Below, in pieces: positions 1 to 64,000 of a stretch of DNA of 64,000 nucleotides. The notes beneath the pieces are model-generated. The model was not told where the DNA came from. It saw only the letters and a program-made list of their open reading frames with translations, and did not search any database. A program made the translations under genes and the position numbers. The number at the start of each line of letters is the position of its first letter. The first letter of the stretch is position 1. Source of the stretch: an uncultured delta proteobacterium (lineage in GTDB: Bacteria > Desulfobacterota > Desulfomonilia > Desulfomonilales > Desulfomonilaceae). The stretch lies in assembly GCA_963789265.1 (NCBI GenBank), contig CAWBKB010000005.1, positions 704,001-768,000 on the forward strand, written 5' to 3'.

Positions 1-253
1 CCTGGCGCAAGAAGAAGCCGCGTGCGCGGCAACAATGTCACCGGCTGGAAGTTGGGCCTGAGCGGTTTCAGGGGGCAGGTCCTGTAGAATCGAGGTAGGA
101 CGGCCGAAGCCCGACGGCGCATATCAGCGCGAAAATCCTTGGCCAGTACTGTCGGCTGAAAGCGCCCAGCTCATCGAAAACCGCTTTCTACGTCAGGATT
201 TGAAAAATAGTATACTCGCAAATTCTAGTGTCAAGCACAAACTTTCCATTATC

Positions 254-412
254 GTAAGCATTCACTTACGCGGAGGATCTTCTGCATCTTGTCATTGCGA
301 GGAGTGAAATCCCGCGTCTCGCGGGAAAGCAATCTAAGCGGCGTTTAAAGGAAAAGATTGCTTCGCTTCGCTCGCAATGACAAATTCTCCCTCCGCATAA
401 GTCAATGGTTAT
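254..412. mobile_element. MITE-like element, copy 1 (ends GTAAGCATTCACTTACGCGG...CCGCATAAGTCAATGGTTAT) with 8-bp target-site duplication
   Basis: Imperfect terminal inverted repeats of ~22 bp; flanking direct repeat CCATTATC at 246-253 and 413-420; second copy at 29047-29280. Confidence 0.85.
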
Positions 413-639
413 CCATTATCGAAGAGTCTTCGCCCTGTAAAACCTCGGTACGACCATCCGAAGTGTCATGGCGACCCCTTGGCTGGGAAACTTTGGAATG
501 TCATGTGGGAATAGCACCTTACAGTACGTAAAAAAAACTGACAGCCCGCGACCGCGTGGCCCCTGAGATCTTCTGGTTATATCGCGAGGAATAATTCTTG
601 TTTTCAGAGAATTAAGGGGGCGACAGAACCGAACATTAT

Positions 640-656
640 CTGGCATGGAAGTTGCT
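640..656 (+). promoter_or_regulatory. sigma54 (-24/-12) promoter upstream of the usp and CBS genes
   Basis: CTGGCATGGAAGTTGCT matches TGGCAYG-N4-TTGC with exact GG-N10-GC spacing. Confidence 0.65.
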
Positions 657-907
657 CTGATGTATGGCTGGAAGCACTCTTCGTACAAGCGCTGGTCCTC
701 CGGGTTCTTTGATTACTCGATGCGTCACCCAAGCCAGGCGCATCGTCCGTCGTAGGGGCACGCCGCCCGTGCCCCTACTTTGAAAATACCTCCTCAAAAG
801 AGTATAGAGATTATGCACGTGAGATTCCGATGCAGTATCTCGCTCCAGACCTCAAGGTGCTTCTTCTCTTCAGGGAGCGCTCAAAGTTACGAGAGGAGGG
901 TCAAAAG

Positions 908-1360
908 GTGATTCCCAAAAAAATCCTGGTATGTACGGACTTTTCAGAAAACTCCATTCCCGCTCGCCGCTGTGCCGTCGAATGGGCTGCTGTCTTCGGG
1001 GCCGAATTGGCAATTCTCCACGTAGTCAATTCCAGATTCTTCGGTTATCCGAGCTTTACTGACAGAATCCCTGTCGAAATGGCTTTGATTCAAAAGAATA
1101 TCGAGGAGGGGGTCGACGAAGAATTAGAGGCAATTGCCGCCGAGTGCAGGCGGAATCTTTCCAACGTTCAGGTGCACAGTCGTTCAGGTGCTCCGGCAGA
1201 GGAAATCATTCGATTCGCCGCCGAGGAGGCAGTAGATCTGATTATCATGGGGACCCACGGATGGTCCGGGGTCAGACACCTGATCGTCGGCAGCACGGCA
1301 GAGAACGTGGTTCGGACTGCCAAATGTCCTGTGCTCTCCGTAAGATCTAAAACAAAATAG
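908..1360 (+). CDS. Universal stress protein (UspA family)
   Basis: KKILVCTDFS, DLIIMGTHG..G...GSTAENVVR..CPVL motifs; GTG start at 908 after GAGGAGG. Confidence 0.93.
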   Translation: MIPKKILVCTDFSENSIPARRCAVEWAAVFGAELAILHVVNSRFFGYPSFTDRIPVEMALIQKNIEEGVDEELEAIAAECRRNLSNVQVHSRSGAPAEEIIRFAAEEAVDLIIMGTHGWSGVRHLIVGSTAENVVRTAKCPVLSVRSKTK

Positions 1361-1487
1361 GCTGATATGGCTCCTTGCGAGGTCTCAGCGGAGGTATACA
1401 TGATGATGCGCCGACTCTTCCGCGAGGAGTGAATTTTTGGGCTATGAACGAGCGAAGAACGGTCAACCCTGTTAAGGAGAGAATGAG

Positions 1488-2171
1488 ATGTTGGTCAAAG
1501 ACTGGATGAGCAAGAATGTTATCACCCTTGATGTCAACGATACCATGCAGCATGCCATAAATGTTTCGATGGAGAACCACATCAGCATCATGCCTGTCAT
1601 GGAAGAAGGTAAGTTGGTGGGAATAGTGACCGATCGAGATCTAAAGCGTGCATCTCCTTCGGACGCGACGCTGCTTGACATCCAGCAACTCATGTATCAC
1701 CTGTCGCGTCTGGAAGTTGGTGCGATTATGAGTCGGCATCCCGTCACTGTTCCTGTAGATCATACCGTTGAAGAGGCAGCGGAAATTCTCCTGACCAACG
1801 GGATTTCGGGCGCGCCGGTAGTTGACGAGCAGGGCAAGATAAAGGGCATTATAACCAAGAACGACCTGTTTAAAGCGATAATATCTCTGAGCGGCTTGAG
1901 TAAGCGGGGATTCCAATTCGGCTTTCTGCTGGAGGATAAGGCTGGTTCCATTAAGGAAGTTACCGACATAATAAGGAGATACAGTGGAAGGCTTGTCAGC
2001 ATTCTGAGTTCATACGAAAAGGCCCCGGAAGGATACCGTAATGTCTACATCAGAGCATTCGACGTTGATCGTGAGGTGCTGCCGCGACTATTAGAAGAAC
2101 TTAAGGCGCGTGCGAAATTGCTGTACGTGGTCGATCATCAGGAGAATAAGAGAGAGATCTACGACGTTTGA
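1488..2171 (+). CDS. CBS-pair plus ACT domain protein (AcuB-like)
   Basis: MLVKDWMS start, PVMEEGKLVGIVTDRD and PVVDEQGKIKGIIT CBS motifs, C-terminal ACT-like EDKAGSIKEVTDII; RBS AAGGAG. Confidence 0.9.
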   Translation: MLVKDWMSKNVITLDVNDTMQHAINVSMENHISIMPVMEEGKLVGIVTDRDLKRASPSDATLLDIQQLMYHLSRLEVGAIMSRHPVTVPVDHTVEEAAEILLTNGISGAPVVDEQGKIKGIITKNDLFKAIISLSGLSKRGFQFGFLLEDKAGSIKEVTDIIRRYSGRLVSILSSYEKAPEGYRNVYIRAFDVDREVLPRLLEELKARAKLLYVVDHQENKREIYDV

Positions 2172-2233
2172 ACGTAAACAGAGTTGAAAGTATTTTTGCG
2201 GCGGCACAGTTTAGAACAAAAGACCATTCAACT

Positions 2234-2695
2234 CTACATAGCCAAAACAGTGGGTTCAATCAAACGATCAAATTTGCTTTGATCCATGAGGAGATAGGTG
2301 CCGGTGGCTCGAGTGCAGACATTTCCACTTTCATTTCTGATCTCAGCCACAAGATGAATTTTGCTCCCTTCCTGTGATTCTATGCGGCAACGAACCTCGA
2401 TTTCCTGGTCGACGTAGACCGGTCTGAAAAACTGGACATTGAGCGCCGTTGTGACTCCTGACTGCTGAGCCAAATGATGGGTTGCCCACCCCATGATCTC
2501 ATCAAACAGACCACTCCGGATGCCTCCGTGGAGAATTCGACCAAGGCCGGCAAACATCGGCGAAGCTTTCCAGCGTGAAACCACTTCACGGGGTTCTGTT
2601 TGCGTTTCCTGAAACGTCAGTTTCAGACCTATCGGATTGAGATCTCCACAGAAAAAGCATTGCCCCGCTCCATACGGATTAGGTATCGGCTTCAT
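2234..2695 (-). CDS. PaaI-family (hotdog) thioesterase
   Basis: CFFCG..NPIGL and LHGG...LFDEIMG motifs; RBS AAGGAG. Confidence 0.88.
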   Translation of the reverse strand: MKPIPNPYGAGQCFFCGDLNPIGLKLTFQETQTEPREVVSRWKASPMFAGLGRILHGGIRSGLFDEIMGWATHHLAQQSGVTTALNVQFFRPVYVDQEIEVRCRIESQEGSKIHLVAEIRNESGNVCTRATGTYLLMDQSKFDRLIEPTVLAM

Positions 2696-2923
2696 GCTGT
2701 TATCTCCTTACCAAAGGAAATCCCTTGGTTACGCTGTCGAACATAGTCGTTACGAGTCCCATATCCCGTGAACTTTCGCTACAGCAATGACCGAACTCCA
2801 TGGATTCACCGCGCATCTTGAAGATCAGTACTTAAATTGTTGATTTCTTCACCTGGCGAAAACTCCGAAAGACGGCGCAGGACAAGGTTAGAAAGTCCCC
2901 CGATGAAGATTCCTGATCCCTAG

Positions 2924-3499
2924 CTACTGCGCAGGATCCCCATCCGATGGGTGCGTCTTTATATGCGCCTGTTTGATCGCACCACACGTCGGTTCGACGG
3001 TGTACTTGGCCGAAGGATTTACCACCAGTTTTCCTTCCATAAAATTACGTCCGATCAACATGGGGTATTCGAAACCGGACCGATCCACCAGATTGACGTC
3101 CACCTCTTTGGAGACTCTGCCCAGACATACTCCCAGTCGAATCACGAGCCGATCTTGAAAGGCTCCGAAGTGGCGTTTGATTCGACGGACTCCTGCGACT
3201 TTACTCTCTACAAGAGTCTTTTTGCCTTTGACATCAATAACGTGGAATCGGACCCATTTTTCTCCCTTGCGTTCAAACTCGATTAAGTCAGGGGCATGCA
3301 GACAGCAGGTTACCGCCCCAGTATCCACTTTGGCGGGGAGCATGAATTTTCCCGGGAGAATGCACACTTTCTCCACCCAACCGACCATCTCATAAGGCTC
3401 GGCGTGAACCGGCGTCGGCGTGAGTAGCCAAAATGCGCCGGAAAAGACACAAGTGAAGAGTGTAATGCATGGCCATAACCGTTGTGAAAAATAACTCAT
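2924..3499 (-). CDS. Exported retropepsin-like protein (RimK-associated putative protease family)
   Basis: Signal-peptide-like N-terminus; VGWVE, AKVDTGA, VNLVDRSGFEYPMLIGRNF motifs. Confidence 0.85.
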   Translation of the reverse strand: MSYFSQRLWPCITLFTCVFSGAFWLLTPTPVHAEPYEMVGWVEKVCILPGKFMLPAKVDTGAVTCCLHAPDLIEFERKGEKWVRFHVIDVKGKKTLVESKVAGVRRIKRHFGAFQDRLVIRLGVCLGRVSKEVDVNLVDRSGFEYPMLIGRNFMEGKLVVNPSAKYTVEPTCGAIKQAHIKTHPSDGDPAQ

Positions 3500-3841
3500 A
3501 TTGAAGGACCTTTGCGCAAGAAAATGAAAGAAGCCTCATTTGATACCAATGTGCTTTCATACATGTAAGACGACGGGCACCCCGCCGGCCAAGACATTCT
3601 TAATCATTCCTTTAAGCGCGAAATCGTATGAAGCCCTAATTGTGGAACACAGCTCGTTCCGATTTCGAACGCAATCTCGGTACGAATATCCGGTCGGCAA
3701 AGCAATGTCAAGATCCAGGATATGTGCCCTCCGGCATAATATGCCTACATGTCAATATCTTATCTGCAAGGCCCCAATACCCTGATGCCTTGAGGAGTGC
3801 TTCTATAGCCAAAACGTAACAATCAGGCAAGAGGAAATATC

Positions 3842-3870
3842 TTGACAATGGGATCGACCCAAATTATAGA
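3842..3870 (+). promoter_or_regulatory. sigma70-like promoter of the RRM gene
   Basis: TTGACA-17 nt-TATAGA. Confidence 0.5.
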
Positions 3871-4078
3871 ATACCTTTAAAATTGGACTTGTCTTTCCCT
3901 CCCGGCCGATCAGGATTACGGGCGTGAAGGAAGAATCTCGAACGTAGGACGGAAGCGCTCGTGCCATCACCTCTGTTTGTTACGGCTAATCTCCCAACCC
4001 ACGCAGTGGAACCCTCCTCTTACCAATGCACTCTTGTCGCTTCAACAAGGGTATTTTTTTAAGAAAAGGAGCAGAACA

Positions 4079-4381
4079 GTGGCTGCAATCAACATTTACG
4101 TGGGCAACTTGTCCTTCGACACAAGCGAAGACCAGCTCAAGGAATTGTTCGAGAGCTATGGACAGGTTGAATCTGCAACCATAATTTCCGACAAGTTCAC
4201 TGGCCGACCCAGAGGATTTGGTTTTGTTAAGATGCCGGAGCGTGAAGAAGGGCTCAGAGCCATTCAGGAATTGGACGCAAAGGACTTTATGGGCCGCAGT
4301 CTCAAGATAAACGAGGCAAGGCCGCGCACCGATCGGCCTGACAGACAAGGCGGCGGAAGCAAGGGGTCGCGCTGGCGTTAG
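4079..4381 (+). CDS. RRM RNA-binding protein
   Basis: RNP2 IYVGNL and RNP1 RGFGFV motifs, Gly/Arg tail; GTG start after AAAGGAG. Confidence 0.93.
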   Translation: MAAINIYVGNLSFDTSEDQLKELFESYGQVESATIISDKFTGRPRGFGFVKMPEREEGLRAIQELDAKDFMGRSLKINEARPRTDRPDRQGGGSKGSRWR

Positions 4382-4820
4382 GCTTTATAGCGAGCAGAGT
4401 GCGAATCCCGGTGACAACTGTCAGACTATCTTGACAAGGCAGGGTCCTTCAGACGGCGTGGGCTAATCTGCTTTAGGACGTGCCCATCCGTTACTGATAT
4501 GCTTACGGCGGGCATTATCCAGCCGAACGTACCATGTTCCAGTAAAGTTCTCGACCTTCTTCGCTTATTTACCCAAGCTCTAAGTCGTCTCCCACCGAAC
4601 CCACTGCGAATACAGCAAACGGTTTGCCGTCCGGCAGTCGGCGACCATGGGGGCTGATGGCTTCCGGATTCGATCAAAGGTCGTGAGATGTCCGGTCAGG
4701 AGCAGCCATAATTGGCTGGCCTTTTTTCATGAAAGGATTTAGTATAATAGGCGGGAATGGTCTTGGTTGTTTATTCGGCATGGCCGTCTGAAACAATTTG
4801 GTTGAAAGGAGAGCACGAAC

Positions 4821-5420
4821 GTGTGCAGCAGACGCATTCTGAACAGGCTCTTGGTCCCTCTTATTTCCGTTTTACCATTTGTTTCGTTCCTGGTACTGAG
4901 CCCCCCTTGTTTTTCCCAGGATGCTGGTTGTTCTTCAGCTCGGGCGCGGTGGGAAGAGCGCTTTCAGGAGTTGAGAGACAAGATACAGGATTATTCAACC
5001 ATTCAGCAAACATCTCTGGAACGGCTCACGCAACATCCTCTCGTCGATCGAACCGAAGGCAAGACAATTGCAAAACAGATCTCCGAGGCCATTCAAGTCA
5101 AAGACCGGATGCTGTGTGGCAAGAGAAAGGAATGTCGGGAGTTCCTTGCCCTGGAGAACCAGGCTTTTGCAGAATTCAAGCAATGTGCAGGCAACGGACG
5201 AGGGCTGAGAGACAAAGAGGTGCGGAATCTGATCAAGAAGAGGCAGGGATTTGTCGAGAAGGCCAACGTAGCCCTTGCGGAAGTGCGCGAGGTTGAAGGT
5301 AAGGGTACGCTTCCTTATATGGAGACAATGCGGAGCCAGCAGGACCCTTACCGGCAAAGCTGGAACAACCAATGGCAAAACTACCAACAGAGGTATCGCG
5401 GCGGCTGGTGGGGCTATTAG
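4821..5420 (+). CDS. Hypothetical exported helical protein
   Basis: RBS AAGGAG, signal-peptide-like hydrophobic stretch, 199 aa, upstream TATAAT at 4743. Confidence 0.7.
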   Translation: MCSRRILNRLLVPLISVLPFVSFLVLSPPCFSQDAGCSSARARWEERFQELRDKIQDYSTIQQTSLERLTQHPLVDRTEGKTIAKQISEAIQVKDRMLCGKRKECREFLALENQAFAEFKQCAGNGRGLRDKEVRNLIKKRQGFVEKANVALAEVREVEGKGTLPYMETMRSQQDPYRQSWNNQWQNYQQRYRGGWWGY

Positions 5421-5535
5421 ATCTGTAAGGAGACTTCTCCTACGAAGAATATGGAGGTAGAATTTTTTGGGTGATAGCTGTGGGTTGTGGTTCTTTGAAG
5501 GGTGGAAATGGAGAACCTCTTTAGACCCGTCGGCC

Positions 5536-5564
5536 TTGACAGGCTCTCAGCGAACTACTATTAT
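5536..5564 (+). promoter_or_regulatory. sigma70 promoter of the tRNA
   Basis: TTGACA-17 nt-TATTAT ending 21 nt before the tRNA. Confidence 0.75.
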
Positions 5565-5585
5565 CAAAGGTTGCTGAAAAGGCCC

Positions 5586-5661
5586 GGGCCCATAGCTCAG
5601 TTGGTAGAGCTACCGGCTCATAACCGGTTGGTCCCTGGTTCGAGTCCAGGTGGGCCCACCA
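5586..5661 (+). tRNA. tRNA-Ile2 (anticodon CAT, lysidine type)
   Basis: 76-nt cloverleaf GGGCCCA...TGGGCCC-ACCA, anticodon arm ACCGG-CTCATAA-CCGGT, GTTCGAG T-loop; paired G1-C72 and no GGG/CCC anticodon stem argue against fMet; typical position upstream of Nif3. Confidence 0.9.
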
Positions 5662-5719
5662 TTCTCAGAGAGATCACTCATGAAGAAACCGCAAATTTTT
5701 CCAGCAGACCTGAGTTTTC

Positions 5720-5757
5720 ATCACGGGGAGCTTGATCAAGCTCCCCGTGATCTTTTT
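5720..5757 (+). terminator. Intrinsic terminator after the tRNA
   Basis: Perfect 32-bp palindrome ATCACGGGGAGCTTGATCAAGCTCCCCGTGAT followed by CTTTTT. Confidence 0.75.
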
Positions 5758-5917
5758 GAAGGATCGAAAATCTGCAATTCGATATTTGGTAACCTATGTA
5801 CGCCGTGGCAGAACTAGAATCAACCGGTGGCTTCTGCGTTTTCTTGGCTGCTCGGACCTCGGTTGGATGGCGGCGGGCGAAGGCTAAGGGCCACGCACCG
5901 CAAGCAAACGCGGAGCC

Positions 5918-6751
5918 ATGTCTCTCTTAGGACGTGATCGAAGCATGGAAGTGGTGACAGGGCAATGTTTGTCCGAAATCGTTGAGATTGCGAACCGCCT
6001 CTTTCCTTTTGACGCTGCGGAGCCGTGGGACAATTGCGGGATCCAGATCGGGAATCCGAATCGTCGGGTAAGTTCGATCGCGTTCAGCCTAGATCCGACA
6101 CCCCAAACGATCAAATTCGCCGCTGCTTCTTCCTGCGAACTTCTGATCACTCATCATCCTGTTATTTTAGAACCTTTTCGCAACATCATTTCAGAGTCTC
6201 TTTTCGGCAAGGTCGTGTTGGAAGCCGCGAGACTGGAAGTCGACATCCTAAGTCTTCACACTAACTTGGATGCCGCAGCCGGCGGATTAAACGATCGACT
6301 CGCTCAGAAATTAGGTTTGGAAAACATCGCCACCCCGATTGGCGCGCGCTGCGCCAGAATCGGTCGACTTCCGTCAGCGACAACACTTTTCACATTTGCT
6401 CGTAACATAGCCAAAGATATGGTGATTTCTCATGTGAGAGTGATCTCGGCGAAGGACACCGAGGTACGGACGGTCTTTTGTGCCTCCGGCAGCGGAATGG
6501 GCTACCTGAGCGAGGCCCTTCGCGAAAATGTTGACGTGATGGTTACCGGCGACGTTCGATACCATTCGGCGCGCGAAGCCCTGGAAATGGCAATGCCTGT
6601 CATTGACGCGGGACATTACGGTCTCGAAAAAGGTGCAATCAACCTTATGAAGGCCGCTTTCGAAGCCGAATTCGCCAGACTCGGCCTGGCGATTAACTGT
6701 ATTAACTGCGAATTAGAGAAGGAGCCCTTCATTGAGATACGCAACCCGTGA
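5918..6751 (+). CDS. Nif3-like dinuclear metal centre protein (YbgI family)
   Basis: AEPWDNCG, LITHHP, SLHTNLD, TGDVRYH, IDAGHYGLE motifs. Confidence 0.93.
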   Translation: MSLLGRDRSMEVVTGQCLSEIVEIANRLFPFDAAEPWDNCGIQIGNPNRRVSSIAFSLDPTPQTIKFAAASSCELLITHHPVILEPFRNIISESLFGKVVLEAARLEVDILSLHTNLDAAAGGLNDRLAQKLGLENIATPIGARCARIGRLPSATTLFTFARNIAKDMVISHVRVISAKDTEVRTVFCASGSGMGYLSEALRENVDVMVTGDVRYHSAREALEMAMPVIDAGHYGLEKGAINLMKAAFEAEFARLGLAINCINCELEKEPFIEIRNP

Positions 6752-6764
6752 AGAAGAGTTTTCG

Positions 6765-7499
6765 TTGAGAGAACAGCTACCGCTTCTTGAAAAGCTCCAG
6801 CAGATCGACGGCGAGATAGAGCAACACGAAAATGACCTAGCCAGATTGCCCGTAGAGGTTCAGGACATAGCCAGGAACCTCGTAGTTATTCGCCGGGAGA
6901 ATTCGGAAGCGCGCGAGAGGCTAGCTTCGCTCGAAAAGGATGTGCGGAAAAAAGAGCAGGATCTAGCTGTGGAACAGGAAAAGATCAAACGTTCCGAGCG
7001 GCGTCTACTCAACATAAAAAATCAAAAAGAATACAATGCGTTATCCAGAGAAGTCAAACTCGGCAAGAAGGTTGTGGGCGAAATAGAAGATGGGATATTG
7101 GGATTTATGACTGAGATGGAAACAATCAAGAAGACCGTTGACAGAAAAGACAAGGAATACGCAGCACTTGAGAAAAGTTTGTTGGAGAAGAAGCAAGAAA
7201 TGGAGGCTATTTCTGCACGGGCAAGAACGGCCCTTGTTTCCCTGAGGACTGAGAAACAGAGAATCTCCGAATCGGTAGACCGTGATTTCTTGAAGAGATA
7301 TGAGACGGTCAAGAAAGCTCGAAGGAACGCGGTGGTGGAGTTGCGGAACGGATCGTGCACCGGCTGTCACATCGCCATACCACCCCAGCTTAACATCCGG
7401 ATTCTGAAGCAGGAAGAGTTGGTATTGTGTCCCAATTGCCATAGAATTCTCTATGTAAAGCCCGAAAATATTCCCGAATACAATAGAATTGATTCATAA
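6765..7499 (+). CDS. Coiled-coil protein with C4-type zinc ribbon (DUF164 type)
   Basis: Long coiled coil, KEYNAL motif, C-terminal CTGC...CPNCHRIL; usual neighbour of Nif3. Confidence 0.9.
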   Translation: MREQLPLLEKLQQIDGEIEQHENDLARLPVEVQDIARNLVVIRRENSEARERLASLEKDVRKKEQDLAVEQEKIKRSERRLLNIKNQKEYNALSREVKLGKKVVGEIEDGILGFMTEMETIKKTVDRKDKEYAALEKSLLEKKQEMEAISARARTALVSLRTEKQRISESVDRDFLKRYETVKKARRNAVVELRNGSCTGCHIAIPPQLNIRILKQEELVLCPNCHRILYVKPENIPEYNRIDS

Positions 7500-7616
7500 A
7501 TTTTCGAGGGCGGCGATCAGTGAAGCACCTGCCGCAATACATCGGTTGGCCCTGTTCCAAACGATGGTACGCGGCTCAATGATGTTGAGAACCATTTGCA
7601 TCCCTGAAAAGGAAGG

Positions 7617-9830
7617 TTGATGTATTCAACAGAGCTTTTATTGGGAATAGTGCCGAACGATATCGAACGAATAGTTCGTGTGGAGCACTCTGACCCTCAC
7701 AGTGTCCTGGGGGCACATCCAGTTGTTGTGGATGGTCAATCGGGGGTCATTATACGTGCTTTTCATCCGGACGCTGTTGCCGCGGAATTGCGGTTTGACT
7801 CGAAGCGCCTGCCCATGGAGTCATCTAAGGCCGAGGGGATGTTTCTGGCGATTCCTACCAGAGATGTCTTTTCCGCCAGAATATCTTGTTGCTTTCATCT
7901 TCTCCGACGGATCCACGTGGGAGCACGACAGCCCTTATCGCTTCTTGCCGACCTTGGGCGAGCAGGACCTTCATTTTCTCGGAGAAGGAAAGCATTACCA
8001 TCTCTACGATAAAATGGGGGCTCATCCGCGGGAATTCGAAGGGGTGCCGGGCGTGTCATTCGCGGTTTGGGCTCCAAATGCCAGAAGGGTGAGCGTAATC
8101 GGCGCGTTCAATAACTGGGATGGACGCCTTTTCCCCATGAGGACAATGGGTAGCACGGGTGTATGGGAACTGTTCATTCCTGGCCTGAGAGCAGGAGAAC
8201 TGTACAAATACGAGATCAAGACCTCGACCGGTGAGCTTCGAATCAAGACTGACCCTTACGCGTTTGCAATGGAATCGAGGCCCGCGACGGCATCCATGAT
8301 TTGGGATGTGGACCGCTATGAATGGGCTGACTACCAGTGGATGGAGGACAGAAAGGCCAAGAATCTGTTCGCCGGCCCCATGAACATCTACGAACTGCAT
8401 TTAGGTTCCTGGATGCGAGTGGCCGATGAAGGGAACAGGTGGGCCGGCTACCGCGAAGTTGCTCAGCCTCTTGCAGATCATGTTAAGAAATACGGTTTCA
8501 CCCACGTAGAACTGATGCCCATCATGGAACATCCGTACGATGCGTCCTGGGGGTACCAAGTTACAGGTTATTTCGCTCCTACAAGCCGCTTCGGCACACC
8601 CGACGATTTCAAATACTTCGTAGACGTGCTGCACCAAAATGGAATCGGACTTATCCTGGACTGGGTACCCGCACATTTTCCCAGGGACGATTTTAGTCTC
8701 CGTCTTTTCGATGGTACGGCATTGTGACGAGCACGCGGACCCTCGTCAGGGAGAGCACAGGGATTGGGGTACGCTGATTTTCAATTACGGCAGGAATGAG
8801 GTTCGGAATTTTCTGGTAGGCAACGCTTTGTTTCTGGCTCGACAAGTATCACATCGACGGCTTACGGGTCGATGCGGTAGCTTCTCTGATTTACCTCGAT
8901 TACAGTCGAGAGGCGGGGGAGTGGATCCCCAACCGTTTTGGAGGAAATGAAAACCTGGATGCAATCCAATTCATTCAGGAGTTCAACGCTATGGTATACG
9001 GCCGCTTCCCGGGCTGCTTCACAGTGGCCGAAGAGTCAACAGCCTGGACCGGTGTTACAACGCCGACGTATCTCGGGGGGCTCGGATTTGGATTCAAGTG
9101 GGACATGGGCTGGATGCACGATACGCTCCTATTTTTTTCAAAGGATTCTGTGCATCGCAGCTTCCATCACAATGACCTGACCTTTTCCATGATGTACGTG
9201 TACAGCGAAAATTTCATCTTACCCTTGTCCCACGACGAAGTAGTTTACGGCAAGGGTTCGCTTTTGAAAAAGATGCCCGGTGATGATTGGCAAAAATTTG
9301 CCAATCTCCGCCTTCTCTTGGGTTACATGTACACCCATCCGGGTAAGAAACTCGTGATGGCAGGGTCTGAGCTTGCCACATGGAATGAATGGCACCATGA
9401 ATCAAAGCTGGAGCTCCATCTGTTGCAATACCCCGTCCACGCACAAGCATCTTCTTTCTTACAGGACTTGGGGCGTCTTTATTTGCAGGACAGGTCTCTG
9501 TGGGCTTGGGATGACAGACCCGAGGGATTTTCCTGGATTGATTGTAACGATTACCTTAGCAGCGTACTAAGCTATATCCGCCGAGGACCGGATGGATATT
9601 TAATATGTGTTCTGAATTTTACTCCTGTCGTCCGAAAGGATTACCGTATAGGCGTCCCTGAACCAGGCAGCTTTCATGAGATAATGAACTCCGATTCTGT
9701 GTATTATGGCGGCAGCAATGCAGGAAATGCCGGTTTGGTGCAGACGCAATACGGCTCTCAGCACGGGTACAATCAATATCTCAGCCTTACACTCCCTCCT
9801 CTGGCTTGTCTCATACTGCGAAGAAGTTAA
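7617..9830 (+). CDS. glgB: 1,4-alpha-glucan branching enzyme, three single-base insertions (~7843, ~8726, ~8832), probably sequencing errors
   Basis: [67 protein letters not shown] motifs spread over four frame segments. Confidence 0.93.
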
Positions 9831-10081
9831 ACCGGTAACAGAGCCCGACAATTCCATTCGCGGACTCGTGGCAAGTGACAACGTGTTTCTGGCAGGGCCG
9901 GATTTTCAAACCCGCCCACGTGTCGGCGTGACCGCGTACTCGGTCATGGCGCCAAAGCGCTCGTCTGGCCGATTTTCAAGGATTCATGCATCGGATGGCC
10001 CAAAGGACATTGTTTGGCAACTAATGTTACCCACAGAGAATCGCTCCTATCAATAACCGAACAAGATTTCTCGCAAAACTA

Positions 10082-10110
10082 TTGTCATTTCCGCTCATTT
10101 GAAGTATAAT
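10082..10110 (+). promoter_or_regulatory. sigma70 promoter
   Basis: TTGTCA-17 nt-TATAAT just upstream of the 10145 gene. Confidence 0.65.
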
Positions 10111-10144
10111 ATGAATCTACGGTTGCATTTTAGTCAAGGTAGGA

Positions 10145-10885
10145 TTGATGAAAAGATTTCCAGTGGGAACGTTGGTGAGGTATGGAGCGGTTGGCGTCGC
10201 TTTAGTCGGTTGGCTCCTACTCCCTGGGATGGCCCAGGCACAGCCCTCCTTTTGTGTTCGTAACAATGCTTTCTCCATATCCAACGCGCCGGGCTACTGT
10301 TTTGCCATGGCAGCCTTTTCCGGATGGTACTATCAAACTCACCAGGCCGAGCCGCCGCTGAGACGAATCTTGGACAGAAAGAGTCAGCGGCAAATAGCCC
10401 GAAATCTACAGGAATTCTACAGCAAGAATCTGGTCTCCCTGCAGGCGGCCTACTGCAACAGGTATCATGGAAATCAGACCGAATCGTTCAAACGTTTTAT
10501 CGCATGCGTGGTAACCGGGGAGCCGCGAATTGTTCTCCTCATGAACAGAGGACCTCGTGGTGCGGTCCTTCACGCCGTCTTGGCGTACGAATGGCACCCG
10601 GAACAGCATTTATTGAAGATTTACGATCCCAACTACTGCAATCAGGAACGTTTCCTGGATCTGGAGAGACGTGAATATACCTCGCTCGATATCACCTATA
10701 ACGCAATATGTTTTCCCGAAGTACTTCAAACAAACCGTGCTCTGTTGCGTAAGATGGAGAGCTTGTATGCTTTCCATGTTGAGCCTAAGATTGACGTCTT
10801 GGCAAGGAACTGGCGCCGAGCCGCTTTTAACCCGAGCCAGCCGATACTAAAACGCGAACGATATTCCCGCGGTCCAACCCGTTAG
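10145..10885 (+). CDS. Exported protein with a papain-like Cys-His-Asp motif set
   Basis: Signal peptide ending AQA; GYCFAM, HAVLAY, IYDPN motifs. Confidence 0.7.
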   Translation: MMKRFPVGTLVRYGAVGVALVGWLLLPGMAQAQPSFCVRNNAFSISNAPGYCFAMAAFSGWYYQTHQAEPPLRRILDRKSQRQIARNLQEFYSKNLVSLQAAYCNRYHGNQTESFKRFIACVVTGEPRIVLLMNRGPRGAVLHAVLAYEWHPEQHLLKIYDPNYCNQERFLDLERREYTSLDITYNAICFPEVLQTNRALLRKMESLYAFHVEPKIDVLARNWRRAAFNPSQPILKRERYSRGPTR

Positions 10886-11701
10886 GATAGAAAACCACTC
10901 GTTGTTCAAAGGCTGATTCTCTTCCACGTGTTGAGCTACACGACTCGAGCCGCTCAACATTACCACTACGTCAGGATATATTTCCCAATTGACGCTCAGG
11001 CTGGCCATAGCGAGATATCCGGCAGTGATAAGGTGAATTCCCTCCACCTCAAAACCGAGGTCTACCCCATACGGCGATGAATAGCGGGTCTCCAGGCCCA
11101 CGACCGGATACGTGCCATCTAGGCTTCTGGTATTGGATATAATGCCATCTTCTTCGGATTCTCCGTTTAGTGTCGCGGAGTAGCGGATGTAATGGACTCC
11201 TATCCGAGGGACTACCCACCACGGGGACAGATCCAAGAGTTTGTAACCATAGGAGAACCTGAGCCAATTGAAGTCTAACTTTGTCTCCAGAGAGGTCCCC
11301 GGCAGATAGGTTTTGTTCTGGAAACGGAGCTTCCTGCGCAGTCTTTTCATCCCTGTTGGCGAGAACATGAGAAAATCGAGATTGAGAAAATGGTTATCAA
11401 GAATGTTCGCGTCGAGGGTAATCGAAGTAGCCTCTCCTTTATCCACTCCGAGGTCCCCCGAAACATCGATCTTCGTGCCTGAACCGGGTCTTCCTCCTCC
11501 CGGCACGAGCATATCGCCAGAAAGCCAGAGATAACTCCAATCCATGCCTATGAGAAAATGGGTATAAGGGGTGAGCCGAAACGGTTCCTGGGCCAACGCC
11601 GCTTCTTCTGCAAAGATCATTACAATTAAGATAGCGAGAACACTGGCAGGAAGGCGTCTCCTGAAAGGCATGTCGGTTTCACTCCCCGGAGAAGCGGGCA
11701 T
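10847..11701 (-). CDS. Putative outer-membrane beta-barrel protein
   Basis: Signal peptide (ALA), amphipathic beta strands, C-terminal GISFAF ending in Phe; start may be 11671. Confidence 0.75.
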   Translation of the reverse strand: MPASPGSETDMPFRRRLPASVLAILIVMIFAEEAALAQEPFRLTPYTHFLIGMDWSYLWLSGDMLVPGGGRPGSGTKIDVSGDLGVDKGEATSITLDANILDNHFLNLDFLMFSPTGMKRLRRKLRFQNKTYLPGTSLETKLDFNWLRFSYGYKLLDLSPWWVVPRIGVHYIRYSATLNGESEEDGIISNTRSLDGTYPVVGLETRYSSPYGVDLGFEVEGIHLITAGYLAMASLSVNWEIYPDVVVMLSGSSRVAQHVEENQPLNNEWFSILTGWTAGISFAF

Positions 11702-11918
11702 TAATTAAGTCGGGGAGGGTTATATACTGTTACCGGTCTGCGAGCAATAGCGAAAATAAAAAAAGGCAGGCATTCCATCTCATGGGAAATTACGACAGAC
11801 TTCCCCCAGTGGACCGAGAGTGTCCCTACTAGGTGTCTGGGGATATCGCCGATTACTTTTGAGAATGGTTTGGTGAGAGTGAATCTCACAAGATGCAACC
11901 AAGGTCGTGTGCGCGCTT

Positions 11919-11956
11919 GCATAAAAGAGCCGGCCAAGCCGCCGGCTCTTTTATGC
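11919..11956. terminator. Bidirectional-type intrinsic terminator
   Basis: GCATAAAAGAGCCGGC-6 nt-GCCGGCTCTTTTATGC. Confidence 0.7.
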
Positions 11957-12031
11957 TATAACGCTTTGATCAACTAAGAGAAATAGGTCCTTCAGGAGCG
12001 GAATTTGGGCAGCCTTTCGGCAGCTTTAGGT

Positions 12032-12217
12032 TCACGCAGCAACATCGTCCTCTATTGGCCAACGCCCCTGATTTAGCCACCGTACCAGAGAGGCGTCTAT
12101 TGCGTCTTCAAAGACATCGCATCGGGCCGCTATTTCCTTAAACGTAAGACCCTGCTTCAGCATATTGTGAATATTTTCGGGAGTCATCCGAACCCTGGCG
12201 CCTTCCATCTTCAGCAT
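12032..12217 (-). CDS. Small hypothetical protein, HTH-like
   Basis: RBS AAGGGG; GLTFKEIAARCDV resembles a helix-turn-helix; terminator downstream. Confidence 0.55.
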   Translation of the reverse strand: MLKMEGARVRMTPENIHNMLKQGLTFKEIAARCDVFEDAIDASLVRWLNQGRWPIEDDVAA

Positions 12218-12620
12218 AAGTCACCCCTTTTAAACGCACTGGTATATATGTTCTCTGCCAATGCTGAAGGTTCCCCATTTTTTAAAAAAAAATGGGACCG
12301 GTCATCAACTCTGCTCCCGGGAGAGATGAACCGCTTTGCTTGCAACACCTAACAGAATTCTATCAGTATACAATCAGGTACAGAAAGAAGTCAAGAAATT
12401 AGGTAGTGGTAGGCATATCTTTGTTGATCTCTATTCTTCCCGTGAAGATTTGAGCAAGAATCGCGCATCGGAATGTTCCCCACTTGATAGCGAGACCCTG
12501 GATAATAGACATCGGTCGTGCAAAGCGTCGGCGACAACCGCGGTGGGCAGAGCGTAAATGCCGGCGGCATTTACGCTCTTAATTCCACGAGGCTCATAAG
12601 GCCGGTCCGATCTCATCCTC

Positions 12621-15029
12621 TCACTGTTTGAGGTGGAAAGAGGGTTCCATGGCCACGGAATCTTCCGACAATACGGTTTGTTCCATTTCCGGAAAAACTA
12701 TCCCTAACACTTCATCCATGTGATCTACCGGTATGATCTCCAGGCCCTTACGGATCCGCCGGGGAACTTCCTTGAGGTCCTTCTCGTTTTCGCGGGGAAT
12801 GATGACTCGGGCTATTAGACCTCGTTTCGCCGCCAGCAATTTTTCTTTCAGACCCCCTATGGGAAGCACGCGCCCTCGAAGAGTGATCTCGCCGGTCATG
12901 GCCACATCGTTTGGGAACGGCTTCTTGGTCAGGGCTGAAACGAGAGCAGAGGTCATCGTGATCCCCGCGGAGGGGCCGTCTTTTGGCGTGGCACCCTCGG
13001 GGACGTGAATGTGGATATCGACTTTATTGTAAAAGTCTCCCTTGAGCCCCAAACCCCAAGCCCTGGACCGAACGTAGCTTACGGCCGCCTGGGCTGACTC
13101 CTGCATCACCTCACCCAGCTTTCCGGTGACGGTGAGTTTGCCTGAGCCGGGCATGAGGGCCACTTCCACAATGAGCAGCTCGCCCCCAACTTCCGTCCAA
13201 GCCAGTCCTGTTGATACGCCGATTTTTTCCTTTTCTTCTTTGATCCCATATCGAAATTTGGGGACCCCCAGGAACTTGCCGACATGACTCGATTCAATTA
13301 GTAAACGCTCCGCGATCTTGCCGGCTACGACTTCCCTGGCAACTTTTCGGCAAACCTTGGAAATCTGTCGTTCCAGGTTTCGAACGCCGGCCTCTCGGGT
13401 ATAGCGCCTAATTATTCTGAGGATAGCTTTAGGACTGAATTCAATTTGTTCTTCAGAAAGGCCGTTCGCGACCATCTGCTTTGGCACTAGAAATCGTTCG
13501 GCGATTCTCAGTTTTTCCAGCTCAGTGTAACCGGCCAGGCGTATGATCTCCATCCTGTCCTGCAAAGGTGCCGGAATGCCGTGAAGCGTGTTGGCGGTGG
13601 TGATGAACATGACTTGGGACAGATCATAGTCCACATCCAAATAGTGGTCGTTAAAGGTATGGTTTTGTTCAGGGTCGAGCACTTCCAGGAGCGCTGCCGA
13701 TGGGTCTCCCCTGAAGTCCATACTCATCTTGTCAACCTCATCCAAGAGCATTACAGGATTGATGGTCTGCACTTTCTTCATGCTCTGGATGATCTTCCCG
13801 GGCAATGCTCCGATATACGTCCGGCGATGGCCGCGAATCTCAGCCTCGTCGCGCACCCCTCCAAGAGAAATGCGGACAAACTCCCTGCCGGTTGCCGTGG
13901 CTACAGACTTGGCGAGCGAGGTCTTACCAACACCAGGCGGGCCGACCAAGCAGAGTATTGGACCCTTGGTCTTGGCCACCAGTTTTTGGACAGCCAAGTA
14001 CTCGATAATTCGCCTTTTAACCTCTCTGAGTCCGTAATGGTCCTCGTCCAGGATTCTCTGAGCTTCCTGAATATTAAGTTCAGTCTCGGAAGCTGTGGAC
14101 CAAGGCAGAACAAGAAACCAATCCACATAATTGCGCACTACAGTAGCTTCGGCCGACATGGGCGACATGAGCTTGAGTTTGCGAATTTCCTTGCGAACTT
14201 TGGCTTCCGCCTCCGCGGGGAGTTTCTTTTTGTCTAATTGCTCTTCAAGCTCGGCAATCTCATTCTTGAAATCGTCCTTTTCTCCCATCTCTTTTTGTAT
14301 AGCGCGCATCTGTTCGCTTAAATAGTATTCTTTCTGACTCTTCTCCATCTGCTTCTTGACACGATCGCGGATCTTCTTCTCGATTTCCGCGATCTCTACC
14401 TCGCTTTGCATCAGCTCCAGAAGCTTTTCTATTCGATCTCTGACCGAGACAAGCTCGAGCAGTTCCTGCTTATCCTCAATCTTCAAGTTAAGCTGGGCTG
14501 CAATAGTGTCGGCAAGCCTCGAAGCATCAGTCATGGAACGGACGGAGGTAACAAATTCCTGAGGAATTTTCTTGTTATGCGTCAGATAATTGTCAAACAC
14601 GGCTTTAAGGCTTCGGACAAGAGCTTGGACCTCTATCTCTCTCTCCCGGATTTCGTCTCCGATAGGTTGGACTTCAACCTGAAAACATTGGTCGTTTTCA
14701 ACGAAGTGACGTATAGCGGCACGGCGCGTTCCTTCCACGAAGACCTTAATAGTGTTGTCGGGGAGTTTGAGCATCTGGATTATCTGACCGACGGTTCCGA
14801 TGTCAAAAATGTCATCCTCTTGAGGACTGGTCTGCTGAGCATTCTTTTGTGACGCCAAGAAGATCATCTTGTCGGATTTCATTGCAAATTCGAGTGCTTT
14901 GATCGAACGCTCCCGTCCCACGAAAAGAGGCACCACCATGTATGGGAACACTACGATGTCTCTCAGGGGAAGAAGAGGTAACAACAATGGCGTACCGGAA
15001 GGAAGCCCTTCCTTCTTTGCGAAAAACAT
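12621..15029 (-). CDS. lon: ATP-dependent Lon protease
   Basis: [34 protein letters not shown] motifs. Confidence 0.98.
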
Positions 15030-15168
15030 ATCTAATTCCTCGCCGTTGGGTTATTGGAGACGGAACCGGGCCCGCCTCTTTCCGACGCGGGCGGATTCCG
15101 ACTCGAAGGTTGCTTTGCAAGCGGTGCCGGCGGGCAGAAACGCCGGGCTTAAAAAGAAAAGATCAAGA

Positions 15169-16422
15169 TCAGGAAGCTGTTTCAGCCTCTTTTTCAAACA
15201 TAAGGATGCATTGTTCCCGGTTGTAAATGACATCCTCGTTTACGATAACCTCTTGGAGGTTTTTGAATTCCGGCAGATCGTACATGATGTCGAGCATGGC
15301 CGCTTCCAATATGGAGCGTAGTCCTCTGGCTCCGGTTTTGCGCATCAGAGCTTCTGAGGCTACCGCACGCAGCGCTTCATCGGTGAAGCGTAATTTGACG
15401 TGCTCGAACCCGAACAGCTTTTTGTACTGTTTGACCAAAGCATTCTTTGGCTCCAGCAATATGCGAACAAGGGCATCTTCATCCAGTTCGTGCAAAGTAG
15501 CCGCTACCGGCAACCTGCCCACGAACTCCGGTATCAGGCCGTAATGGATCAGGTCTTCCGGCTGAACATGATCGAAGATGTTCGACACCGCATCACTCTT
15601 GGGGCCTCCGATTTGGGCATTGAATCCCATGGACTTCATGTTCATCCTTTGATGGATGACCTTATCCAAACCAACAAAGGCGCCTCCGCATATAAAGAGG
15701 ATGTTCGTCGTGTCGACCTGGAGGAACTCCTGTTGCGGATGTTTCCGTCCGCCCTTGGGCGGGACATTTGCCATTGTGCCCTCGACGATTTTCAAGAGTG
15801 CCTGCTGAACCCCCTCGCCTGAAACGTCGCGAGTAATGCTCGGGTTTTCCGTCTTACGTGATATCTTGTCGATCTCATCTATGTAAACTATGCCCCGGCA
15901 CGCGCGGGCTATGTCGTAATCCGCGTTTTGCAAGAGCATGAGAATAATATTTTCCACGTCCTCGCCCACATAGCCGGCCTCGGTAAGAGTAGTAGCGTCA
16001 GCTATGGCAAACGGCACGTTGAGAATCCTGGCCAGGGTTTGAGCAAGCAAGGTCTTGCCCGACCCTGTCGGTCCTATCAACAGGATGTTGCTTTTTTGAA
16101 GTTCCACCCCATCAAGATCCGGTTTGGCCTCGATGCGCTTGTAATGGTTATGAACCGCGACGGAAAGGATCTTCTTCGCCTGTTCCTGTCCGATTACGTA
16201 TTCATCGAGGGCCTTCTTAATCTCCCCCGGGGTCGGAACTTTCGAACGCGCGCGGCCCAACTCTTCTTTTTCATACTCCTCAGCTATTATTTCATTACAG
16301 AGTTCGATGCATTCATCGCAGATATACACTGTAGGGCCGGCAATTAGCTTGCGCACCTCATCCTGGCTTTTCCCGCAAAAGGAACAGTAAAGTGAAGAAA
16401 AATTGCCTTTTCTGCCCGCCAT
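15169..16422 (-). CDS. clpX: Clp protease ATP-binding subunit ClpX
   Basis: CSFCGK zinc finger, [18 protein letters not shown]. Confidence 0.98.
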
Positions 16423-16499
16423 AAATTCCCTCCTTGAGCCTCGGTCTTCGCAGGCAGACCGTTGAATTCCGTTGTTCGTCCGAGAAGATTTCCTACTTC

Positions 16500-17117
16500 T
16501 CAGCGAAGACTTTTAGGTTTTTCAGGGCGTTGGTCGAGCTCTCTTTGGGAGATCACCAGGTCCACTATCCCGTATGAGGCGGCTTCCTCACCACCCATAA
16601 AGTAATCCCTTTCCGTGTCTGTTTCTATCCTCTGTAGTGGCTGCCCTGTATGTTTGCAAAGGATCTCGTTAAGCTCGCTACGCATTCGGAGAATCTCTTT
16701 GGCGTGTATCTCTATATCAGTGGCTTGGCCCTGGAAACCTCCCATGGGCTGATGGATCAGAATGCGGGCATGCGGAAGTGCGTACCGCTTACCCGTCGTA
16801 CCCGCAGCCAGCAGCAGAGCGCCCATGCTCGCTGCTTGACCGATGCAGATGGTCTGAATATCCGGTTTGATGTACTGCATGGTGTCATAAATCGCCAAGC
16901 CGGATGTTACGATTCCACCGGGAGAGTTGATATAAAAGTTGATATCTTTATCAGGTTCTTCACTCTCCAGAAAAAGAAGTTGCGCTATCACCAGATTGGC
17001 TATGGTGTCGTCTATCCCTGTTCCCAAGAAGATAATGCGCTCCTTCAGAAGCCTCGAATAAATGTCGTAGGATCTTTCGCCTCGACTTGTTTGTTCCACA
17101 ACTATGGGTACAAGCAT
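16500..17117 (-). CDS. clpP: Clp protease proteolytic subunit
   Basis: [30 protein letters not shown]. Confidence 0.98.
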
Positions 17118-17120
17118 GTT

Positions 17121-18455
17121 CTATTCTTCCTCAGGTTGTGTATCTTGAATCAGTTCCCCGGCCGGGGGCTCTTCCTCCGTTATGTCAGCGTGGTCCTGGA
17201 TCAACTTGTAGACCTTTTCCTGAAGGAGTGTTTCTCGCAGCTCCCCCAACATCTTGCCCTCTTCAAGTTGATCTTTCAAGTAGTCCACGGAGAGTCCCAT
17301 CTGCTCGGCTCTTTCGGCTATGCCTGCCTGCAATTCCTCCTCGGAAACTTCGATTTCTTCCTGTTCGGAGATTGCCTTGAGAATTAATCCCGCCTTTACT
17401 ATTCGGACAGCAGAGGGGCGCACTTGATCGCGCTGAGCCTGTGTCGGTGAAGGAAATCTTTTTGGATCGATACCGTGGGCGGCCAAGTTGCGTCTGGATT
17501 GTTCCAAAAAGCGGTCTATCTGGCTCTCCACCATCGACTCAGGGATCTCAAACTCGTTCTTTTCTATAAGGGCGTCGATAATTTGATTCTCCAGCTCTGT
17601 CTTGGATCGGTCTTGCAACAGCCTATGCAGGTCTTTATTTATCTCTTCCTTCAACTGGGAAAAAGTTTCAAATTCTCCCAAATCTTTGGCAAAATCGTCG
17701 TCAGGCTCCGGCAGTATCCTTTCCTTTGCCTCCTTGACAGTCACTTCAAAATTAGCGGTTTTACCGGCGAGTTCCTTTCGGGGAAAATCTACCGGTAGGC
17801 TCATCGTCAATTTCTTGATTTCATCAGGCTTAAGGCCCTCAAGTTTCGCGTCGAAGTCCGACAAGTAAAAATTGCGTCCAAGCTCCATGTGATAGTCTGT
17901 GACCGTTAAGGCGGAAATTGCGGCGCCCTCACTTTGAGCCTTTATGTCCACCACCAGATGGTCACCCTCGGCTACGCCTCGTGTATCAGGAATCGGCCTC
18001 AGCGTAGCATTACGCTCTCTGATGGTTTGAATTCTCTTCTCGACGTCCTCTTCCTTCACTTCACGGATGTATTTTGTCAGGTTCAGACCTTTATAGTCCT
18101 TTACTTCAATAGGCGGGGGAACTTCGATTTCGGCGGTGTACTTGAAAGGTTTGCCGGCCTCCAGAGTTTCCGGATCAATCTTGATCACCGAAACAGGGAC
18201 AATCTTCTTCTCATCCAGACCGGGTTGAAAAGTCTCTTCAATTATTTTGCGGGCCGTGTCGGCTTCGACTTTTGCTCTGAAATATCCTCGGACAATCTCA
18301 AGCGGAACCTTTCCCTTGCGGAATCCTTTGATCTGCACGTTTTTCTTTAAATCCTTGTACTGGGTGTCCATCATATCGATGACTTTTTCCTGGGAAACCT
18401 CAAAAGTCACTTTTTTCTTAATATCGCTGAGATCTTCAACCTGAATATTGACCAT
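17121..18455 (-). CDS. tig: Trigger factor
   Basis: GFRKGKVP ribosome-binding motif, FKBP-like region, DDDFAK; tig-clpP-clpX-lon synteny. Confidence 0.97.
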   Translation of the reverse strand: MVNIQVEDLSDIKKKVTFEVSQEKVIDMMDTQYKDLKKNVQIKGFRKGKVPLEIVRGYFRAKVEADTARKIIEETFQPGLDEKKIVPVSVIKIDPETLEAGKPFKYTAEIEVPPPIEVKDYKGLNLTKYIREVKEEDVEKRIQTIRERNATLRPIPDTRGVAEGDHLVVDIKAQSEGAAISALTVTDYHMELGRNFYLSDFDAKLEGLKPDEIKKLTMSLPVDFPRKELAGKTANFEVTVKEAKERILPEPDDDFAKDLGEFETFSQLKEEINKDLHRLLQDRSKTELENQIIDALIEKNEFEIPESMVESQIDRFLEQSRRNLAAHGIDPKRFPSPTQAQRDQVRPSAVRIVKAGLILKAISEQEEIEVSEEELQAGIAERAEQMGLSVDYLKDQLEEGKMLGELRETLLQEKVYKLIQDHADITEEEPPAGELIQDTQPEEE

Positions 18456-18847
18456 TTCTACTTTTTCATCTTTCTGGCTGGCAGCCGTGCAAAAAGTTGC
18501 GTACTCCCTACGACCCTCGTTTGACCCCGACGATAGGCCAATATTTCCCCAAAGGTCCTGTCATCCGGTGGTCATATTATAGGGCAAATGGGGCTAAAAG
18601 GGAAGGGAAGTAACCTCTGAATGATGTTCGGGCTTATTGTCTTGAACCAGTCAAGCGGATCTGTTAGATAACAATTGAGTTCGTCCGTCTAGCTTGTATC
18701 GGCCTTCCCGTCGATATGCCGCCTCCACCTACGAGATTCGGCTTTCTTTCTACTCCGCTGTGATTGCATTCAGCGGCAGACGGCGTATACGGACGGAACA
18801 CCAATTCTTTCGGCGCTTGCCAAGGACAGCCTTTCATAGGAGGGATT

Positions 18848-19837
18848 TTGGCAAAACATAGACGATCCGTGGATTCGCCCGTGATCAGTGTGGTAGTCCC
18901 CCTTTATAATGAAGAGAATAACATCAGGCCACTGGTAGACAGATTGAAGGAAGTTTTTGTCGGGTTGGCATGTCCGTGGGAAGTGGTTTTCGCACTGGAC
19001 CCCAGTCCGGACGGGACCTACGGTGCGATAGTGGACCTCGTCGATTCGGGTCTTCCCGTTCGGCTCGTCACTTTTTCCCGCAGAATCGGAAAGCCCCTTT
19101 CCCTTATGGCGGGTCTTGATCATAGTAGAGGAGATATCTCAGTAGTAATAGACGCAGACCTACAGGATCCGCCGGAAGTCATTAGATCGATGGTCGAAAA
19201 ATGGCGGGAAGGATTTGATGTCGTAATCGCTCGGCGTTCCTCACGGAAGGGGGAGAGTTATATTTATCTTAAAGCAGCACAGACATTCTATTGGCTCTTA
19301 GAGAAGATTTCTGAAGTAGAGGTTCCCAGAGACACAGGGGATTTCCGCCTGCTGGATGCAAGAGTGGTTCGAGAAATATCTCGCTTCAGAGAACGTCATG
19401 GATTCTTGAGGGGTTTGACAGCGGCTGCCGGATTTCGTACGACTGTCATTACTTATGATCGAGACCCAAGGCTGAGCGGGCGGACTCAGATCTCCTTCAT
19501 GGGTGCGTTAAATATTGCTTTGGACGGAATTGTGCCTTTTTCCAGGTTCCCGGTTCGCACGCTCTTCGTCCTGGGGCTCGCTATGATCGTGTGCGCCGGC
19601 GGCGGTACTTTCATCTGGATGATCTCGGGACTGCTGAGGGGGTTTTCCGACAATTGGCCGACTGCGCTTCTTGTCCTTCTCTTTCTGGTTACATGGGGAA
19701 TCAGCCTTACGGGGATGGGAATCCTGGGCGAATACCTGGTGAGGGCATACGAAGAAATACGGAGTCGTCCGATATACATAGTCGATGAAATCATTGAGGC
19801 AGAGAGTGTGCCGTGGAAGTTATGCGATGATCGGTAA
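18848..19837 (+). CDS. Family 2 glycosyltransferase (GtrB/YkoT-like)
   Basis: ISVVVPLYNEE, IDADLQDPP, TGDFRL, two C-terminal TM helices, GILGEY...RPIYIV; TTG start after AGGAGG. Confidence 0.9.
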   Translation: MAKHRRSVDSPVISVVVPLYNEENNIRPLVDRLKEVFVGLACPWEVVFALDPSPDGTYGAIVDLVDSGLPVRLVTFSRRIGKPLSLMAGLDHSRGDISVVIDADLQDPPEVIRSMVEKWREGFDVVIARRSSRKGESYIYLKAAQTFYWLLEKISEVEVPRDTGDFRLLDARVVREISRFRERHGFLRGLTAAAGFRTTVITYDRDPRLSGRTQISFMGALNIALDGIVPFSRFPVRTLFVLGLAMIVCAGGGTFIWMISGLLRGFSDNWPTALLVLLFLVTWGISLTGMGILGEYLVRAYEEIRSRPIYIVDEIIEAESVPWKLCDDR

Positions 19838-19894
19838 TCGCCGTGACATTCCTTCCATGAGAAGTCTCTTGCTTTCAACGCGCGGTAACAGCAA

Positions 19895-20854
19895 ATGAAG
19901 ACACTTGTAACAGGAGGCGCCGGATTCATCGGTAGTCATGTCGTCGATGAACTCATACGTCGCAACAATGAGGTAGTTATTTATGATAACTTTTGTACAG
20001 GATTCCGGCAATATCTCGAACCTGCTCTCAGTGAGGGCCGGATAGAGCTGATTGAAGGCGATATTCTTGACGCGACAATACTCGCAAAGGCTATGAAAGA
20101 CGTCGCCACCGTGTTCCATCTCGCGGCCAACGCTGATGTGAGGGGCGGCCGGCTGGACAGAAACGTAGATTTGCAGCAGAACATCATCGGGACACATCGG
20201 GTGCTCGAGGCAATGAAGGCCGCGGGCGCAAGCGAAATCGTGTTCACCAGTTCCGCCACCGTTTACGGAGAGCCTGAGCGCTTCCCCACCCCCGAGGATT
20301 ACGCACCGCTCCAGACTTCTCTTTATGGTGCGTCGAAACTGGCAGCAGAAGCGATTATCCAAGCTTACAGCGAGTACTTCGGGATACGGAGCTACGTTTT
20401 TAGGTTTGTTTCGTGGATAGGAGAGCGTTATTCACACGGAGTGATCTTCGATTTTGTCAACAAGCTGCGGGCCAATCCGGAGGAACTGGAGATTCTTGGC
20501 GATGGCAACCAGAAAAAATCTTATCTCCATGTGGAGGACGGAATCAGGGGGATCTTCTTGGCTCTGGAAAAGGTAAAAGCTTTGAAAAACGTTATTAATC
20601 TTGGTCACATCGAGTATATGAACGTCAAAGACTTGGCCGAAATTGTTACCCAAGAGTTGAAGTTGAGCAACGTGTCGTATCGTTATACCGGTGGCACAAG
20701 AGGTTGGCTGGGTGACAGCCCGTTTGTGCACCTGGACATATCCAAGTTGCAATCCATGGGTTTTCGGCCCAGAATCGGAATAGAAGAAGGGGTTCGGCGT
20801 ACGGTAAGATATCTTCTGAATAATCCTCAAATGTTGGAAGCTCGATCCGGATAA
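19895..20854 (+). CDS. NAD-dependent epimerase/dehydratase (GalE-like)
   Basis: TGGAGFIG, HLAA, SSATVYG, YGASK motifs. Confidence 0.93.
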   Translation: MKTLVTGGAGFIGSHVVDELIRRNNEVVIYDNFCTGFRQYLEPALSEGRIELIEGDILDATILAKAMKDVATVFHLAANADVRGGRLDRNVDLQQNIIGTHRVLEAMKAAGASEIVFTSSATVYGEPERFPTPEDYAPLQTSLYGASKLAAEAIIQAYSEYFGIRSYVFRFVSWIGERYSHGVIFDFVNKLRANPEELEILGDGNQKKSYLHVEDGIRGIFLALEKVKALKNVINLGHIEYMNVKDLAEIVTQELKLSNVSYRYTGGTRGWLGDSPFVHLDISKLQSMGFRPRIGIEEGVRRTVRYLLNNPQMLEARSG

Positions 20855-20918
20855 TCATTCCCGCTAGGGTTTTTACCCCTCCAACGCGACGGCGCCCCCT
20901 GCTGCGAACGGTAAAACT

Positions 20919-22001
20919 TTGAGAGTCATAGATCGTTACATAACGGCGGAATTCTTGAAGATCGCCGCCATCTGCTTGTCCGGATTCATTATGGTGTTTC
21001 TGCTGGTGGAGCTGACCGACAAAATGAAGTACTACTTTCAGTATAACCCACCCGGATGGCTTATGGTCAAGTATTTCTTGGTCAAATTGCCGGGATACCT
21101 CTTCTTTGCCATTCCATTGGCGATTTTGATGGGCGGAATGCTTTCACTGCTGATGATGGCACGTCACTCCGAGATCATTGCCATGCAAGCCAACGGGATT
21201 GACGCCCTAAGCGCCGCCCGCCCGGTGCTATTGATAGGAACGGTAGCCAGCTTGATCATGTTTTTGGTCAATGAAACTATCATCCCCTGGTCGAACAGCT
21301 ACAGCGAATATATTCAGAATGTGGAAATAGCGGGGAAAGCGGACGCTACATTCTTCAAGAGAAATCAAATATGGATACGGTCACCCGACTCCATCATCCA
21401 CGTTCGGAAGGCCGACAATTCAAAGCAAACTCTGGAGCGCGTCTCTATCATCAAATGGGACCGAAATTACAACTTTGTGGAAAGGATTTTCGCCGACAAA
21501 GCAAAATGGTGGGATGATCATTGGGTCTTTTACGGCGTCAACCGTACCGTCCGTACCTCCGATGGAAGATTTCATGTCAAAAGTCTGCCCGTCGCGGTAG
21601 AGCGGTTAAATAAAATTCCCTCGGATTTCAACAGGGTGGAGAAGCCTGCAAAAGAGATGAATCTAATGCAACTGGGGGCCTATATAGACAAGCTGAATGA
21701 GGAAGGGCAGGCCCCTACCCGATACTTGGTAGACTGGCACGCCAAGATATCATTCCCGCTTGTTTGTCTAATAATGGCAGCGCTCAGCGTGCCGTTTGCT
21801 TTCAGAGTCAATCCGCGAGGCGGCGGCGTGGCAATAGGATTGTCTTTGTCTCTTATAGTGGCTTTCAGCTACTGGATAGTCTACACGATGTTCATCGCTC
21901 TCGGCCATGGAGCGTATATTCCTCCAATTATAGCGGCCTGGGCTGCCAATCTCATCTTTGGGCTGACTGCGACGATACTGTTGCTTCAGGCCGGCACGTG
22001 A
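20919..22001 (+). CDS. lptG: LPS export ABC transporter permease, LptG-like
   Basis: IDRYI start, RHSEIIAMQANG motif, 3+3 TM layout, AAWAAN near the C-terminus. Confidence 0.85.
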   Translation: MRVIDRYITAEFLKIAAICLSGFIMVFLLVELTDKMKYYFQYNPPGWLMVKYFLVKLPGYLFFAIPLAILMGGMLSLLMMARHSEIIAMQANGIDALSAARPVLLIGTVASLIMFLVNETIIPWSNSYSEYIQNVEIAGKADATFFKRNQIWIRSPDSIIHVRKADNSKQTLERVSIIKWDRNYNFVERIFADKAKWWDDHWVFYGVNRTVRTSDGRFHVKSLPVAVERLNKIPSDFNRVEKPAKEMNLMQLGAYIDKLNEEGQAPTRYLVDWHAKISFPLVCLIMAALSVPFAFRVNPRGGGVAIGLSLSLIVAFSYWIVYTMFIALGHGAYIPPIIAAWAANLIFGLTATILLLQAGT

Positions 22002-22058
22002 AACCATCACACCAGAAATTCCGTTCCGTTCAGACAGATCCTTAAGGGGGCTGTCACA

Positions 22059-22520
22059 TTAAAGCGTTTCCAGGACTCTCGGAAACGCCAATGCCACCGT
22101 CACGAGAATTATACCTATAACCGAAGCCACTACCAGCACGTCCGGCAGAAACGAGAATGATGCCACCCCCCAACTGAGGTGCCGCCTCACTGCAAGAAAA
22201 CGCCATCCGGACACGACTGTGCTTACACCGGCCATGCCGAAGCAGAAAAGGCTCAAATATATCATCCCGTTTCGTGTCGGAGTGCTGATCGGGATCCCAC
22301 CGAATTGAGCTAGCTGATGCATGAACATCTCGAACCTCTGCATGACAAAGCCGATTGCCAGCAGCGAAACGCTCGTACGGCACCAGGCAAGAAATGTTCT
22401 CTCATTGGCCATGTGGCTCCGCTGCCAGGCGAAAAAAATTCGATCATCCGCCCATATATTCGGGGGCTTGCAAACTACATTGCGGAGTTCGTGTTCAGAG
22501 ATCTTCTCGATGAGTGCCAT
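22059..22520 (-). CDS. DUF202/YidH family membrane protein
   Basis: RSHMANERTFLAWCRT signature, three TM helices. Confidence 0.88.
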   Translation of the reverse strand: MALIEKISEHELRNVVCKPPNIWADDRIFFAWQRSHMANERTFLAWCRTSVSLLAIGFVMQRFEMFMHQLAQFGGIPISTPTRNGMIYLSLFCFGMAGVSTVVSGWRFLAVRRHLSWGVASFSFLPDVLVVASVIGIILVTVALAFPRVLETL

Positions 22521-25103
22521 GATGACTCCTTAAAAGATGAAGTTGATGTTGAAATGTCAGAGTGCAAAAATTGATCGTGCCTGCGGAGGAAAGCATCCGC
22601 GTGTTCGCCGATGTCTTGATCGTTCCGCAACTGAATGTCCAGTTGTCGCGTAAACCCTACTAATTCTCCGATAGCCTCAAGGCAGCGCTGCATTTCCGCT
22701 TTGGGAATGTGGAGAATTCTGCCGACGACAAGATCGCCCTGGATCCTCACTTTGAAATGATAGTGTGCCAGGATATCGGCTAGTAGTTGAGCTCTTCGGG
22801 AACGTCGCGTGAGGTCTGCTACTCCTCCGGCGAATCTGAAGTAAATGTGGCTTTCATTGTCTTCTTCGCCCATTCGCGCGTCGATGAGGTTGAGATGATA
22901 GCCCAGCCGCAGGTGCAGATTCATGTAGACGTCACTAACAACGGCCAAGTTCAGTCCAAAGAGAGCGGGGCCTCTATTAGGGTCCCAGGTCTTTGAGAAG
23001 CTCGAGATCATGCTTTTGAAGTCCACGGACACAGGTTCAGTGTTCCATGCCTCCGGTCGAGACAAGCCTGTAAGTAGAGCTTTTAGAGGCAACGACCGAA
23101 TTTGGTCTGCCCGAACGGTGCTTCCTTTTGCGGGCAGATCAAGCCCGTAACCAAGATCCATAATCTTTAGCGGAAGCGGGATCTTAGACACAAGTGTCCA
23201 TACTCTGACGCCTTTAAAGCGATTTACGGAAGTCGGAAGGTCCATCAACTCTTGAACAGCTTTTTCATGTATAAATCTGACGATGTCGTGGGCAGACCGG
23301 CACCCTTTAGGTGTGAAGTTGACGGATTGCGAATCGGTCAGATGAAGGGGGGCGACGCGATTGAAGACTTTGCGCGCCAGACGACATTGGGGGGTATCCC
23401 GGAAAACCGGGGGTTGCATCAGCTCGTATTGGATCAGTTCCTGTACACGTCCCTCATAGATGGTCTTATGATGCGCATCAAGTGTAATTTCCATGCCCTG
23501 GGCGATGACGTCCGTTGCCCCTTCCACTCCGACCAATGTAGGGACACGAAATTCTCGTGCGATGGTAGCCAGATGGCCTGCTACGGAGCCTCGATCAGAA
23601 ATGATGGCTGCGGCCTTGGGTACGATGCGAGCCAGCCAGGGTGCTGTGTAGCGTGTCACCAGCACACCGCCGTCAGGGAAGGCCGCCATGTCTTCATTAG
23701 ATTGTACAATCTTTACCAATCCGGAGCCGACACCTGCATGAACGGTAACTCCCCGGTCGCGCAGAATAACTTTGTGATCGGAGCCGGACGCGCACCATTC
23801 CTCGGGAGGAGGGACCGCTCTTTGGACTAAGCGCAATGGCCTGCTCTGAAGAAGATGACACCGGCCTCGGGCATCTACAGCCCACTCCATGTCCAAAGGG
23901 CGCTTGAAGTAACGTTCCAGGACCACTCCCCAATTTGCCAAGGTTTGCACGACGGCTGGAGAAATGGCAGGTTTCGTGCATTGCGCTTGGCCGAGAATGG
24001 ATTCCGTTTCACCTCCCTCCGCTGCCAACCAGGAAACAAACTTCTTTTCCGCTATGTTTGACTCCCTGATTTGGTACGGGGGCTCCTTACCTACTATGTA
24101 TTGGTCGAGGGCGTCCCTGCCTTCCGCCGATGTTCGTCCCAACCCAAATGAAGCATAGATGGCCATGCACCCCGGGGGGGTAGAATCCGGAGATACTGTC
24201 TGGAGAATTCCGCTTGCCTGGCTGTCAACCATTTCCTGGCAAAGGACCGACATGGTCGACTCGTCCTCCAAGATGCCCATTTGGTGGCGATAGGTGACGG
24301 CTTCGGGTGAGTAGAGACTGGCCAGGACAATCTTGTATGCCTCCAAGAGCCGTCCCGGCGGGACGTTCAAGACGGTTTGGTGAAGGCCGGCAAAAGAAAG
24401 TTCTCCATCTTCCTCGGTACGCGCTACTGCGAACGGACCAATTTGTCTTGCCTTTGTGTGCCCGATGACTAATGACTTCAGCGAGATCCCGGGGAATCGT
24501 GCCGCCCAGGATTCGTTCGCGGATTTCATTGCAGACCTCGTCTAAAGTCCGGTCTGTTGCCATCCAATCTCTCAACAACGCGTGAATTGGGCCGGCAAGC
24601 TGGTTCTGTTCGAGGAATCGGTAGTATCCCCGGCTCGTGATTACAAATCCGTCCGGCACATCCAGGTGCAAGCGGTAGATTATTTCCGCCAGAGTGCTCG
24701 CCTTTCCGCCCGTTAATTCAGGACTGTCCGCGGCCGCGTCGCTGAGAGAAACCACGTACGGTGCATTTGACATCCTTGAAAGGCCTGAAAGCTCGGGCTC
24801 CAGGGGGAAAACTCGATCCAATGTGGAATAGAGTCCCATGTAACGATTGGATGCGATCAGATTCAAGTCTCTTACCATCCGAAGCAGGACCGTCCGAAGG
24901 TCGGAGATAGAGTCTTGAAGATATTTTCGATCGAAAATGAAGTCTCCGCAGGACTTTTCACCGAGATCGGCCATAAGTTCCATGACCCGATGATGATCGG
25001 TGAGCAGCATATTCTGGAAGCGTTCGAAAATCGTTGGAAATGGGATCGAATCCTGCTCACGGGTGAATGCCCGGTCAAACAGACGTTTCAGAATCCCTAA
25101 CAT
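22475..25103 (-). CDS. PEP-synthase-like protein (ATP-grasp plus phospho-His domain, atypical C-terminus); one insertion at ~24416
   Basis: GGKA, VPDGFVIT, RSSAY/EEDGELSFAG, DMEWA, LQSRPL, GSVAGHLATIAREFRVP motifs. Confidence 0.85.
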
Positions 25104-25554
25104 TTCTGCACTCTCTAATGACAATCAAGTGGCAACGCCACTGCGGCCACCGCTTGATGCTCTTCTTTTCGCTTCCGAAGTTAACATTGCACGCCGTTTA
25201 GTTGACGGAGGGTCGAGGCGAAAAGAGCAGTCCATTTCCAGGACCCCATCTATGATTATATGAATATCATGATACATGAGTATTCTGATTTTGGCAAGGA
25301 CAATGATCACGTATCAGAAAGTCCGCAAAAACCTTTGTTCTTAAGACATAAGATAGGGAGAACAAGCAGTGCGCGAAATGGGTATTGAAGAAGTCTTTGA
25401 CGAAAATGTCACAATTTTGTTCGCTTAGGGGAAGCGTTCGAGAGCGTGGTCCATACTCACAACTTTACCGACAAGGTTGTCGGTTCACGATTTCCGGACG
25501 GTATCTACCAGCAAGGAACAGTTCTTCAAAGAAGGTGTGGTCCGCCGGAGAAGA

Positions 25555-26025
25555 TTACCGGCGCCTAAACTGGGCAAAGAGACCCGGATCGGGAGTATCC
25601 TCGAACACCTCAATGGAAGTGAATTGATTCGGGTTATCCAATCGCACGTACATGACTTCTTCTTCAGATTCGCCGTTTCGTTTGTGGCGGAGTTCACTCC
25701 CTGACAGCTTCCACGTCCCGTCTTGGACCTTTTCATCGTTGCCGATTCTTGAGATACGGCGAAACGTTCCGTCATCTCGGTATTCCAAGATGAGCGTAAA
25801 GGCGTTGACACCTTTGCTCACAAACGGACGCCCCTTATATGCCTTCCTATAAGGCTTTCCAGGTTCTTTAGTCTGATAAATTTCCCAGACGCCGACAAGC
25901 TTCTTGGACTCGGCGTTCATGGCGGGCTTCTTGATTTGGTTTCCTTCCTGAGCATAAATGGGGGGCATTGCCAGGCTCAAGATTAGGCCCGAATAAAGTA
26001 TAAGAGCTGCTCGCCTGACGGTCAC
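25555..26025 (-). CDS. Hypothetical exported protein, lipocalin-like
   Basis: RBS AAGGAG, signal peptide, LVGVW and GTWKL beta-barrel motifs. Confidence 0.7.
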   Translation of the reverse strand: MTVRRAALILYSGLILSLAMPPIYAQEGNQIKKPAMNAESKKLVGVWEIYQTKEPGKPYRKAYKGRPFVSKGVNAFTLILEYRDDGTFRRISRIGNDEKVQDGTWKLSGSELRHKRNGESEEEVMYVRLDNPNQFTSIEVFEDTPDPGLFAQFRRR

Positions 26026-26081
26026 GGTTCACTCCTTTTCCGAATAACGCTTAATGTTCCGGTAAGCCGCCCACCTGAGGG

Positions 26082-27761
26082 GTGATAGCAGGGTGGACAA
26101 GGAGGAGAAGATACCATGCGGTCGGGGAAGTTAGCACAAGGTTGTGGATCGCGCAATATCAACCTTGTTGGCTTGACTTTGGAATGATAGGGTTGAGTAT
26201 GAACCAACGGATGGATGACATGCAAAACCTAATTCGTAGACTTTCTTTTTTGAGCAATGGTCGGGGTCTCTTAGCGATAGTTTTTGTCATTGCCGGCGCG
26301 TTTGTAGTGTGGAAAGGCCTTTTGGAGCTTAGGGACTTGTGGCGACTGATGTCCCCTCTGTTCCCTTTGTCGATTCCTAAAGACGTCTCTCAGAAGGTAG
26401 CCAATTCGCTGCCGACGATTTTCAAATACTTTGTGGTGATTGTAAGTTCGGTTTGCGCGGTTCTAATAGGGGGCCTGTGGGCCGTATCGGGAGTGGGAAG
26501 TTTGTTTCAAGCGCGGAGGAGGCTCCATCAACCGGCGAATTTTGATAAGCCGGAGCTAGTGGCGGAATCTATCAGGTCGGGTCGGACGCTGCACTGGCCG
26601 GCAACCCCTTGGTTGGTGAAGATGTTGGCCGCTGTTTGGGGGCCCGTTCGCTTTGTCAATCCTATAGCCTATCAATTTCTGAAACAAGTTCTCCAGTCAT
26701 TTCTTAATATTGTATTACTTACGATTATCGTGGCCATCATATTTTCGTTTCTGAGGGCGATGCCGGCGTTGTTGCAAAAATACGCTCACGTGAGCATTAA
26801 CATGGCCGTTCCATCAGCCGGCCCGCTGTTCTTTCTTTTAGGTCTAATCGCATTCGTCAATTGCCTGATTCTGGTTAATCTTATCCCTTACAAACAGCCG
26901 GAGATCATGCGGAGTTGTGAGGTAGCACCGGTGAGCGGCCGCGGTAATCCTCATGTTTTCTTTGCGCTGCTGGAAGAGGGCTGCAAACTGCTGACGTCCA
27001 AAGGGCAGGTCGACCGTAGTGGAGGCGTACGTCTGGAAGGGACGGCTCAGCATGGCACAAAGGGAACGCTGATCGAGAATTTCCCTGAAAGAGTAGGCAA
27101 CTCTCTTAGCCCAGCGGGGTATATTTGCCTTCCCCTAGTTTTGTTGTTGCTGACTATGGGATTTACCAGACTGATACATTTTCATCCACCCGGCGGTTCC
27201 AGCGGTCCTGTGACGTATTCCGATTTCCTGTCGGCACATTTCCCTAATGATTTGTTGGAGATAGTTTTTAGTCTCGGTTTGATTCTTTCGGGCCTGTACT
27301 TTGCCGAGTGGGCGCGCAAGTTGTTCGATGTGCACAGATATCGCTCCGCTCTGATCTTTTGTCACACAGAAGAGCAATCCGATCGTGAGCCGCGAACCGG
27401 TAGTAAGAATCCGCAATCAGACCACGGCCCTGCCTTCGAAGGAATACGGTGGAGAGCAGCACAAGCGGTGGATGAGCAATTTGCAGCCTGGGCGAAGAAT
27501 CCGCGCACGGCTAAAAAGTTCCACGTAGAAGTCTGTTGGACGGAAGCGATCTCCGAGTCGATTGGCGCTCATGGCCCTCGCCATCTGATCGAGGCTCGAA
27601 AAAGGGCATCCCTGGATAGTGCGTTGAGCCGCATCATTGAGCTACCATTTTTCATAGATTTTCAAATTGAGACAATTGCCTGCGCCCCCACGCCGACCAG
27701 CGGGGCATGCGGTGAGGATGGCCGCGACTATGCTGATACCTCCGCTGGCGACGAGCAGTAG
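26082..27761 (+). CDS. Hypothetical multi-pass membrane protein (start probably ~26199-26220)
   Basis: Long ORF with about six hydrophobic segments. Confidence 0.7.
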   Translation: MIAGWTRRRRYHAVGEVSTRLWIAQYQPCWLDFGMIGLSMNQRMDDMQNLIRRLSFLSNGRGLLAIVFVIAGAFVVWKGLLELRDLWRLMSPLFPLSIPKDVSQKVANSLPTIFKYFVVIVSSVCAVLIGGLWAVSGVGSLFQARRRLHQPANFDKPELVAESIRSGRTLHWPATPWLVKMLAAVWGPVRFVNPIAYQFLKQVLQSFLNIVLLTIIVAIIFSFLRAMPALLQKYAHVSINMAVPSAGPLFFLLGLIAFVNCLILVNLIPYKQPEIMRSCEVAPVSGRGNPHVFFALLEEGCKLLTSKGQVDRSGGVRLEGTAQHGTKGTLIENFPERVGNSLSPAGYICLPLVLLLLTMGFTRLIHFHPPGGSSGPVTYSDFLSAHFPNDLLEIVFSLGLILSGLYFAEWARKLFDVHRYRSALIFCHTEEQSDREPRTGSKNPQSDHGPAFEGIRWRAAQAVDEQFAAWAKNPRTAKKFHVEVCWTEAISESIGAHGPRHLIEARKRASLDSALSRIIELPFFIDFQIETIACAPTPTSGACGEDGRDYADTSAGDEQ

Positions 27762-28046
27762 CTCGAAACTACGAGGTGCTTACGGCGATGAGAAGGGAAC
27801 GTGGCGGCCGAGGTTGCCTTACCAAGGAAGTTCCTATGAAAACGTCCTGTTACCGACGGCAATCCCGCGGTCCGCGAGGGACGGTCCTACTGACGTTTTC
27901 ATGTTTCGTTGTAGCTTTCTAGCTATGGAAGTTGGTCTGGCTGAGCGTTCAAGCCAGCCGACGGGGCTGGAGGAAGCTTCTTGAAGCCTCCCCCAGCGAG
28001 GGGCTCTAGATCCGGACGTCCGTCGCGTAGAGCGTACCGGTTGAAA

Positions 28047-28937
28047 CTAGAGTTCAAGCCATGAGTGCGAGTAAAGAGATTGGCCGAGCAAAAGCCTGGC
28101 CGTCTTGACGTAGTCTATCTCCCGTTTGCTCATGCCGGAAGTGCCAACTTCCTCGCCGTCGAACACTCTCCCGACGAGGTTTTCGAGTTCCATTGATTTG
28201 TCATGAGCTATATTCACGATTTCCTCATCAAAGCCATCCAGTATGGCGGAAGTTATGCCGCACTTCTTGAGTATGCAAAGATAGACTTGGTTTAGTACGT
28301 CCCGAAGTTCGTCAGGGGAGCCGTTCGACACGTTGGACAAACCGCAAGTGGACTGACATCCTGGTGCGAGATCCGGCAGCCACTGCATGAACGTGGTGCA
28401 TCCCTGAAGTTCTTGCTGCTGAGAAGATACCGGGACCACGATCGGATCGAACCAGATTCTCTCCAAAGGGATCCCTTCCTCTGTTGCCTTTGTCATCATG
28501 CTGTCCAACAGAACGGCGCGCTCATTCTCATCCCGGGGTATACCTTCAGGGCCCCACATCAAGCCGACCATCTCGCATCCGTACTTGCCGACGAGCGGAA
28601 TTTGCAAAGCCATACGTTCAGGGGTCGCCATAATAGAGTTGACCACCGCGGAGCCTTTCTTTGGAACGTAGACCTGAAGCCCCGCTTCAACGGCTTCATT
28701 ATTGGTGGTGTCCAGGAACAAGGGAAGATCTGTGACTTCCTGAACAGTTTTGACGAGCCATTGCATCATTTCAGGGCCGCCTTTTCGGGCCGGTCCGAGG
28801 TTAAGGTCCAGAAGATCCGCGCCTCTTTCAGTCAACTTTACAGCCCATTCCTGTATGGGCTTTGGATCCTTCTCGCGCATGGCGTTGCCGGTGTACTTAG
28901 ACATAATGTTAATGTTCTCAGCCACCACCTTTATCAT
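28047..28937 (-). CDS. acsE: Methyltetrahydrofolate:corrinoid Fe-S protein methyltransferase (pterin-binding barrel)
   Basis: AENINI, GADLLDLN, LDT, VNS, FDP, GLSNVS motifs; downstream of acsC; RBS AGGAGG. Confidence 0.85.
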   Translation of the reverse strand: MIKVVAENINIMSKYTGNAMREKDPKPIQEWAVKLTERGADLLDLNLGPARKGGPEMMQWLVKTVQEVTDLPLFLDTTNNEAVEAGLQVYVPKKGSAVVNSIMATPERMALQIPLVGKYGCEMVGLMWGPEGIPRDENERAVLLDSMMTKATEEGIPLERIWFDPIVVPVSSQQQELQGCTTFMQWLPDLAPGCQSTCGLSNVSNGSPDELRDVLNQVYLCILKKCGITSAILDGFDEEIVNIAHDKSMELENLVGRVFDGEEVGTSGMSKREIDYVKTARLLLGQSLYSHSWLEL

Positions 28938-29046
28938 GGATCAGCACCTCCTCCTTTGACTCAGGTTCTCGTATGGAAACGCAGGAAAAATAAAAAGAAG
29001 ACTAGCACACACCGGCCCAAGATCAAAGGGGAATGTCGCTTTTTTC

Positions 29047-29280
29047 GTAATCATTCACTTATGCGGGGGATCTTCTGCATCTTGTCATTGCGAGGAGTGC
29101 ATGGTGGGACAGTCCCGCGCCTCGCGGGACAACCTGTTTACTAGGGATTACGGGCAATCCCGCGTTCCGTGCGAGACGTCCCACCGGCAATCTAAGCGGC
29201 GTTTAAAGGAAAAGATTGCTTTCCCACGAGGCGCGGGACTCGCAATGACAAATTTTTCCCACGCGTAAGTGAATGCTTGC
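29047..29280. mobile_element. MITE-like element, copy 2, with 8-bp target-site duplication and nested inserts
   Basis: Ends GTAATCATTCACTTATGCG...CGCGTAAGTGAATGCTTGC; CTTTTTTC at 29039-29046 and 29281-29288; internal blocks identical to 254-412. Confidence 0.85.
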
Positions 29281-29523
29281 CTTTTTTCGAAACCATTCAG
29301 TTACGGGGGGCCATGGTGCTTCCGGTGGGCGGGCTTTGGCGGCCGCCTGTCATGAAAACTGCAAACGAGGTAGGCCGGCAAGCCTCCCTCAGATCTCTCC
29401 GAAATGCCCTTGAGTAGACTCCCCCCCAACAGGTGGATGCGTCTTGGTTGGCGGTGTGAGGCGTCGGGGAAAAAGGTACACCTTTTTCCCCGGCTTGATT
29501 CTTAGGCCCCAGAGGGCCTTTGA

Positions 29524-30865
29524 CTAAACGAAATTCTGGCGAAGGTATGCCGGAATGTGGGCGCCTTCCCTCGGGCCAATGGCAATCTCCCAACCGGGAA
29601 GCTCTTCTTCCAGATCGCCGCTGATAATGGCTGCGGCCCCGGGAATGACCAGCTTTCTCATTTTGGTTTTTTCTTCGATTCCGGACTTCTTGACAAAAGG
29701 ACCAATGAGATCGCCGACGAATTTACCAGCAGCCCACGCTGTCAGCACAGACAGGCCGTCGGTATTGAGCACCAAAAGCCACGACGGCACGCGGCTCGAC
29801 TCGATCTCGCCTGAAACGATAAAATATGTGAGCGAGAAATTGCTGGTGATCAGTATCGGCGATTCATCTCCCGGATTGCCTATAGGATATACCCCTTGCT
29901 CGGTAGTCATGGGCCGTTGCGGATCTGTGAAGATGTTCAGGCGTTGGAGAAGCAGGGGAAAGAGCAATTCTCCGCGTAAGTCGCTCAATATCGCTATCCC
30001 ACCGTATTTCGATATGAAAGTGCCGGCCAGAATGGCTTCGTCTACCGGGTTGTCTGCCATATCACAAGGAAATACGATGGTGGGGAATCCAAGAGGTCGA
30101 TATAGCTTCTCAAGCGCGAGGCGACGGATCATTACATTGTCTCGCAAGAGTTCAGCAAGATTTCGTGTCCCGGAATCGAGAACAATATCCTTGTGCCCTT
30201 TTTCGACAAGCTTGGCGCTCATGCGGGCCACATCTCCCACCTTGCTCCCCTTTACGGTAAGCGGGCAGTCAAACTCCTTAGAAAGTGCAGACACGTCGTC
30301 CAGGTTGGCTTCTGTGGCTGCATAGAGGAGAGGTTTGGCCTTGCCGACTTTGGCCAAAGCTGCTTTGAAGGCGTCGAGGTTGTCGCTCATAAGGACGAGA
30401 GCAGCGCCGGCATCAGAAGCTTTCTTTGCAATCTTGGCAAATCGCGCTGGGTCTCCGCCATCCTTTACCGCGATAAGGTCGGGCTTCAAGGTCAGGCCAA
30501 CTCTCTCGTATTTTAGTTCTTTGAAGGCCTTGAGCTTTCCATTAACAGAAGCATCGTCTTCGGATGTAGCGATAAGGCAGACCTAGGGCCGTAGGGTTGT
30601 TAAAGGTCTTTTCATGCCTGAATAGAACTGTTTCTCCGCCGGCCTTGACTGCATTGTCCCCAACACCGATCTGCACAGTTCTTATGGGGGGAGCGGACGC
30701 GGAGGCGAGTTTTTCTTTCGCTTCGTCCGAAACATAAGGACACTGGTCCAGTTCGGCTTTTCCCGCAGCCAAGTTCATCGCAAAGGCGAGGCATGTGGGC
30801 ACCCCACATTCCGCGCAGTTCTTCTTGGGCATCATCTTGAAAATCTGTATTCCGGAAAGCGCCAT
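29524..30865 (-). CDS. acsC: Corrinoid Fe-S protein large (gamma) subunit; one insertion at ~30575-30585
   Basis: NCAECGVPTCLAFA cluster motif, GGETVLFRHEK, NIFTDPQRP, NFSLTYF, GLSVLTAWAAGKF, GPRE. Confidence 0.93.
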
Positions 30866-31003
30866 TGAATAGACCTCCCTCTCGAGGCGTCAACCCCAAG
30901 GAAAAGATGTTTCTCTTGAAAAATATTATGTTAAAGGGGGCTCCGTAATAAGACGAGCCCCCAATTCACCTTGGTGACCGGCAAGATACCGGTGTAATTT
31001 TCA

Positions 31004-33211
31004 TTATCCGACTATAGGATCCATTGTTATCGCGGGGTGTTCTTTCTCCTGCAGGAAGGGCAGAATCTCATCTTCGGTGACCCCTATGGTCTCATCTGCG
31101 ATCCTGTCGGTGAGGTTTTCGACACCGCGTTCTTGACCGCGAGCATCGATCTTATCACGCAGCATCTCCTTGAGCGCCTTAGGCAACCACACGAGCCGCA
31201 AGATCCCGCCTTCGGCAGAGATGAACTTTGCGGAACCGATGTAAAACTTGCTATGACCCACGAAGCCGGGCGTTATGTTACCGCCACCGGCGCTGCCCGC
31301 CAGAGTGGTGAACTTCATGCCGCAGGGTGTCGGGCCCTTGTCGTCGCGGTCCACACTCATGACGCCATTGGCAACAGGCAATACGGCTGCGATACATTCG
31401 AAGCAACCGCATGAGGTCATGGGATCTTCCATGATCGAATAGGCATTGTACTTTTGCACTTTGCCGCGGGAAGCCTGCTGTACGAATGCATTGACGCCCT
31501 CCCACTGGCCGAGGCGCTCGTCAATGACGTTACCCTTTTCGATGGGCTGATTAGGGCCGGTTGGATTTATTTCATTGGAAGCCTTGCAGTCCAGCCAATT
31601 GTACGCGCCGCAAAGTCCCGTACGCTCGGGTGTGACGACACAAACGTGAGACGGGGCGAAGCTCTGGCAAAGCGTGCAAGAATAGAAGATGGCCTCATCC
31701 TCATCAGTCATGCCCTCTACACGAGCATCTCTGACCTTATATGTATCCCTGGCTGTCGCGAGGAGTTTTTCAACATCCTTCTGCTCGGTGAAAATCGTTA
31801 CCTGGACTTTGTCAAGGACGGCTCCGAAATCCTGGTGGTACTTGGCATGAAGTATAGAGCCTATATGCTTTAGACTGAAGCCTTTATCGACCGAGCCCTT
31901 GCCGACACGTACCCAGGCTATATCCCTCTGCCCTATGTGCATAAGACCCTGGGCATAGTTGATAAGGTGGTGGATCTGGCGCTCAAGAATGGGCTCGAAG
32001 TCGGACTGCATCTTACGGCCCGCGACCTCGACGAGAATACCGAGAGGCAACCGCGTTCCGGGCTCGATGTCTTTGAGATCAGGTCCGATAAGCACCACCT
32101 TGGCATCCTCGACATCGTTCATGTCCTTCATAAGGGTAAGTTCGACGGCTTGGGTCTTGCCGCCGCCTGCCTCCATGTAGATATCCTCTCCGCGGATTCT
32201 TTCCCCCTCGAAGGCCGGACCGTAAGCAACAGGGACAGGAACCTCCGTGACCGTAACCTTTAAGCCGCGAACTTCTATAGCTCTGGCAACGATATCCTTG
32301 TGAGGCACATTGGAAACAACATGCTCGTACGTGCAGACGCCGGTGGGGAGAATTTCGGGAATGGGGGTGTCTGCTATGGTGGGGAAGCCATAGTTAATGG
32401 CGCCGGCTGCCGCCGCATACCATTCGTCGGAAACGTCACCAAGAGCGAGGACGAACGCGAAAACGCGGTCCTTATTGTAAATCAACACCTTGCGGAAATC
32501 CCCGGGCTCGATACCACCAAAACTGAGAGCCGCTCGAGTAGCAAAGCCGACCGCGAAGATTGCCGACGAAATGTCGGGGCCGAAGGGAACCAGACGAGTC
32601 GGCCAACCGACCTGGACGCCCGCTTCGCGGAGTTGCTGCGAAAAGCTCGTTCCTTTGTAGTCAGCCGCCATGAAGACGTAGAGATTCTTCTTCTGGAGTT
32701 CAAGGGCCATTTCGGCGGCGATCTCTTTGGTCGGGGCTGATCCTACAACAGCCGCAAATCCGGGGGCCGTACCGTCAACGAACTCGACACCTCGTTTTCT
32801 GAGAATCACGTCATCCGCCGCGCCCAGCCAGAGCTTGTCGTCGGTTGGGTCTTCTGCGGGCAGGTAGAAATCGGGCTGTTCGAGATAGCGAATCGCCTCG
32901 ATAATTTCGTAGTTGAACAGACTGGCCATTCCCGCGTCTAAAACAGGTCCCAAATAAGGAAGAGGGTGCTTTTCTCTAACTGGAGGCGGGATAAGTTGCT
33001 CAGAGCGATCCAACACGAGTCCGGCATCGCCGAGAGTCTTCACCGGAAACCCAAGGATGCCATAAATAACCGGGAGATAGTAACCAGTGTTAGGGAAGGC
33101 CAACTCCTGCTTCTTTCCATACTTTTTGACAGCTTTTTCGTATTTCGTCCTGGCCTTCTCATAGACCTTGTGAGCGCCGGATATGACATTTGCTGCGACT
33201 ATCTTTGACAC
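31004..33211 (-). CDS. acsB: Acetyl-CoA synthase
   Basis: FPNTGYYLP, FYSCTLCQSFAPSHVC, PERTGLCGA, PMTSCGCFE A-cluster motifs. Confidence 0.97.
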   Translation of the reverse strand: MSKIVAANVISGAHKVYEKARTKYEKAVKKYGKKQELAFPNTGYYLPVIYGILGFPVKTLGDAGLVLDRSEQLIPPPVREKHPLPYLGPVLDAGMASLFNYEIIEAIRYLEQPDFYLPAEDPTDDKLWLGAADDVILRKRGVEFVDGTAPGFAAVVGSAPTKEIAAEMALELQKKNLYVFMAADYKGTSFSQQLREAGVQVGWPTRLVPFGPDISSAIFAVGFATRAALSFGGIEPGDFRKVLIYNKDRVFAFVLALGDVSDEWYAAAAGAINYGFPTIADTPIPEILPTGVCTYEHVVSNVPHKDIVARAIEVRGLKVTVTEVPVPVAYGPAFEGERIRGEDIYMEAGGGKTQAVELTLMKDMNDVEDAKVVLIGPDLKDIEPGTRLPLGILVEVAGRKMQSDFEPILERQIHHLINYAQGLMHIGQRDIAWVRVGKGSVDKGFSLKHIGSILHAKYHQDFGAVLDKVQVTIFTEQKDVEKLLATARDTYKVRDARVEGMTDEDEAIFYSCTLCQSFAPSHVCVVTPERTGLCGAYNWLDCKASNEINPTGPNQPIEKGNVIDERLGQWEGVNAFVQQASRGKVQKYNAYSIMEDPMTSCGCFECIAAVLPVANGVMSVDRDDKGPTPCGMKFTTLAGSAGGGNITPGFVGHSKFYIGSAKFISAEGGILRLVWLPKALKEMLRDKIDARGQERGVENLTDRIADETIGVTEDEILPFLQEKEHPAITMDPIVG

Positions 33212-33295
33212 TGTTTGTTTCCTCCTGTGGAGACGTTAAAGCGGATCGGAGGGGAAGAGGCGGCCTCTCCCCCGGGTTGTGCCGAAACTCACAAA

Positions 33296-36200
33296 TTATC
33301 CGGCTATTTCTCTGCGCATGGCCATATCCATGAGCACGCGCTCTCTGGCCTTGTCTATACCGAGTGCTTTTCTTTTGGAATCAATATGGGCTAGGCAGCG
33401 TTTGGCCATCTCATACGGGTCTTTCTCAACGAAATCCCATCTTCCGCCGTAAACCTTCTCGATATCTTTGAACAGGTAATTGGTACAGATGTCCTCGTTG
33501 ATCGTCGGGAAGCCAGCGCCAAAGAGGACATAACAGCCGGAAGCGACGAAGTACTGGCCGATTGACACCGCCTTCTCACTCATCCACTCGGGTGCCACGC
33601 CTACCGCAGGCAGATCGGAGATGTCATCACCGAGTCCGCCGTCCCTGACGACCGCGGTAGCGGCCATGAGGATCCTGGAGTTATCAACACAGGAACCCAT
33701 GTGCAGGACGGGCGGTATGCCCACGGTTTCGCAGACTTCGGCAAGACCGGCTCCTCCATATTTGGCCGCTGCTTCCGGTGTCAGCAGACCTGCCTTCCCG
33801 AGGGCTATGGCTGCGCAACCGGTGGTGAGGACAAGAACATCGTTCTTGATAAGTTCTTTGGCGAGTTCGACATGCAGGAAGTCGTGCTGAACTCGTGGAT
33901 TCCCGCAACCGACTATGCCGGCCAGACCACGTACGCGACCGTTAATGATGTTGTCATTCAACGGCCGATAGCTGGCGCGGAACAGACCGCCTAGCATATA
34001 GGTTATGGTTTCGTGGCTAAAGCCGACTACCATGTCCTGTTGTTCTGTTGGGATTGAAACTTTGCTCTTGTCCCTGTTGGGGAAGTTGTCAATGGCGTCC
34101 TTGACGATCGCTTTTGCAGTCTCGAGACCGTAACGTTCGTCATACGCGTAATGCTTGTACGCACCCTGCATCTGCGCGATGGGACTCGTGGTCACTACCT
34201 GGGTGTGGAAGCATTTAGCCAATTCCGCAAGGCCCTGCATCACACACTGAACGTCCACCACGATGGCCTCGAGGGCTCCGGTAATGACAGCCATTTCCTG
34301 CTGCAGGTAATTGCCCGCAATGGGAATGCCGTGGCGCATCAGGATCTCGTTTGAGGTGCAACAGATGCCACCAAGGCTAATTCCACCGGTTGCTCCCTTG
34401 CTCTTGGCGTATGCGATCGTTTCCGGGTCCTGAACAGCCTGGACAATAATCTCGGAGAGAGAGGGCTCATGGCCGTGAACAATGATGTTCACGGTGTCTT
34501 CCTTCATACATCCCAGATTCACCTTGCCAAGTACCGGTACTGGGGTCCCATAAAGGATGTCGGACAGGTCGGTGGCTATCATGGAGCCGCCCCAGCCGTC
34601 GGCGAGGGCGCACTTTGTGGAAAGGCGTATGATGTGCTCCATGTCCTGATTGACGCCCATGTGGGTCATGTGCATAACTTCGACAACGGGGCGGTCAATC
34701 CCGGCAGGCACAACCCCTTCTTTACGCCAGATTTCCTGACGCTTCAGGGGCGCTCGCTGGACGTTGACGATCTCACCGTCCTGTTGGCCGTATTGCTGCA
34801 AAGCCTTTTCGCCGACTTCGATAGCTATGTCCTTGATCTCTCGGCCTTCCGTCTGGATGCCGTAATCCATGGCCACTGCGAGAAGCTTGGGAATGTCTTT
34901 GATCTGATAGTCGGGGAGTTCACCCTTGGCTGCGTGGAGAAAGGTATGGGCCACATGTCGGCCGTGATCGCTGTGCGCGGCTGCACCGGCGGCAACCATC
35001 CTGGCGAAGTTACGGGCGGCAATTGTTTCCGGGGTTGCTCCACACAGACCGCATCTCTTCTTTCTCTCTTCCGGTGTTTCCGTCTTTCCCTTAGGTGGTA
35101 AGACGCGGCATGGTCCCATGTTACAGATTTTGCAGCAGGTCCCACCTTTGCCTATCGGGCAGGCGGTCATAGTTCGGGAACGATGAAATGCGGTGGAATA
35201 GCCTTCTCTGTCAGCTATTTTCAGACCTTCGAGCGTTACTGGATCGATAGTATGCTGGGTCCAGTCGGCAGGCCCAATCTCTTTCTTCTTGGCGGGCGGC
35301 GCAACAACTGCCGGCCCTGCCGCTTTAGCTGCGGCGGGTGCCTCGCCTGCGAAGGCCGATCTCAGGGCCTTGAACACAGTAACCATCTCTTTGAGGTCTT
35401 TAACGAGTTCGTTGGGCATGAGGGCTTCCTCTTGTACATCTGTGGATTTGGCAGCCGCGGCTGGCATTTCCTTGTCAGGGGCAGCTTTCTCGACCTTGGC
35501 AGCCGGTTCGGGCTTCGGCACGGGCGCGATCTTCTGCTCCGCGGGTTTGGCCGGGACAGGCTTAGCCGCCGGCTTCGCGGCAGCGGGGGCTGCCTTACTT
35601 GGGGCAGGCTGAGCCTCGGCGGCAAAAGACATGTCCACCCCCATAGCGTCTAGAGTGGTCTCGATCATCACGTCGGATAAGTACTTGCGAATATGATCCA
35701 GGGTCTTGGGGTGCCTCAAAATCAGAATGTCGGAACCTGCCTGAAGGGCACTCAGACCGGTTATTGCCTCGAGATTGACTGCTCGTACGCCGGCGTCGCC
35801 CAACCTCGGCTCTTCTTCGGTGGGGAGCTTTGCTTCTTTGGTCTTCCAGACTTCTTCGGCAATATTATTGATAATGGGATACTGAAGCTTATCGTCGTTC
35901 TGGGTCAGGGCAGCCTGACGGATTCTTTCCATGATAGAATAACAGTATTCCATCCCGTAACCCACGGAGCCTGTGGTTGGATCAATAAGGATCTTGTCAT
36001 TGGGTACGCCGAGGTTTTCGAGAAGAATATTGAGTTGCTTGGCGAGGTTTATATCAATGGGGGAGTTCGCCGCAACCACATGCTTATATGCTATGGCAGC
36101 CGCTCCCACCTGCTTGTAGTTCCCCTCTGTGACCGGACCTATTACGACGTTCAACCCCGCGCATGACTCTGCCACAGCTTTGAGGACCTCAGTATTCTTG

Positions 36201-36601
36201 TCGTCATTGGAGGTTCCCCAGACAATTAACGGAACACTGATCGCCTCGGCCACCTCTTTGGCGACTTTGGCCGCGTGTTCGGCAGGGAGGTTCTTGCCGT
36301 TAGGATCGGTACCTGCGAGCCAAAGGCACACTATGTCGGCCTTGTATGTATCAACGCATTTCTTTGCCCAGGCAACGGGGTTGCCCAGCACGTCCTTAAA
36401 AGGTTCCAGGGCTTCTGCGGCCCATTCTTCGGGTTCGACGTCCAAAACTTGAAGAGCGAGCTTCGGAGTATTAGGAGTCTTTCCCTCGAAAGAGTAGAAG
36501 CTGTAGCCCGTCTCTCCGCCTACAATCACTTCACATCCTGGTTTTCCTATCTTGATTTCGCGGATTTTTCCGGAGTACTTTATTTTTGGCAGTTCAGCCA
36601 T
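33296..36601 (-). CDS. Fusion of corrinoid Fe-S protein small (delta) subunit AcsD and Ni-CO dehydrogenase CooS/AcsA
   Basis: N-terminal ~310 aa: SPIDINLAKQLN, IDPTTG..GYGMEY, ILRHP; Ala/Pro/Lys linker; C-terminal CCKICNMGPC, AAHSDH, HGHEP, ICCT, DVQC, GCGN, HMGSCVDNSR, PEWMSEKA. Confidence 0.92.
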   Translation of the reverse strand: MAELPKIKYSGKIREIKIGKPGCEVIVGGETGYSFYSFEGKTPNTPKLALQVLDVEPEEWAAEALEPFKDVLGNPVAWAKKCVDTYKADIVCLWLAGTDPNGKNLPAEHAAKVAKEVAEAISVPLIVWGTSNDDKNTEVLKAVAESCAGLNVVIGPVTEGNYKQVGAAAIAYKHVVAANSPIDINLAKQLNILLENLGVPNDKILIDPTTGSVGYGMEYCYSIMERIRQAALTQNDDKLQYPIINNIAEEVWKTKEAKLPTEEEPRLGDAGVRAVNLEAITGLSALQAGSDILILRHPKTLDHIRKYLSDVMIETTLDAMGVDMSFAAEAQPAPSKAAPAAAKPAAKPVPAKPAEQKIAPVPKPEPAAKVEKAAPDKEMPAAAAKSTDVQEEALMPNELVKDLKEMVTVFKALRSAFAGEAPAAAKAAGPAVVAPPAKKKEIGPADWTQHTIDPVTLEGLKIADREGYSTAFHRSRTMTACPIGKGGTCCKICNMGPCRVLPPKGKTETPEERKKRCGLCGATPETIAARNFARMVAAGAAAHSDHGRHVAHTFLHAAKGELPDYQIKDIPKLLAVAMDYGIQTEGREIKDIAIEVGEKALQQYGQQDGEIVNVQRAPLKRQEIWRKEGVVPAGIDRPVVEVMHMTHMGVNQDMEHIIRLSTKCALADGWGGSMIATDLSDILYGTPVPVLGKVNLGCMKEDTVNIIVHGHEPSLSEIIVQAVQDPETIAYAKSKGATGGISLGGICCTSNEILMRHGIPIAGNYLQQEMAVITGALEAIVVDVQCVMQGLAELAKCFHTQVVTTSPIAQMQGAYKHYAYDERYGLETAKAIVKDAIDNFPNRDKSKVSIPTEQQDMVVGFSHETITYMLGGLFRASYRPLNDNIINGRVRGLAGIVGCGNPRVQHDFLHVELAKELIKNDVLVLTTGCAAIALGKAGLLTPEAAAKYGGAGLAEVCETVGIPPVLHMGSCVDNSRILMAATAVVRDGGLGDDISDLPAVGVAPEWMSEKAVSIGQYFVASGCYVLFGAGFPTINEDICTNYLFKDIEKVYGGRWDFVEKDPYEMAKRCLAHIDSKRKALGIDKARERVLMDMAMRREIAG

Positions 36602-36665
36602 ACGCCACCTTCCTTAGCCGGGTTATTAGACAGTGAGGTCATTCATATTCTTTGGAAAGAACATC

Positions 36666-36899
36666 TCAGGCGGGATTCTTTCTCTTTTCGCTGCCAAACC
36701 ACTCTTTGGAATAGAAGTATCTTTCCGCGGTGGTAAGGTATCTCATGGCGGGGCGGGTTGCCTCGCCAATGTTGACGGAGTTGATATTAGTTCGCCACTG
36801 GTAACGGTCCTGGTCCGTACCTTCAGCGTAAGTGGGCATCAAGATTTTGACCTTTTGCCCATCAAACCGCTCTTTCTCTTCGTACTTGTCGGCAGGCAT
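36666..36899 (-). CDS. Small hypothetical protein heading the acs cluster
   Basis: 77 aa, RBS AGAGGAG, co-oriented 64 nt before acsD-cooS. Confidence 0.65.
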   Translation of the reverse strand: MPADKYEEKERFDGQKVKILMPTYAEGTDQDRYQWRTNINSVNIGEATRPAMRYLTTAERYFYSKEWFGSEKRKNPA

Positions 36900-37247
36900 A
36901 AACGCACTCCTCTCTCGTATCGAGGTCCTTAATTGACTATGGCAAAAAGCTGCCAGGGGTCTTGCTTTTTCCGGAAACCGGAGACTGCGATGGGTAAGCC
37001 TTATTATTATGCCGAACTATCCTTGTGACCGCAATATTTTTTTGGGAATTTGCCGTAGATAGTACGTTTTCGGAAAAGGCGCGCGGGCAAAGCTGGTTCG
37101 TCCAGGTGCCGCCACAACGGCGTAATTCCGTCATAGTAATTCAGGCTAAACTGCATGCAGTCGTTGAGATCCGGGGTACCCGCGCAATGAGTAAGCCGCA
37201 ACCATAACAAGACCGCGGCAATGAACGGCGCACCGGATACAAAAATT

Positions 37248-37276
37248 ATTATAGCAGGTGGGGATCATTTGTGGAA
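37248..37276 (-). promoter_or_regulatory. Candidate extended -10 promoter for the acs cluster
   Basis: Minus strand TTCCAC-17 nt-TATAAT with a TGn extension. Confidence 0.4.
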
Positions 37277-37329
37277 GTGCCCGAGCACTATTGTCGGACG
37301 CATCACTTACGCCGGGAATCTTCCGTCCC

Positions 37330-37381
37330 TTGTCGTGGCGAGGAGCGACGTCCCGCGGCCCGCGGGATTCGCAATGACAAT
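37330..37381. repeat. Collapsed GTCATTGCGAG-type palindrome carrying the TCCCGCG hairpin
   Basis: TTGTCGTGGCGAGGAG...TCCCGCGGCCCGCGGGA...TCGCAATGACAA. Confidence 0.7.
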
Positions 37382-37443
37382 CTCTTCCCTGGCACAACTG
37401 AGTGCCCGGCCACTGTAGCGAGATCCGGCGTGGGATGAGCAGG

Positions 37444-38979
37444 CTAAAGCCTTACTGACGGCTTAGGTCTCTTTGCTAGATAATCCAGCCGGTTGAGGGC
37501 GTTCACCATGGCTTTTGCAGAAGCGACGAGTATGTCCTCGTGCGCGCCCTTTCCCACTGCTATGCTGCCGGCTTCTTCGAGGCGAATGGTCGCTTCGCCG
37601 AGGGCGTCAGTTCCGTCGGTGATGGCACTGATCGAGAACCGCAAGAGCTTAGGATTACGGCCCGTCAGCCTCATGATTGTGTTGTAAGCGGCATCGACGG
37701 GGCCGTTGCCCAGTTCGGCTCCATGATGCTCAAGCCCTTCTATTTCCATGCTTACTGTCGCAGTAGGAACGACATGCGTGCCGGACATGATGGTGACGGA
37801 GAGCAACTTGTAGGTCTCTGCAATCCGGAGGACTTCTTCCGCTATGATTGCTTCAATGTCCTCATCGAAGATGGTCTTCTTGCGGTCGGCAAGATTCTTG
37901 AATCGCTCGAAGGTGCGATTGATCTCCTCTTCGGTCAGTTGGTAACCCAATGATTTGATTCGCTCCCTTAGAGCATGGCGACCTGAATGCTTTCCAAGCA
38001 CTAATGAGGATTTCGCGATCCCGACTGATTCGGGGTCCATGATTTCGTATGTGGACTTTTCTTTGATAACGCCGTCCTGATGTATGCCGGCTTCATGAGC
38101 AAAGGCGTTGGCGCCGACTATGGCCTTATTGGGCTGGACCGTGATCCCCGTGATAGCGGTGACAAGGCGGCTGGTGTGGAAGATTTGCTGAGTGACTATA
38201 CCGGTGTGCACGCCGAATACGTCTTGCCTAGTTTTGAGGATCATGGCTATTTCTTCAAGGGAGGCGTTTCCGGCACGCTCGCCGATTCCGTTGATGGTAG
38301 CCTCCACTTGTCTGGCGCCGGCCCTGATAGCCGACAAAGAATTTGCAACCGCGAGTCCTAGGTCGTTGTGACAGTGGACTGAGATAACGACATTCTCGAT
38401 GCCCTTTATCGTGTCGCGAACCGTCCGAATTAAGCCGGCGATCTCCTCCGGGTAAGAATAACCAACCGTATCGGGGATATTGATGGTCCCCGCTCTCTCG
38501 TTGACAGCGGTTTGTATTACGCGGCAAAGGAAAGCGGGATCGCTGCGGGTGGCGTCCTCGCAGGAGAACTCCACCCAATCCGACAGAGACCGAGCCAAAC
38601 GCACGGCTTGGCCGGCACGGTCGACGACCTCGTCGCGCGACATTTTCAGTTTATGTTCAAGGTGTATGTCACTAGTGGCGATGAATGTGTGGATGCCCGG
38701 AAGAGGGGCGTCCTCCACCGCGCGCCAGGCGGTTTCTATATCTTCTGCTGCCGCGCGGGCCAGGCCCACGACGCGGACGGTCTTGACTTCGCGGGCGATC
38801 TTGCTCACAGCCTCTCGATCACCTTCAGAACTCGCGGGAAAGCCCGCTTCAATGATGTCTACTCCAAGATTCTCCAATTGCCTTGCCAACTGAAGTTTTT
38901 CCTGCTGGTTCATAGTAGCGCCGGGTGACTGCTCGCCGTCCCGGAGAGTGGTGTCGAATATCAGAACTCTTTCCGACAT
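37444..38979 (-). CDS. leuA: 2-isopropylmalate synthase
   Basis: DTTLRDGEQ, HCHNDLG, GIGERAGN, LGKHSG, GNGPVDA. Confidence 0.97.
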   Translation of the reverse strand: MSERVLIFDTTLRDGEQSPGATMNQQEKLQLARQLENLGVDIIEAGFPASSEGDREAVSKIAREVKTVRVVGLARAAAEDIETAWRAVEDAPLPGIHTFIATSDIHLEHKLKMSRDEVVDRAGQAVRLARSLSDWVEFSCEDATRSDPAFLCRVIQTAVNERAGTINIPDTVGYSYPEEIAGLIRTVRDTIKGIENVVISVHCHNDLGLAVANSLSAIRAGARQVEATINGIGERAGNASLEEIAMILKTRQDVFGVHTGIVTQQIFHTSRLVTAITGITVQPNKAIVGANAFAHEAGIHQDGVIKEKSTYEIMDPESVGIAKSSLVLGKHSGRHALRERIKSLGYQLTEEEINRTFERFKNLADRKKTIFDEDIEAIIAEEVLRIAETYKLLSVTIMSGTHVVPTATVSMEIEGLEHHGAELGNGPVDAAYNTIMRLTGRNPKLLRFSISAITDGTDALGEATIRLEEAGSIAVGKGAHEDILVASAKAMVNALNRLDYLAKRPKPSVRL

Positions 38980-39266
38980 TTCCTCCTCCTATCAATTTGA
39001 AGGCGCGTTGAGAGGTGCATTTGCCGCGCCTCGCAAGAGACGCTTCTTTCGGTGGACAAGAAATGTTTATCATTCTCAAGGCTCAATTTGCAATGTGTTG
39101 TTGAGGGCCGAGCGGCAGGGCGGATCGTATGCGAGTTTCGAGGGAAAGAACTATGCTGCCGGACGCGACACTACCGCGCGAAAAACCCACGGAGAACGGT
39201 ATCGGCCTGCGTGCCGGGCGCGATGCGATTGCGCAACACCTGGGAAGGGGAAAAGTCTAACAATGG

Positions 39267-40157
39267 TCAGGTAGTAGAGTTTTTCGGGACCGATGGTACC
39301 CCGGCGGTGGAGGTCGGTAATTCGGAAGGCTGCTCAAGTACGTTCTGTCTGGTGCGGAAATGCAGTGCAAACGTCAGAATCGGGCCGGAAACAAGATAGC
39401 CGGCGCAAAGGAAGAATGGAACAACGAGGGGAGCAGCCGCTATGAGGGCCAAGAGCAAAACGAAGGCAACGGTCGAACTAAAGGGCTTCTGCTTAACGAG
39501 AGTAAGGTCCTTGAAGGCATGAAACTTTATGGAGCTGACCATGAGAAAAGAGATCGCGTAAGTGAGAATAAGCAAGGCAGTGCTGAAATCCGAAGGATCG
39601 AGCCGAAGTTTGTCAAAAAAAAGCACAGTAGTGGCAACCATGGCCGCGGCCGCCGGTATCGGCAATCCGTTGAATCTTTTAGGATCGATGTTGCCGGACT
39701 GAACATTGAACCTTGCCAATCTGAGTGCGCCGCAGGCCACAAAAACAAAAGCGCTTACCCAGCCGATGCGGTTGTAGGAGGCAAGGGCCCAAGTGTACAT
39801 TAGGAGGGCCGGGGCCACCCCGAAGGAAATAACGTCCGCTAAGGAGTCAAGCTCCAACCCAAAACGGGTAGTGGTTTTGGTGAGGCGTGCCACCTTCCCG
39901 TCAATGCCGTCGAAAAAACCTGCAGCTAAAATGAGCGCGCCTGCCCACAAAAAGTCGTGGTTTATTGACTCGATCATGCTGTAAAAGCTAAAGAAAATGC
40001 TGGTTAGGGTGAGAAGTGAGGGAAGAATAAAAATCCCGCGCTTCATTTTGTTGATGGGGATTCTCTTTCGCTTGGGTTTGGTAGGGAAGTCATTGCCGTC
40101 TAGCTGCCGTCTCCGATTCCTAAAAAAGGGTCGTCTTTTTCGAGGTCGTGTCGTCAT
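39267..40157 (-). CDS. pssA: CDP-diacylglycerol--serine O-phosphatidyltransferase
   Basis: DGIDGKVAR...G.ELDSLADVISFGVAP, RLARFN, FNGLPIP. Confidence 0.95.
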   Translation of the reverse strand: MTTRPRKRRPFFRNRRRQLDGNDFPTKPKRKRIPINKMKRGIFILPSLLTLTSIFFSFYSMIESINHDFLWAGALILAAGFFDGIDGKVARLTKTTTRFGLELDSLADVISFGVAPALLMYTWALASYNRIGWVSAFVFVACGALRLARFNVQSGNIDPKRFNGLPIPAAAAMVATTVLFFDKLRLDPSDFSTALLILTYAISFLMVSSIKFHAFKDLTLVKQKPFSSTVAFVLLLALIAAAPLVVPFFLCAGYLVSGPILTFALHFRTRQNVLEQPSELPTSTAGVPSVPKNSTT

Positions 40158-40392
40158 AAATAGGCACCTATGTCAGGTCGGTAACAATCTCCGCGTTGGG
40201 CGATGAACTTCCGAGTTTTTTTGATTCGGGGCACAGCTTCGTCCGTGCTATCGGAACGCTATGGTCGGAAGCAGGACAATTTCCTCGCTCAGCACCCCGG
40301 CTATCCGGGTCTGCGCAGCGCGGGTGGCCGAATGTTCCACCGCAAAGCTAATGGTATCATAAATCTTCTGTTAAATTGTGACAAGAAATGTA

Positions 40393-41082
40393 CTAAGATT
40401 TTGGCACCTGAACGCGTGGGTCGGCTGTAAGCGGCTCTTTGGCTATTACAGTGACCCCGGCTCTGACAGGCATCCCGACGCTGACTAGAAAAGAGATGGT
40501 TTCAGGCAAGTAGATGTCCAGCCTGGATCCGAATCGAATAAGGCCGAATCTTTCACCTTGGCGGACCTGGTCACCTTCCCGCACCCAGCACGCAATTCTC
40601 CTGGCGATTTTGCCCGCGATTTGAACAACTTCAATTGCGACCTCGTCATTTTGTATGATCAGAGAATTATGCTCATTCAACAGTGAGGATGCCGGTTCGC
40701 GAGCATCGAGAAATCGGCCGGGAACGTGCTTGATTGCTTTGACAGTGCCGGAAATTGGGCAGCGATTCACATGGGTATTAAATATAGACATGAAGATACT
40801 TATGCGCTTGAGGGACGGGTCGGGGAGATTGTCCGAATGTGCATTTTCCACTATTTCAACTACCGTGCCGTCGGCCGGAGAGACAACAAGGCCATCGCCA
40901 GTGGGGGGAGTGCGTTCCGGATTGCGGAAGAAGAAAACTATCGCGACGGCGAGGGTCAGAAAAGCAAGGGATGCCCAGGGATAGCCGAACCACCAGGCGA
41001 CAAGGCCCAACAGACCGGGTGGGGCGATGAACGGATAGCCTTCTCGAGCGATGGGTTCGTAGTGGCCGGCCTTGGCGATCAT
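40393..41082 (-). CDS. psd: Phosphatidylserine decarboxylase proenzyme
   Basis: FFRNPER, SPADG, HVNR, QIAG, RFGSR self-cleavage motif. Confidence 0.95.
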   Translation of the reverse strand: MIAKAGHYEPIAREGYPFIAPPGLLGLVAWWFGYPWASLAFLTLAVAIVFFFRNPERTPPTGDGLVVSPADGTVVEIVENAHSDNLPDPSLKRISIFMSIFNTHVNRCPISGTVKAIKHVPGRFLDAREPASSLLNEHNSLIIQNDEVAIEVVQIAGKIARRIACWVREGDQVRQGERFGLIRFGSRLDIYLPETISFLVSVGMPVRAGVTVIAKEPLTADPRVQVPKS

Positions 41083-41101
41083 TGATGAGTCGCACCTGCC
41101 T

Positions 41102-41593
41102 TCAAGGGGTTTGCTTTCCCCTGGGAATTGCAATGGCGCCGGTACGAATGAATTCCGTAATGCCCAGGGGGGTCAGCAGCTCGAGCACCGCCTCGATTTT
41201 TCCCTGAGCTCCGGATACCTCGAGAGTTATATTGTCGCGGGCGACGTCCACCACTTTTCCTCTAAAAATGTCGGCAATCCGTAAGACCTCGGCCCTCTTG
41301 GCCGCGGTGGCCTTCACTCGGACAAAAATCATCTCTCTGTCCACGTAGTCACCTGATGTGAGGTCTTGGACCTTGACTACGTTGATGAGCTTTCTCAGTT
41401 GTTTGATAATCTGTTCGATAATCTGATCGCTTCCATGTGTGACGATGGTCATCCTGGAGTACTCGGTATCCAGGGTGGGGGCGACCGCCAAAGAATGTAT
41501 GTTGAAGGAGCGGCCGGAGAACATGCCGGCGACGCGGGCGAGCACGCCGGGCTTGTTTTCTACGAGTACAGAGATGACGCGGCGGGTTTCCAT
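41102..41593 (-). CDS. ilvN: Acetolactate synthase small subunit
   Basis: ISVLVENKPGVLARV, FNIHSL, KQLRKLINV, RTG. Confidence 0.96.
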   Translation of the reverse strand: METRRVISVLVENKPGVLARVAGMFSGRSFNIHSLAVAPTLDTEYSRMTIVTHGSDQIIEQIIKQLRKLINVVKVQDLTSGDYVDREMIFVRVKATAAKRAEVLRIADIFRGKVVDVARDNITLEVSGAQGKIEAVLELLTPLGITEFIRTGAIAIPRGKQTP

Positions 41594-43304
41594 TTATGTC
41601 AGAATCATTTCCGTCAGTGAGACACCTGAAGGGACCATTGGATAAACGCCCTCTTCACGCTCGACGACAAAGTCCATTATCACTGGACCGGGCGTCTCCA
41701 AAGCTCGCCTTATCGTGGGTTCCACCTCGTCCGTGGTCCGAGCGCGGAGGCCGAGGGCGTCATAGGCCTCGGCAAGCTTGATGAAATCGGGTGCGACCTG
41801 TATGTCGGTATGTGCGCAAACGTTTTCGTAAAAGCGCTCCTGCCATTGTCGAACCATTCCCAGATAACCGTTGTTCAGAATCGCTATCTTTATTGGCAGT
41901 TTGTACCTGTGCGACAGTTGCCAGCTCTTGGATATTCATTTGAATTGAACCATCACCAGCGATGTCTATCACCAATTTGTCGGGAAAGGCAATCTGGGCT
42001 CCGATTGCGGCCGGGAATCCGTAACCCATGGTGCCAAGGCCGCCGGACGAGAGAAATGTTTCTGGGCTCATCAAATAGGTAGTACTGTGCAGCCCACATC
42101 TGGTTCTGGCCGACTTCGGTAGTAACGATAGCACGGCCCTGTGTCAGTTCGTAAAGTTTTTCCACAACATACTGCGGTTTGATAGTTTCGGAGGTTCTAT
42201 CGAAGCGCTGTCGTTGTTCATTTCGCCAGACAGCAAGTTTGGCATGCCAACTTTTTAGACGTTTCCGGTCCTTCTCGGAATGGCCGCGCTTCTTTAAAGC
42301 CTCGATAAGCTTGATTAGAGCCTGCCGCGCATCGGCGACAATGGGAATGTCCACGGCCACGTTCTTCTGGATAGAGGCGGGATCTATATCCACATGAATG
42401 ATCTTGGCCTCGGGCGCAAACTCTTCGATCTTCCCGGTGACCCTGTCATCGAAGCGCGCTCCGATGGCAAAAAGCAAGTCAGAGTTGTTGACCGCCATAT
42501 TGGCACGGTATGTTCCGTGCATTCCGAGCATTCCGAGAGACAACGGATGCGTACCCGGAAAGCAGCCAAGCGCCATTAAAGTCATGGTTACGGGAAAGCC
42601 GGTCATTTCAGCGAGGGTTCGAAGCTCTGCATGAGCGCCGGCGGTGATGACACCGCCCCCAGCATAGATTACCGGTCTTTGGGCCGTTGCCATAAGCTCC
42701 GCGGCTCTCTTAATGGAGAAGGAGTGGGGCTCGAGTGTGGGTTTGTAGGTAGGAATGTCAACATGATCGGGATACTTGAAAACACCGGGGGCTTGCAGCA
42801 CATCTTTAGGTAGGTCCACGAGTACCGGCCCGGGGCGTCCCGTAGTCGCGATTGCGAAAGCTTCTTTGATGGTGCGGGACAAGTCTTCGACGCAGTTTAT
42901 CAAATAGTTGTGTTTGGTGCAGGGTTCTGGTAATGCCGACTATGTCTGCTTCCTGAAATGCATCGTTACCTATAAGGGGTGTAGGGACTTGGCCTGTGAA
43001 TACGAGGTACAGGGATGGAATCCATGTAGGCGGTGGCAAGTCCGGTAACCGTGTTGGTTCCTCCGGGGCCGGAGGTAACCAGGCACACGCCGGGTCTGCC
43101 CGTGGCTCGAGCGTAGCCGTCTGCCGCGTGGACTGCGGCCTGTTCGTGGCGGACAAGTATGAACTGAAAATCGTGAGGAAAGTGGCGTACCAAGGCGTCG
43201 AAGATATCGATGACCGCACCTCCGGGGTATCCGAAGATTGTGGTCACTCCTTCCTCTTTCAAGGATCTTAAAAGGATGTGGGCTCCGTTTATTGTCACTA
43301 TCAT
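41594..43304 (-). CDS. ilvB: Acetolactate synthase large subunit; four insertions (~43006, ~42923, ~42060, ~41906)
   Basis: [55 protein letters not shown] across five frame segments. Confidence 0.93.
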
Positions 43305-43347
43305 TCCAGTCAGTGGAGCAGGTACTTCTTTTGGGGCCGGACTTTGA

Positions 43348-43575
43348 TCACTCTCTTTGGCGGAGTCTCACAAGAATGCGTTCGAGCTGATCCCTGCCTT
43401 TCAATTTCTTCTTCTGAAGGGTCTTGCGCTCCAACTCTTCGGTTGGGGAGAGGTAAACTCTTCTATTGAATGAATCCAGTTGTTCCTCGAATTCAAGGTG
43501 CTCCCGCCATAGCCTTTTGAGCTCGGGGTCTTCGTCTTGCCATGCCGCGATCAGATCCAAGTCTTTCTGTTCCAT
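43348..43575 (-). CDS. DUF465/YdcH-like small coiled-coil protein
   Basis: ELKRLWREH...LSPTEELE...KKKLKGRD pattern; start re-assigned to MEQKD. Confidence 0.75.
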
Positions 43576-43738
43576 CTGAACGCCCTTTTTGTTAGATCTT
43601 TGCGAGTTTTTTGCTAGTTTTTTATACGCGGGGAGGGAAGATTTGTCAATAATGTACGGTATTGAGCGCGGTTCTGCTGATGGTACAATAAACGAGAAAA
43701 TGGGAGCATAAATGAAGAAGGCCGTACAAAAGGCCGTA

Positions 43739-43754
43739 TGTTTCACGTGAAACA
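43739..43754. promoter_or_regulatory. parS: parS centromere-like site
   Basis: Exact TGTTTCACGTGAAACA within a 24-bp perfect palindrome (43735-43758), intergenic. Confidence 0.9.
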
Positions 43755-43793
43755 TACGACCCTCTCGTCGAATAATTACGGGATAATGAGGGG

Positions 43794-44222
43794 CTACTGA
43801 GTTGCAGGGGCCTTTTCTCCCGCGTGTGCAGGCACCTGGGCCGGAGGGGCACTGGGCTCCTTGGGAACCGACTCAGACCGCGAGGCCTTCCCCGAGGACT
43901 GAGGGACCGCAGAAGAAGGGGCCGGCTTTGTCGTCGTCGCAGCGGGCGCCGACTGTTCCGTTACGAGGGAACGCTCAGTTCCAGTAATGCCCTTCCCCGA
44001 AAAATATGTAAGAATTATCGACGTCACCATGAACACGACGGCTGCCCCTATTGTCACCTTGCTCAGAAAAGTCGAAGCCCCGGTGCTGCCAAACACGGTT
44101 TGGCTGGATCCTCCGCCGAAAACCGCTCCAATATCCGCGCCCTTACCGGACTGCAAAAGAATGAACAGAATCAGTGTTAAGCACACTATAATATGAACGA
44201 TAAGCACCAACGTTGTAAACAT
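43794..44222 (-). CDS. secG: Preprotein translocase subunit SecG
   Basis: ILLQSGKGADIGAVFGGGSSQTVFG; downstream of tpiA. Confidence 0.96.
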   Translation of the reverse strand: MFTTLVLIVHIIVCLTLILFILLQSGKGADIGAVFGGGSSQTVFGSTGASTFLSKVTIGAAVVFMVTSIILTYFSGKGITGTERSLVTEQSAPAATTTKPAPSSAVPQSSGKASRSESVPKEPSAPPAQVPAHAGEKAPATQ

Positions 44223-44243
44223 ACGGCTATCCTCTCCAGGCTC

Positions 44244-45006
44244 TCAAGAGCCTTCTCTAATTATCCCAAGAAAATCGTCCAGATTCAAGGAGGCTCCGCC
44301 TACGAGACCACCATCGATGTCTTCGCAGCTCATGAGCATGCGGGCATTGCTCGGTTTGATGCTGCCCCCGTAAAGTATCCGAGCGCCCTCGGAAAACCCC
44401 CTGGGCGACATGTCAGCCAACTCGTTTCGCAGGAATCCATGAACTTCCTGGGCCTGTTCCGGCGTTGCCGTCCGGCCTGTCCCTATCGCCCACACAGGCT
44501 CATAGGCGATGACAAAGTATTCCGGGTCCGGCAGTGTGACTCCTGTTAGCCCTGCCGTCAACTTTCGCTTCACAACATCGAAAGTTTCTGCCGCCCCCCC
44601 GCTCTTCCAGTGTTTCTCCCAAACAGAATATAGGAATCAGACCGCTCCTCAAAGCCGCCTTAATCCTCCGGTTCACGGTCTCGTCCGTTTCGCCGAAGTA
44701 CAGCCGCCTTTCCGAATGTCCGATGATAACGTGACTACAGCCACACTCCTTTAGCATGGCTCCCGAGACTTCACCGGTGAACGCGCCCTGATCCTCCCAG
44801 TGCAAGTTCTGCCCGCACACTTGAATAAACGTCCCCTCGGCCTCCTTCACAGCAGCCGCTATCGACGTGAAAGGCGGTGCTACAACAACCTCGCAGGCCG
44901 GCTCGTTGCTTTGCAGACCCACGAGCAATTCCCGGACAAAGCGGGCAGCTTCGTTTGAGGTCTTATGCATCTTCCAATTACCGGCGATGATTAGTTTACG
45001 CGTCAT
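44244..45006 (-). CDS. tpiA: Triosephosphate isomerase; one insertion at ~44586
   Basis: [41 protein letters not shown]. Confidence 0.95.
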
Positions 45007-45077
45007 CGCAAAGCAGCCCTTTCTGGTTTTCGGCCCTACGGGGGGCCTGGCGTGCGTGTCCGAAAGTCTGCAAGAGC

Positions 45078-46268
45078 TTAGGATGTCTCCAAGGCCGCGA
45101 CTCCCGGCAACGTCTTGCCCTCCATGTACTCCATGAACGCCCCACCCCCGGTGGAAACGTAAGAAATCTTGTCTGCCACCCCGGCCTGTTTGATCGCCCG
45201 GACCGTATCCCCGCCGCCTACAACGGAAAATCCCGACGCAGAGGCCACAGCCTGTGCAGTTTTCATGGTACCGTGCTCGAAAGCCTCGATCTCGAACACA
45301 CCCATAGGTCCGTTCCATACGATCGTGCCGGCTTTACGCACCTCCCCGGCAAAGCGATCCACTGTTTCGGGTCCGATATCCAAAGCCATTTCGCCCTCGG
45401 GAATACCCGACGCCGCGACAACCGCCGTGTCAACCCCGGACTCCATCTTTCCGGCGACGACGACATCGGAAGGCAGGACAAACGCGCACTCTCCTTTTCG
45501 GGCTGACTCCAAAATCTCAGAAGCAGTGCCGATCATGTCTTCCTCAACCGAAGACCCCCCGGTGACTAAAACCCTGGGCTCTTAAAAATGTATTGGCCAT
45601 GCCGCCACCAATCAGCACACAGTCCATCCGCTGAAGAATATGGCGCAAAACTTCAAGCTTATCCGAAACCTTAGCACCCCCGAAAATGGCAACAACCGGT
45701 GTAGTGGGATTAGAAAAAGCCTTATCCAGACTCTCCAGCTCCTCTTTCATCAGCAAGCCGGCAGCCTTTTCTCGGACGAGTTCCGGAACTCCAACAGTAG
45801 ACGCGTGGGCTCTGTGTGCGGGACCCGAACGCGTCATTCACGTACACATCCGCCAGCGAGGCAAGTTCGGCGGCAAACTTTGGGTCGTTTCTTCGTCTCC
45901 TCCTCGTGAAATCTGAGATTCTCCAGCAAAAGGACCGCTCCGTCGGTAAGAGAAGCCGCGGCATCCTGAGCTTGTTTGCCCACGCAATCGTCCACAAACT
46001 GCACCTTCAGTCCCAGAAGCGATTCGAGATGCGCCGCCACCGGACGAAGGCTCAGCTCAGGTTTTCTCTCGCCGTTGGGCCGACCGAGGTGGGAAGCCAG
46101 TATGGACTTTGCCCCCTGCTCGATGGCGTAACGGATCGTGGGTAGGGCTCGCCTTATCCGTGTGTCATCCTTGATCTTCCCCGATTGATCCAGTGGCACA
46201 TTGAAATCAAAACGGAAGAAAACGCGCTTCCCGCGGATATCAACGTCCCGAACACTCTTTATCGACAT
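45078..46268 (-). CDS. pgk: Phosphoglycerate kinase; three insertions (~45889, ~45823, ~45564)
   Basis: [52 protein letters not shown]. Confidence 0.95.
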
Positions 46269-46355
46269 TCCATACCCCTGCCTTCACATGGTATCATTTT
46301 CCCACGCGCAGAACACTTGCAAACCCCGTCCCCCAGCGCCGGCAAGAATTCCGAA

Positions 46356-47366
46356 TCAGCTTAACCTCTCCCCGACGTAAGCAGCCAGGTCAACCAGCCG
46401 AGCGGAGTAACCGGACTCATTATCGTACCATGCTAGTACCTTGGCCATGTCGCCGCCGATGGAGAAGGTCGAGAGTGCGTCAAAAATTGACGAATATGTG
46501 CTGTTCACGAAATCGCTACTGACCAACGGCTCGTCAACATAGGCAAGGAATCCCTTCATTCTGCCTTCCGAGGCCTTCTTCATGGCTGTGTTAATTTGTT
46601 CGACGGTGGCGCCCCTGCTTAAGGTGACCGTCAAGTCCACCAGAGAAACATTCGGGGTGGGAATTCTGATTGCCTGCCCGTCCAGTTTGCCTGCCAGTTC
46701 GGGGATGACCAACCCTACAGCCGAGGCAGCTCCGGTTGTGGTTGGAATTATATTCATGGCCGCGGCTCTAGCCCGTCGATAATCCTTGTGCACGGTATCC
46801 AGAAGGCTTTGGTCCATTGTGTAGGAATGTATGGTCGTCATAAGCCCCTTTTCAATCCCAAATTCGTCGAACAAAACCTTGGCCACCGGTGCAAGGCAGT
46901 TGGTCGTGCAAGAGGCGTTGGAAATCACGTTATGTGTCAAGGGATCGTATGTTTCTGCATTTACCCCAAGAACAAATGTCCCGTCTATATTTTTGCCGGG
47001 TGCGGAAACGATAACTTTCTTGGCTCCGGCCTGAATATGTTTCGCGGCTTTTTCGCGGTCGCGGAAGATACCGGTACACTCCAGCACCACGTCTACTTTC
47101 AAATCGGCCCATGGAAGCTTGAGAAGGTCGTCTGTAATTCTCAAGGCATGGATTTGTTTACCGTCAACCACTATAGTGTCCGGCGTATGCGAGACCTCAC
47201 CGGGATAGCGTTGGTGAACCGAGTCGTGAGTGAAGAGAAAAGCCATCAGGTCCGCGTCCATCCTGTCATTGATGGCTACAACATCCACCTTTGGATTGGA
47301 GAGGGCATTTCGCATCGTAATCCGCCCGATGCGTCCGAACCCATTGATAGCAATTCTAACCGCCAT
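46356..47366 (-). CDS. gap: Type I glyceraldehyde-3-phosphate dehydrogenase
   Basis: INGFGRIG, SNASCTTNCLAP, WYDNE; start at 47366 with RBS GGAGG. Confidence 0.97.
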   Translation of the reverse strand: MAVRIAINGFGRIGRITMRNALSNPKVDVVAINDRMDADLMAFLFTHDSVHQRYPGEVSHTPDTIVVDGKQIHALRITDDLLKLPWADLKVDVVLECTGIFRDREKAAKHIQAGAKKVIVSAPGKNIDGTFVLGVNAETYDPLTHNVISNASCTTNCLAPVAKVLFDEFGIEKGLMTTIHSYTMDQSLLDTVHKDYRRARAAAMNIIPTTTGAASAVGLVIPELAGKLDGQAIRIPTPNVSLVDLTVTLSRGATVEQINTAMKKASEGRMKGFLAYVDEPLVSSDFVNSTYSSIFDALSTFSIGGDMAKVLAWYDNESGYSARLVDLAAYVGERLS

Positions 47367-47496
47367 AATTTTCCTCCGGTCGCATTTTTCAAAGACCAAA
47401 CTGAGATTAGTACATTTTTGCATCGCCGTCAATCGTGAATAGTATGGAGTTTCCTTAAGAAATCAGGCAAATCTGTAAAGAGAGTGAGAGGCGCGG

Positions 47497-49597
47497 ATGT
47501 CATCATGCATTTACGTAACCGGTGCGGAACCCTGGAGCGGTAAGTCTGTTGTGGTGCTCGGCCTTATGGAGTGGCTCTGGCATCAAGGGCGGACGGTCGG
47601 CTTTTACAGGCCGGTCATCGTATCGGAAGATCAGCCGGACAGACTTATTCACCTGATACTATCCCGCTACGGTTCCCGGTTCCCGTACACGGCAATGTAC
47701 GGATGCACGCACGAACAAGCGCTCGACCTAGTTGGTGATGACAATCAGGACAGACTGTTCGAATTAATCCTCGACAAGTACAAAACCCTGGAGCAGCAAT
47801 GTGACGCGGTGGTCTGCGTGGGCACCGATTCCTCGGGTGTGCCGTTACCGTTCGAACTCGGTTTCAATGCAGAGATAGCATACAATCTTGGCTGCGGCAT
47901 TATTCCTGTTCTCGCAGGTCGCGACAAAACGAGGCATCAGATCGTGGATGCGATGAGGGTTGTAATCGAATCCCTGCAGCAACGACGATGCGATGTCCTG
48001 GCTGTGATTGCCAACCGGATATTTCCTCAGAGCGTTACAGAGCTTACGGAAGAACTGCGGACTTCCATTCCCAGCGGGATTCTATGCTATGTGATAGCCG
48101 AAACCGGGATCCTGGGAAAGCCAACGATCGCCGAGATTGCACAAGCTCTTCAGGCACAGTCCTTGAGTGGCGAGGCGGAGAGCCTGAATCGCACGGTCAC
48201 GAAGTTCAAGGTCGCAGCTATGGAATTGCCCCAATTTCTGGATCATGTTGAAGAGGGAGACCTCATTATCACGCCGGGAGATCGATCGGACATAATTCTT
48301 GGGTGTCTGGCCGCCGAAGCTTCCACATCGTATCCGCATATTGCGGGCCTGCTCCTGACAGGAGGGCTAAAGCCTGCCCCCCAAGTCCGTCGCCTCATCG
48401 AGGGATTAGCAGGAGCCTCGGTTCCGATACTATCGGTAAAAACGGATACATATACAACTGCAACCGACGTCGGCTCCGTGAAGGGAACTCTCATCGCGGA
48501 AGATACGAGGAAGATCTCTGCGGCTCTGGGTATCGTAGAGGCGAGCGTCCGTTTTGACGAACTGCAAGAACGCCTTGCGGTAACTCGTTCTCACCTAGTC
48601 TCACCTTTGATGTTTGAATACGAATTGATTCAGCGCGCCCGAGGGGACCGCAAGCATATTGTATTACCTGAAGGATCCGACGAGCGCATCCTGAGAGCAG
48701 CCGAGATCCTACTGCTGCGAGACGTGGCCCATCTTACTCTGCTCGGAAATCCGGAGAAGGTAAGGCAGAAGATCAGTTCGCTGGGGATGGAACTCGAAGG
48801 GGTTAATATCATTGACCCCTCGGATTCGCGCGTCCGGGAGCTCTACGCCCGCACTTATTATGAGCTACGAAAACACAAAGGGGTGTCGCAGGAAATGGCC
48901 TTCGATGCGGTGGCCGACAGGTACTTACTTTGGCACCCTGATGGTTTATCACGGTCACGCGGACGGGATGGTGTCCGGGGCCACCCACACCACCACCCAC
49001 ACCATTCGGCCGGCATTTGAGATAATCCGCACCAGTCCAGGGGTTTCTATCATTTCTAGCGTGTTCTTCATGTGTCTTGCAGATCGCGTGCTCGTCTTCG
49101 GAGACTGTGCTGTGAATCCTGATCCGAACGCGGAGCAATTAGCCGACATAGCAATCCGTTCGCTTGAGACCGCCGAAATGTTTGGTATCGAGCCGTATGT
49201 CGCGATGCTGTCATATTCCACCGGCGAATCCGGCAAGGGTGCAGACGTGGAGAAGGTGCGAGCAGCCACTTCCATTGTGAAGGAACTGCGTCCCGACATA
49301 AAGGTCGAGGGACCGATCCAGTACGACGCGGCCATTGACGTCGGAGTCGCCAGAACTAAGTTGCCCGGAAGTGAGGTGGCCGGTCATGCTACCATATTCA
49401 TCTTCCCCGACTTGAACACAGGCAATACCACGTATAAGGCCGTCCAACGCTCGGCCAACGCGGTCGCCATAGGTCCGGTGTTGCAGGGGCTTAAAAGGCC
49501 AGTGAACGACCTAAGCCGCGGCTGTACCGTGACCGACATCGTCAATACCGTCGCAATAACCGCGATTCAGGCCCAAGCAATCCCGGAGTCCACATGA
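47497..49597 (+). CDS. pta: Phosphate acetyltransferase (long form with DRTGG domain); one insertion at ~48920
   Basis: [49 protein letters not shown]. Confidence 0.95.
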
Positions 49598-50814
49598 AAG
49601 TACTGGCGTTCAATGCAGGAAGTATTTCCATCAAGTACCAGCTCTTCGACATGACCGATCAGTCGGTACTCGTGGCGGGAATCTTAGAAGGAATCGGTCG
49701 AACAGACAGCCGGCTAAAGCATCTTAGGCGAGACAGCAAAGGAGATTTTAAGGAACACATCCGCGAGGAGCCGGTAGCCAATCATCAAGACGGATTCCGC
49801 ATTATCAAGGATTTTCTCTCTGACCCTGACAAAGGGTGGGACCTGAGCGATCTCTTCGGAATCGGGCACCGTGTCGTGCACGGCGGGGAGGCTTTTCAAG
49901 AACCAGCCCTCATCAACGACGAGGTCATTTCCGACATTAAGGCAATGATCCCGCTGGCCCCTCTCCACAATCCGGCCAGTTTAATAGGAGTTGAGGTGGC
50001 GCGCGATCTATATCCCGATGTGCCGCAGGTTGCTATATTTGACACCGCTTTCCATCAGACCATGCCGCCTCATGCTTTCCACTACGCGGTGCCCCATGAC
50101 TTCTACGAGCGTTATCAGGTTCGGAGGTACGGATTCCACGGAATATCGTATCAGTATGTGGTTAAACGGGCCGCGGCAAACCTCAACAAGCCTTTGAAAG
50201 AGTTGAATGTCATTACTCTGCACCTTGGAAACGGCGCCAGCGCAGCAGCGATACAGGCAGGCAGAAGCATAGACACGTCAATGGGCATGACCCCGCTTGA
50301 AGGTCTTGTCATGGGAACCCGGTGTGGCGATCTCGACCCGGCAATCCCCGGGTATCTTGCCCGGCAGATGGGAAAGACATCCGACGAGATCGATGCGCTA
50401 CTGGAACATCAGAGCGGACTTAAGGGACTCTGCGGGACCAGCGACATGCGTGAGCTGGCGCGCAGGGCGGAATCGGGAGATCCGCTCGCCTCACTTGCAT
50501 TGGAGATGTTTTGTTATCGAGTGAGAAAATATATCGGCGCGTATTTCGCTGTATTGGGACAGGTGGATGTTATAGTTTTTACAGGCGGGATAGGAGAGAA
50601 TTCTCAAGCGGTTCGCCGGGGTTGTCTCCAAGGTCTGAGTTGCCTGGGAGTCGAGATGGATGAAGGGCGCAATCAGGCTCCTATCAACGGCCCCACCGAG
50701 ATACAATCAGACCGCTCTCGGGTAAAGGTGCTTGTGATCCCAACGAACGAAGAGCTTCAGATTGCCATCGAGACCGTTGAGTGCATCCGGGGTGAAACCC
50801 GCGAGAAAAGTTAA
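49594..50814 (+). CDS. ackA: Acetate kinase
   Basis: [50 protein letters not shown] overlap with pta. Confidence 0.97.
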
Positions 50815-51013
50815 GGCCGGTCCGGAATCAACGCGTCAGGCATGGCATTCTAAATCAATTGCCGAAGATTTTCCTGGAGGATAACTCTGGACTCTGTTCC
50901 CGGGGCAGCACCGACTTCCCCGCCGGGGAATGAGCTTTTGGCCGCCTTTCAATGAGTACGAGGGACCGAGTAGGGCGGCCTGTGGCCGTCACTTGCGTCG
51001 GGCATGGCCCGAC

Positions 51014-53587
51014 CTACTCCCGAATCGTAGACCTGGCGTTTCGCCATCTTTCAATGAGCAGCAACAAAGCCGGTAAAGTCACCAAAGTCAGGGGAACTGA
51101 AGCCATCATCCCGATGACCATAGTCCGCCCGAGGAAGTTCAAAGAGGACCGTTGGGAGGTGAGCATCGACACAAAGCCCATTGTAATCGTGAGAGAAGTG
51201 ACCATAGATCTGGGGGTTACTCTGGCTACTGTTCGCGCCACCGAGCCCCCCGCCTCATGAAGGCTCCCCATTACCACATGTATTCCGTTGTGGATCCCAA
51301 AGCCAAAGATCAGAGGGGCAACACATACGATGGAGAAGGGCAACCCCATGTTTGTCAGACTGACAGCCCCTAAAGTGATGCTGAATCCCCCGATCATCGG
51401 AATCAAACAAAGGGCCACCCCGAGGGGATGGGGGAATATCACGAAAAAGACTGCAAGCACCAGCACAAACGCATAAGATCCTAATTTCACCAGCTCAGAC
51501 ACCATTGTGGACAACATGGCTTCCATGGCCTGCCGTGGCCCGGAAATGTCGATCCGTACCGGGAGATGACTCACAGCCGAGAGAATGACCCGGTCGGCTT
51601 TCATAAGTTCGTCAGGGTCCCGAACTCTGTCCGAGAGTCTTACGCGGGTGAGAAACCGGTATTTGCCATGGACTCTGGCGATATACCACGACTTTTCCAG
51701 ATCGGGAACGCCGTCTCCAGCACTCGATCCCCTGAGTTTAAGATTCTCAAGGATCTTGCGGATACCGTCAAACGATCGTGTCATCGTTCTGACCGAGGTT
51801 TTGGACAAATCAGAAGTCTTCAGTTTCGCTTCGAAGTCTGCTCGCAAAGCAGGCAACAATCGGACCACATCGGCAAGGCCGTTGATGTTCGCTTTTCTCA
51901 CCGCGTCCGGAGACAACAGATACGAGATAGAATCAAACGATGCGATTTCACGATGTTTGCCAATTAACTGCTCCAGGACGGTGTCGAGCTTCCTCTGAAT
52001 CGAAAGACCCTTTTGTAAGCTCTCCACATCAAAAGACAACAAAATCGGCTGAGAAAAATTTGAATGAAATCTGCGGGAAATTCGTTCCGACACGGCTACC
52101 GATTTCATACCCCCGGCCAGGAACACCTTGAAAAGGTCCTTTTCGTAAGAGACTCGGGTGGCAGCAACCATGCTCACAAGAATTAAGACGGTTGAAAATG
52201 CCACGATTGCTTTCGGCCGTCTCCGGAACAAGCCGGAAATGATCGCAAAGGAGACTTTAACTCCTGGAAAATAGTCTCTTTCTCGACTTGCCACTATCGA
52301 AAATAATGCCGGCACTAGAAGCAAGGTGGACCCCAGGGTTAGGGCAAGTCCGGTGGCCCCAAAGTAGCCGAATTGCTTGAGCGCGGGCTGCTTCGAAAGG
52401 CACAAGCAAAGGAAGGCAAGCATTCCCGTCAATCCCCCCAAAACAACCGGAGGTCCGGTCTGCGTATACGACTTCTCAAGTGCCTCGATTCTGGAGGAGC
52501 CCCGGTCAAGCTCTTCCCTGATTCGGCCCCATAAATGCTCCCCATATTCGGCGCCTAGACCGAGCAAAATACCTGTGGCCCCCATGACCACCGGATTCAC
52601 CTCGTTATAGCTCAGACAAATGACCCCGTAGCCTTGACCGATGCCCGCTACCAGGGGAGTCATCAGGATAGCGACCGACCAGAAGCTGCGGTAAACGAAC
52701 AGGAGCAGGCTCACTACCAGAGCAAATGAACAAAGGATGATCGTGTTTGTCTCGCGATCGAAAATAGCGTCCGATTCGTACTGAAAGGCAGTCTTTCCGC
52801 TCAGATACCATTCAATATCTCGTGCACTATCCCGAAGGCTCGGAATAGCCTTGGTCAGTTCTGAGATCTTTTCGGGAATTAGTTTATGCAACCGCGTTAT
52901 TAGTTCTTTGTCTCGAACGACGTCTGTGCTCGGGAAGTCCGGGGTGATTTGGACCAAATATAAGGTGCTGTCCGGACTTGCTATTAGTAAATAAGGATCT
53001 CCCAAGTTGAGCGAACCCACCCTTTTTTCCATCGAGCGAGTCACAAATTGACCGACCTCCAGTGGGTCTTCCAGGAGGCGTTCCTGCAACTCGGGGTTTT
53101 CGGTAAGAAAAAGTCGGTTACGGGTGCGTCTAAGCGCGCCGCTTATGCCCTTCAAGCTGAAGATCCGATGGATCTCTTCTCGCTCGCTTGCATTCATACC
53201 AAGCAGGAATCGTCGGAGTAGCTGGGCAGCTTGTTCACGATCATCCGGATCCATAAAGCGGTAACGCACCCTGTGCACCCCGGGGAGTGCAGATATTGAG
53301 TCTGCAAGGCCGCGAATGAACGGCAGGCAACTTTCACCCGGGGGCTCCGGGAACTCTAAGACAAGGATCAACGCATCCTGTTCTCCGAAAATTTTGCTGT
53401 TTTCCACAGTCAGATTTATTCTCGGATCGTCGCGCCCCACCCCGGACATGATATCGCTGCTCACCTTGATAAACGGCAAAGCACCAAAGCCGGCGATAGA
53501 AAGAACCGCGAATGCAGCAATAATCGCACGCGCATGGTTTCGTGAGAACCGGCTAATTTGAAGCAGACCCAGGACTAGGTATCGCAT
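51014..53587 (-). CDS. MMPL/RND family transporter
   Basis: 857 aa, two repeats of 1 TM + large loop + 5 TM; LLGLGAEYGEH and FGFGIHNGIHV motifs. Confidence 0.85.
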   Translation of the reverse strand: MRYLVLGLLQISRFSRNHARAIIAAFAVLSIAGFGALPFIKVSSDIMSGVGRDDPRINLTVENSKIFGEQDALILVLEFPEPPGESCLPFIRGLADSISALPGVHRVRYRFMDPDDREQAAQLLRRFLLGMNASEREEIHRIFSLKGISGALRRTRNRLFLTENPELQERLLEDPLEVGQFVTRSMEKRVGSLNLGDPYLLIASPDSTLYLVQITPDFPSTDVVRDKELITRLHKLIPEKISELTKAIPSLRDSARDIEWYLSGKTAFQYESDAIFDRETNTIILCSFALVVSLLLFVYRSFWSVAILMTPLVAGIGQGYGVICLSYNEVNPVVMGATGILLGLGAEYGEHLWGRIREELDRGSSRIEALEKSYTQTGPPVVLGGLTGMLAFLCLCLSKQPALKQFGYFGATGLALTLGSTLLLVPALFSIVASRERDYFPGVKVSFAIISGLFRRRPKAIVAFSTVLILVSMVAATRVSYEKDLFKVFLAGGMKSVAVSERISRRFHSNFSQPILLSFDVESLQKGLSIQRKLDTVLEQLIGKHREIASFDSISYLLSPDAVRKANINGLADVVRLLPALRADFEAKLKTSDLSKTSVRTMTRSFDGIRKILENLKLRGSSAGDGVPDLEKSWYIARVHGKYRFLTRVRLSDRVRDPDELMKADRVILSAVSHLPVRIDISGPRQAMEAMLSTMVSELVKLGSYAFVLVLAVFFVIFPHPLGVALCLIPMIGGFSITLGAVSLTNMGLPFSIVCVAPLIFGFGIHNGIHVVMGSLHEAGGSVARTVARVTPRSMVTSLTITMGFVSMLTSQRSSLNFLGRTMVIGMMASVPLTLVTLPALLLLIERWRNARSTIRE

Positions 53588-53841
53588 TTGACGTTAGTAC
53601 CAGCTCCTCAAAAATTAGAATAATTAACCAACGGCCATTATGCTCTGTCCGCCTGATCACTCTTTCGGACTAAGGAAGATTTTCGGAGAAATACGTATAT
53701 AATGTTGCGGTCCTATTTTCCAGCCGGTTTCCGGTGCACCATGACCTTCATCCTATGCAAGCGGCGCATCTTTGGCTATTCTGAAACAGAATAAGACGAA
53801 AGAACTTGTTTAGGGAGGTTTTCGTAAATACGGTCGCGGAT

Positions 53842-53880
53842 TTGGGTGCCACTGCCGGCTTGTCCAGCAGTGGCACCCAA
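53842..53880. repeat. REP-like palindrome
   Basis: TTGGGTGCCACTGC-11 nt-GCAGTGGCACCCAA (14-bp arms), intergenic. Confidence 0.6.
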
Positions 53881-53959
53881 CCAATGGCGATTACCCCCAC
53901 ACGAACTGGTATTTCGTGTAACCGTATTTAAGAAATAGAGTAATTAGGGAGGATACGTC

Positions 53960-54469
53960 ATGAAAGCGGACGAGGTTCTGCGCAAAGAATTGTTGGCACT
54001 TTTGGACGGACGAAACGCCCACATGAGCTTCGATGATGCGATTGGAGACTTTCCACTTGAACACATCAACAGTAAGGCCCCGTTGACGCCGTATTCCTTC
54101 TGGCATTTTGTCGAGCACATCCGCATTGCCCAGTGGGACATCCTGGAGTTCATCCGAAATCCGAATCATATCTCCCCGCCGTATCCCGAAGGATACCGCC
54201 CGCAACCGGAGCAGCGTACCGACGAAATAGGCTGGCAGAAGAGTATCGAAGAGATGCGGGCCGACTTGGAAGCGTTGAGGGAAATTGTTCGTGACGACAA
54301 AATCGACTTATTTGCACCTATCCCGCATGCGCGGTCATATAACATATTCCGTGAGATTGTCCTCGCGGCTGACCATAACGCCTATCACGTCGGTGAATTG
54401 GCGATTATGCGCCAGGTGATGGATATTTGGCCTGCCGACCGGAAATACTTGACCGGCAAGCCGGATTAA
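53960..54469 (+). CDS. DinB-like protein
   Basis: EHIRIAQWDILEF and ADHNAYHVGE His motifs; RBS GGAGG. Confidence 0.88.
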   Translation: MKADEVLRKELLALLDGRNAHMSFDDAIGDFPLEHINSKAPLTPYSFWHFVEHIRIAQWDILEFIRNPNHISPPYPEGYRPQPEQRTDEIGWQKSIEEMRADLEALREIVRDDKIDLFAPIPHARSYNIFREIVLAADHNAYHVGELAIMRQVMDIWPADRKYLTGKPD

Positions 54470-54627
54470 TGGGTGAAACGGGCCGCCGAGTCTCCCAGGC
54501 ACCCGGACCTGACCTACTCTAGCGCACGCTCCAGGGCTCTGACATCGGATGAGCGGAAAATGTGTCGATTTCCTCAGTTCGTGTTGTCAACAGTCCGCGC
54601 GAATGCGACAATTTTCGAGGCGCCGTG

Positions 54628-54876
54628 CTAGGGCACGCCAGGAAGTAGAAACATGTCCAGTTCTCCATCGCGCGCGGCTTCGTTCATACCAAGGCTCGAT
54701 TCAGACTGAGCGCCCGCGCCGGACGGACATGTTACCTTGGTTTTTGAAACATCGTCCGTCTCGGAGGACGATCGAGCAGACATGGCTCGGGACACGGCGA
54801 AGATCATGGATGCAACGACGATTGCGGTGAGCAAGAGCGGAATCAAATCTGAAAGCATTGTGGTTCGTATTTTCAT
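54628..54876 (-). CDS. Small single-TM hypothetical protein
   Basis: RBS AAGGA, N-terminal hydrophobic helix; no recognisable family. Confidence 0.45.
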   Translation of the reverse strand: MKIRTTMLSDLIPLLLTAIVVASMIFAVSRAMSARSSSETDDVSKTKVTCPSGAGAQSESSLGMNEAARDGELDMFLLPGVP

Positions 54877-54986
54877 GGAATCCTTCCTACAGCTTTGGAA
54901 CCCCTAAAGTCAATTACTCGTCTCATGACATGATTCCGCGAAAAAAGTTCCCGAACGTAATCATCCAGTTGCGAGCGGTGAAAGAT

Positions 54987-55119
54987 TGTCATTGCGAGCG
55001 AAGCGATGCAATCTCTTCCTTTAAATCCCACTCAGATTGCCAGTGGGACGGGCATCTTGCCCGTCGTCCATAATGGACAGGCAGGATGCCTGTCCCACTA
55101 TTTGCTCCTCGCAATGACA
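54987..55119. repeat. GTCATTGCGAG palindromic element with nested GTGGGAC REP-like doublet (55042-55099)
   Basis: TGTCATTGCGAG...GCAATCT...AGATTGC[AGTGGGACGGGCATCTTGCCCGTC..GACAGGCAGGATGCCTGTCCCACT]...CTCGCAATGACA. Confidence 0.8.
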
Positions 55120-55164
55120 GAGGTTCGACAATTCCCCCGCGTGAGTGAACCATTACTCCCAAAC

Positions 55165-55365
55165 TTATTTCGTGGGAGGCGAAGGATCTTCGAGCCCGAC
55201 AACGTTGCCCAAATTGATTCGCAGCATTTCCACCGAGGCGAGTATACGTTTGGCATTTCGGTTGATGGCGGGGAAATCCGCCGAACCGTCGTACAACTCC
55301 TGCGCGATCCGGCCAAGCTGCTCCACTCCTGAAGACATACGGTCAAGATCGGGACGTGTGGACAT
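55165..55365 (-). CDS. Small hypothetical protein coupled to paaK
   Basis: Starts 3 nt after the paaK stop with RBS GGAGG inside the paaK end; helical pattern PAINRNAKRILASVEML. Confidence 0.7.
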   Translation of the reverse strand: MSTRPDLDRMSSGVEQLGRIAQELYDGSADFPAINRNAKRILASVEMLRINLGNVVGLEDPSPPTK

Positions 55366-55368
55366 GAT

Positions 55369-56709
55369 CTAGTTCCCTCCCTTTTTTCTAAGATCCTTAA
55401 ATCGCCTGGCTTTTACCTCGTATCGAGGGAGCGTGCCAAAGTCGTGAATCTGGATCTCATACCCAAGGTTAGTCTTCACACGTAGCTCGGTAAGGAGCTT
55501 GGCTTTAAGCTCCTCTTTCGACGAACTCGCGCCGGCGGCCAGCTCTATCTTGAGTAGGATATGATCGATATCGCCTCTCTTCTCGACCACCACCTCATAT
55601 TCGTCAGCGATTCCCGGCATGGACCGCACCACATCTTCTATCGCCGAGGGGGCCAAAAGAACGCCTTTGACTTTGGTTATATCATCGGCTCGGCCGGTTA
55701 CGCCTCCGGGCACAACCCGGTACGCGCGGCCGCACTCGCATGGTTCATCGCTGAATTGCAAAATGTCCTTAGAGTCGAAACGGACACACGGCTGAGCGTA
55801 ACGGTCCAGGGCGGTGATCACGAGTTTGCCCGGTTGCCCGGCTTCTGTGATCGGATCTCCGGTGTCGAGGTCTTCCAATTCCGCAAGAAACATCGCTTCG
55901 TTAACATGCAACCCGCCAGGTTGGCACGAACATTCAAAACCCCAGGCCCCGATCTCCGTTGCGCCCGCATGATCGAACACTTTGGCGCCCCACGCCTGTT
56001 CCATTCGCTTTTTGGTGCCTGGCACAAGAGCACCGGGTTCGCCAGCGCAAGTGATCTTTCTCACGTCCAGATCGGTGGCCGGATTCAATGACATCTTGTT
56101 GGCCGCATCCGCCATGCCCAGGACATAAGTGGGGGTGGCCATCATAGCGGTGGCTTTTAGTTCCTGCATCTTCAGGATTCGCGATTTGGTGTCGAGCACG
56201 CCGCCGGGCACCGTTTCGCAACCGATTTTTTCGCACGCGTAATGCCCCGCCCAGAATGCAACAAAGATGTTGTAACCGAAAGGAAGGAATACTCGATCGT
56301 GAGGCCGGTATCCTTGTGCCCAAAGCAAAGTAGCCCAACACTCGGACCACCAGTCCCAATCTTGCCAGGTATCAGGTTGGTAAATCGGTTGGCCGGTTGT
56401 TCCGCTTGTCTGCCGAAACTCCGTGACCTCATCCAGTGGAACGCACAGTGCGTCTCCATAAGGAAACGGGTCCTTGCGCTGGACCGACCGCATCATGGAC
56501 TTTTCGACTTTGGGGACCCGCCGCACGTCATCCATGGTCCGAATATCGTCCGGCTTCAATCCTGCCTTGTCGTACATGGCCCGATGAAAACGGGACCGGT
56601 CATAAGCCCATTTGAGAATGCGTTGGAACTTCTTCAGCTTTAATTTCTCCAGTTCTTCACGGGGAAGCGTTTCCAGATACGGATTCCAATAAGGTACGCT
56701 TTTGTCCAT
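55369..56709 (-). CDS. paaK: Phenylacetate--CoA ligase family protein
   Basis: TSGTTGQP, AGEPG, GATE, GRADD..KVKGV, KARRFKDLR; substrate not certain. Confidence 0.88.
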   Translation of the reverse strand: MDKSVPYWNPYLETLPREELEKLKLKKFQRILKWAYDRSRFHRAMYDKAGLKPDDIRTMDDVRRVPKVEKSMMRSVQRKDPFPYGDALCVPLDEVTEFRQTSGTTGQPIYQPDTWQDWDWWSECWATLLWAQGYRPHDRVFLPFGYNIFVAFWAGHYACEKIGCETVPGGVLDTKSRILKMQELKATAMMATPTYVLGMADAANKMSLNPATDLDVRKITCAGEPGALVPGTKKRMEQAWGAKVFDHAGATEIGAWGFECSCQPGGLHVNEAMFLAELEDLDTGDPITEAGQPGKLVITALDRYAQPCVRFDSKDILQFSDEPCECGRAYRVVPGGVTGRADDITKVKGVLLAPSAIEDVVRSMPGIADEYEVVVEKRGDIDHILLKIELAAGASSSKEELKAKLLTELRVKTNLGYEIQIHDFGTLPRYEVKARRFKDLRKKGGN

Positions 56710-57000
56710 GCAGCTCTCCTTAAGCGGTCGTTATGGGAGTTTCGGGGCTGAGGGGTGTTCTTTGAAGCTCCCTTGTCCTGCAGGCGGATAACAGGATTGC
56801 AGCTAGTGTATCATCATCACCAGCGAAAGTGTGGGGAAAATCAGCTCTTACGTGATTGGTACCCGCCGGAAAGCAATGCTTGCCCGGAAACAGATATAGT
56901 ATTATCAAGCCCGAACGGCTATAGCAACTATACAAATTCTTGCCTGAATTGCCGCGCGCTTCACAGGCTATCCGGCTCTCACGCCCCTCCTGAAAGCCGG

Positions 57001-57061
57001 CGGTAGGACAGGCATCCAGCCTGTCATTTAAGCAACGACAGGCTGGAAGCCTGTCCCACCG
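57001..57061. repeat. Stand-alone GTGGGAC REP-like doublet
   Basis: CGGTAGGACAGGCATCCAGCCTGTC-11 nt-GACAGGCTGGAAGCCTGTCCCACCG; same family as 55042-55099. Confidence 0.8.
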
Positions 57062-57156
57062 AGCCCAAACATGTCACTTAATCTGCCCAGCGAAGCAGTT
57101 AATGCCGTCAGCCTCACAATTTATGCTATCCTTCTACACCATAACAGGAGACAAGA

Positions 57157-57825
57157 ATGAGCAAGTTAATTAAAGATAATCTCTGGCAAGTGGGGGGCAG
57201 CGAGCTGACTGGTCCCGGGGATGCCGCTATCTATCTCGTGCGCTTTGGCGACAAAGCCGCGCTTATTGATGCCGGTTGCGGGCAGGATCATGCCCGATTG
57301 AGAAAAAATATTGCAGAATGCCTGCCGCGGGATGTGCAACTCGAATATCTTCTGCTGACCCACTGTCACTTCGATCACACCGGAGGGGCCGAAGCAGTGA
57401 GAAACGAATTCGGCTGCCGTATCGTGGCCCATGAGCTGGACGCGGTCTACCTCGAATCCGGTGACAGTGAAGTGACCGCAGCATCCTGGTATGGCTCTAA
57501 GTTCAAACCGTTGACAATTGACCTCAAACTTCACGGCGCGGAGTCTACCCTCGGAGTCGGCAGTGGTACGATTACGGCTATACACTGGCCTGGTCACTCC
57601 CCGGGCTCAATGGTGTATACTACTCACATTGACGACGAACTCGTGCTCTTCGGGCAAGACGTCCACGGTCCGATTCACCCGGCCCTGTTATCTGATGAGA
57701 GGCAGTATCAGGCTTCTTTGGCCAAGCTCTTGGCCCTGGACGCGGATCTTCTCCTGGAAGGGCATTTCGGCATATTTCGGACAAAGGAAAAGGTCAGAGA
57801 ATTCATCCAGTCTTTTATGAAATAG
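57157..57825 (+). CDS. Metallo-beta-lactamase fold hydrolase
   Basis: LIDAG, THCHFDH, PGHSPG, GQD, EGH motifs. Confidence 0.92.
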   Translation: MSKLIKDNLWQVGGSELTGPGDAAIYLVRFGDKAALIDAGCGQDHARLRKNIAECLPRDVQLEYLLLTHCHFDHTGGAEAVRNEFGCRIVAHELDAVYLESGDSEVTAASWYGSKFKPLTIDLKLHGAESTLGVGSGTITAIHWPGHSPGSMVYTTHIDDELVLFGQDVHGPIHPALLSDERQYQASLAKLLALDADLLLEGHFGIFRTKEKVREFIQSFMK

Positions 57826-57914
57826 AGGATTGTCCAAGAGACAGCCAGGTGGCTCCAACAGGAACGAGCCTCAACCTGGAGTGAAGAACCAGGAATGAAC
57901 AAAACGACCAATAG

Positions 57915-58071
57915 TTCACCGCGGAGATCGCCGAGAACGCGGAGACCAGACACGGCAAATTTCGGTTTTTGACAGCAAAAGAAATACCGACCCGACTGTA
58001 CGCACCGATAACTCATACGGAAATGAATGAGCAATTACCCTCTCTGCGATCTCAGCGCACTCCGCGGTGAA
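57915..58071. repeat. Short element bounded by 31-nt imperfect inverted repeats
   Basis: TTCACCGCGGAGATCGCCGAGAACGCGGAGA ... TCTCTGCGATCTCAGCGCACTCCGCGGTGAA. Confidence 0.7.
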
Positions 58072-58101
58072 TCTCCCATTGTCCGTTGAAGGGTCACAAA
58101 A

Positions 58102-58906
58102 ATGATTCAACTTAAAAATGCCATGGAAATCTTCAAGATACTGCCAAGAACCAATTGCCGGGACTGCCGCGTTCCAACGTGCCTGGCCTTTGCCGCCGCG
58201 GTGTTCAAGGATGATAAACGCCTGACCGATTGCCCTCATTTAGACGGAACCGTTTCTGGAGGTGCTCAGCGTTCAGAACTCCGATTCCAGGACGTTGGAA
58301 CGTGAAGAGAAGCAAATGCTCGCACAGTTGAGAGGAAAAGTCGGGAGCCTGGATCTCGCTTCTTCCACGGATAGGTTGCAAGGCGCGTTTTCTGGCCTAA
58401 CACTGACGGTGAAGATGCTCGGAAAGGACTTCCATGTCGATTCCCAGGGGAACATCACGTCTGACAGCCACGTGCACGGATGGGTCACAGTACCGCTCCT
58501 CAACTATGTAATATCTTGCGTGGGCCTGCCCGTGTCAGGAAACTGGGTTCCCATGCGTGAACTCAAGAACGGCGCCATCTGGGCCCCGCTTTTCGGGCAG
58601 CGCTGTGAAAAGCCATTAAAGCAGGTGGCGGACACTCATACGGATCTGTTTGAGTTCATGGTTCAGGTCTTTAGCGCAAAACCTGCACCCAATGCTTTTG
58701 ATTCAGACATTGCGGTGGTTTTGCACCCCCTGCCCAGAGTGCCCATGCTTATATGTTACTGGAAGCCGGACGGCAGCATCGAATCATCGCTAAACGTCTT
58801 CTTCGACGACAGTGCTGAAGAGAACCTGGGCGCTGATTCACTCTACAGGATTGCCACCGGCATGGTGATGATGTTTGAGAAGATCGCGATCACGCATGGG
58901 AAATGA
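58102..58906 (+). CDS. Fe-S cluster domain plus DUF3786-like protein; one insertion at ~58254
   Basis: LPRTNCRDCRVPTCLAFA...CPHL N-terminus; WVPMREL, PLPRVP, FFD motifs in the second frame. Confidence 0.8.
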
Positions 58907-59349
58907 GGCACGGCCCTAGAAAGCTGCTGCGCAAGCTTGTCACCAGCGGGACCCTCCCGAATTCGTCGCGCCATGGTGCCTGGTGTGTCGACATATCTGA
59001 GAGGCTGCAAAGCAAAACGGCTTAGCAGGTCATACTGTTATAAGCCTGGGGCGCAATAGAGCAGAGGACGGACTTTCAGCGCAGCACTTCAAGTAGCGTA
59101 TGAGAGTGTTTAGATGTTGCCGCCTCCCACAGAAAGTAAGACGCGAAGGGGCCGAAGCTTCGGTACAAAAGGGGTCTATCTTGTGCTGCGCACACGCCCG
59201 TAAAGGGGAAATCCTTGATGATAGGAGGAATGGCTCTCAAACGGCGGCCTCTATTGACCATAATTTCGTGTTGCCGAAACAGCTTGACAAGCCCGACGAC
59301 CTAGATTAACAGGTCGCGTGGGAGAATGCGCTCTTCGGCGGAGGGAGGT

Positions 59350-60801
59350 ATGGGGTTTCTGCTGCCAGAATGGGAGATGGAATGGATCCTTGTCAACAAT
59401 CCCGCCCTTTTAGATCCTGGATCTGAAATTCTTAACCTCGAAGTAGTTGCCCAACAGTACGATTTGCCCCGGAGCGGAGGGTATGTGGACATCCTGTGCC
59501 GTTTCCCAGAGGGCTTGTTGGCAGTGGAACTGAAGAATGAATTTGTCGACGATTCCTCTGTTATCACACACCAGCTCAACAAGTATCTCGCGGACCTGTT
59601 GCACTACTCCAATAATTCCGAAGAAGTGAGATGTTTACTTGTCTCCACTCACGGGTTTTCACGACAGGTACAAGAGCTGGCCACTGCTCGTTCAGTGAGG
59701 TTGCAGACCATCTCTGTCGAGAACTTGCTCGAACAGGCCTGGCGTCTGAATACATCTGCGGATACTCTGTCGTCGGCAAAGGCGCGGCTTTTGCAGCGGC
59801 GTGTTGGATTGAAAACTTTGGACAAGGCCAAGGAACTCGTCTGCGGAAGACCTGATGCACGGTATCAACGGGATGTGGCCAGCATCGATCACTTCATAAG
59901 TTCCGGCAAGCACGACGCGTACGGATTGCGGCAGCTCGCTCGCGGTTTGAAGGAAGTGAGTCGTCGAGCCCCCATCATGGCACACAAAGTGTTCGATGAA
60001 GACGACGGAAATACCCTTAGTGGGGAGGAAGAAAAGTGGTTTTGGTTCTTCTATAGCGTGCTTGATAGACGAGCGAACGCTGCAACCTTCGTTAAGGCGA
60101 AAGAGGCACTTGAACGATGTAGACTTTTCCTGCCCCAAGAGCTCGTCCGGCTCGTGGAAACTACTTCGAATGCGGATGCAGTGGACCGCGTCTTTAGAAT
60201 TTTGCGAGATAGTGAGTTTCCTCTTGCCGCTGATTCTATCAGGCGCGACCAAGCCATGCCTTCGAGCATTGTGGATGCAGCTATGTATTTGAGCCGATTC
60301 GAGTTTTCGATGGACAATATGTTAGAATATTTTACTCAGGCCCTTTCCAGGTCCGAAGACTTAGCCGACACAATCATGGCACACTTGAGGAAGCACGTTT
60401 ATGGCGTAGGTCCGAGGATTGCGGCGCAGATCGTCCGAGGCTTGTGCCTCAAATCGGGCTGGAAGGTGACCATGTCTTCCCCGGTTCATCTGGAACAGTG
60501 CGGGTTTAACGAAACTTTCGCCGGCCCCGGCCGGTTAGGTCTCGTGTCCTCGCCGCAGAGTTACCGGAGGGAGCTGAAGCGTTTTGCGGACTCGTATCTC
60601 GGAGGGAACTGCGGTGTAATTAGCCATGCGCTCTGGTTCATCCGGAAGAGATTTTGTCTTCGGCCGAAGCGCTGTGATGAGTGCCCCGTGGCTGGCTTCT
60701 GCAATTATACTCGTTCTATGCTGCTGCGAAGCTACGACCGTAAGATGCTTGGCGCCCAACCCTCGTTGTTTTCGCGTATGGAGGAGGCCGTTCCAACCTG
60801 A
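59350..60801 (+). CDS. NucS/RecB-like PD-(D/E)xK nuclease fused to an HhH/[4Fe-4S] glycosylase-like domain
   Basis: E..NP..L, G.VDIL, AVELK, QLNKY motifs; YGVGPRIA hairpin; C-x5-C-x2-C-x5-C; RBS GGAGG 5 nt before ATG 59350. Confidence 0.8.
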   Translation: MGFLLPEWEMEWILVNNPALLDPGSEILNLEVVAQQYDLPRSGGYVDILCRFPEGLLAVELKNEFVDDSSVITHQLNKYLADLLHYSNNSEEVRCLLVSTHGFSRQVQELATARSVRLQTISVENLLEQAWRLNTSADTLSSAKARLLQRRVGLKTLDKAKELVCGRPDARYQRDVASIDHFISSGKHDAYGLRQLARGLKEVSRRAPIMAHKVFDEDDGNTLSGEEEKWFWFFYSVLDRRANAATFVKAKEALERCRLFLPQELVRLVETTSNADAVDRVFRILRDSEFPLAADSIRRDQAMPSSIVDAAMYLSRFEFSMDNMLEYFTQALSRSEDLADTIMAHLRKHVYGVGPRIAAQIVRGLCLKSGWKVTMSSPVHLEQCGFNETFAGPGRLGLVSSPQSYRRELKRFADSYLGGNCGVISHALWFIRKRFCLRPKRCDECPVAGFCNYTRSMLLRSYDRKMLGAQPSLFSRMEEAVPT

Positions 60802-62441
60802 TGGTCAAAAGAAGTCATCTAGACCGGGTACGAATTCTTGTCTTGTCAGACCTCCACTACGCAACTGACACTGGCAAATGGGAGGAAGTCTTTGCCACGG
60901 AGGGGACAAGGGAAACCGCTGCATACTCCTTCACCAACATTGAGCGCCTTCTCGGATTCATACTCAATGTGGTGAAAAGGGAATTGGACCACGTTATCAT
61001 ATTGGGAGATCTAACGCTTTTAGGCTCCCGAGACGACTTCAAGTTAGCCAAGGAGGACCTCCTCCGGTTTCAGGAGGAGCTCAAGAATGAAGGGATTACC
61101 ATAAACGCAGCCGAGGGAGAATTGGATCCCGCGATGTTCACTATCATCCCTGGCAACCACGATTTGAATGAGCCTACCGTCGGCAAGTGGACGCGCCGGC
61201 GGAGGATGGTAACTGGAGGTATGAGATCATTAATCAGCCGCGTCACGAAAAAGCCGATTGTGGCACCTCCGTCCAGCCCCGAAAAGATGTCGGAACTACT
61301 ACAGCTTTTCCGCGAATATTTTGGTGAAACCCTCTGGGATCGAAACCAGGAATCCAAGCAGTTTGGGAGTCTTGAGAAGATATTGCGCCATACTAACGTG
61401 TCACTCGTCCCATTAAATAGTTGTGTTCCGGCGCCAGTGCATCTTTTAGGAATAAACGCTCGTGGCCGAATAGATCAAGATCAAAGAGTGAAATATACAG
61501 AGTTGGGGCGCAATGGAAATGGCTCACGGCTCCGTATCGCTCTTGCCCATCATTTTCCACTTCCTATTCCGGTAAAACGCGATTCATTAACGGAGCCATC
61601 CCTGGAACTTGAAGATGCCAGTGACGTCATCCACTCTTTATACGGAGGTGCAAAATTCGCTGCTTTTTTGTGCGGACACAAGCACTCGGATTTCATTTGG
61701 TGCAACATCGCAGGAGTGCCGAAGGTAGACCGCTGTATGCCAATAATCTGTGTCGGTACGACTACCTTTCAGGCACCTCACCGAGATCACATTTGCTGCC
61801 TGATCGAATTGGAAGGTCGCAACAAGCTCAAGTTCAGCGATGAAAACACTTTGATCAAGGTCCACCATTATGAGTCCAGGAAACTTGCTGCCTCCCTCGT
61901 GAATACATTCGAGTTCTCGCCTGAGCCGGGCACACATAAAGAATTCACTAGTCTGACGGCCAGATGGATCAGAGAGGTGGAGAAAGCACCCGGGAGTAAG
62001 ATAAAACTCATAGACTTCAGATCTGAAGAATCCTGGAAGTTACTCAAGCCACTGCATCAAGAAACTGAGGCTGCAAGGCTGGAATTCAGTCGCTGGGGGA
62101 CTGTCTTCTACGGAGACACTCAAGGAGCGATTGAGGATTTTGAAATATTAGTAGGTGGCGAGTATCGTAAGGGTCCAATTTGCCTCATTTTCTCATGTAG
62201 GGCGCGGGATGGAGAGCCTGAACTAAAGATAAGCTGCAAAGAAAGTTCTAATCCAATGACTGATTTTGAATCGGTGTCACAAAACGAGTTTAGAAAAAAC
62301 TTCTTTCTGAATTATATTTCCCCGGATACCAAGCTACTGGTTTCTTTTAGATCAAGTCGTCTTGCCGAGGTGGTGCTCCATTGTGTCCTTGTTCTTGAAT
62401 TTCCCATAGTACGGTCGGAGACAGCCTATGACAATGCCTGA
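60801..62441 (+). CDS. Calcineurin-like metallophosphoesterase with an unknown C-terminal region
   Basis: SDLH, LGDLT, PGNHD, AHH, GHKH (complete metal-ligand set); TGATG overlap with the upstream gene. Confidence 0.88.
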   Translation: MVKRSHLDRVRILVLSDLHYATDTGKWEEVFATEGTRETAAYSFTNIERLLGFILNVVKRELDHVIILGDLTLLGSRDDFKLAKEDLLRFQEELKNEGITINAAEGELDPAMFTIIPGNHDLNEPTVGKWTRRRRMVTGGMRSLISRVTKKPIVAPPSSPEKMSELLQLFREYFGETLWDRNQESKQFGSLEKILRHTNVSLVPLNSCVPAPVHLLGINARGRIDQDQRVKYTELGRNGNGSRLRIALAHHFPLPIPVKRDSLTEPSLELEDASDVIHSLYGGAKFAAFLCGHKHSDFIWCNIAGVPKVDRCMPIICVGTTTFQAPHRDHICCLIELEGRNKLKFSDENTLIKVHHYESRKLAASLVNTFEFSPEPGTHKEFTSLTARWIREVEKAPGSKIKLIDFRSEESWKLLKPLHQETEAARLEFSRWGTVFYGDTQGAIEDFEILVGGEYRKGPICLIFSCRARDGEPELKISCKESSNPMTDFESVSQNEFRKNFFLNYISPDTKLLVSFRSSRLAEVVLHCVLVLEFPIVRSETAYDNA

Positions 62442-63483
62442 ACAGCCAGTTTATGCACCTGAGGAAGGTTTAGCGCCATTTGCGGGAAACACGATTACCG
62501 AAGTCTATAACACGCTCAAGAGATTTTTTGAAAATAAGAAAGATGCTACGGTATTGCACGTTCTCACCCTCGTCCGGTCTCCAGAATATCTTGTCCCGGA
62601 TGAACAGGTTATTTCTGCTCAAGAGGTTAAGGACGCCGTGCGCGGCCTCACTGATCAACCAGAACGAGAACAGTTCAAATTCAATCACTGGGATAGGATT
62701 TCGAGCTTTGGAAGACCTTTTTACAAAGTTGATCAGTTTGAAAACGCGGGAAAAGCTCTCTGCGAAGAATTAGAGAATAGGGAAGCAAGGACGTCGGCGA
62801 GTGCAGCGTTTGTAGTGACCGACCCTCTAAAAGACCTTGCCTCTAGGGATAGTGACACGCCGCCTCCATTTTTTTGCATGGGTCAATTTTGGCTAGACCA
62901 CCTAGGTCGGCTGGGGATAACGGGCGTTTATAGGCGGCAGGAGATGTCTTCATGGTGGGTTGTAAATATCTGGGAACTCGCCACTTACAGGGACAGGATG
63001 TGTGAGTACCTGAAGAGCTGTGGCTTCCAGGTCAGGGAGGGATCTGTGGCTACTCTGGCCGTTTTGGCTTACTGGCGAAGCAAGAAAAAATCTCCGGTTC
63101 CACTTCCCGATTTTGACAGACCCGAATTACGCGGCCAGATAGGGTCTTCATTGCTAGCGACCTTCGATGGTGACAGTGCGGCCGCCGGATCGTTGGAAAA
63201 GATGCTTCGGGAAAAGGCCAAAACGATAACAAAAAGCAATGCTCCGAGAGGTGGCCTCAAAACCTTGTTGGATCTTCTGTCTGCGGTCGAGTCGTATTTC
63301 AAGATGAAAAATGAGGAAATCTTTTATGAGCTGTTCCGTCAAGTGAAGGAAGCGGATCAGTATCATTCGCAATTCTCGCAGCCAGTCTTTCGAGCCATAA
63401 CAGTGGATAGCCTTGCCCAGTGTTACGAGAAACTAGCTGATACGTTCGAGACCCTCAAAGGAAAACTTGAGCAACAGCAATGA
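62428..63483 (+). CDS. Divergent thymidylate-synthase-fold protein
   Basis: HWDRI..., VDQFE...EEL, PPPFFCMGQF...L....VYRRQEM..WWVVNIWEL follow the order and spacing of ThyA core motifs; RBS GGAG, 14-nt overlap. Confidence 0.6.
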   Translation: MTMPEQPVYAPEEGLAPFAGNTITEVYNTLKRFFENKKDATVLHVLTLVRSPEYLVPDEQVISAQEVKDAVRGLTDQPEREQFKFNHWDRISSFGRPFYKVDQFENAGKALCEELENREARTSASAAFVVTDPLKDLASRDSDTPPPFFCMGQFWLDHLGRLGITGVYRRQEMSSWWVVNIWELATYRDRMCEYLKSCGFQVREGSVATLAVLAYWRSKKKSPVPLPDFDRPELRGQIGSSLLATFDGDSAAAGSLEKMLREKAKTITKSNAPRGGLKTLLDLLSAVESYFKMKNEEIFYELFRQVKEADQYHSQFSQPVFRAITVDSLAQCYEKLADTFETLKGKLEQQQ

Positions 63484-63520
63484 ACGTGAACAATATTGTA
63501 GAATGGTCATGGGAGGAAAA

Positions 63521-64000
63521 ATGGAAAAAACAACCATGCCCTTCGCGCGTGAACTGAAATTGGAGCTCACAAATGCGTGCGGCTTGGCCTGCGCCCATTG
63601 CTCGACAGATTCCGGTTCCACTGCATCTCTTTGCATTCCTACGGCTGATGCAATTCGAATAGTGTGCCAGTTTCGGGAGCTAGGTGGTGAGCGGCTCATT
63701 TTGACCGGTGGTGAGCCGCTTCAACATCCCGAGATTGATCTCATTGCTGCTTTTTCAAAGCAAATAGGTCTTCAAGTCGTGGTATATACGACCGGACTTG
63801 ATATCAATTCGGACGTATCCAGGGACAGACTGCTACACCTGGCCCCAATCATAGATGGATTTGTCTTCTGCCTACATGCCGCTGTACCTGATGTGCACGA
63901 CCACCTTACAGGGGTGCGTGGCAGTTTTGAAGCTACTGTTTCCGCCATCAGCCTTGTAATGAGATGGGGTAAGCCCGTCTGCATTCATCACGTACCACTT
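63521..64000 (+). CDS. Radical SAM protein (PqqE/NirJ-like), truncated by the window end
   Basis: Own translation: MEKTTMPFARELKLELTNACGLACAHCSTDSG...LTGGEPLQHP...YTTG...HDHLTGVRGSF; CxxxCxxC; RBS GGAGG; open to position 64000. Confidence 0.93.
   Translation, partial: MEKTTMPFARELKLELTNACGLACAHCSTDSGSTASLCIPTADAIRIVCQFRELGGERLILTGGEPLQHPEIDLIAAFSKQIGLQVVVYTTGLDINSDVSRDRLLHLAPIIDGFVFCLHAAVPDVHDHLTGVRGSFEATVSAISLVMRWGKPVCIHHVPL

Follow-up and report, generated by a model that had tools for sequence, protein, structure and literature searches.

A candidate anti-phage cassette joining a nuclease-glycosylase fusion to a metallophosphoesterase, a thymidylate-synthase look-alike and a radical SAM enzyme

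Four co-oriented genes, referred to here as g1 to g4, lie at the right-hand end of the window (the whole 64,000-nt stretch of DNA that was analysed), and together they occupy an insertion-sized block of DNA. The features are listed below in window positions unless another reference is given.

58915-64610, + strand: cassette-sized insertion of 5,696 bp, of which 58915-64000 lies in the window
58915-59349, strand not given: non-coding leader, presumed to bear the promoter; GGAGG box upstream of the ATG at 59350
59350-60801, + strand: g1, 483 aa, NucS-type nuclease plus EndoIII-like fold
60801-62441, + strand: g2, 546 aa, calcineurin-like metallophosphoesterase
62428-63483, + strand: g3, 351 aa, thymidylate-synthase fold without the catalytic cysteine
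63521-64612, + strand: g4, 363 aa, radical SAM enzyme; the window holds 63521-64000 only
L002:6001-6610, beyond the window: final 610 bp of the insertion

The tight packing of the genes, as originally predicted, was borne out by the open-reading-frame list and by a letter-by-letter reading of the junctions. The stop codon of g1 (TGA, 60799-60801) and the ATG of g2 (60801) have an A in common, giving TGATG and a 1-nt overlap; g3 begins at 62428 and the g2 stop ends at 62441, a 14-nt overlap; and a 37-nt gap separates the end of the g3 stop (63483) from the ATG of g4 (63521), which has a GGGAGG box upstream. Position 59350 is most likely the real start of g1, judging by its GGAGG box and by the 483-aa form of the protein in the database (P0003). 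No convincing sigma-70 site was called in the leader (58915-59349), where the promoter-like count is not above that of shuffles. The set had also been expected to run past the window, and downstream sequence retrieved from the same genome indeed places the end of g4 at window-equivalent 64612, 612 nt further on. No fifth co-oriented gene was found 3′ of g4 in that sequence, which instead holds a 1.2-kb gap and then an unrelated class-I methyltransferase. A terminator-like hairpin occurs near the end of g4 (L002:6582-6604), in a region whose hairpin count is not above chance. The flanking genes have unrelated metabolic or housekeeping functions both upstream, as the original prediction had it (DUF3786, MBL hydrolase, PaaK-like), and downstream (MiaB-like, LolA, ABC, CysRS).

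The cassette (58915-64610) is absent from the closest relative, a genome of the same genus (G401). In that genome, the match to the window extends as far as 58914, 8 nt past the DUF3786 stop, and resumes at 64611, right after the g4 stop, with approximately 280 bp containing a small hicB-like ORF in the cassette’s place. Compared with this same-genus genome, the four genes make up a discrete indel of 5.7 kb and behave as one unit. In the same comparison, the indel is seen to sit inside a toxin-antitoxin-type locus. Neither an integrase, a tRNA nor direct repeats were found at the cassette, and the block may have been lost from the relative’s lineage rather than gained here. A search of 20 relatives (6 genomes of the same genus, 6 of the same family and 8 of the same class) recovered no member of the g1 family, and g3 was not found in 400 genomes of the phylum. 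The suggestion that the block is more AT-rich holds in direction, with a GC content of 0.504 against 0.524 for the genome (sd 0.0155, 5.7-kb windows) and 0.48 in both g2 and g3, but the deviation is marginal, as 9.3% of 6016 genome windows have a GC content as low or lower.

Structure comparison agrees with the description of g1 as a nuclease-glycosylase fusion, as does NCBIfam for the nuclease part. Residues ~6-124 constitute a NucS/EndoMS-type PD-(D/E)xK nuclease domain (NCBIfam NucS, E 6.9e-7, below cut-off), and in a structure model with a pLDDT of 89.5 this region superposes on the NucS/EndoMS catalytic domain (2vld; VIA Z 15.4, rmsd 1.8 over 107 residues). Residues ~187-459 adopt an EndoIII-like HhH-GPD fold ending in a C-x5-C-x2-C-x5-C cluster, and the whole of endonuclease III (2abk) superposes on residues 188-459, cysteine loop included (VIA Z 13.2, 206/211 residues). 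MutY and OGG1 are among the structural matches as well, as is a queuine salvage enzyme, a nucleotide N-glycosidase of this fold (Z ~11), while no match to any HhH-GPD family was found at the sequence level. Unlike NucS, g1 is missing the N-terminal DNA-binding domain and has the EndoIII-like domain in its stead; unlike EndoIII, its cysteines are spaced x5-x2-x5, the canonical spacing of EndoIII-type FeS glycosylases being x6-x2-x5. Across 29 family sequences, D47, E60, K62, Q75, a GVG hairpin, C442, C445 and C451 are invariant, and an invariant Glu382 lies, by eye (alignment A1), near the place expected for the catalytic Asp/Lys of the EndoIII-like domain. On sequence and model, g1 is thus predicted to join an intact PD-(D/E)xK nuclease signature to an EndoIII-like fold.

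Both of these folds derive from repair enzymes (EndoMS, EndoIII, MutY, OGG1), and the cassette could conceivably be a DNA-repair module in which the EndoIII/NucS-type enzyme removes damaged pyrimidines, the radical SAM enzyme repairs a lesion directly, much as spore photoproduct lyase does, and g2 and g3 clean the nucleotide pool. Metallophosphoesterases and ThyA-fold proteins do bind nucleotides, and an AlkZ-like glycosylase adjoins one homologous locus (L009). Repair genes, however, are normally core and vertically inherited, whereas this block is extremely patchy in distribution, with its genes absent from the 20 relatives and 400 phylum genomes searched, is a small indel inside a toxin-antitoxin-type locus, and has defence-island neighbours at its homologous loci; a role in repair is accordingly considered very unlikely.

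The metallophosphoesterase assignment of g2 stands, with a Pfam PF00149 (Metallophos) score of 32.1 bits against a cut-off of 21.5 and all of the metal-binding motifs present (DLH17, GDL69, GNHD118, HH250 and GHKH292). The phosphoesterase domain spans residues ~11-341 and is followed by a 200-aa C-terminal region. NCBIfam NF053862, the DS9_1 anti-phage phosphoesterase, matches g2 with an E-value of 5.9e-18 over the phosphoesterase core only, at 65 bits versus a cut-off of 420; for g2 together with the g2/g3 fusions described below, matches to this family range from 5.9e-18 to 1.2e-34. By these comparisons, g2 appears to be a metallophosphoesterase with intact motifs, distantly like the DS-9A/MisA anti-phage enzyme.

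The radical SAM call for g4 is likewise well founded (Pfam PF04055, 43.4 bits, cut-off 29.5). The protein carries a CxxxCxxC motif at C20/C24/C27 and a C-terminal half of reduced SPASM type (family alignment A5); its nearest NCBIfam families are TIGR04053, NirJ2, AhbD and PqqE, all far below cut-off, and it matches PqqE in the PDB (6c8v) at 5.8e-10. It is therefore best described as a probable SPASM-related radical SAM enzyme. The substrates of SPASM-type radical SAM enzymes are mostly peptides or cofactors, a preference for which a nucleotide-centred model does not account.

The ThyA-like nature of g3 is apparent from both its model (pLDDT 89.5) and profile alignment to ThyA and MilA. Residues ~13-222 take up the thymidylate-synthase fold and residues 232-350 form a helical C-terminal domain, with VIA Z-scores of 18.7 to 9iqu, 18.7 to AfhB of phage HY126, 17.9 to MilA, 15-16 to ThyA and 15.2 to T4 dCMP hydroxymethylase, and a profile E-value of 1.1e-7 to MilA. 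In the profile alignment to ThyA (‘PCH...QRSGD’) and MilA, F148 falls at the catalytic-Cys position, while R169, E172 and N180 correspond to R166, D169 and N177, respectively. A cysteine at the catalytic position is absent from 41 of the 42 family sequences and from the homologue in a divergent contig (L021) discussed below. To our knowledge, all known active enzymes of the thymidylate-synthase fold keep this cysteine. According to passages of PMC13326640, which are also the source for the meaning of N177, Cys146 is conserved in the 5-hydroxy-dCMP synthases examined there. The g3 protein is thus predicted to be catalytically dead, although the Arg that binds phosphate and the Asn of uracil type are retained. 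Loss of catalysis is not in itself proof that g3 acts as a sensor.

With MilA (a CMP hydroxymethylase) among the best structural matches of g3, the cassette might also be read as a small gene cluster that makes a natural product of nucleoside type, or as a salvage pathway. Radical SAM enzymes occur in peptidyl-nucleoside antibiotic pathways, and the fold of the g1 C-terminal domain is shared with the queuine salvage enzyme noted above. Nonetheless, g3 is without the catalytic Cys of MilA and ThyA, the DNA-nuclease signature of g1 is complete and is accompanied by an FeS loop of EndoIII type, the cassette contains no transporter, ligase or tailoring genes, and the homologous loci sit among defence genes, all of which render such a cluster highly improbable.

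Homologous loci are informative as to which of the genes belong together. Among 1.84 billion representatives, 128 relatives of g3 were recovered, 78 of which are 590-999 aa long. A GNH[DE] motif occurs within the first 200 residues in 75 of these 78, an N-terminal Metallophos domain and a C-terminal TS-like domain were present in all eight that were scanned, and the fusion-protein profile is tiled by g2 (positions 3-339) and g3 (positions 378-719, E 2.4e-44). Separate genes here, g2 and g3 are thus joined into a single protein in many other bacteria (at least 75 protein clusters). Similarly, a g4-like radical SAM gene lies 0.14-2.8 kb from the g1 homologue in all 12 testable metagenome loci, namely those where the homologue has its N-terminal domain and a flank of at least 3 kb, and in 14 of the 29 g1-homologue loci overall, suggesting from gene neighbourhood that g1 and a g4-type enzyme travel together. 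In most g1/g4 loci, the slot of g2/g3 is filled by a dCTP-deaminase-like gene (15/29 g1-homologue loci). The full g1-g2-g3-g4 order was found in one other contig, L021 (g1 38% and g2 27% identical to the window genes), together with a dNK kinase and a DCD-like gene. Co-occurrence of the homologues, on which the original prediction depended, is therefore partial: the g1/g4 and g2/g3 pairings recur and L021 is complete, but the four-gene set is not widely conserved.

The cassette halves may work independently, since the full set occurs in one other locus only and the fusions stand without g1 or g4 beside them. Taken further, g2/g3 would form a nucleotide-depleting system in its own right, as the fused relatives seem to, and g1/g4 a separate two-gene system that happens to adjoin it. 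Among 71 g2/g3-fusion loci there was no g1 match beside the fusion and one weak g4 match, most g1/g4 loci are without g2/g3, and adjacency alone is weak evidence because defence systems cluster. Against such independence, in the window g1 and g4 flank g2 and g3, with overlapping stop and start codons, this interleaved order recurs in the divergent L021, the slot is filled by another pyrimidine-nucleotide enzyme in nearly all other g1/g4 loci, the entire block is one indel, and plasmid-borne copies of the fusion are paired with another DNA glycosylase. In the last case, five of six rhizobial plasmids have the fusion divergent from genes annotated as ‘uracil-DNA glycosylase’ and ‘NTP pyrophosphohydrolase family protein’. 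Two merely adjacent systems thus seem unlikely.

Several of the homologous neighbourhoods are, by their gene content, probable defence islands. Genes adjoining g1 loci include ThsB-TIR (L018, L013), SLATT (L013) and DUF4062 (L017), and those adjoining the g2/g3 fusions include GmrSD, TIR/SLOG, SLATT, AbiEi, TrwC and a 5-hmdU DNA kinase, the last downstream of two fusion genes (L040, L042). As had been surmised, the combination is not a named system: none in PADLOC-DB 2.0.0 or NCBIfam 20.0 matches the cassette, and the PADLOC models gave no significant match to g1, g2 or g3. Calcineurin-CE systems were reportedly defined by Nicastro et al. in 2023 (NAR 51:11479), who may already describe the g2/g3 module.

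The closest known systems include PUA-Cal-HAD, Metis (MisA-MisB) and DS-9 of DefensePredictor, whose calcineurin-like metallophosphoesterase belongs broadly to the same branch as g2 (NF053862) and is coupled to a nucleotide-binding-fold domain, in an accessory or defence-island setting. They differ in that the PUA sensor is swapped for a seemingly dead thymidylate-synthase fold (a separate gene here, a C-terminal fusion elsewhere), in that the cassette has no HAD partner and g2 falls well short of the family cut-off, and in the addition of a nuclease-glycosylase and a radical SAM enzyme. Defence by DS-9A needs its metallophosphatase residues (PMC13092281, section 7), and passages of 10.64898/2026.01.15.699771 and 10.1101/2025.11.05.686725 give the PUA-Cal-HAD and Metis mechanisms, with the PUA sensor controlling the calcineurin-CE domain. 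Another thymidylate-synthase-fold protein belongs to a DefensePredictor-validated anti-phage operon with a 5-hmdU DNA kinase (working id NTTI; PMC13092281, Table S8), the same kind of kinase that is found 3′ of two fusions. By eye, however, the Table S8 protein keeps Pro-Cys where g3 has Pro-Phe, and neither a phosphoesterase fusion nor a radical SAM enzyme nor a nuclease-glycosylase is listed for NTTI.

Prokaryotic viperins (pVip) and their kinases also place a radical SAM enzyme beside nucleotide enzymes in a defence-like context. PADLOC pVip models match g4 and its relatives (E 2e-10 to 3e-16), in g4 over the N-terminal radical SAM core only, and the L021 kinase matches VakA at 3.7e-8. The g4 family is nonetheless nearer to SPASM enzymes (NirJ2, PqqE, AhbD, MftC; NCBIfam E down to 2e-39), and relatives of g4 carry the SPASM domain that viperins lack. 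As for dCTP-deaminase defence genes, the family member in the g2/g3 slot of sister g1/g4 loci scores 71-88 bits against TIGR02274 (cut-off 92.8), has an N-terminal extension and has no PADLOC model match at E ≤0.01, and the window itself is without a DCD-like gene. Tal et al. reportedly described dCTP-deaminase and other nucleotide-depleting defence genes in 2022.

Radical SAM enzymes, kinases and phosphoesterases recur in phage pyrimidine hypermodification routes, and the fold of g3 is that of T4 dCMP hydroxymethylase, the 5-hydroxy-dCMP synthases and enzymes of the 5-hmdU routes. The parts list is correspondingly similar (thymidylate-synthase homologue, phosphohydrolase, kinase in L021, nuclease, radical SAM enzyme), and thymidylate-synthase homologues are among the pathway components in passages of PMC13326640. 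The first alternative in the original prediction was of this kind, with g2, g3 and g4 making a host-marking modified pyrimidine, at either the nucleotide or the DNA level, and g1 cutting unmarked DNA. The intact nuclease signature of g1, the nucleotide-pathway look of the dNK/dNMP-type kinase and DCD-like enzyme in L021, and the 5-hmdU DNA kinase 3′ of two fusion genes are in its favour. A ThyA-like protein that makes a modified base is unlikely, though, because Phe occupies the catalytic-Cys position of g3 and 41/42 family members have a non-Cys residue there. The specificity residue also differs, being Asn in g3 and Asp in the dCMP-acting phage enzymes cited (PMC13326640). Moreover, the supposed pathway genes are swapped among loci (DCD-like for g2/g3), which is unusual for a fixed modification chemistry; the cassette is without a transferase or polymerase-side function for genome-wide base replacement; and no g1 relative was found in 2.9 million viral contigs, and no g1 or g3 relative in 50,697 phage records, although pathways of this kind are common there. 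Self-marking coupled to restriction is, on balance, improbable.

Detection or destruction of nucleotides or DNA, the second original alternative, agrees with the evidence better than self-marking does and remains inferential. The most likely reading, with about an even chance of being right, is that the four genes are one accessory anti-phage or anti-mobile-element cassette, an as yet unnamed type of system whose targets are pyrimidine nucleotides and DNA. In such a cassette, g3 would sense as its ligand a deoxynucleoside monophosphate of uracil/thymine type, for instance dUMP, dTMP or a 5-substituted dUMP arising on infection. It would control g2, which could then degrade nucleotides (dNTP/dNDP or NAD+), by analogy with the PUA sensor and calcineurin-CE domain of PUA-Cal-HAD/Metis. 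The glycosylase-like domain of g1 might recognise a pyrimidine that is unusual or misplaced in DNA, and the nuclease domain of g1 might cut there, while g4, the weakest link, could have that nucleotide or DNA as its own substrate or mature a partner. It is also conceivable that interchangeable nucleotide-pool modules, either g2/g3 or dCTP-deaminase-like, operate on a constant core of g1 and the radical SAM enzyme, an idea that fits because a dCTP-deaminase-like enzyme replaces g2/g3 in the sister loci.

Four co-oriented genes occupy the 3′ end of the window (G000:C5:704001–768000) and form a tightly packed cassette, the last gene of which runs 612 nt beyond it:

59350–60801, + strand: g1, nuclease-glycosylase-like fusion protein (483 aa)
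60801–62441, + strand: g2, metallophosphoesterase (546 aa)
62428–63483, + strand: g3, ThyA-fold protein (351 aa)
63521–64612, + strand: g4, radical SAM protein (363 aa)

The four ORFs and their close junctions were confirmed by an ORF listing and a base-level view of the sequence: TGATG at 60799–60803 both closes g1 and opens g2, one base being common to the two codons, the first 14 nt of g3 overlap the end of g2, and g4 starts at 63521, 37 nt after g3 and with a GGGAGG box upstream. The most likely start of g1 is 59350, where a GGAGG box is found and which agrees with the 483-aa database form of the protein (P0003). The operon had been predicted to continue past the window, and the downstream sequence (20 kb of the genome, L002) bears this out by placing the end of g4 at window-equivalent 64612; no co-oriented gene follows on L002 for 1.2 kb 3′ of g4. 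As had been said of the preceding metabolic genes, the flanks on both sides are unrelated to the cassette, with PaaK-like, MBL, and DUF3786 genes upstream and, downstream, a class-I methyltransferase gene and then, on the opposite strand, MiaB-like, LolA, ABC, and CysRS genes. The predicted AT-richness held in direction but is marginal, at a GC content of 0.504 versus 0.524 ± 0.0155 for the genome, with 9.3% of genome windows as low, and it constitutes weak evidence for transfer of the cassette. Promoter and terminator scans of the cassette gave counts not above those of shuffles, and a search of sequencing runs listed no RNA run and, from a single study, three DNA runs of soil metagenomes (best share 0.42). 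The 1.2 kb that separate the cassette from the methyltransferase gene contain a minus-strand ORF of 120 aa (L002:6862–7224; G000:C5:768865–769224) that has no family match and has paralogues in the same genome at C1 (52% identity) and C3 (37%), possibly a small gene that is mobile or repeated.

The first gene encodes what had been called a nuclease-glycosylase fusion, and fold searches with an AlphaFold model (pLDDT 89.5) bear out a NucS-like fold followed by an endonuclease III-like fold, the glycosylase domain being putative. Residues 6–124 of the model superimpose on the catalytic domain of NucS/EndoMS (2vld; VIA, Z 15.4, rmsd 1.8 Å over 107 residues), and residues 188–459 on the whole of endonuclease III (2abk; Z 13.2, 206 of 211 residues aligned), with MutY, OGG1, MagIII, ROS1, and queuosine-5′-phosphate glycosidase at a Z of about 11. 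NucS/EndoMS (PF01939, NF003270) has in common with g1 a PD-(D/E)xK domain with D...E-x-K, C-terminal in NucS, but the N-terminal dimerisation/DNA-binding domain of NucS is absent from g1, the structural match beginning at residue 126 of the 2vld chain. Likewise, g1 and the FeS glycosylases of the EndoIII/HhH-GPD type have in common the HhH-GPD fold, the helix-hairpin-helix (GVG), and the four-Cys cluster loop. In A1, which aligns 29 members of the family, the PD-(D/E)xK signature (D47, E60, K62, and Q75), the N-terminal PEWE, the WFWxFYSVxDRRANA block, the YGVGxRI hairpin, and C442, C445, and C451 are invariant, with C436 also present in g1. HhH-GPD glycosylases have a catalytic Asp after the hairpin, and a Lys for lyase activity; as read by eye from the A1 sequence alignment, an invariant Glu382 lies near the place expected for the Asp. 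Sequence searches reached far less: the NCBIfam NucS model matched residues 15–118 at 28.6 bits versus a cut-off of 216 (model positions 130–223 of 250 only), the sole Pfam match of the EndoIII-like part was an FeS motif at 13.5 bits versus 20.5, g1 as a single sequence gave no PDB match at E up to 10, and PDB matches of the A1 profile were confined to coiled coils at chance level, neither search reaching a glycosylase. A word-index search returned 40 homologues, all unnamed and nearly all metagenomic; in viral contigs (IMG/VR) none of 56 pattern matches for A1 was confirmed, and tblastn of g1 against plasmid and phage records found no match.

For g4, the predicted radical SAM assignment is supported by a Radical_SAM match (PF04055) of 42–43 bits versus a cut-off of 29.5 and by a CxxxCxxC motif (C20/C24/C27) that is invariant in 12 sequences. 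The protein is closest to SPASM-type families and PqqE, all far under their equivalog cut-offs. A full SPASM domain (TIGR04085/PF13186) occurs in relatives (in L005, 58.8 bits versus a cut-off of 27 on TIGR04085); g4 is without the CxxCx5C part, keeps C243, C261, and C309, and has no SPASM match in Pfam. Models of pVip match g4 at an E of 2.2e-10 over residues 33–121 only, whereas SPASM-type models do better (1.4e-22 for g4 and 2e-39 for a relative), and the viperin likeness of g4 is generic. Radical SAM enzymes of the SPASM type mostly modify peptides or cofactors.

A metagenome scan with g1 produced 29 loci, 14 of which carry a g4-like radical SAM gene. Where the g1 homologue has its nuclease domain and at least 3 kb of flank, the gene is present in every case (12 of 12), at 0.14–2.8 kb; two further loci with a radical SAM gene have a g1 homologue truncated by the contig end, and no such gene was found in the 12 loci with less than 3 kb of flank on both sides or in the three long-flanked loci matching the HhH part only. 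This pattern points to g1 and g4 belonging together. Those three loci (L023, L027, and L033) encode proteins of 302–459 aa with only the HhH/FeS half of g1 and differing N-termini, and have no radical SAM gene; their contexts include an integrase (L023) and PCNA with PAPS reductase (L033). A dCTP-deaminase-family (DCD-like) protein is encoded in 15 of the 29 loci (TIGR02274, 71–88 bits versus a cut-off of 92.8), with small unnamed proteins alongside, and other neighbours include ThsB-TIR, SLATT, DUF4062, DUF4276, an AlkZ-like glycosylase, and PNP/UDP phosphorylase. The variable partners of the g1–radical SAM core are all enzyme folds that bind pyrimidine (deoxy)nucleotides. Sister loci of the g1–radical SAM pair (L005, L009, L011, L012, L017, and L024) also encode conserved proteins of 212 aa (GVTIRVS, HGGLH, QHTVDA, YFYEY) and 125 aa, as at L005:7566–8204 and L005:8267–8641, respectively, and in L013, L016, L018, L019, and L028 a 104-aa protein stands in place of this pair. 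None of the three has a Pfam, NCBIfam, or PADLOC match, and labels given by eye from alignments A6–A8 (ATP-grasp-like for the 212-aa, MazG-like for the 104-aa, and winged-helix for the 125-aa protein) were dropped for want of support in those libraries.

The second gene was correctly predicted to encode a metallophosphoesterase: g2 matches Metallophos (PF00149) at 32.1 bits versus a cut-off of 21.5, and all metal motifs are present (DLH17, GDL69, GNHD118, HH250, and GHKH292). Its best NCBIfam match is NF053862 (DS9_1; E 5.9e-18, 65 bits versus a cut-off of 420), confined to the phosphoesterase part at model positions 189–446. It does not reach the equivalog score of the DS-9A/MisA/PUA-calcineurin-CE proteins, and the N-terminal PUA-like sensor and HAD partner of the known system are absent here, no HAD or PUA domain being matched in g1–g4 by Pfam or NCBIfam.

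The ThyA-like character predicted for g3 holds at the level of the modelled fold. The protein has no Pfam match, no PDB match as a single sequence at E up to 10, no match by tblastn in phage records, and only 25 bits versus a cut-off of 174.55 on the archaeal-type thymidylate synthase model TIGR03283; its model (pLDDT 89.5) has the ThyA alpha/beta fold of the thymidylate synthase/dCMP hydroxymethylase superfamily (PF00303, TIGR03283) over residues 13–222, recovered by Foldseek (E 1.2e-7, probability 1.00) and by VIA (Z 18.7 for phage HY126 dCMP hydroxylase, 17.9 for MilA, 15–16 for many ThyA proteins, and 15.2 for T4 dCMP hydroxymethylase), followed by a helical domain (residues 232–350). When the family profile is aligned with MilA and with the ThyA motif PPCH..QF...YQRSGD, P147 corresponds to the Pro before the nucleophile, R169 to R166, E172 to D169, and N180 to N177, and F148 stands at the position of the catalytic Cys. 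Among 42 g3 relatives only one has Cys in this column (E. coli C146), the others having F, Y, A, S, G, or H; R169, the nucleotide-binding Arg, and N180, at the base-specifying Asn/Asp position, do not vary and have the spacing seen in ThyA. According to one study (PMC13326640), the flavin-dependent 5-hydroxy-dCMP synthases examined there conserve Cys146, and the residue at 177 sets the substrate, Asn selecting dUMP and Asp dCMP. Together with the missing Cys, these statements argue that g3 is very probably not a C5-modifying enzyme, though it retains a shape that suits a uracil-type mononucleotide. A role of g3 as the host's housekeeping thymidylate synthase was considered and rejected, since g3 has no catalytic Cys and is absent from relatives; a ThyX search (PF02511) of the genome (95.6% completeness) found none, and one weak ThyA-family match, just under cut-off at 23.5 bits, is a 246-aa ORF in L004 (G000:C3:570517–573840).

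Elsewhere, counterparts of g2 and g3 are found as one protein. Scanned in full with HMMER, 1.84 billion representatives yielded 128 matches to g3 at E up to 1e-3, only six of them close stand-alone homologues; 78 relatives are 590–999 aa long, 75 of these have GNH[DE] within the first 200 residues, and all eight long relatives scanned combine a Metallophos plus DS9_1-like N-terminus with a TS-like C-terminus. On a profile of 40 such fusions, g2 residues 11–341 align with positions 3–339 and g3 residues 12–343 with positions 378–719 (E 2.4e-44), g2 carrying 200 extra residues of no recognised kind beyond the part shared with the fusions. The two are therefore a pair, the halves of what is a single protein elsewhere. 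The fusion is present in at least 75 protein clusters, which would give it relevance well beyond this one genome, and full-length fusion loci number 16 among 71 genome loci, in Actinomycetota, Solirubrobacterales, Ramlibacter, Nitrospiraceae, and Acidobacteriota, with GmrSD, TIR/SLOG, SLATT, AbiEi, a TrwC relaxase, and ImmA/IrrE among their neighbours. None of the 71 loci has a g1 relative, and one has a weak g4-like match.

Neighbourhood conservation, which had been proposed as a check, held for the g1/g4 pair and for the g2/g3 fusion, and the whole four-gene order recurs elsewhere only in L021, where g1, g2-like, g3-like (without the Cys), and g4-like genes are followed by deoxynucleoside-kinase-like and DCD-like genes. 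Among the closest database homologues (g1 relatives P0004–P0010, g2 relatives P0172–P0174, and g3 relatives P0001 and P0045–P0049), two pairs have contigs of equal length (3553 and 8068 bp). The evidence is strongest on structure and comparison: the cassette is one mobile unit composed of two conserved pairs, which meet here and in L021.

In its genome, g1–g4 is a discrete accessory unit, an insertion or deletion relative to the same-genus genome G401, and both gain and loss are compatible with the comparison. PaaK-MBL-DUF3786 synteny is kept in G401 at 88–92% DNA identity; homology ends at window position 58914, 8 nt past the DUF3786 stop, and restarts with 70 nt directly after the g4 stop (64611–64680, 80% identity). 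Between these limits the cassette-bearing genome holds 5,696 bp with exactly g1–g4, and G401 has some 280 bp that include a short hicB-like ORF, read by eye from the DNA. No match to the g1 family profile was found in six same-genus, six same-family, and eight same-class genomes (completeness 76–100%), nor to g3 in 400 other genomes of the phylum. No tRNA, integrase, attachment site, or flanking repeat marks the cassette, only short repeats of a chance-expected kind. The segment just past the window (L002:6611–6680; window-equivalent 64611–64680) is the 3′-terminal piece of a small, hicB-like ORF of antitoxin type, the 5′ part of which is replaced by the cassette; the ORF is intact in G401 (L117:5307–5656, again a reading by eye). 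Beside DUF3786, the G401 DNA continues into sequence that lies 39 kb away and in opposite orientation in the cassette-bearing genome (G000:C5:762914 and about 802283), which places the breakpoint of an inversion or rearrangement at the site of the cassette.

The original prediction recognised no named system here, and PADLOC-DB 2.0.0, NCBIfam 20.0, and Pfam name none, the PADLOC library dating from 2023 and covering systems up to then: g2 and g3 have no PADLOC match, and g1 matches only PDC-S41 (E 0.022). Calcineurin-CE systems were reportedly defined by Nicastro et al. in 2023. The full-text literature searched does not describe the gene combination; the founding calcineurin-CE paper lies outside that scope, and the g2/g3 module may be in print. 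Within what was searchable, the set of g1, radical SAM, and DCD-like genes appears to be undescribed. The cassette may be a variant of nucleotide-targeting defence, though there is a real chance that it is more distant still.

The best functional analogy for the cassette is with the PUA-Cal-HAD, Metis, and DS-9 systems. As described in three reports (10.64898/2026.01.15.699771, 10.1101/2025.11.05.686725, PMC13092281), their PUA domain binds m6dAMP from degraded host DNA and this binding turns on a calcineurin-type enzyme, leading to collapse of the dNTP or NAD+ pool. By this analogy, g3 would be the sensor and g2 the effector; g1 would act on DNA as an effector, its EndoIII-like domain recognising an unusual pyrimidine. 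Two readings had been offered initially, namely that the set detects and destroys phage-modified nucleotides or DNA, or that g2, g3, and g4 make a modified base marking self DNA and g1 restricts. The latter loses weight because g3 appears dead, its catalytic Cys being absent, and because the supposed pathway genes are interchangeable between loci. If the sensor–effector analogy is real, a dead thymidylate synthase would be a second natural sensor for calcineurin-type nucleotide-degrading defence, in a newly described class; pyrimidine mononucleotides would join m6dAMP as danger signals; the NucS-EndoIII fusion would form a recurrent unnamed set with a radical SAM enzyme of the SPASM type and an enzyme acting on pyrimidine nucleotides; and a radical SAM enzyme other than viperin would gain a likely role in immunity. 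On the same condition, the way in which nucleotide-pool enzymes are repeatedly paired with DNA glycosylases of two unrelated folds suggests that bacteria may restrict phages by way of the base content of new DNA.

A bolder and rather improbable proposal is that the cassette couples nucleotide-pool poisoning to base-excision restriction. Upon infection, the radical SAM protein and nucleotide enzymes (the phosphoesterase here, DCD-like proteins elsewhere) would make or accumulate an abnormal uracil-type deoxynucleotide; the dead TS domain would read it, or poison phage TS-family enzymes through mixed dimers; the nucleotide would enter replicating phage DNA; and the NucS-EndoIII fusion would find the base and cut both strands. 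If true, this would be a bacterial counterpart of the uracilation-based restriction of viruses in animals, with the addition of a radical SAM step that is not known to have a precedent. Six rhizobial plasmids carry the g2/g3-type fusion, in five cases (L127, L128, L130, L131, and L132; near HTH/ImmA-IrrE, C1 peptidase, CHAT, and S8 peptidase genes) divergent from genes annotated ‘NTP pyrophosphohydrolase family protein’ and ‘uracil-DNA glycosylase’, and in two of the six it adjoins a ‘thymidylate synthase’ gene. If the proposal is true, this pairing would realise the scheme a second time, independently. The L132 annotation divides the fusion into two genes, of 472 and 250 aa, much as g2 and g3 are divided.

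PADLOC gave only weak generic matches for the fusions. A conserved downstream partner of about 190 aa (‘HDRHYHPD’ motif), with no counterpart among g1–g4 and no match in Pfam, NCBIfam, or PADLOC, accompanies the fusion in seven of 12 loci examined (L039–L047; e.g., L040:10145–10711 and L042:10140–10715), and in L040 and L042 a 5-hmdU DNA kinase gene (PF18723, E 1e-96 to 1e-99) lies 3′ of it. The fusion and this partner, with or without the kinase, look like a candidate system in their own right, two or three genes in size.

Follow-up and report, generated by a model that had tools for sequence, protein, structure and literature searches.

A rare fusion of a NucS-type nuclease and an endonuclease III-type domain, linked to a radical SAM gene, in an uncultured bacterium of the Desulfomonilaceae

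An operon of four overlapping genes

The window (the whole stretch of DNA that was analyzed, 64,000 nucleotides from an uncultured member of the Desulfomonilaceae) carries near its end an operon whose first gene encodes a nuclease fused to an HhH-GPD domain, followed by genes for a metallophosphoesterase, a thymidylate synthase (TS)-like protein and a radical SAM enzyme. The four genes overlap start to stop, and the operon is predicted to be translationally coupled. Genes and features are as follows:

59350..60801, plus strand: NucS-HhH fusion gene (ORF list, database gene call, 41 homologs, AF2 model)
59350..59733, plus strand: NucS-type PD-(D/E)xK domain, residues 1-128 (structure match, motif mapping, conservation)
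59488-59490, 59527-59529 and 59533-59535, plus strand: catalytic codons of the nuclease domain for D47, E60 and K62
59734..59910, plus strand: helical linker, residues 129-187, with DSSP helices at 137-152, 157-165 and 173-185
59911..60726, plus strand: EndoIII-type HhH-GPD domain with FeS-cluster loop, residues 188-459 (VIA, hhalign, HMMER)
60397-60423, plus strand: HhH hairpin VYGVGPRIA, from the translation (YGVGPRIA at 60400..60423)
60415-60417, plus strand: R356 at the Nth lyase-Lys position (alignment to GVGDKIA / GAGEKTA of relatives)
60493..60510, plus strand: EQCGFN, with E382, F386 at the canonical catalytic-Asp position, and N387 (alignment to STDVHVLRVFKRLGL of P0092)
60655..60702, plus strand: four-Cys loop CLRPKRCDECPVAGFC, with C436, C442, C445 and C451 spaced C-x5-C-x2-C-x5-C
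60801..62441, plus strand: calcineurin-like metallophosphoesterase, 546 aa, its start sharing 1 nt with the fusion-gene stop
62428..63483, plus strand: thymidylate-synthase-superfamily-like protein, 351 aa (tentative)
63467..64000, plus strand: radical SAM enzyme with C-terminal auxiliary Cys-rich domain, 381 aa, running past the window end to 64612

The ORF list begins the fusion gene at an in-frame ATG farther upstream (59326..60801, plus strand, 491 aa). Both the database gene call and the N-termini of 41 homologs place its start at M9 of that frame, position 59350, for a protein of 483 aa; residues are numbered here on the 483-aa form.

The metallophosphoesterase matches Pfam Metallophos (E = 2e-7) and, far below the cut-off, the NCBIfam anti-phage phosphoesterase DS9_1 (E = 5.9e-18), and a homolog occupies the same position in locus L028 (27% identity, E = 5e-29). 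Assignment of the next protein to the thymidylate synthase superfamily is weak. TIGR03283 was recovered below its cut-off (E = 1.2e-5), the ESM Atlas related the protein (0.92) to a cluster with PF00303 on 30% of its members, and a Foldseek search with a low-confidence AF2 model (pLDDT 58.8, from an alignment of three sequences) returned weak matches to CMP/dCMP hydroxymethylases, dCMP hydroxylase and ThyA (best E = 4.7e-3). A PF00303 search did not detect the protein, the L028 homolog lacks the putative nucleophile Cys of this protein, and no relatives of it were found in viral contigs. The radical SAM enzyme is recognized by Pfam Radical_SAM (E = 5.4e-11 / 1.1e-10) and has CX3CX2C and C-terminal Cys motifs. 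Its best NCBIfam matches are SPASM/twitch families, all far below cut-off, and a PADLOC match to pVip (E = 2.2e-10) spans only the generic N-terminal 90 residues of the in-window fragment. Farther downstream, an ORF at 64874-65368 (8874-9368 in L001) looks noncoding and has no family. The window's own flanks hold housekeeping genes and no defense genes, and the GC content of the operon is 0.502 against 0.524, only at the 8.5th percentile.

A NucS-type nuclease joined to an EndoIII-type domain

As modeled by AF2 (pLDDT 90.3), the fusion protein is confirmed to have three parts: a NucS-type PD-(D/E)xK nuclease, a helical linker, and a complete EndoIII-type HhH-GPD domain with a four-Cys loop. 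The linker is a gapped region of the homolog alignment and is shorter in archaeal homologs of 410-433 aa. Identity within the family ranges from 31 to 62% among 39 proteins; because of this conservation, together with the superposition on EndoIII described below, the fusion signal is more than chance. The family is also rare, with 111 HMMER hits among 1.84 billion protein representatives and seven loci in a scan of one genome per species (185,579 species). None of 40 relatives carries the gene (0/40), and no relatives of the protein were found in viral contigs. Searches of the PDB gave no match with the whole protein sequence or the N-domain alone and only chance matches with the profile of the whole protein, while Pfam and PADLOC returned only EndIII_4Fe-2S (E = 0.095, below threshold) and PDC-S41 (E = 0.022). 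A 933-aa protein from another assembly (P0043, 99% identical) joins the nuclease and the phosphoesterase in frame; since a second frame change lies close to its end, it is a probable indel artefact, and we do not treat it as a Rosetta-stone fusion.

Model residues 6-124 superpose on residues 126-233 of the NucS chain 2vld_B (VIA Z 15.7, rmsd 1.8 Å, 107 residues), and Foldseek matches the nuclease domain to EndoMS 5gke (E = 4.3e-4). An N-domain profile also has 2vld as its best, though weak, PDB match (E = 0.08) and aligns the nuclease set to E127, D160, E174, K176, Q187 and Y191 of Pyrococcus abyssi NucS. Residues E7, E9, E11, D47, E60, K62, Q75 and Y79 are each kept in 39/39 aligned homologs. 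The preliminary description had reported an intact E...D...ExK...QxxxY set and suggested superposition on NucS and Nth as a check; both the set and the NucS-like fold are borne out. Library scores are lower: the NCBIfam NucS model (NF003270) reaches E = 6.9e-7 with 28.6 bits, far below its equivalog cut-off of 216, and NucS_C (PF01939) is precomputed on 6 of the 41 homologs. What the protein shares with NucS/EndoMS is thus the fold of their C-terminal catalytic domain and its E, D, ExK, Q and Y residues. The domain is N-terminal here and C-terminal in NucS/EndoMS, whose mismatch-recognizing N-terminal DNA-binding/dimerization domain is absent; NucS matches are confined to chain residues 126-233, and the fusion protein begins six residues ahead of the nuclease domain.

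For the C-terminal part, 207 of the 211 residues of Escherichia coli EndoIII (2abk) superpose on model residues 188-459 (VIA Z 13.0), so that the Nth comparison also upholds the earlier assignment. Alignment of the domain to an EndoIII-like family by hhalign gives a probability of 94% (E = 1.1e-7), and HMMER connects the fusion family to the PF00730 proteins P0092 and P0153. Pfam finds no PF00730 hit on the fusion protein at E values up to 1, a whole-genome PF00730 search recovers two other genes and not this one, and hhalign against the genome's Nth-like protein L059 gives a probability of 0.2%. The Cys loop has the pattern of a putative [4Fe-4S]-type loop of the EndoIII kind: C436 is present in 36/39 homologs (the first Cys is missing in three) and the other three Cys in 39/39. 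The x5-x2-x5 spacing noted in the preliminary description is correct, but the contrast it drew with Nth/MutY is not distinctive, as the genome also encodes an ordinary EndoIII-like protein, L060, that shares the x5 spacing.

The residues of canonical excision have been replaced. In the hairpin VYGVGPRIA, found where it had been described, Arg356 lies opposite the Lys of GVG-x-K in three relatives (P0092, P0153 and P0085), the first two with PF00730 and the last with an EndoIII-like C-terminal part of canonical type, to which Pfam gives no score; Arg holds this position in 39/39 homologs. The canonical Asp motif D-x-H-V-x-R-V-x-x-R-L-G of P0092 aligns by HMMER, ungapped, to F386, a position occupied by Phe in 32, Tyr in 6 and Leu in 1 of the 39 proteins and never by Asp. 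An hhalign register against the L060-type family, which sets the Asp opposite a loop with a 12-residue gap, was rejected in favor of the ungapped HMMER register with its R-x-G-L anchor. Both losses had been noted earlier, an Arg for the lyase Lys and no catalytic Asp, and both extend to the whole family. Near the expected pocket, E382, N387 and D239-R240-R241 are invariant in 39/39 homologs and are kept in 10/10 members of other subfamilies as well; as invariant polar residues beside the lost Asp, E382 and N387 could support catalysis. Like EndoIII and MutY, the domain has the whole fold, the HhH hairpin and a C-terminal Cys loop; unlike them, it has Arg for Lys, Phe or Tyr for Asp, about 65 extra inserted residues, and a fused nuclease. 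Because Lys is replaced by Arg and Asp by Phe, Tyr or Leu in 39/39 homologs, a base reader is, as far as sequence comparison can tell, more likely than a canonical glycosylase.

Radical SAM genes beside the fusion gene

A radical SAM/SPASM gene lies at most 2.8 kb away in 15/15 NucS-type loci with at least 3 kb of sequence on both sides, and in 25/27 of those where 3 kb or more is available on one side; owing to near-duplicate contigs, the independent cases are fewer than those counted. This linkage, the strongest contextual fact, had escaped the preliminary description. Together with the place of the fusion gene at the head of its operon, the presence of the linkage in 15/15 loci speaks against a type IV enzyme that simply acts on its own.

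Radical SAM homologs with a SPASM domain adjoin the fusion gene in other loci, amid variable company. L028 has the same gene order as the window plus a deoxynucleoside kinase. Archaeal loci have as partner a dUTPase/dCTP-deaminase-like protein (DCD-like, PF22769), which carries a C-terminal membrane helix and is presumably without the Glu of the deaminases. Further partners are a MazG-like protein and a deoxynucleoside kinase. These variable partners are best explained as proteins that all handle pyrimidine deoxynucleotides. By hhalign, the archaeal accessory proteins (U213, U125 and the MazG-like c6) have no homology to the metallophosphoesterase, TS-like protein, radical SAM enzyme or downstream ORFs of the window, and only the radical SAM enzyme and the fusion protein are common to both operon types. 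A subfamily with a different N-domain and the same reader signature stands alone, with radical SAM genes in 0/8 loci. ThsB-TIR and SLATT genes adjoin the fusion gene in seven loci, and integrases do so in four.

Relatives of the radical SAM enzyme, with up to 44% identity, occur on four viral contigs. On one of them (L093) the gene lies among DNA methylases, a HAD hydrolase, DUF4406, an RNA ligase and a kinase-HD protein. A literature search that left most subscription journals outside its scope found no published description of a NucS / HhH-GPD / radical SAM cluster. The linkage points to a DNA-mark-based immune or modification system that would not have been described before.

Possible functions and relation to known systems

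Phage T4 hypermodifies its pyrimidines with a dCTPase, a dCMP hydroxymethylase and a kinase. In thymidine hypermodification, as far as it is described in PMC8989533, an HhH glycosylase-like aGPT-Pplase acts alongside a radical SAM enzyme. The enzyme classes of these phage pathways (dNTP hydrolase, TS-like protein, kinase, radical SAM enzyme and HhH glycosylase-like protein) recur around the fusion gene. The fusion cluster differs in lying in cellular genomes, in joining its HhH protein to an intact nuclease and, by the same account of the thymidine pathway, in that its linked radical SAM enzyme is SPASM-type rather than SPL-like. Since its only Pfam match is the weak one to EndIII_4Fe-2S, the fusion protein has no match to any library model of aGPT-Pplase.

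The nearest known parallel is END-Mag, described in a preprint (PMC12191111) as a NucS-like PD-DExK nuclease with an inactive EndoIII/Ogg domain that restricts modified-G phages. It resembles the fusion protein in having a nuclease of the NucS-like class and a domain that derives from HhH glycosylases but has lost their catalytic residues; a reader-plus-cutter logic would also be common to both. Going by that description, the two are set apart by the reader, which in the fusion protein is EndoIII-type with a four-Cys loop, whereas the END-Mag sensor is reported to be closest to archaeal Ogg enzymes and the main text on END-Mag contains neither "iron" nor "Fe-S" (PMC12191111). END nucleases are also described there as single-gene systems, whereas the NucS-type fusion subfamily always lies beside a radical SAM gene (15/15 loci); the subfamily with the alternative N-domain resembles them in standing alone (0/8). 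No PLD-nuclease fusion occurs among the 25 Pfam-scanned proteins of the 111 HMMER hits. Compared by description, the fusion family thus appears distinct from the END nucleases in its FeS-loop EndoIII reader and its rarity. A second parallel is the defense pair Brig3-BapA, an active glycosylase with a hydrolase helper that acts on DNA (preprint 10.64898/2026.02.25.707755). Here too an operon pairs a base-recognizing DNA enzyme with an enzyme whose action on a modified base makes the substrate; by the abstract of that work the folds are unrelated to those of the fusion protein, and the helper is neither a radical SAM nor a nucleotide enzyme.

We tentatively propose, with confidence somewhat short of even, that a base reader gates the DNA endonuclease activity of the fusion protein, which would work in modification-dependent restriction with a linked writer or processing module. 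The NucS-type domain, with all catalytic residues present, would cut DNA. The EndoIII fold would take the place of the mismatch-sensing domain of NucS at the opposite end of the chain, most likely binding DNA through the HhH hairpin and the Cys loop, and a base flipped into the strictly conserved pocket (DRR, E382, F386-N387 and H426) would be reported rather than excised. Within a conserved module whose constant partner is a radical SAM/SPASM enzyme, the protein would be the nuclease arm and may recognize a pyrimidine modification that depends on radical SAM chemistry. Such a mark would be native to some phages and be installed or processed by the linked module, and marked DNA would be cleaved, giving END-nuclease-type modification-dependent restriction with a writer or processing module attached. 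The folds, motifs, residue replacements, conservation, linkage and phage radical SAM homologs are observed; that the domain reads a base instead of excising it, what the mark is and which DNA state sets off cutting are inferred. The accessory, defense-like context (0/40 relatives; defense genes and integrases nearby) speaks for the gated endonuclease, and END-Mag, so far as its preprint describes it, is a precedent that partly supports the reader-licensed, type IV-like cleavage suggested in the preliminary description. Counting against a gated endonuclease are the weak TS-like assignment, the unexplained DCD-like partner, the lack of viral relatives of the fusion protein among the contigs searched, the housekeeping flanks and the GC content. 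A linked writer usually protects self, as in R-M, Dnd and Dpd. Were the nuclease to cut what its own operon makes, it would harm its host, unless it is under regulation or only invader DNA receives the mark. In favor counts the stand-alone subfamily with the same reader signature: a nuclease that has no linked partners can be tolerated only where self DNA is free of its target.

The polarity could be reversed, as in classical R-M. The radical SAM module would then mark self DNA, directly or via the dNTP pool, and the fusion protein would cut unmarked DNA, its pocket admitting the normal base and shutting out the modified one. Obligate linkage (15/15) with translational coupling is what writer/nuclease pairs have, the place of the radical SAM family among phage DNA-modification genes fits a protective mark, and binding of a normal base in an HhH-GPD pocket is known from MutY and MIG. 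We nevertheless consider this unlikely, if a serious competitor: the stand-alone subfamily, with an identical reader signature, would be lethal unless its writer is unlinked, the nucleotide-level partners imply bulk base replacement, of which we know no example in cellular genomes, and the experimental precedent for the fusion architecture, as described in PMC12191111, is modification-dependent. A different use of the same nucleotide-level enzymes would be to make a signal. On infection, the radical SAM and nucleotide enzymes would produce a base-modified free nucleotide that binds the HhH-like domain and turns the nuclease on. All partner enzymes do work at the nucleotide level, the queuine salvage enzyme DUF2419 has the HhH-GPD fold and binds a free nucleotide (Z 11.2), and base-modified nucleotide signaling in defense has been reported, on the evidence of one preprint (10.1101/2024.12.20.629578). 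The DUF2419 match is, however, no better than those to DNA glycosylases, the DNA-binding HhH hairpin and Cys loop are kept and conserved, and the stand-alone subfamily has no synthase nearby, which leaves such an effector very improbable.

Both parent families are repair enzymes, and the fusion protein might be one as well, a disabled EndoIII fold that finds a damaged pyrimidine and lets the NucS domain nick or cut next to the lesion. A repair operon of anaerobes would be completed by the radical SAM enzyme (compare spore photoproduct lyase) and pool-sanitizing enzymes. House-cleaning is the classical role of dUTPase-like and MazG-like proteins, housekeeping genes flank the window locus, and SPL provides a precedent for radical SAM DNA repair in the account of PMC8989533. 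Such a role is improbable given the very sparse distribution (7 loci in 185,579 species, 0/40 relatives, 111 hits in 1.84 billion), the defense genes and integrases that neighbor several loci, and the loss of the canonical excision residues. That loss weighs differently if the HhH domain is an active, noncanonical monofunctional glycosylase in which the invariant E382 or D239 serves as general base and the NucS domain goes on to process the abasic site or the opposite strand. The invariance of E382, N387, D239, R240 and R241 (39/39, and 10/10 members of other subfamilies) would fit such an activity, and defense glycosylases of the HhH superfamily have been described (10.1101/2025.10.29.685425; Brig3), as far as those sources go. 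Every member has a hydrophobic residue at the canonical Asp position, though, and in the alignment E382 lies four residues upstream of it, in a loop. P0085, a close relative in which NucS_C is fused to an EndoIII of canonical type, retains K as well as D; fusion is therefore possible with the canonical residues, and the fusion family has lost them. We consider such noncanonical glycosylase activity a slim prospect.

Returning to the reader-gated endonuclease, we can speculate about immunity in which the radical SAM/SPASM enzyme and its dNTP partners make a modified pyrimidine deoxynucleotide that enters replicating DNA, where a disabled [4Fe-4S] EndoIII domain reads it and directs a NucS-type nuclease, either to destroy marked invader DNA (mark and cut) or to spare marked self DNA. 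We hold this rather doubtful; if true, it would with either option be the first cellular self/non-self system to use a radical-SAM-written DNA base, and the phage radical SAM family would be a new DNA hypermodification enzyme. A disabled glycosylase fold joined to a nuclease as a reader of modified bases has been described only lately; here it would come from the FeS-containing EndoIII branch, tied to a conserved radical SAM and pyrimidine-nucleotide module that phages also carry. Should the link not be functional, the locus would be a clean, rare case of an archaeal END-like nuclease transferred horizontally into a bacterium. If it is functional, the locus would open a testable route to an as yet undescribed DNA or nucleotide modification produced by SPASM-type radical SAM chemistry; it would reveal a new cellular means of marking or recognizing DNA, and it might yield a tool enzyme with cleavage directed to one particular modified base.

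The fusion protein and its two domains

Four genes with overlapping stops and starts form an operon headed by the fusion gene:

59326..60801, plus strand: open reading frame of the fusion gene (ORF list)
60801..62441, plus strand: calcineurin-like metallophosphoesterase, second gene of the operon
62428..63483, plus strand: thymidylate synthase (TS)-like protein, third gene of the operon
63467 to 64612, past the window end, plus strand: radical SAM enzyme, fourth gene of the operon

The public gene call and the N termini of homologues place the start at the second ATG (59350), giving the 483-aa form used here for residue numbering. Searches with the fusion protein returned only the EndoIII iron-sulfur motif in Pfam (E = 0.095) and NucS in NCBIfam, far below its cut-off (E = 6.9e-7); PADLOC gave nothing useful, and PDB sequence searches gave no match. 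A word-indexed search recovered homologues in 41 clusters, mostly of 410 to 536 aa (one of 319 aa), 33 to 63% identical and nearly all metagenomic, of which 39 were aligned. In the AlphaFold2 model built on this alignment (pLDDT 90.3, pTM 0.86), residues 6 to 124 superpose on the catalytic C-terminal domain of NucS/EndoMS (Foldseek, then VIA-align; best NucS match 2vld_B, Z = 15.7, rmsd 1.8 Å over 107 residues) and residues 188 to 459 on E. coli endonuclease III in its entirety (2abk; Z = 13.0, 207 of 211 residues), with Deinococcus EndoIII, MutY/MUTYH, OGG1, AlkA and MagIII ranking next. On this predicted model both domains are real, and the sequence profile results agree with the structural matches: profile-profile comparison with an ordinary EndoIII-like family of the same genome and its phylum gave a probability of 94% (E = 1.1e-7), and in an exhaustive HMMER search against 1.84 billion representatives the C-terminal part matched the Pfam HhH-GPD proteins P0092 (E = 2.5e-7) and P0153 (E = 9.8e-4).

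By alignment the NucS-type active site is intact, as the preliminary description had held: E7, E9, E11, D47, E60, K62, Q75 and Y79 each occur in 39 of 39 sequences, and an N-domain profile pairs the nuclease residues with E127, D160, E174, K176, Q187 and Y191 of P. abyssi NucS, its top PDB match (weak, E = 0.08, but full-length). Translation likewise bears out the HhH hairpin VYGVGPRIA and the four-Cys loop (CLRPKRCDECPVAGFC), the first Cys of which is absent in 3 of 39 members; the x5-x2-x5 spacing of this loop, set against x6-x2-x5 of Nth/MutY in the preliminary description, is not distinctive, because the genome's own EndoIII-like protein L060 shares it. In ungapped HMMER alignments GVG-P-R stands opposite GVG-D/E-K of three proteins with canonical-type EndoIII domains (P0085, P0092, P0153), which puts Arg356 at the lyase-Lys position, and F-N-E-T-F-A-G-P-G-R-L-G stands opposite D-x-H/N-V-x-R-V/I-x-x-R-L-G of canonical-type relatives, which puts Phe386 at that of the catalytic Asp. 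Arg356 is invariant across the family, and of the 39 sequences 32 have F at position 386, six have Y and one has L, confirming the earlier observation that Arg replaces the Lys and that the Asp is missing. Since D239-R240-R241, Y351, E382 (four residues upstream of F386), N387, H426, W429 and R432 are all invariant, conservation argues that the EndoIII-like domain is no degenerate relic; as modeled, its EndoIII fold is complete and its DNA-binding elements are conserved, but the canonical Lys and Asp are absent. In P0085, a close relative in which NucS_C is joined to EndoIII, K, D and the x6 spacing of the Cys loop are retained, so the fusion type already existed when the fusion-protein family lost its catalytic residues. 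In L059 (1441-2040; genome G000, contig C3, ~574 kb), the canonical Nth-like gene of the genome, K and D are in place; the ORF, which stops at 199 aa ahead of any Cys loop, may carry a frameshift or encode a short form lacking FeS. About 2 kb away there is a weak thymidylate-synthase-like match (PF00303, E = 6.8e-5).

Distribution and genomic setting

The fusion protein is rare. The exhaustive search returned 111 proteins at E ≤ 1e-3 and only 33 at E ≤ 1e-30, most of the weak matches having the NucS-like domain alone, joined to modules of other kinds, among them a helicase-associated domain, a STAND NTPase and Nmad3 (25 of the 111 Pfam-scanned). A pattern scan of one genome per species across 185,579 species, which may leave out records of the window's own genome, found seven loci, which record titles assign to archaea in six cases (Bathyarchaeota, Methanoperedens, Sifarchaeum) and to an "uncultured archaeon" in one. 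The window's genome (6.06 Mb) has bacterial features such as LolA, and at E ≤ 1e-5 the gene was found in none of 40 relatives, of which 6 share the genus, 18 the family and 16 the class. Operon GC (0.502 versus 0.524 for the genome) lies at the 8.5th percentile and so deviates only mildly. The fusion gene is probably accessory and transferred from archaea.

The ~420 bp 5' of the gene contain no notable ORF, and a consensus scan of them found no sigma-70-like promoter. Farther upstream (57157-58906) lie a metallo-beta-lactamase-fold protein (Lactamase_B, E = 6.3e-22) and a DUF3786 protein (E = 2.9e-46), neither with a counterpart in related loci and both probably unrelated to the nuclease system. 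In another assembly, P0043, from the same 90% cluster as the window's protein, is a 933-aa product of 99% identity with the nuclease and phosphoesterase genes in one frame and a second frame change close to its end; this probably reflects an indel in that assembly.

Radical SAM linkage and partner genes

Besides the window's own locus we gathered 7 genomic and 50 metagenomic loci, 58 in all, and clustered all neighboring ORFs; 40 of the loci encode a NucS-type protein. The linkage to radical SAM and predicted pyrimidine-nucleotide enzymes is obligate: a homologue of the window's radical SAM gene lies within 2.8 kb in all 15 NucS-type loci with at least 3 kb on both sides and in 25 of 27 with at least 3 kb on one side, independent cases being fewer than these counts because some contigs are near-identical (e.g., L025/L026 and L039/L040). 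The linked proteins carry a SPASM or twitch-type auxiliary domain and score far below the cut-offs of every named family.

The variable partners are all predicted to handle pyrimidine deoxynucleotides. The window and locus L028 share the metallophosphoesterase and the TS-like protein, an assignment resting on three weak lines: TIGR03283 (E = 1.2e-5), ESM Atlas (0.92), and Foldseek matches of a low-confidence model to CMP and dCMP hydroxymethylases, dCMP hydroxylase and ThyA. PF00303 does not detect the window's protein, and its putative nucleophile Cys is absent in the L028 homologue. L028, the sole other locus with the window's gene order, encodes a deoxynucleoside kinase 3' of its radical SAM gene (11929-12549; PF01712, E = 2.7e-17) that has no counterpart in the window, where a nonconserved 164-aa ORF and a class I methyltransferase follow. 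Most archaeal loci instead encode a dCTP deaminase (DCD)/dUTPase-fold protein (PF22769, 27 loci) with a C-terminal hydrophobic helix, together with a ~213-aa protein (PPDK_N/ATP-grasp-like lead) and a ~125-aa protein, or a ~104-aa MazG-like lead. The DCD-like partners (e.g., L004 6158-6946 and L002 7657-8646) have a variable helical N-extension, a coiled-coil before the hydrophobic helix and a motif that, by eye, is nearer dUTPase motif III than the deaminase active site, features that suggest a membrane-anchored nucleotide enzyme.

Among the archaeal loci, the module adjoins ThsB-TIR and SLATT genes in 7, ~4 of them independent, and an integrase in 4. The recurring trio comprises a ThsB-type TIR protein, a SLATT/DUF4231 membrane protein and an unassigned protein of 213 to 284 aa, with a zinc-ribbon-like C terminus in the single member scanned (L006). 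It looks like a separate Thoeris-like defense set, present also in the near-duplicates L026, L040 and L057:

L006 13679-15930: ThsB/SLATT trio, archaeal contig
L025 1459-3278: trio, archaeal contig
L027 5709-6980: trio, archaeal contig
L039 1012-2770: trio, archaeal contig

By alignment, the same reader domain occurs in stand-alone nucleases, and phage DNA-modification regions encode members of the linked radical SAM family. Other forms of the reader keep the invariant residues in 10 of 10 sequences; they include a ~440-aa subfamily with a different N-terminal domain bearing a D...ExK-like motif (by eye; Pfam Hjc at 0.077 in one of four members scanned) and a ~300-aa form without nuclease. None of eight alternative-domain loci has radical SAM or any conserved neighbor. 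Radical SAM relatives, up to 44% identical to one linked to the fusion gene, occur on four viral contigs: one among three DNA methyltransferases, a HAD hydrolase, DUF4406, an RNA ligase and a kinase-HD protein, another beside SSB, and another near a DpnII restriction-modification pair. A DCD-like relative on a viral contig adjoins a UDG-like gene; the fusion protein was not found on viral contigs. On viral contig L094 the radical SAM gene overlaps at its end with a protein of no known family (6924-7496), whose matches in two nuclease-system loci (L038 3502-5019, E = 9e-16; L056 153-1571, E = 6e-13) make it a second component shared by the phage and cellular versions.

Proposed mode of action and precedents

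The EndoIII-like domain would flip and inspect a base whose state could be tied to radical SAM chemistry, and the linked module may install or process a mark in the invader's DNA as it replicates, or its target may be the nucleotide pool of the invader. We tentatively favor modification-dependent cutting, because pockets derived from glycosylases are naturally selective for aberrant bases, modification dependence is what the experimental precedent shows, and a stand-alone nuclease with the same pocket is tolerable only if its target is absent from self DNA. That stand-alone subfamily does not fit the main rival, a reverse polarity in which the linked writer protects self DNA; the tight operon would suit such a writer, and we rate this arrangement as rather unlikely. 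Lesion repair seems improbable, an active glycosylase of non-canonical type slightly more so, and an effector activated by a nucleotide signal very improbable.

Modification-dependent cutting by this architecture has direct precedent, as did the modified-base reader preferred in the preliminary description. END nucleases are described, in the text covered, as nucleases in which a fused, catalytically inactive EndoIII/Ogg domain serves as the sensor of hypermodified bases, and the metagenomic END-Mag, a NucS-like PD-DExK version, restricted phages with modified guanine (PMC12191111). Compared by description only, the END-Mag sensor is said to resemble archaeal Ogg enzymes, whereas ours is EndoIII with a Cys loop; the main text of PMC12191111 contains neither "iron" nor "Fe-S." END nucleases are also presented there as single-gene systems, in contrast to the radical SAM-linked fusion protein. 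The earlier interpretation is partly supported. Among related systems are HhH-superfamily defense glycosylases (10.1101/2025.10.29.685425), phage thymidine hypermodification by a TS-like hydroxymethylase, kinases, an HhH glycosylase-like transferase and radical SAM (PMC8989533), and Ophion, a non-viperin radical SAM defense system (10.1101/2025.09.30.679545). In the Brig3-BapA pair, a base-modifying enzyme reportedly creates the glycosylase's substrate. We found no description of a NucS-HhH/radical SAM gene cluster in the literature searched. Compared by description, the fusion protein represents a new, putatively FeS-bearing form of the recently described END-type reader-nuclease architecture. 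Its novel feature is the conserved association with a SPASM-type radical SAM enzyme and deoxypyrimidine enzymes, a coupling that is testable and could reveal a hitherto unknown DNA or nucleotide modification.
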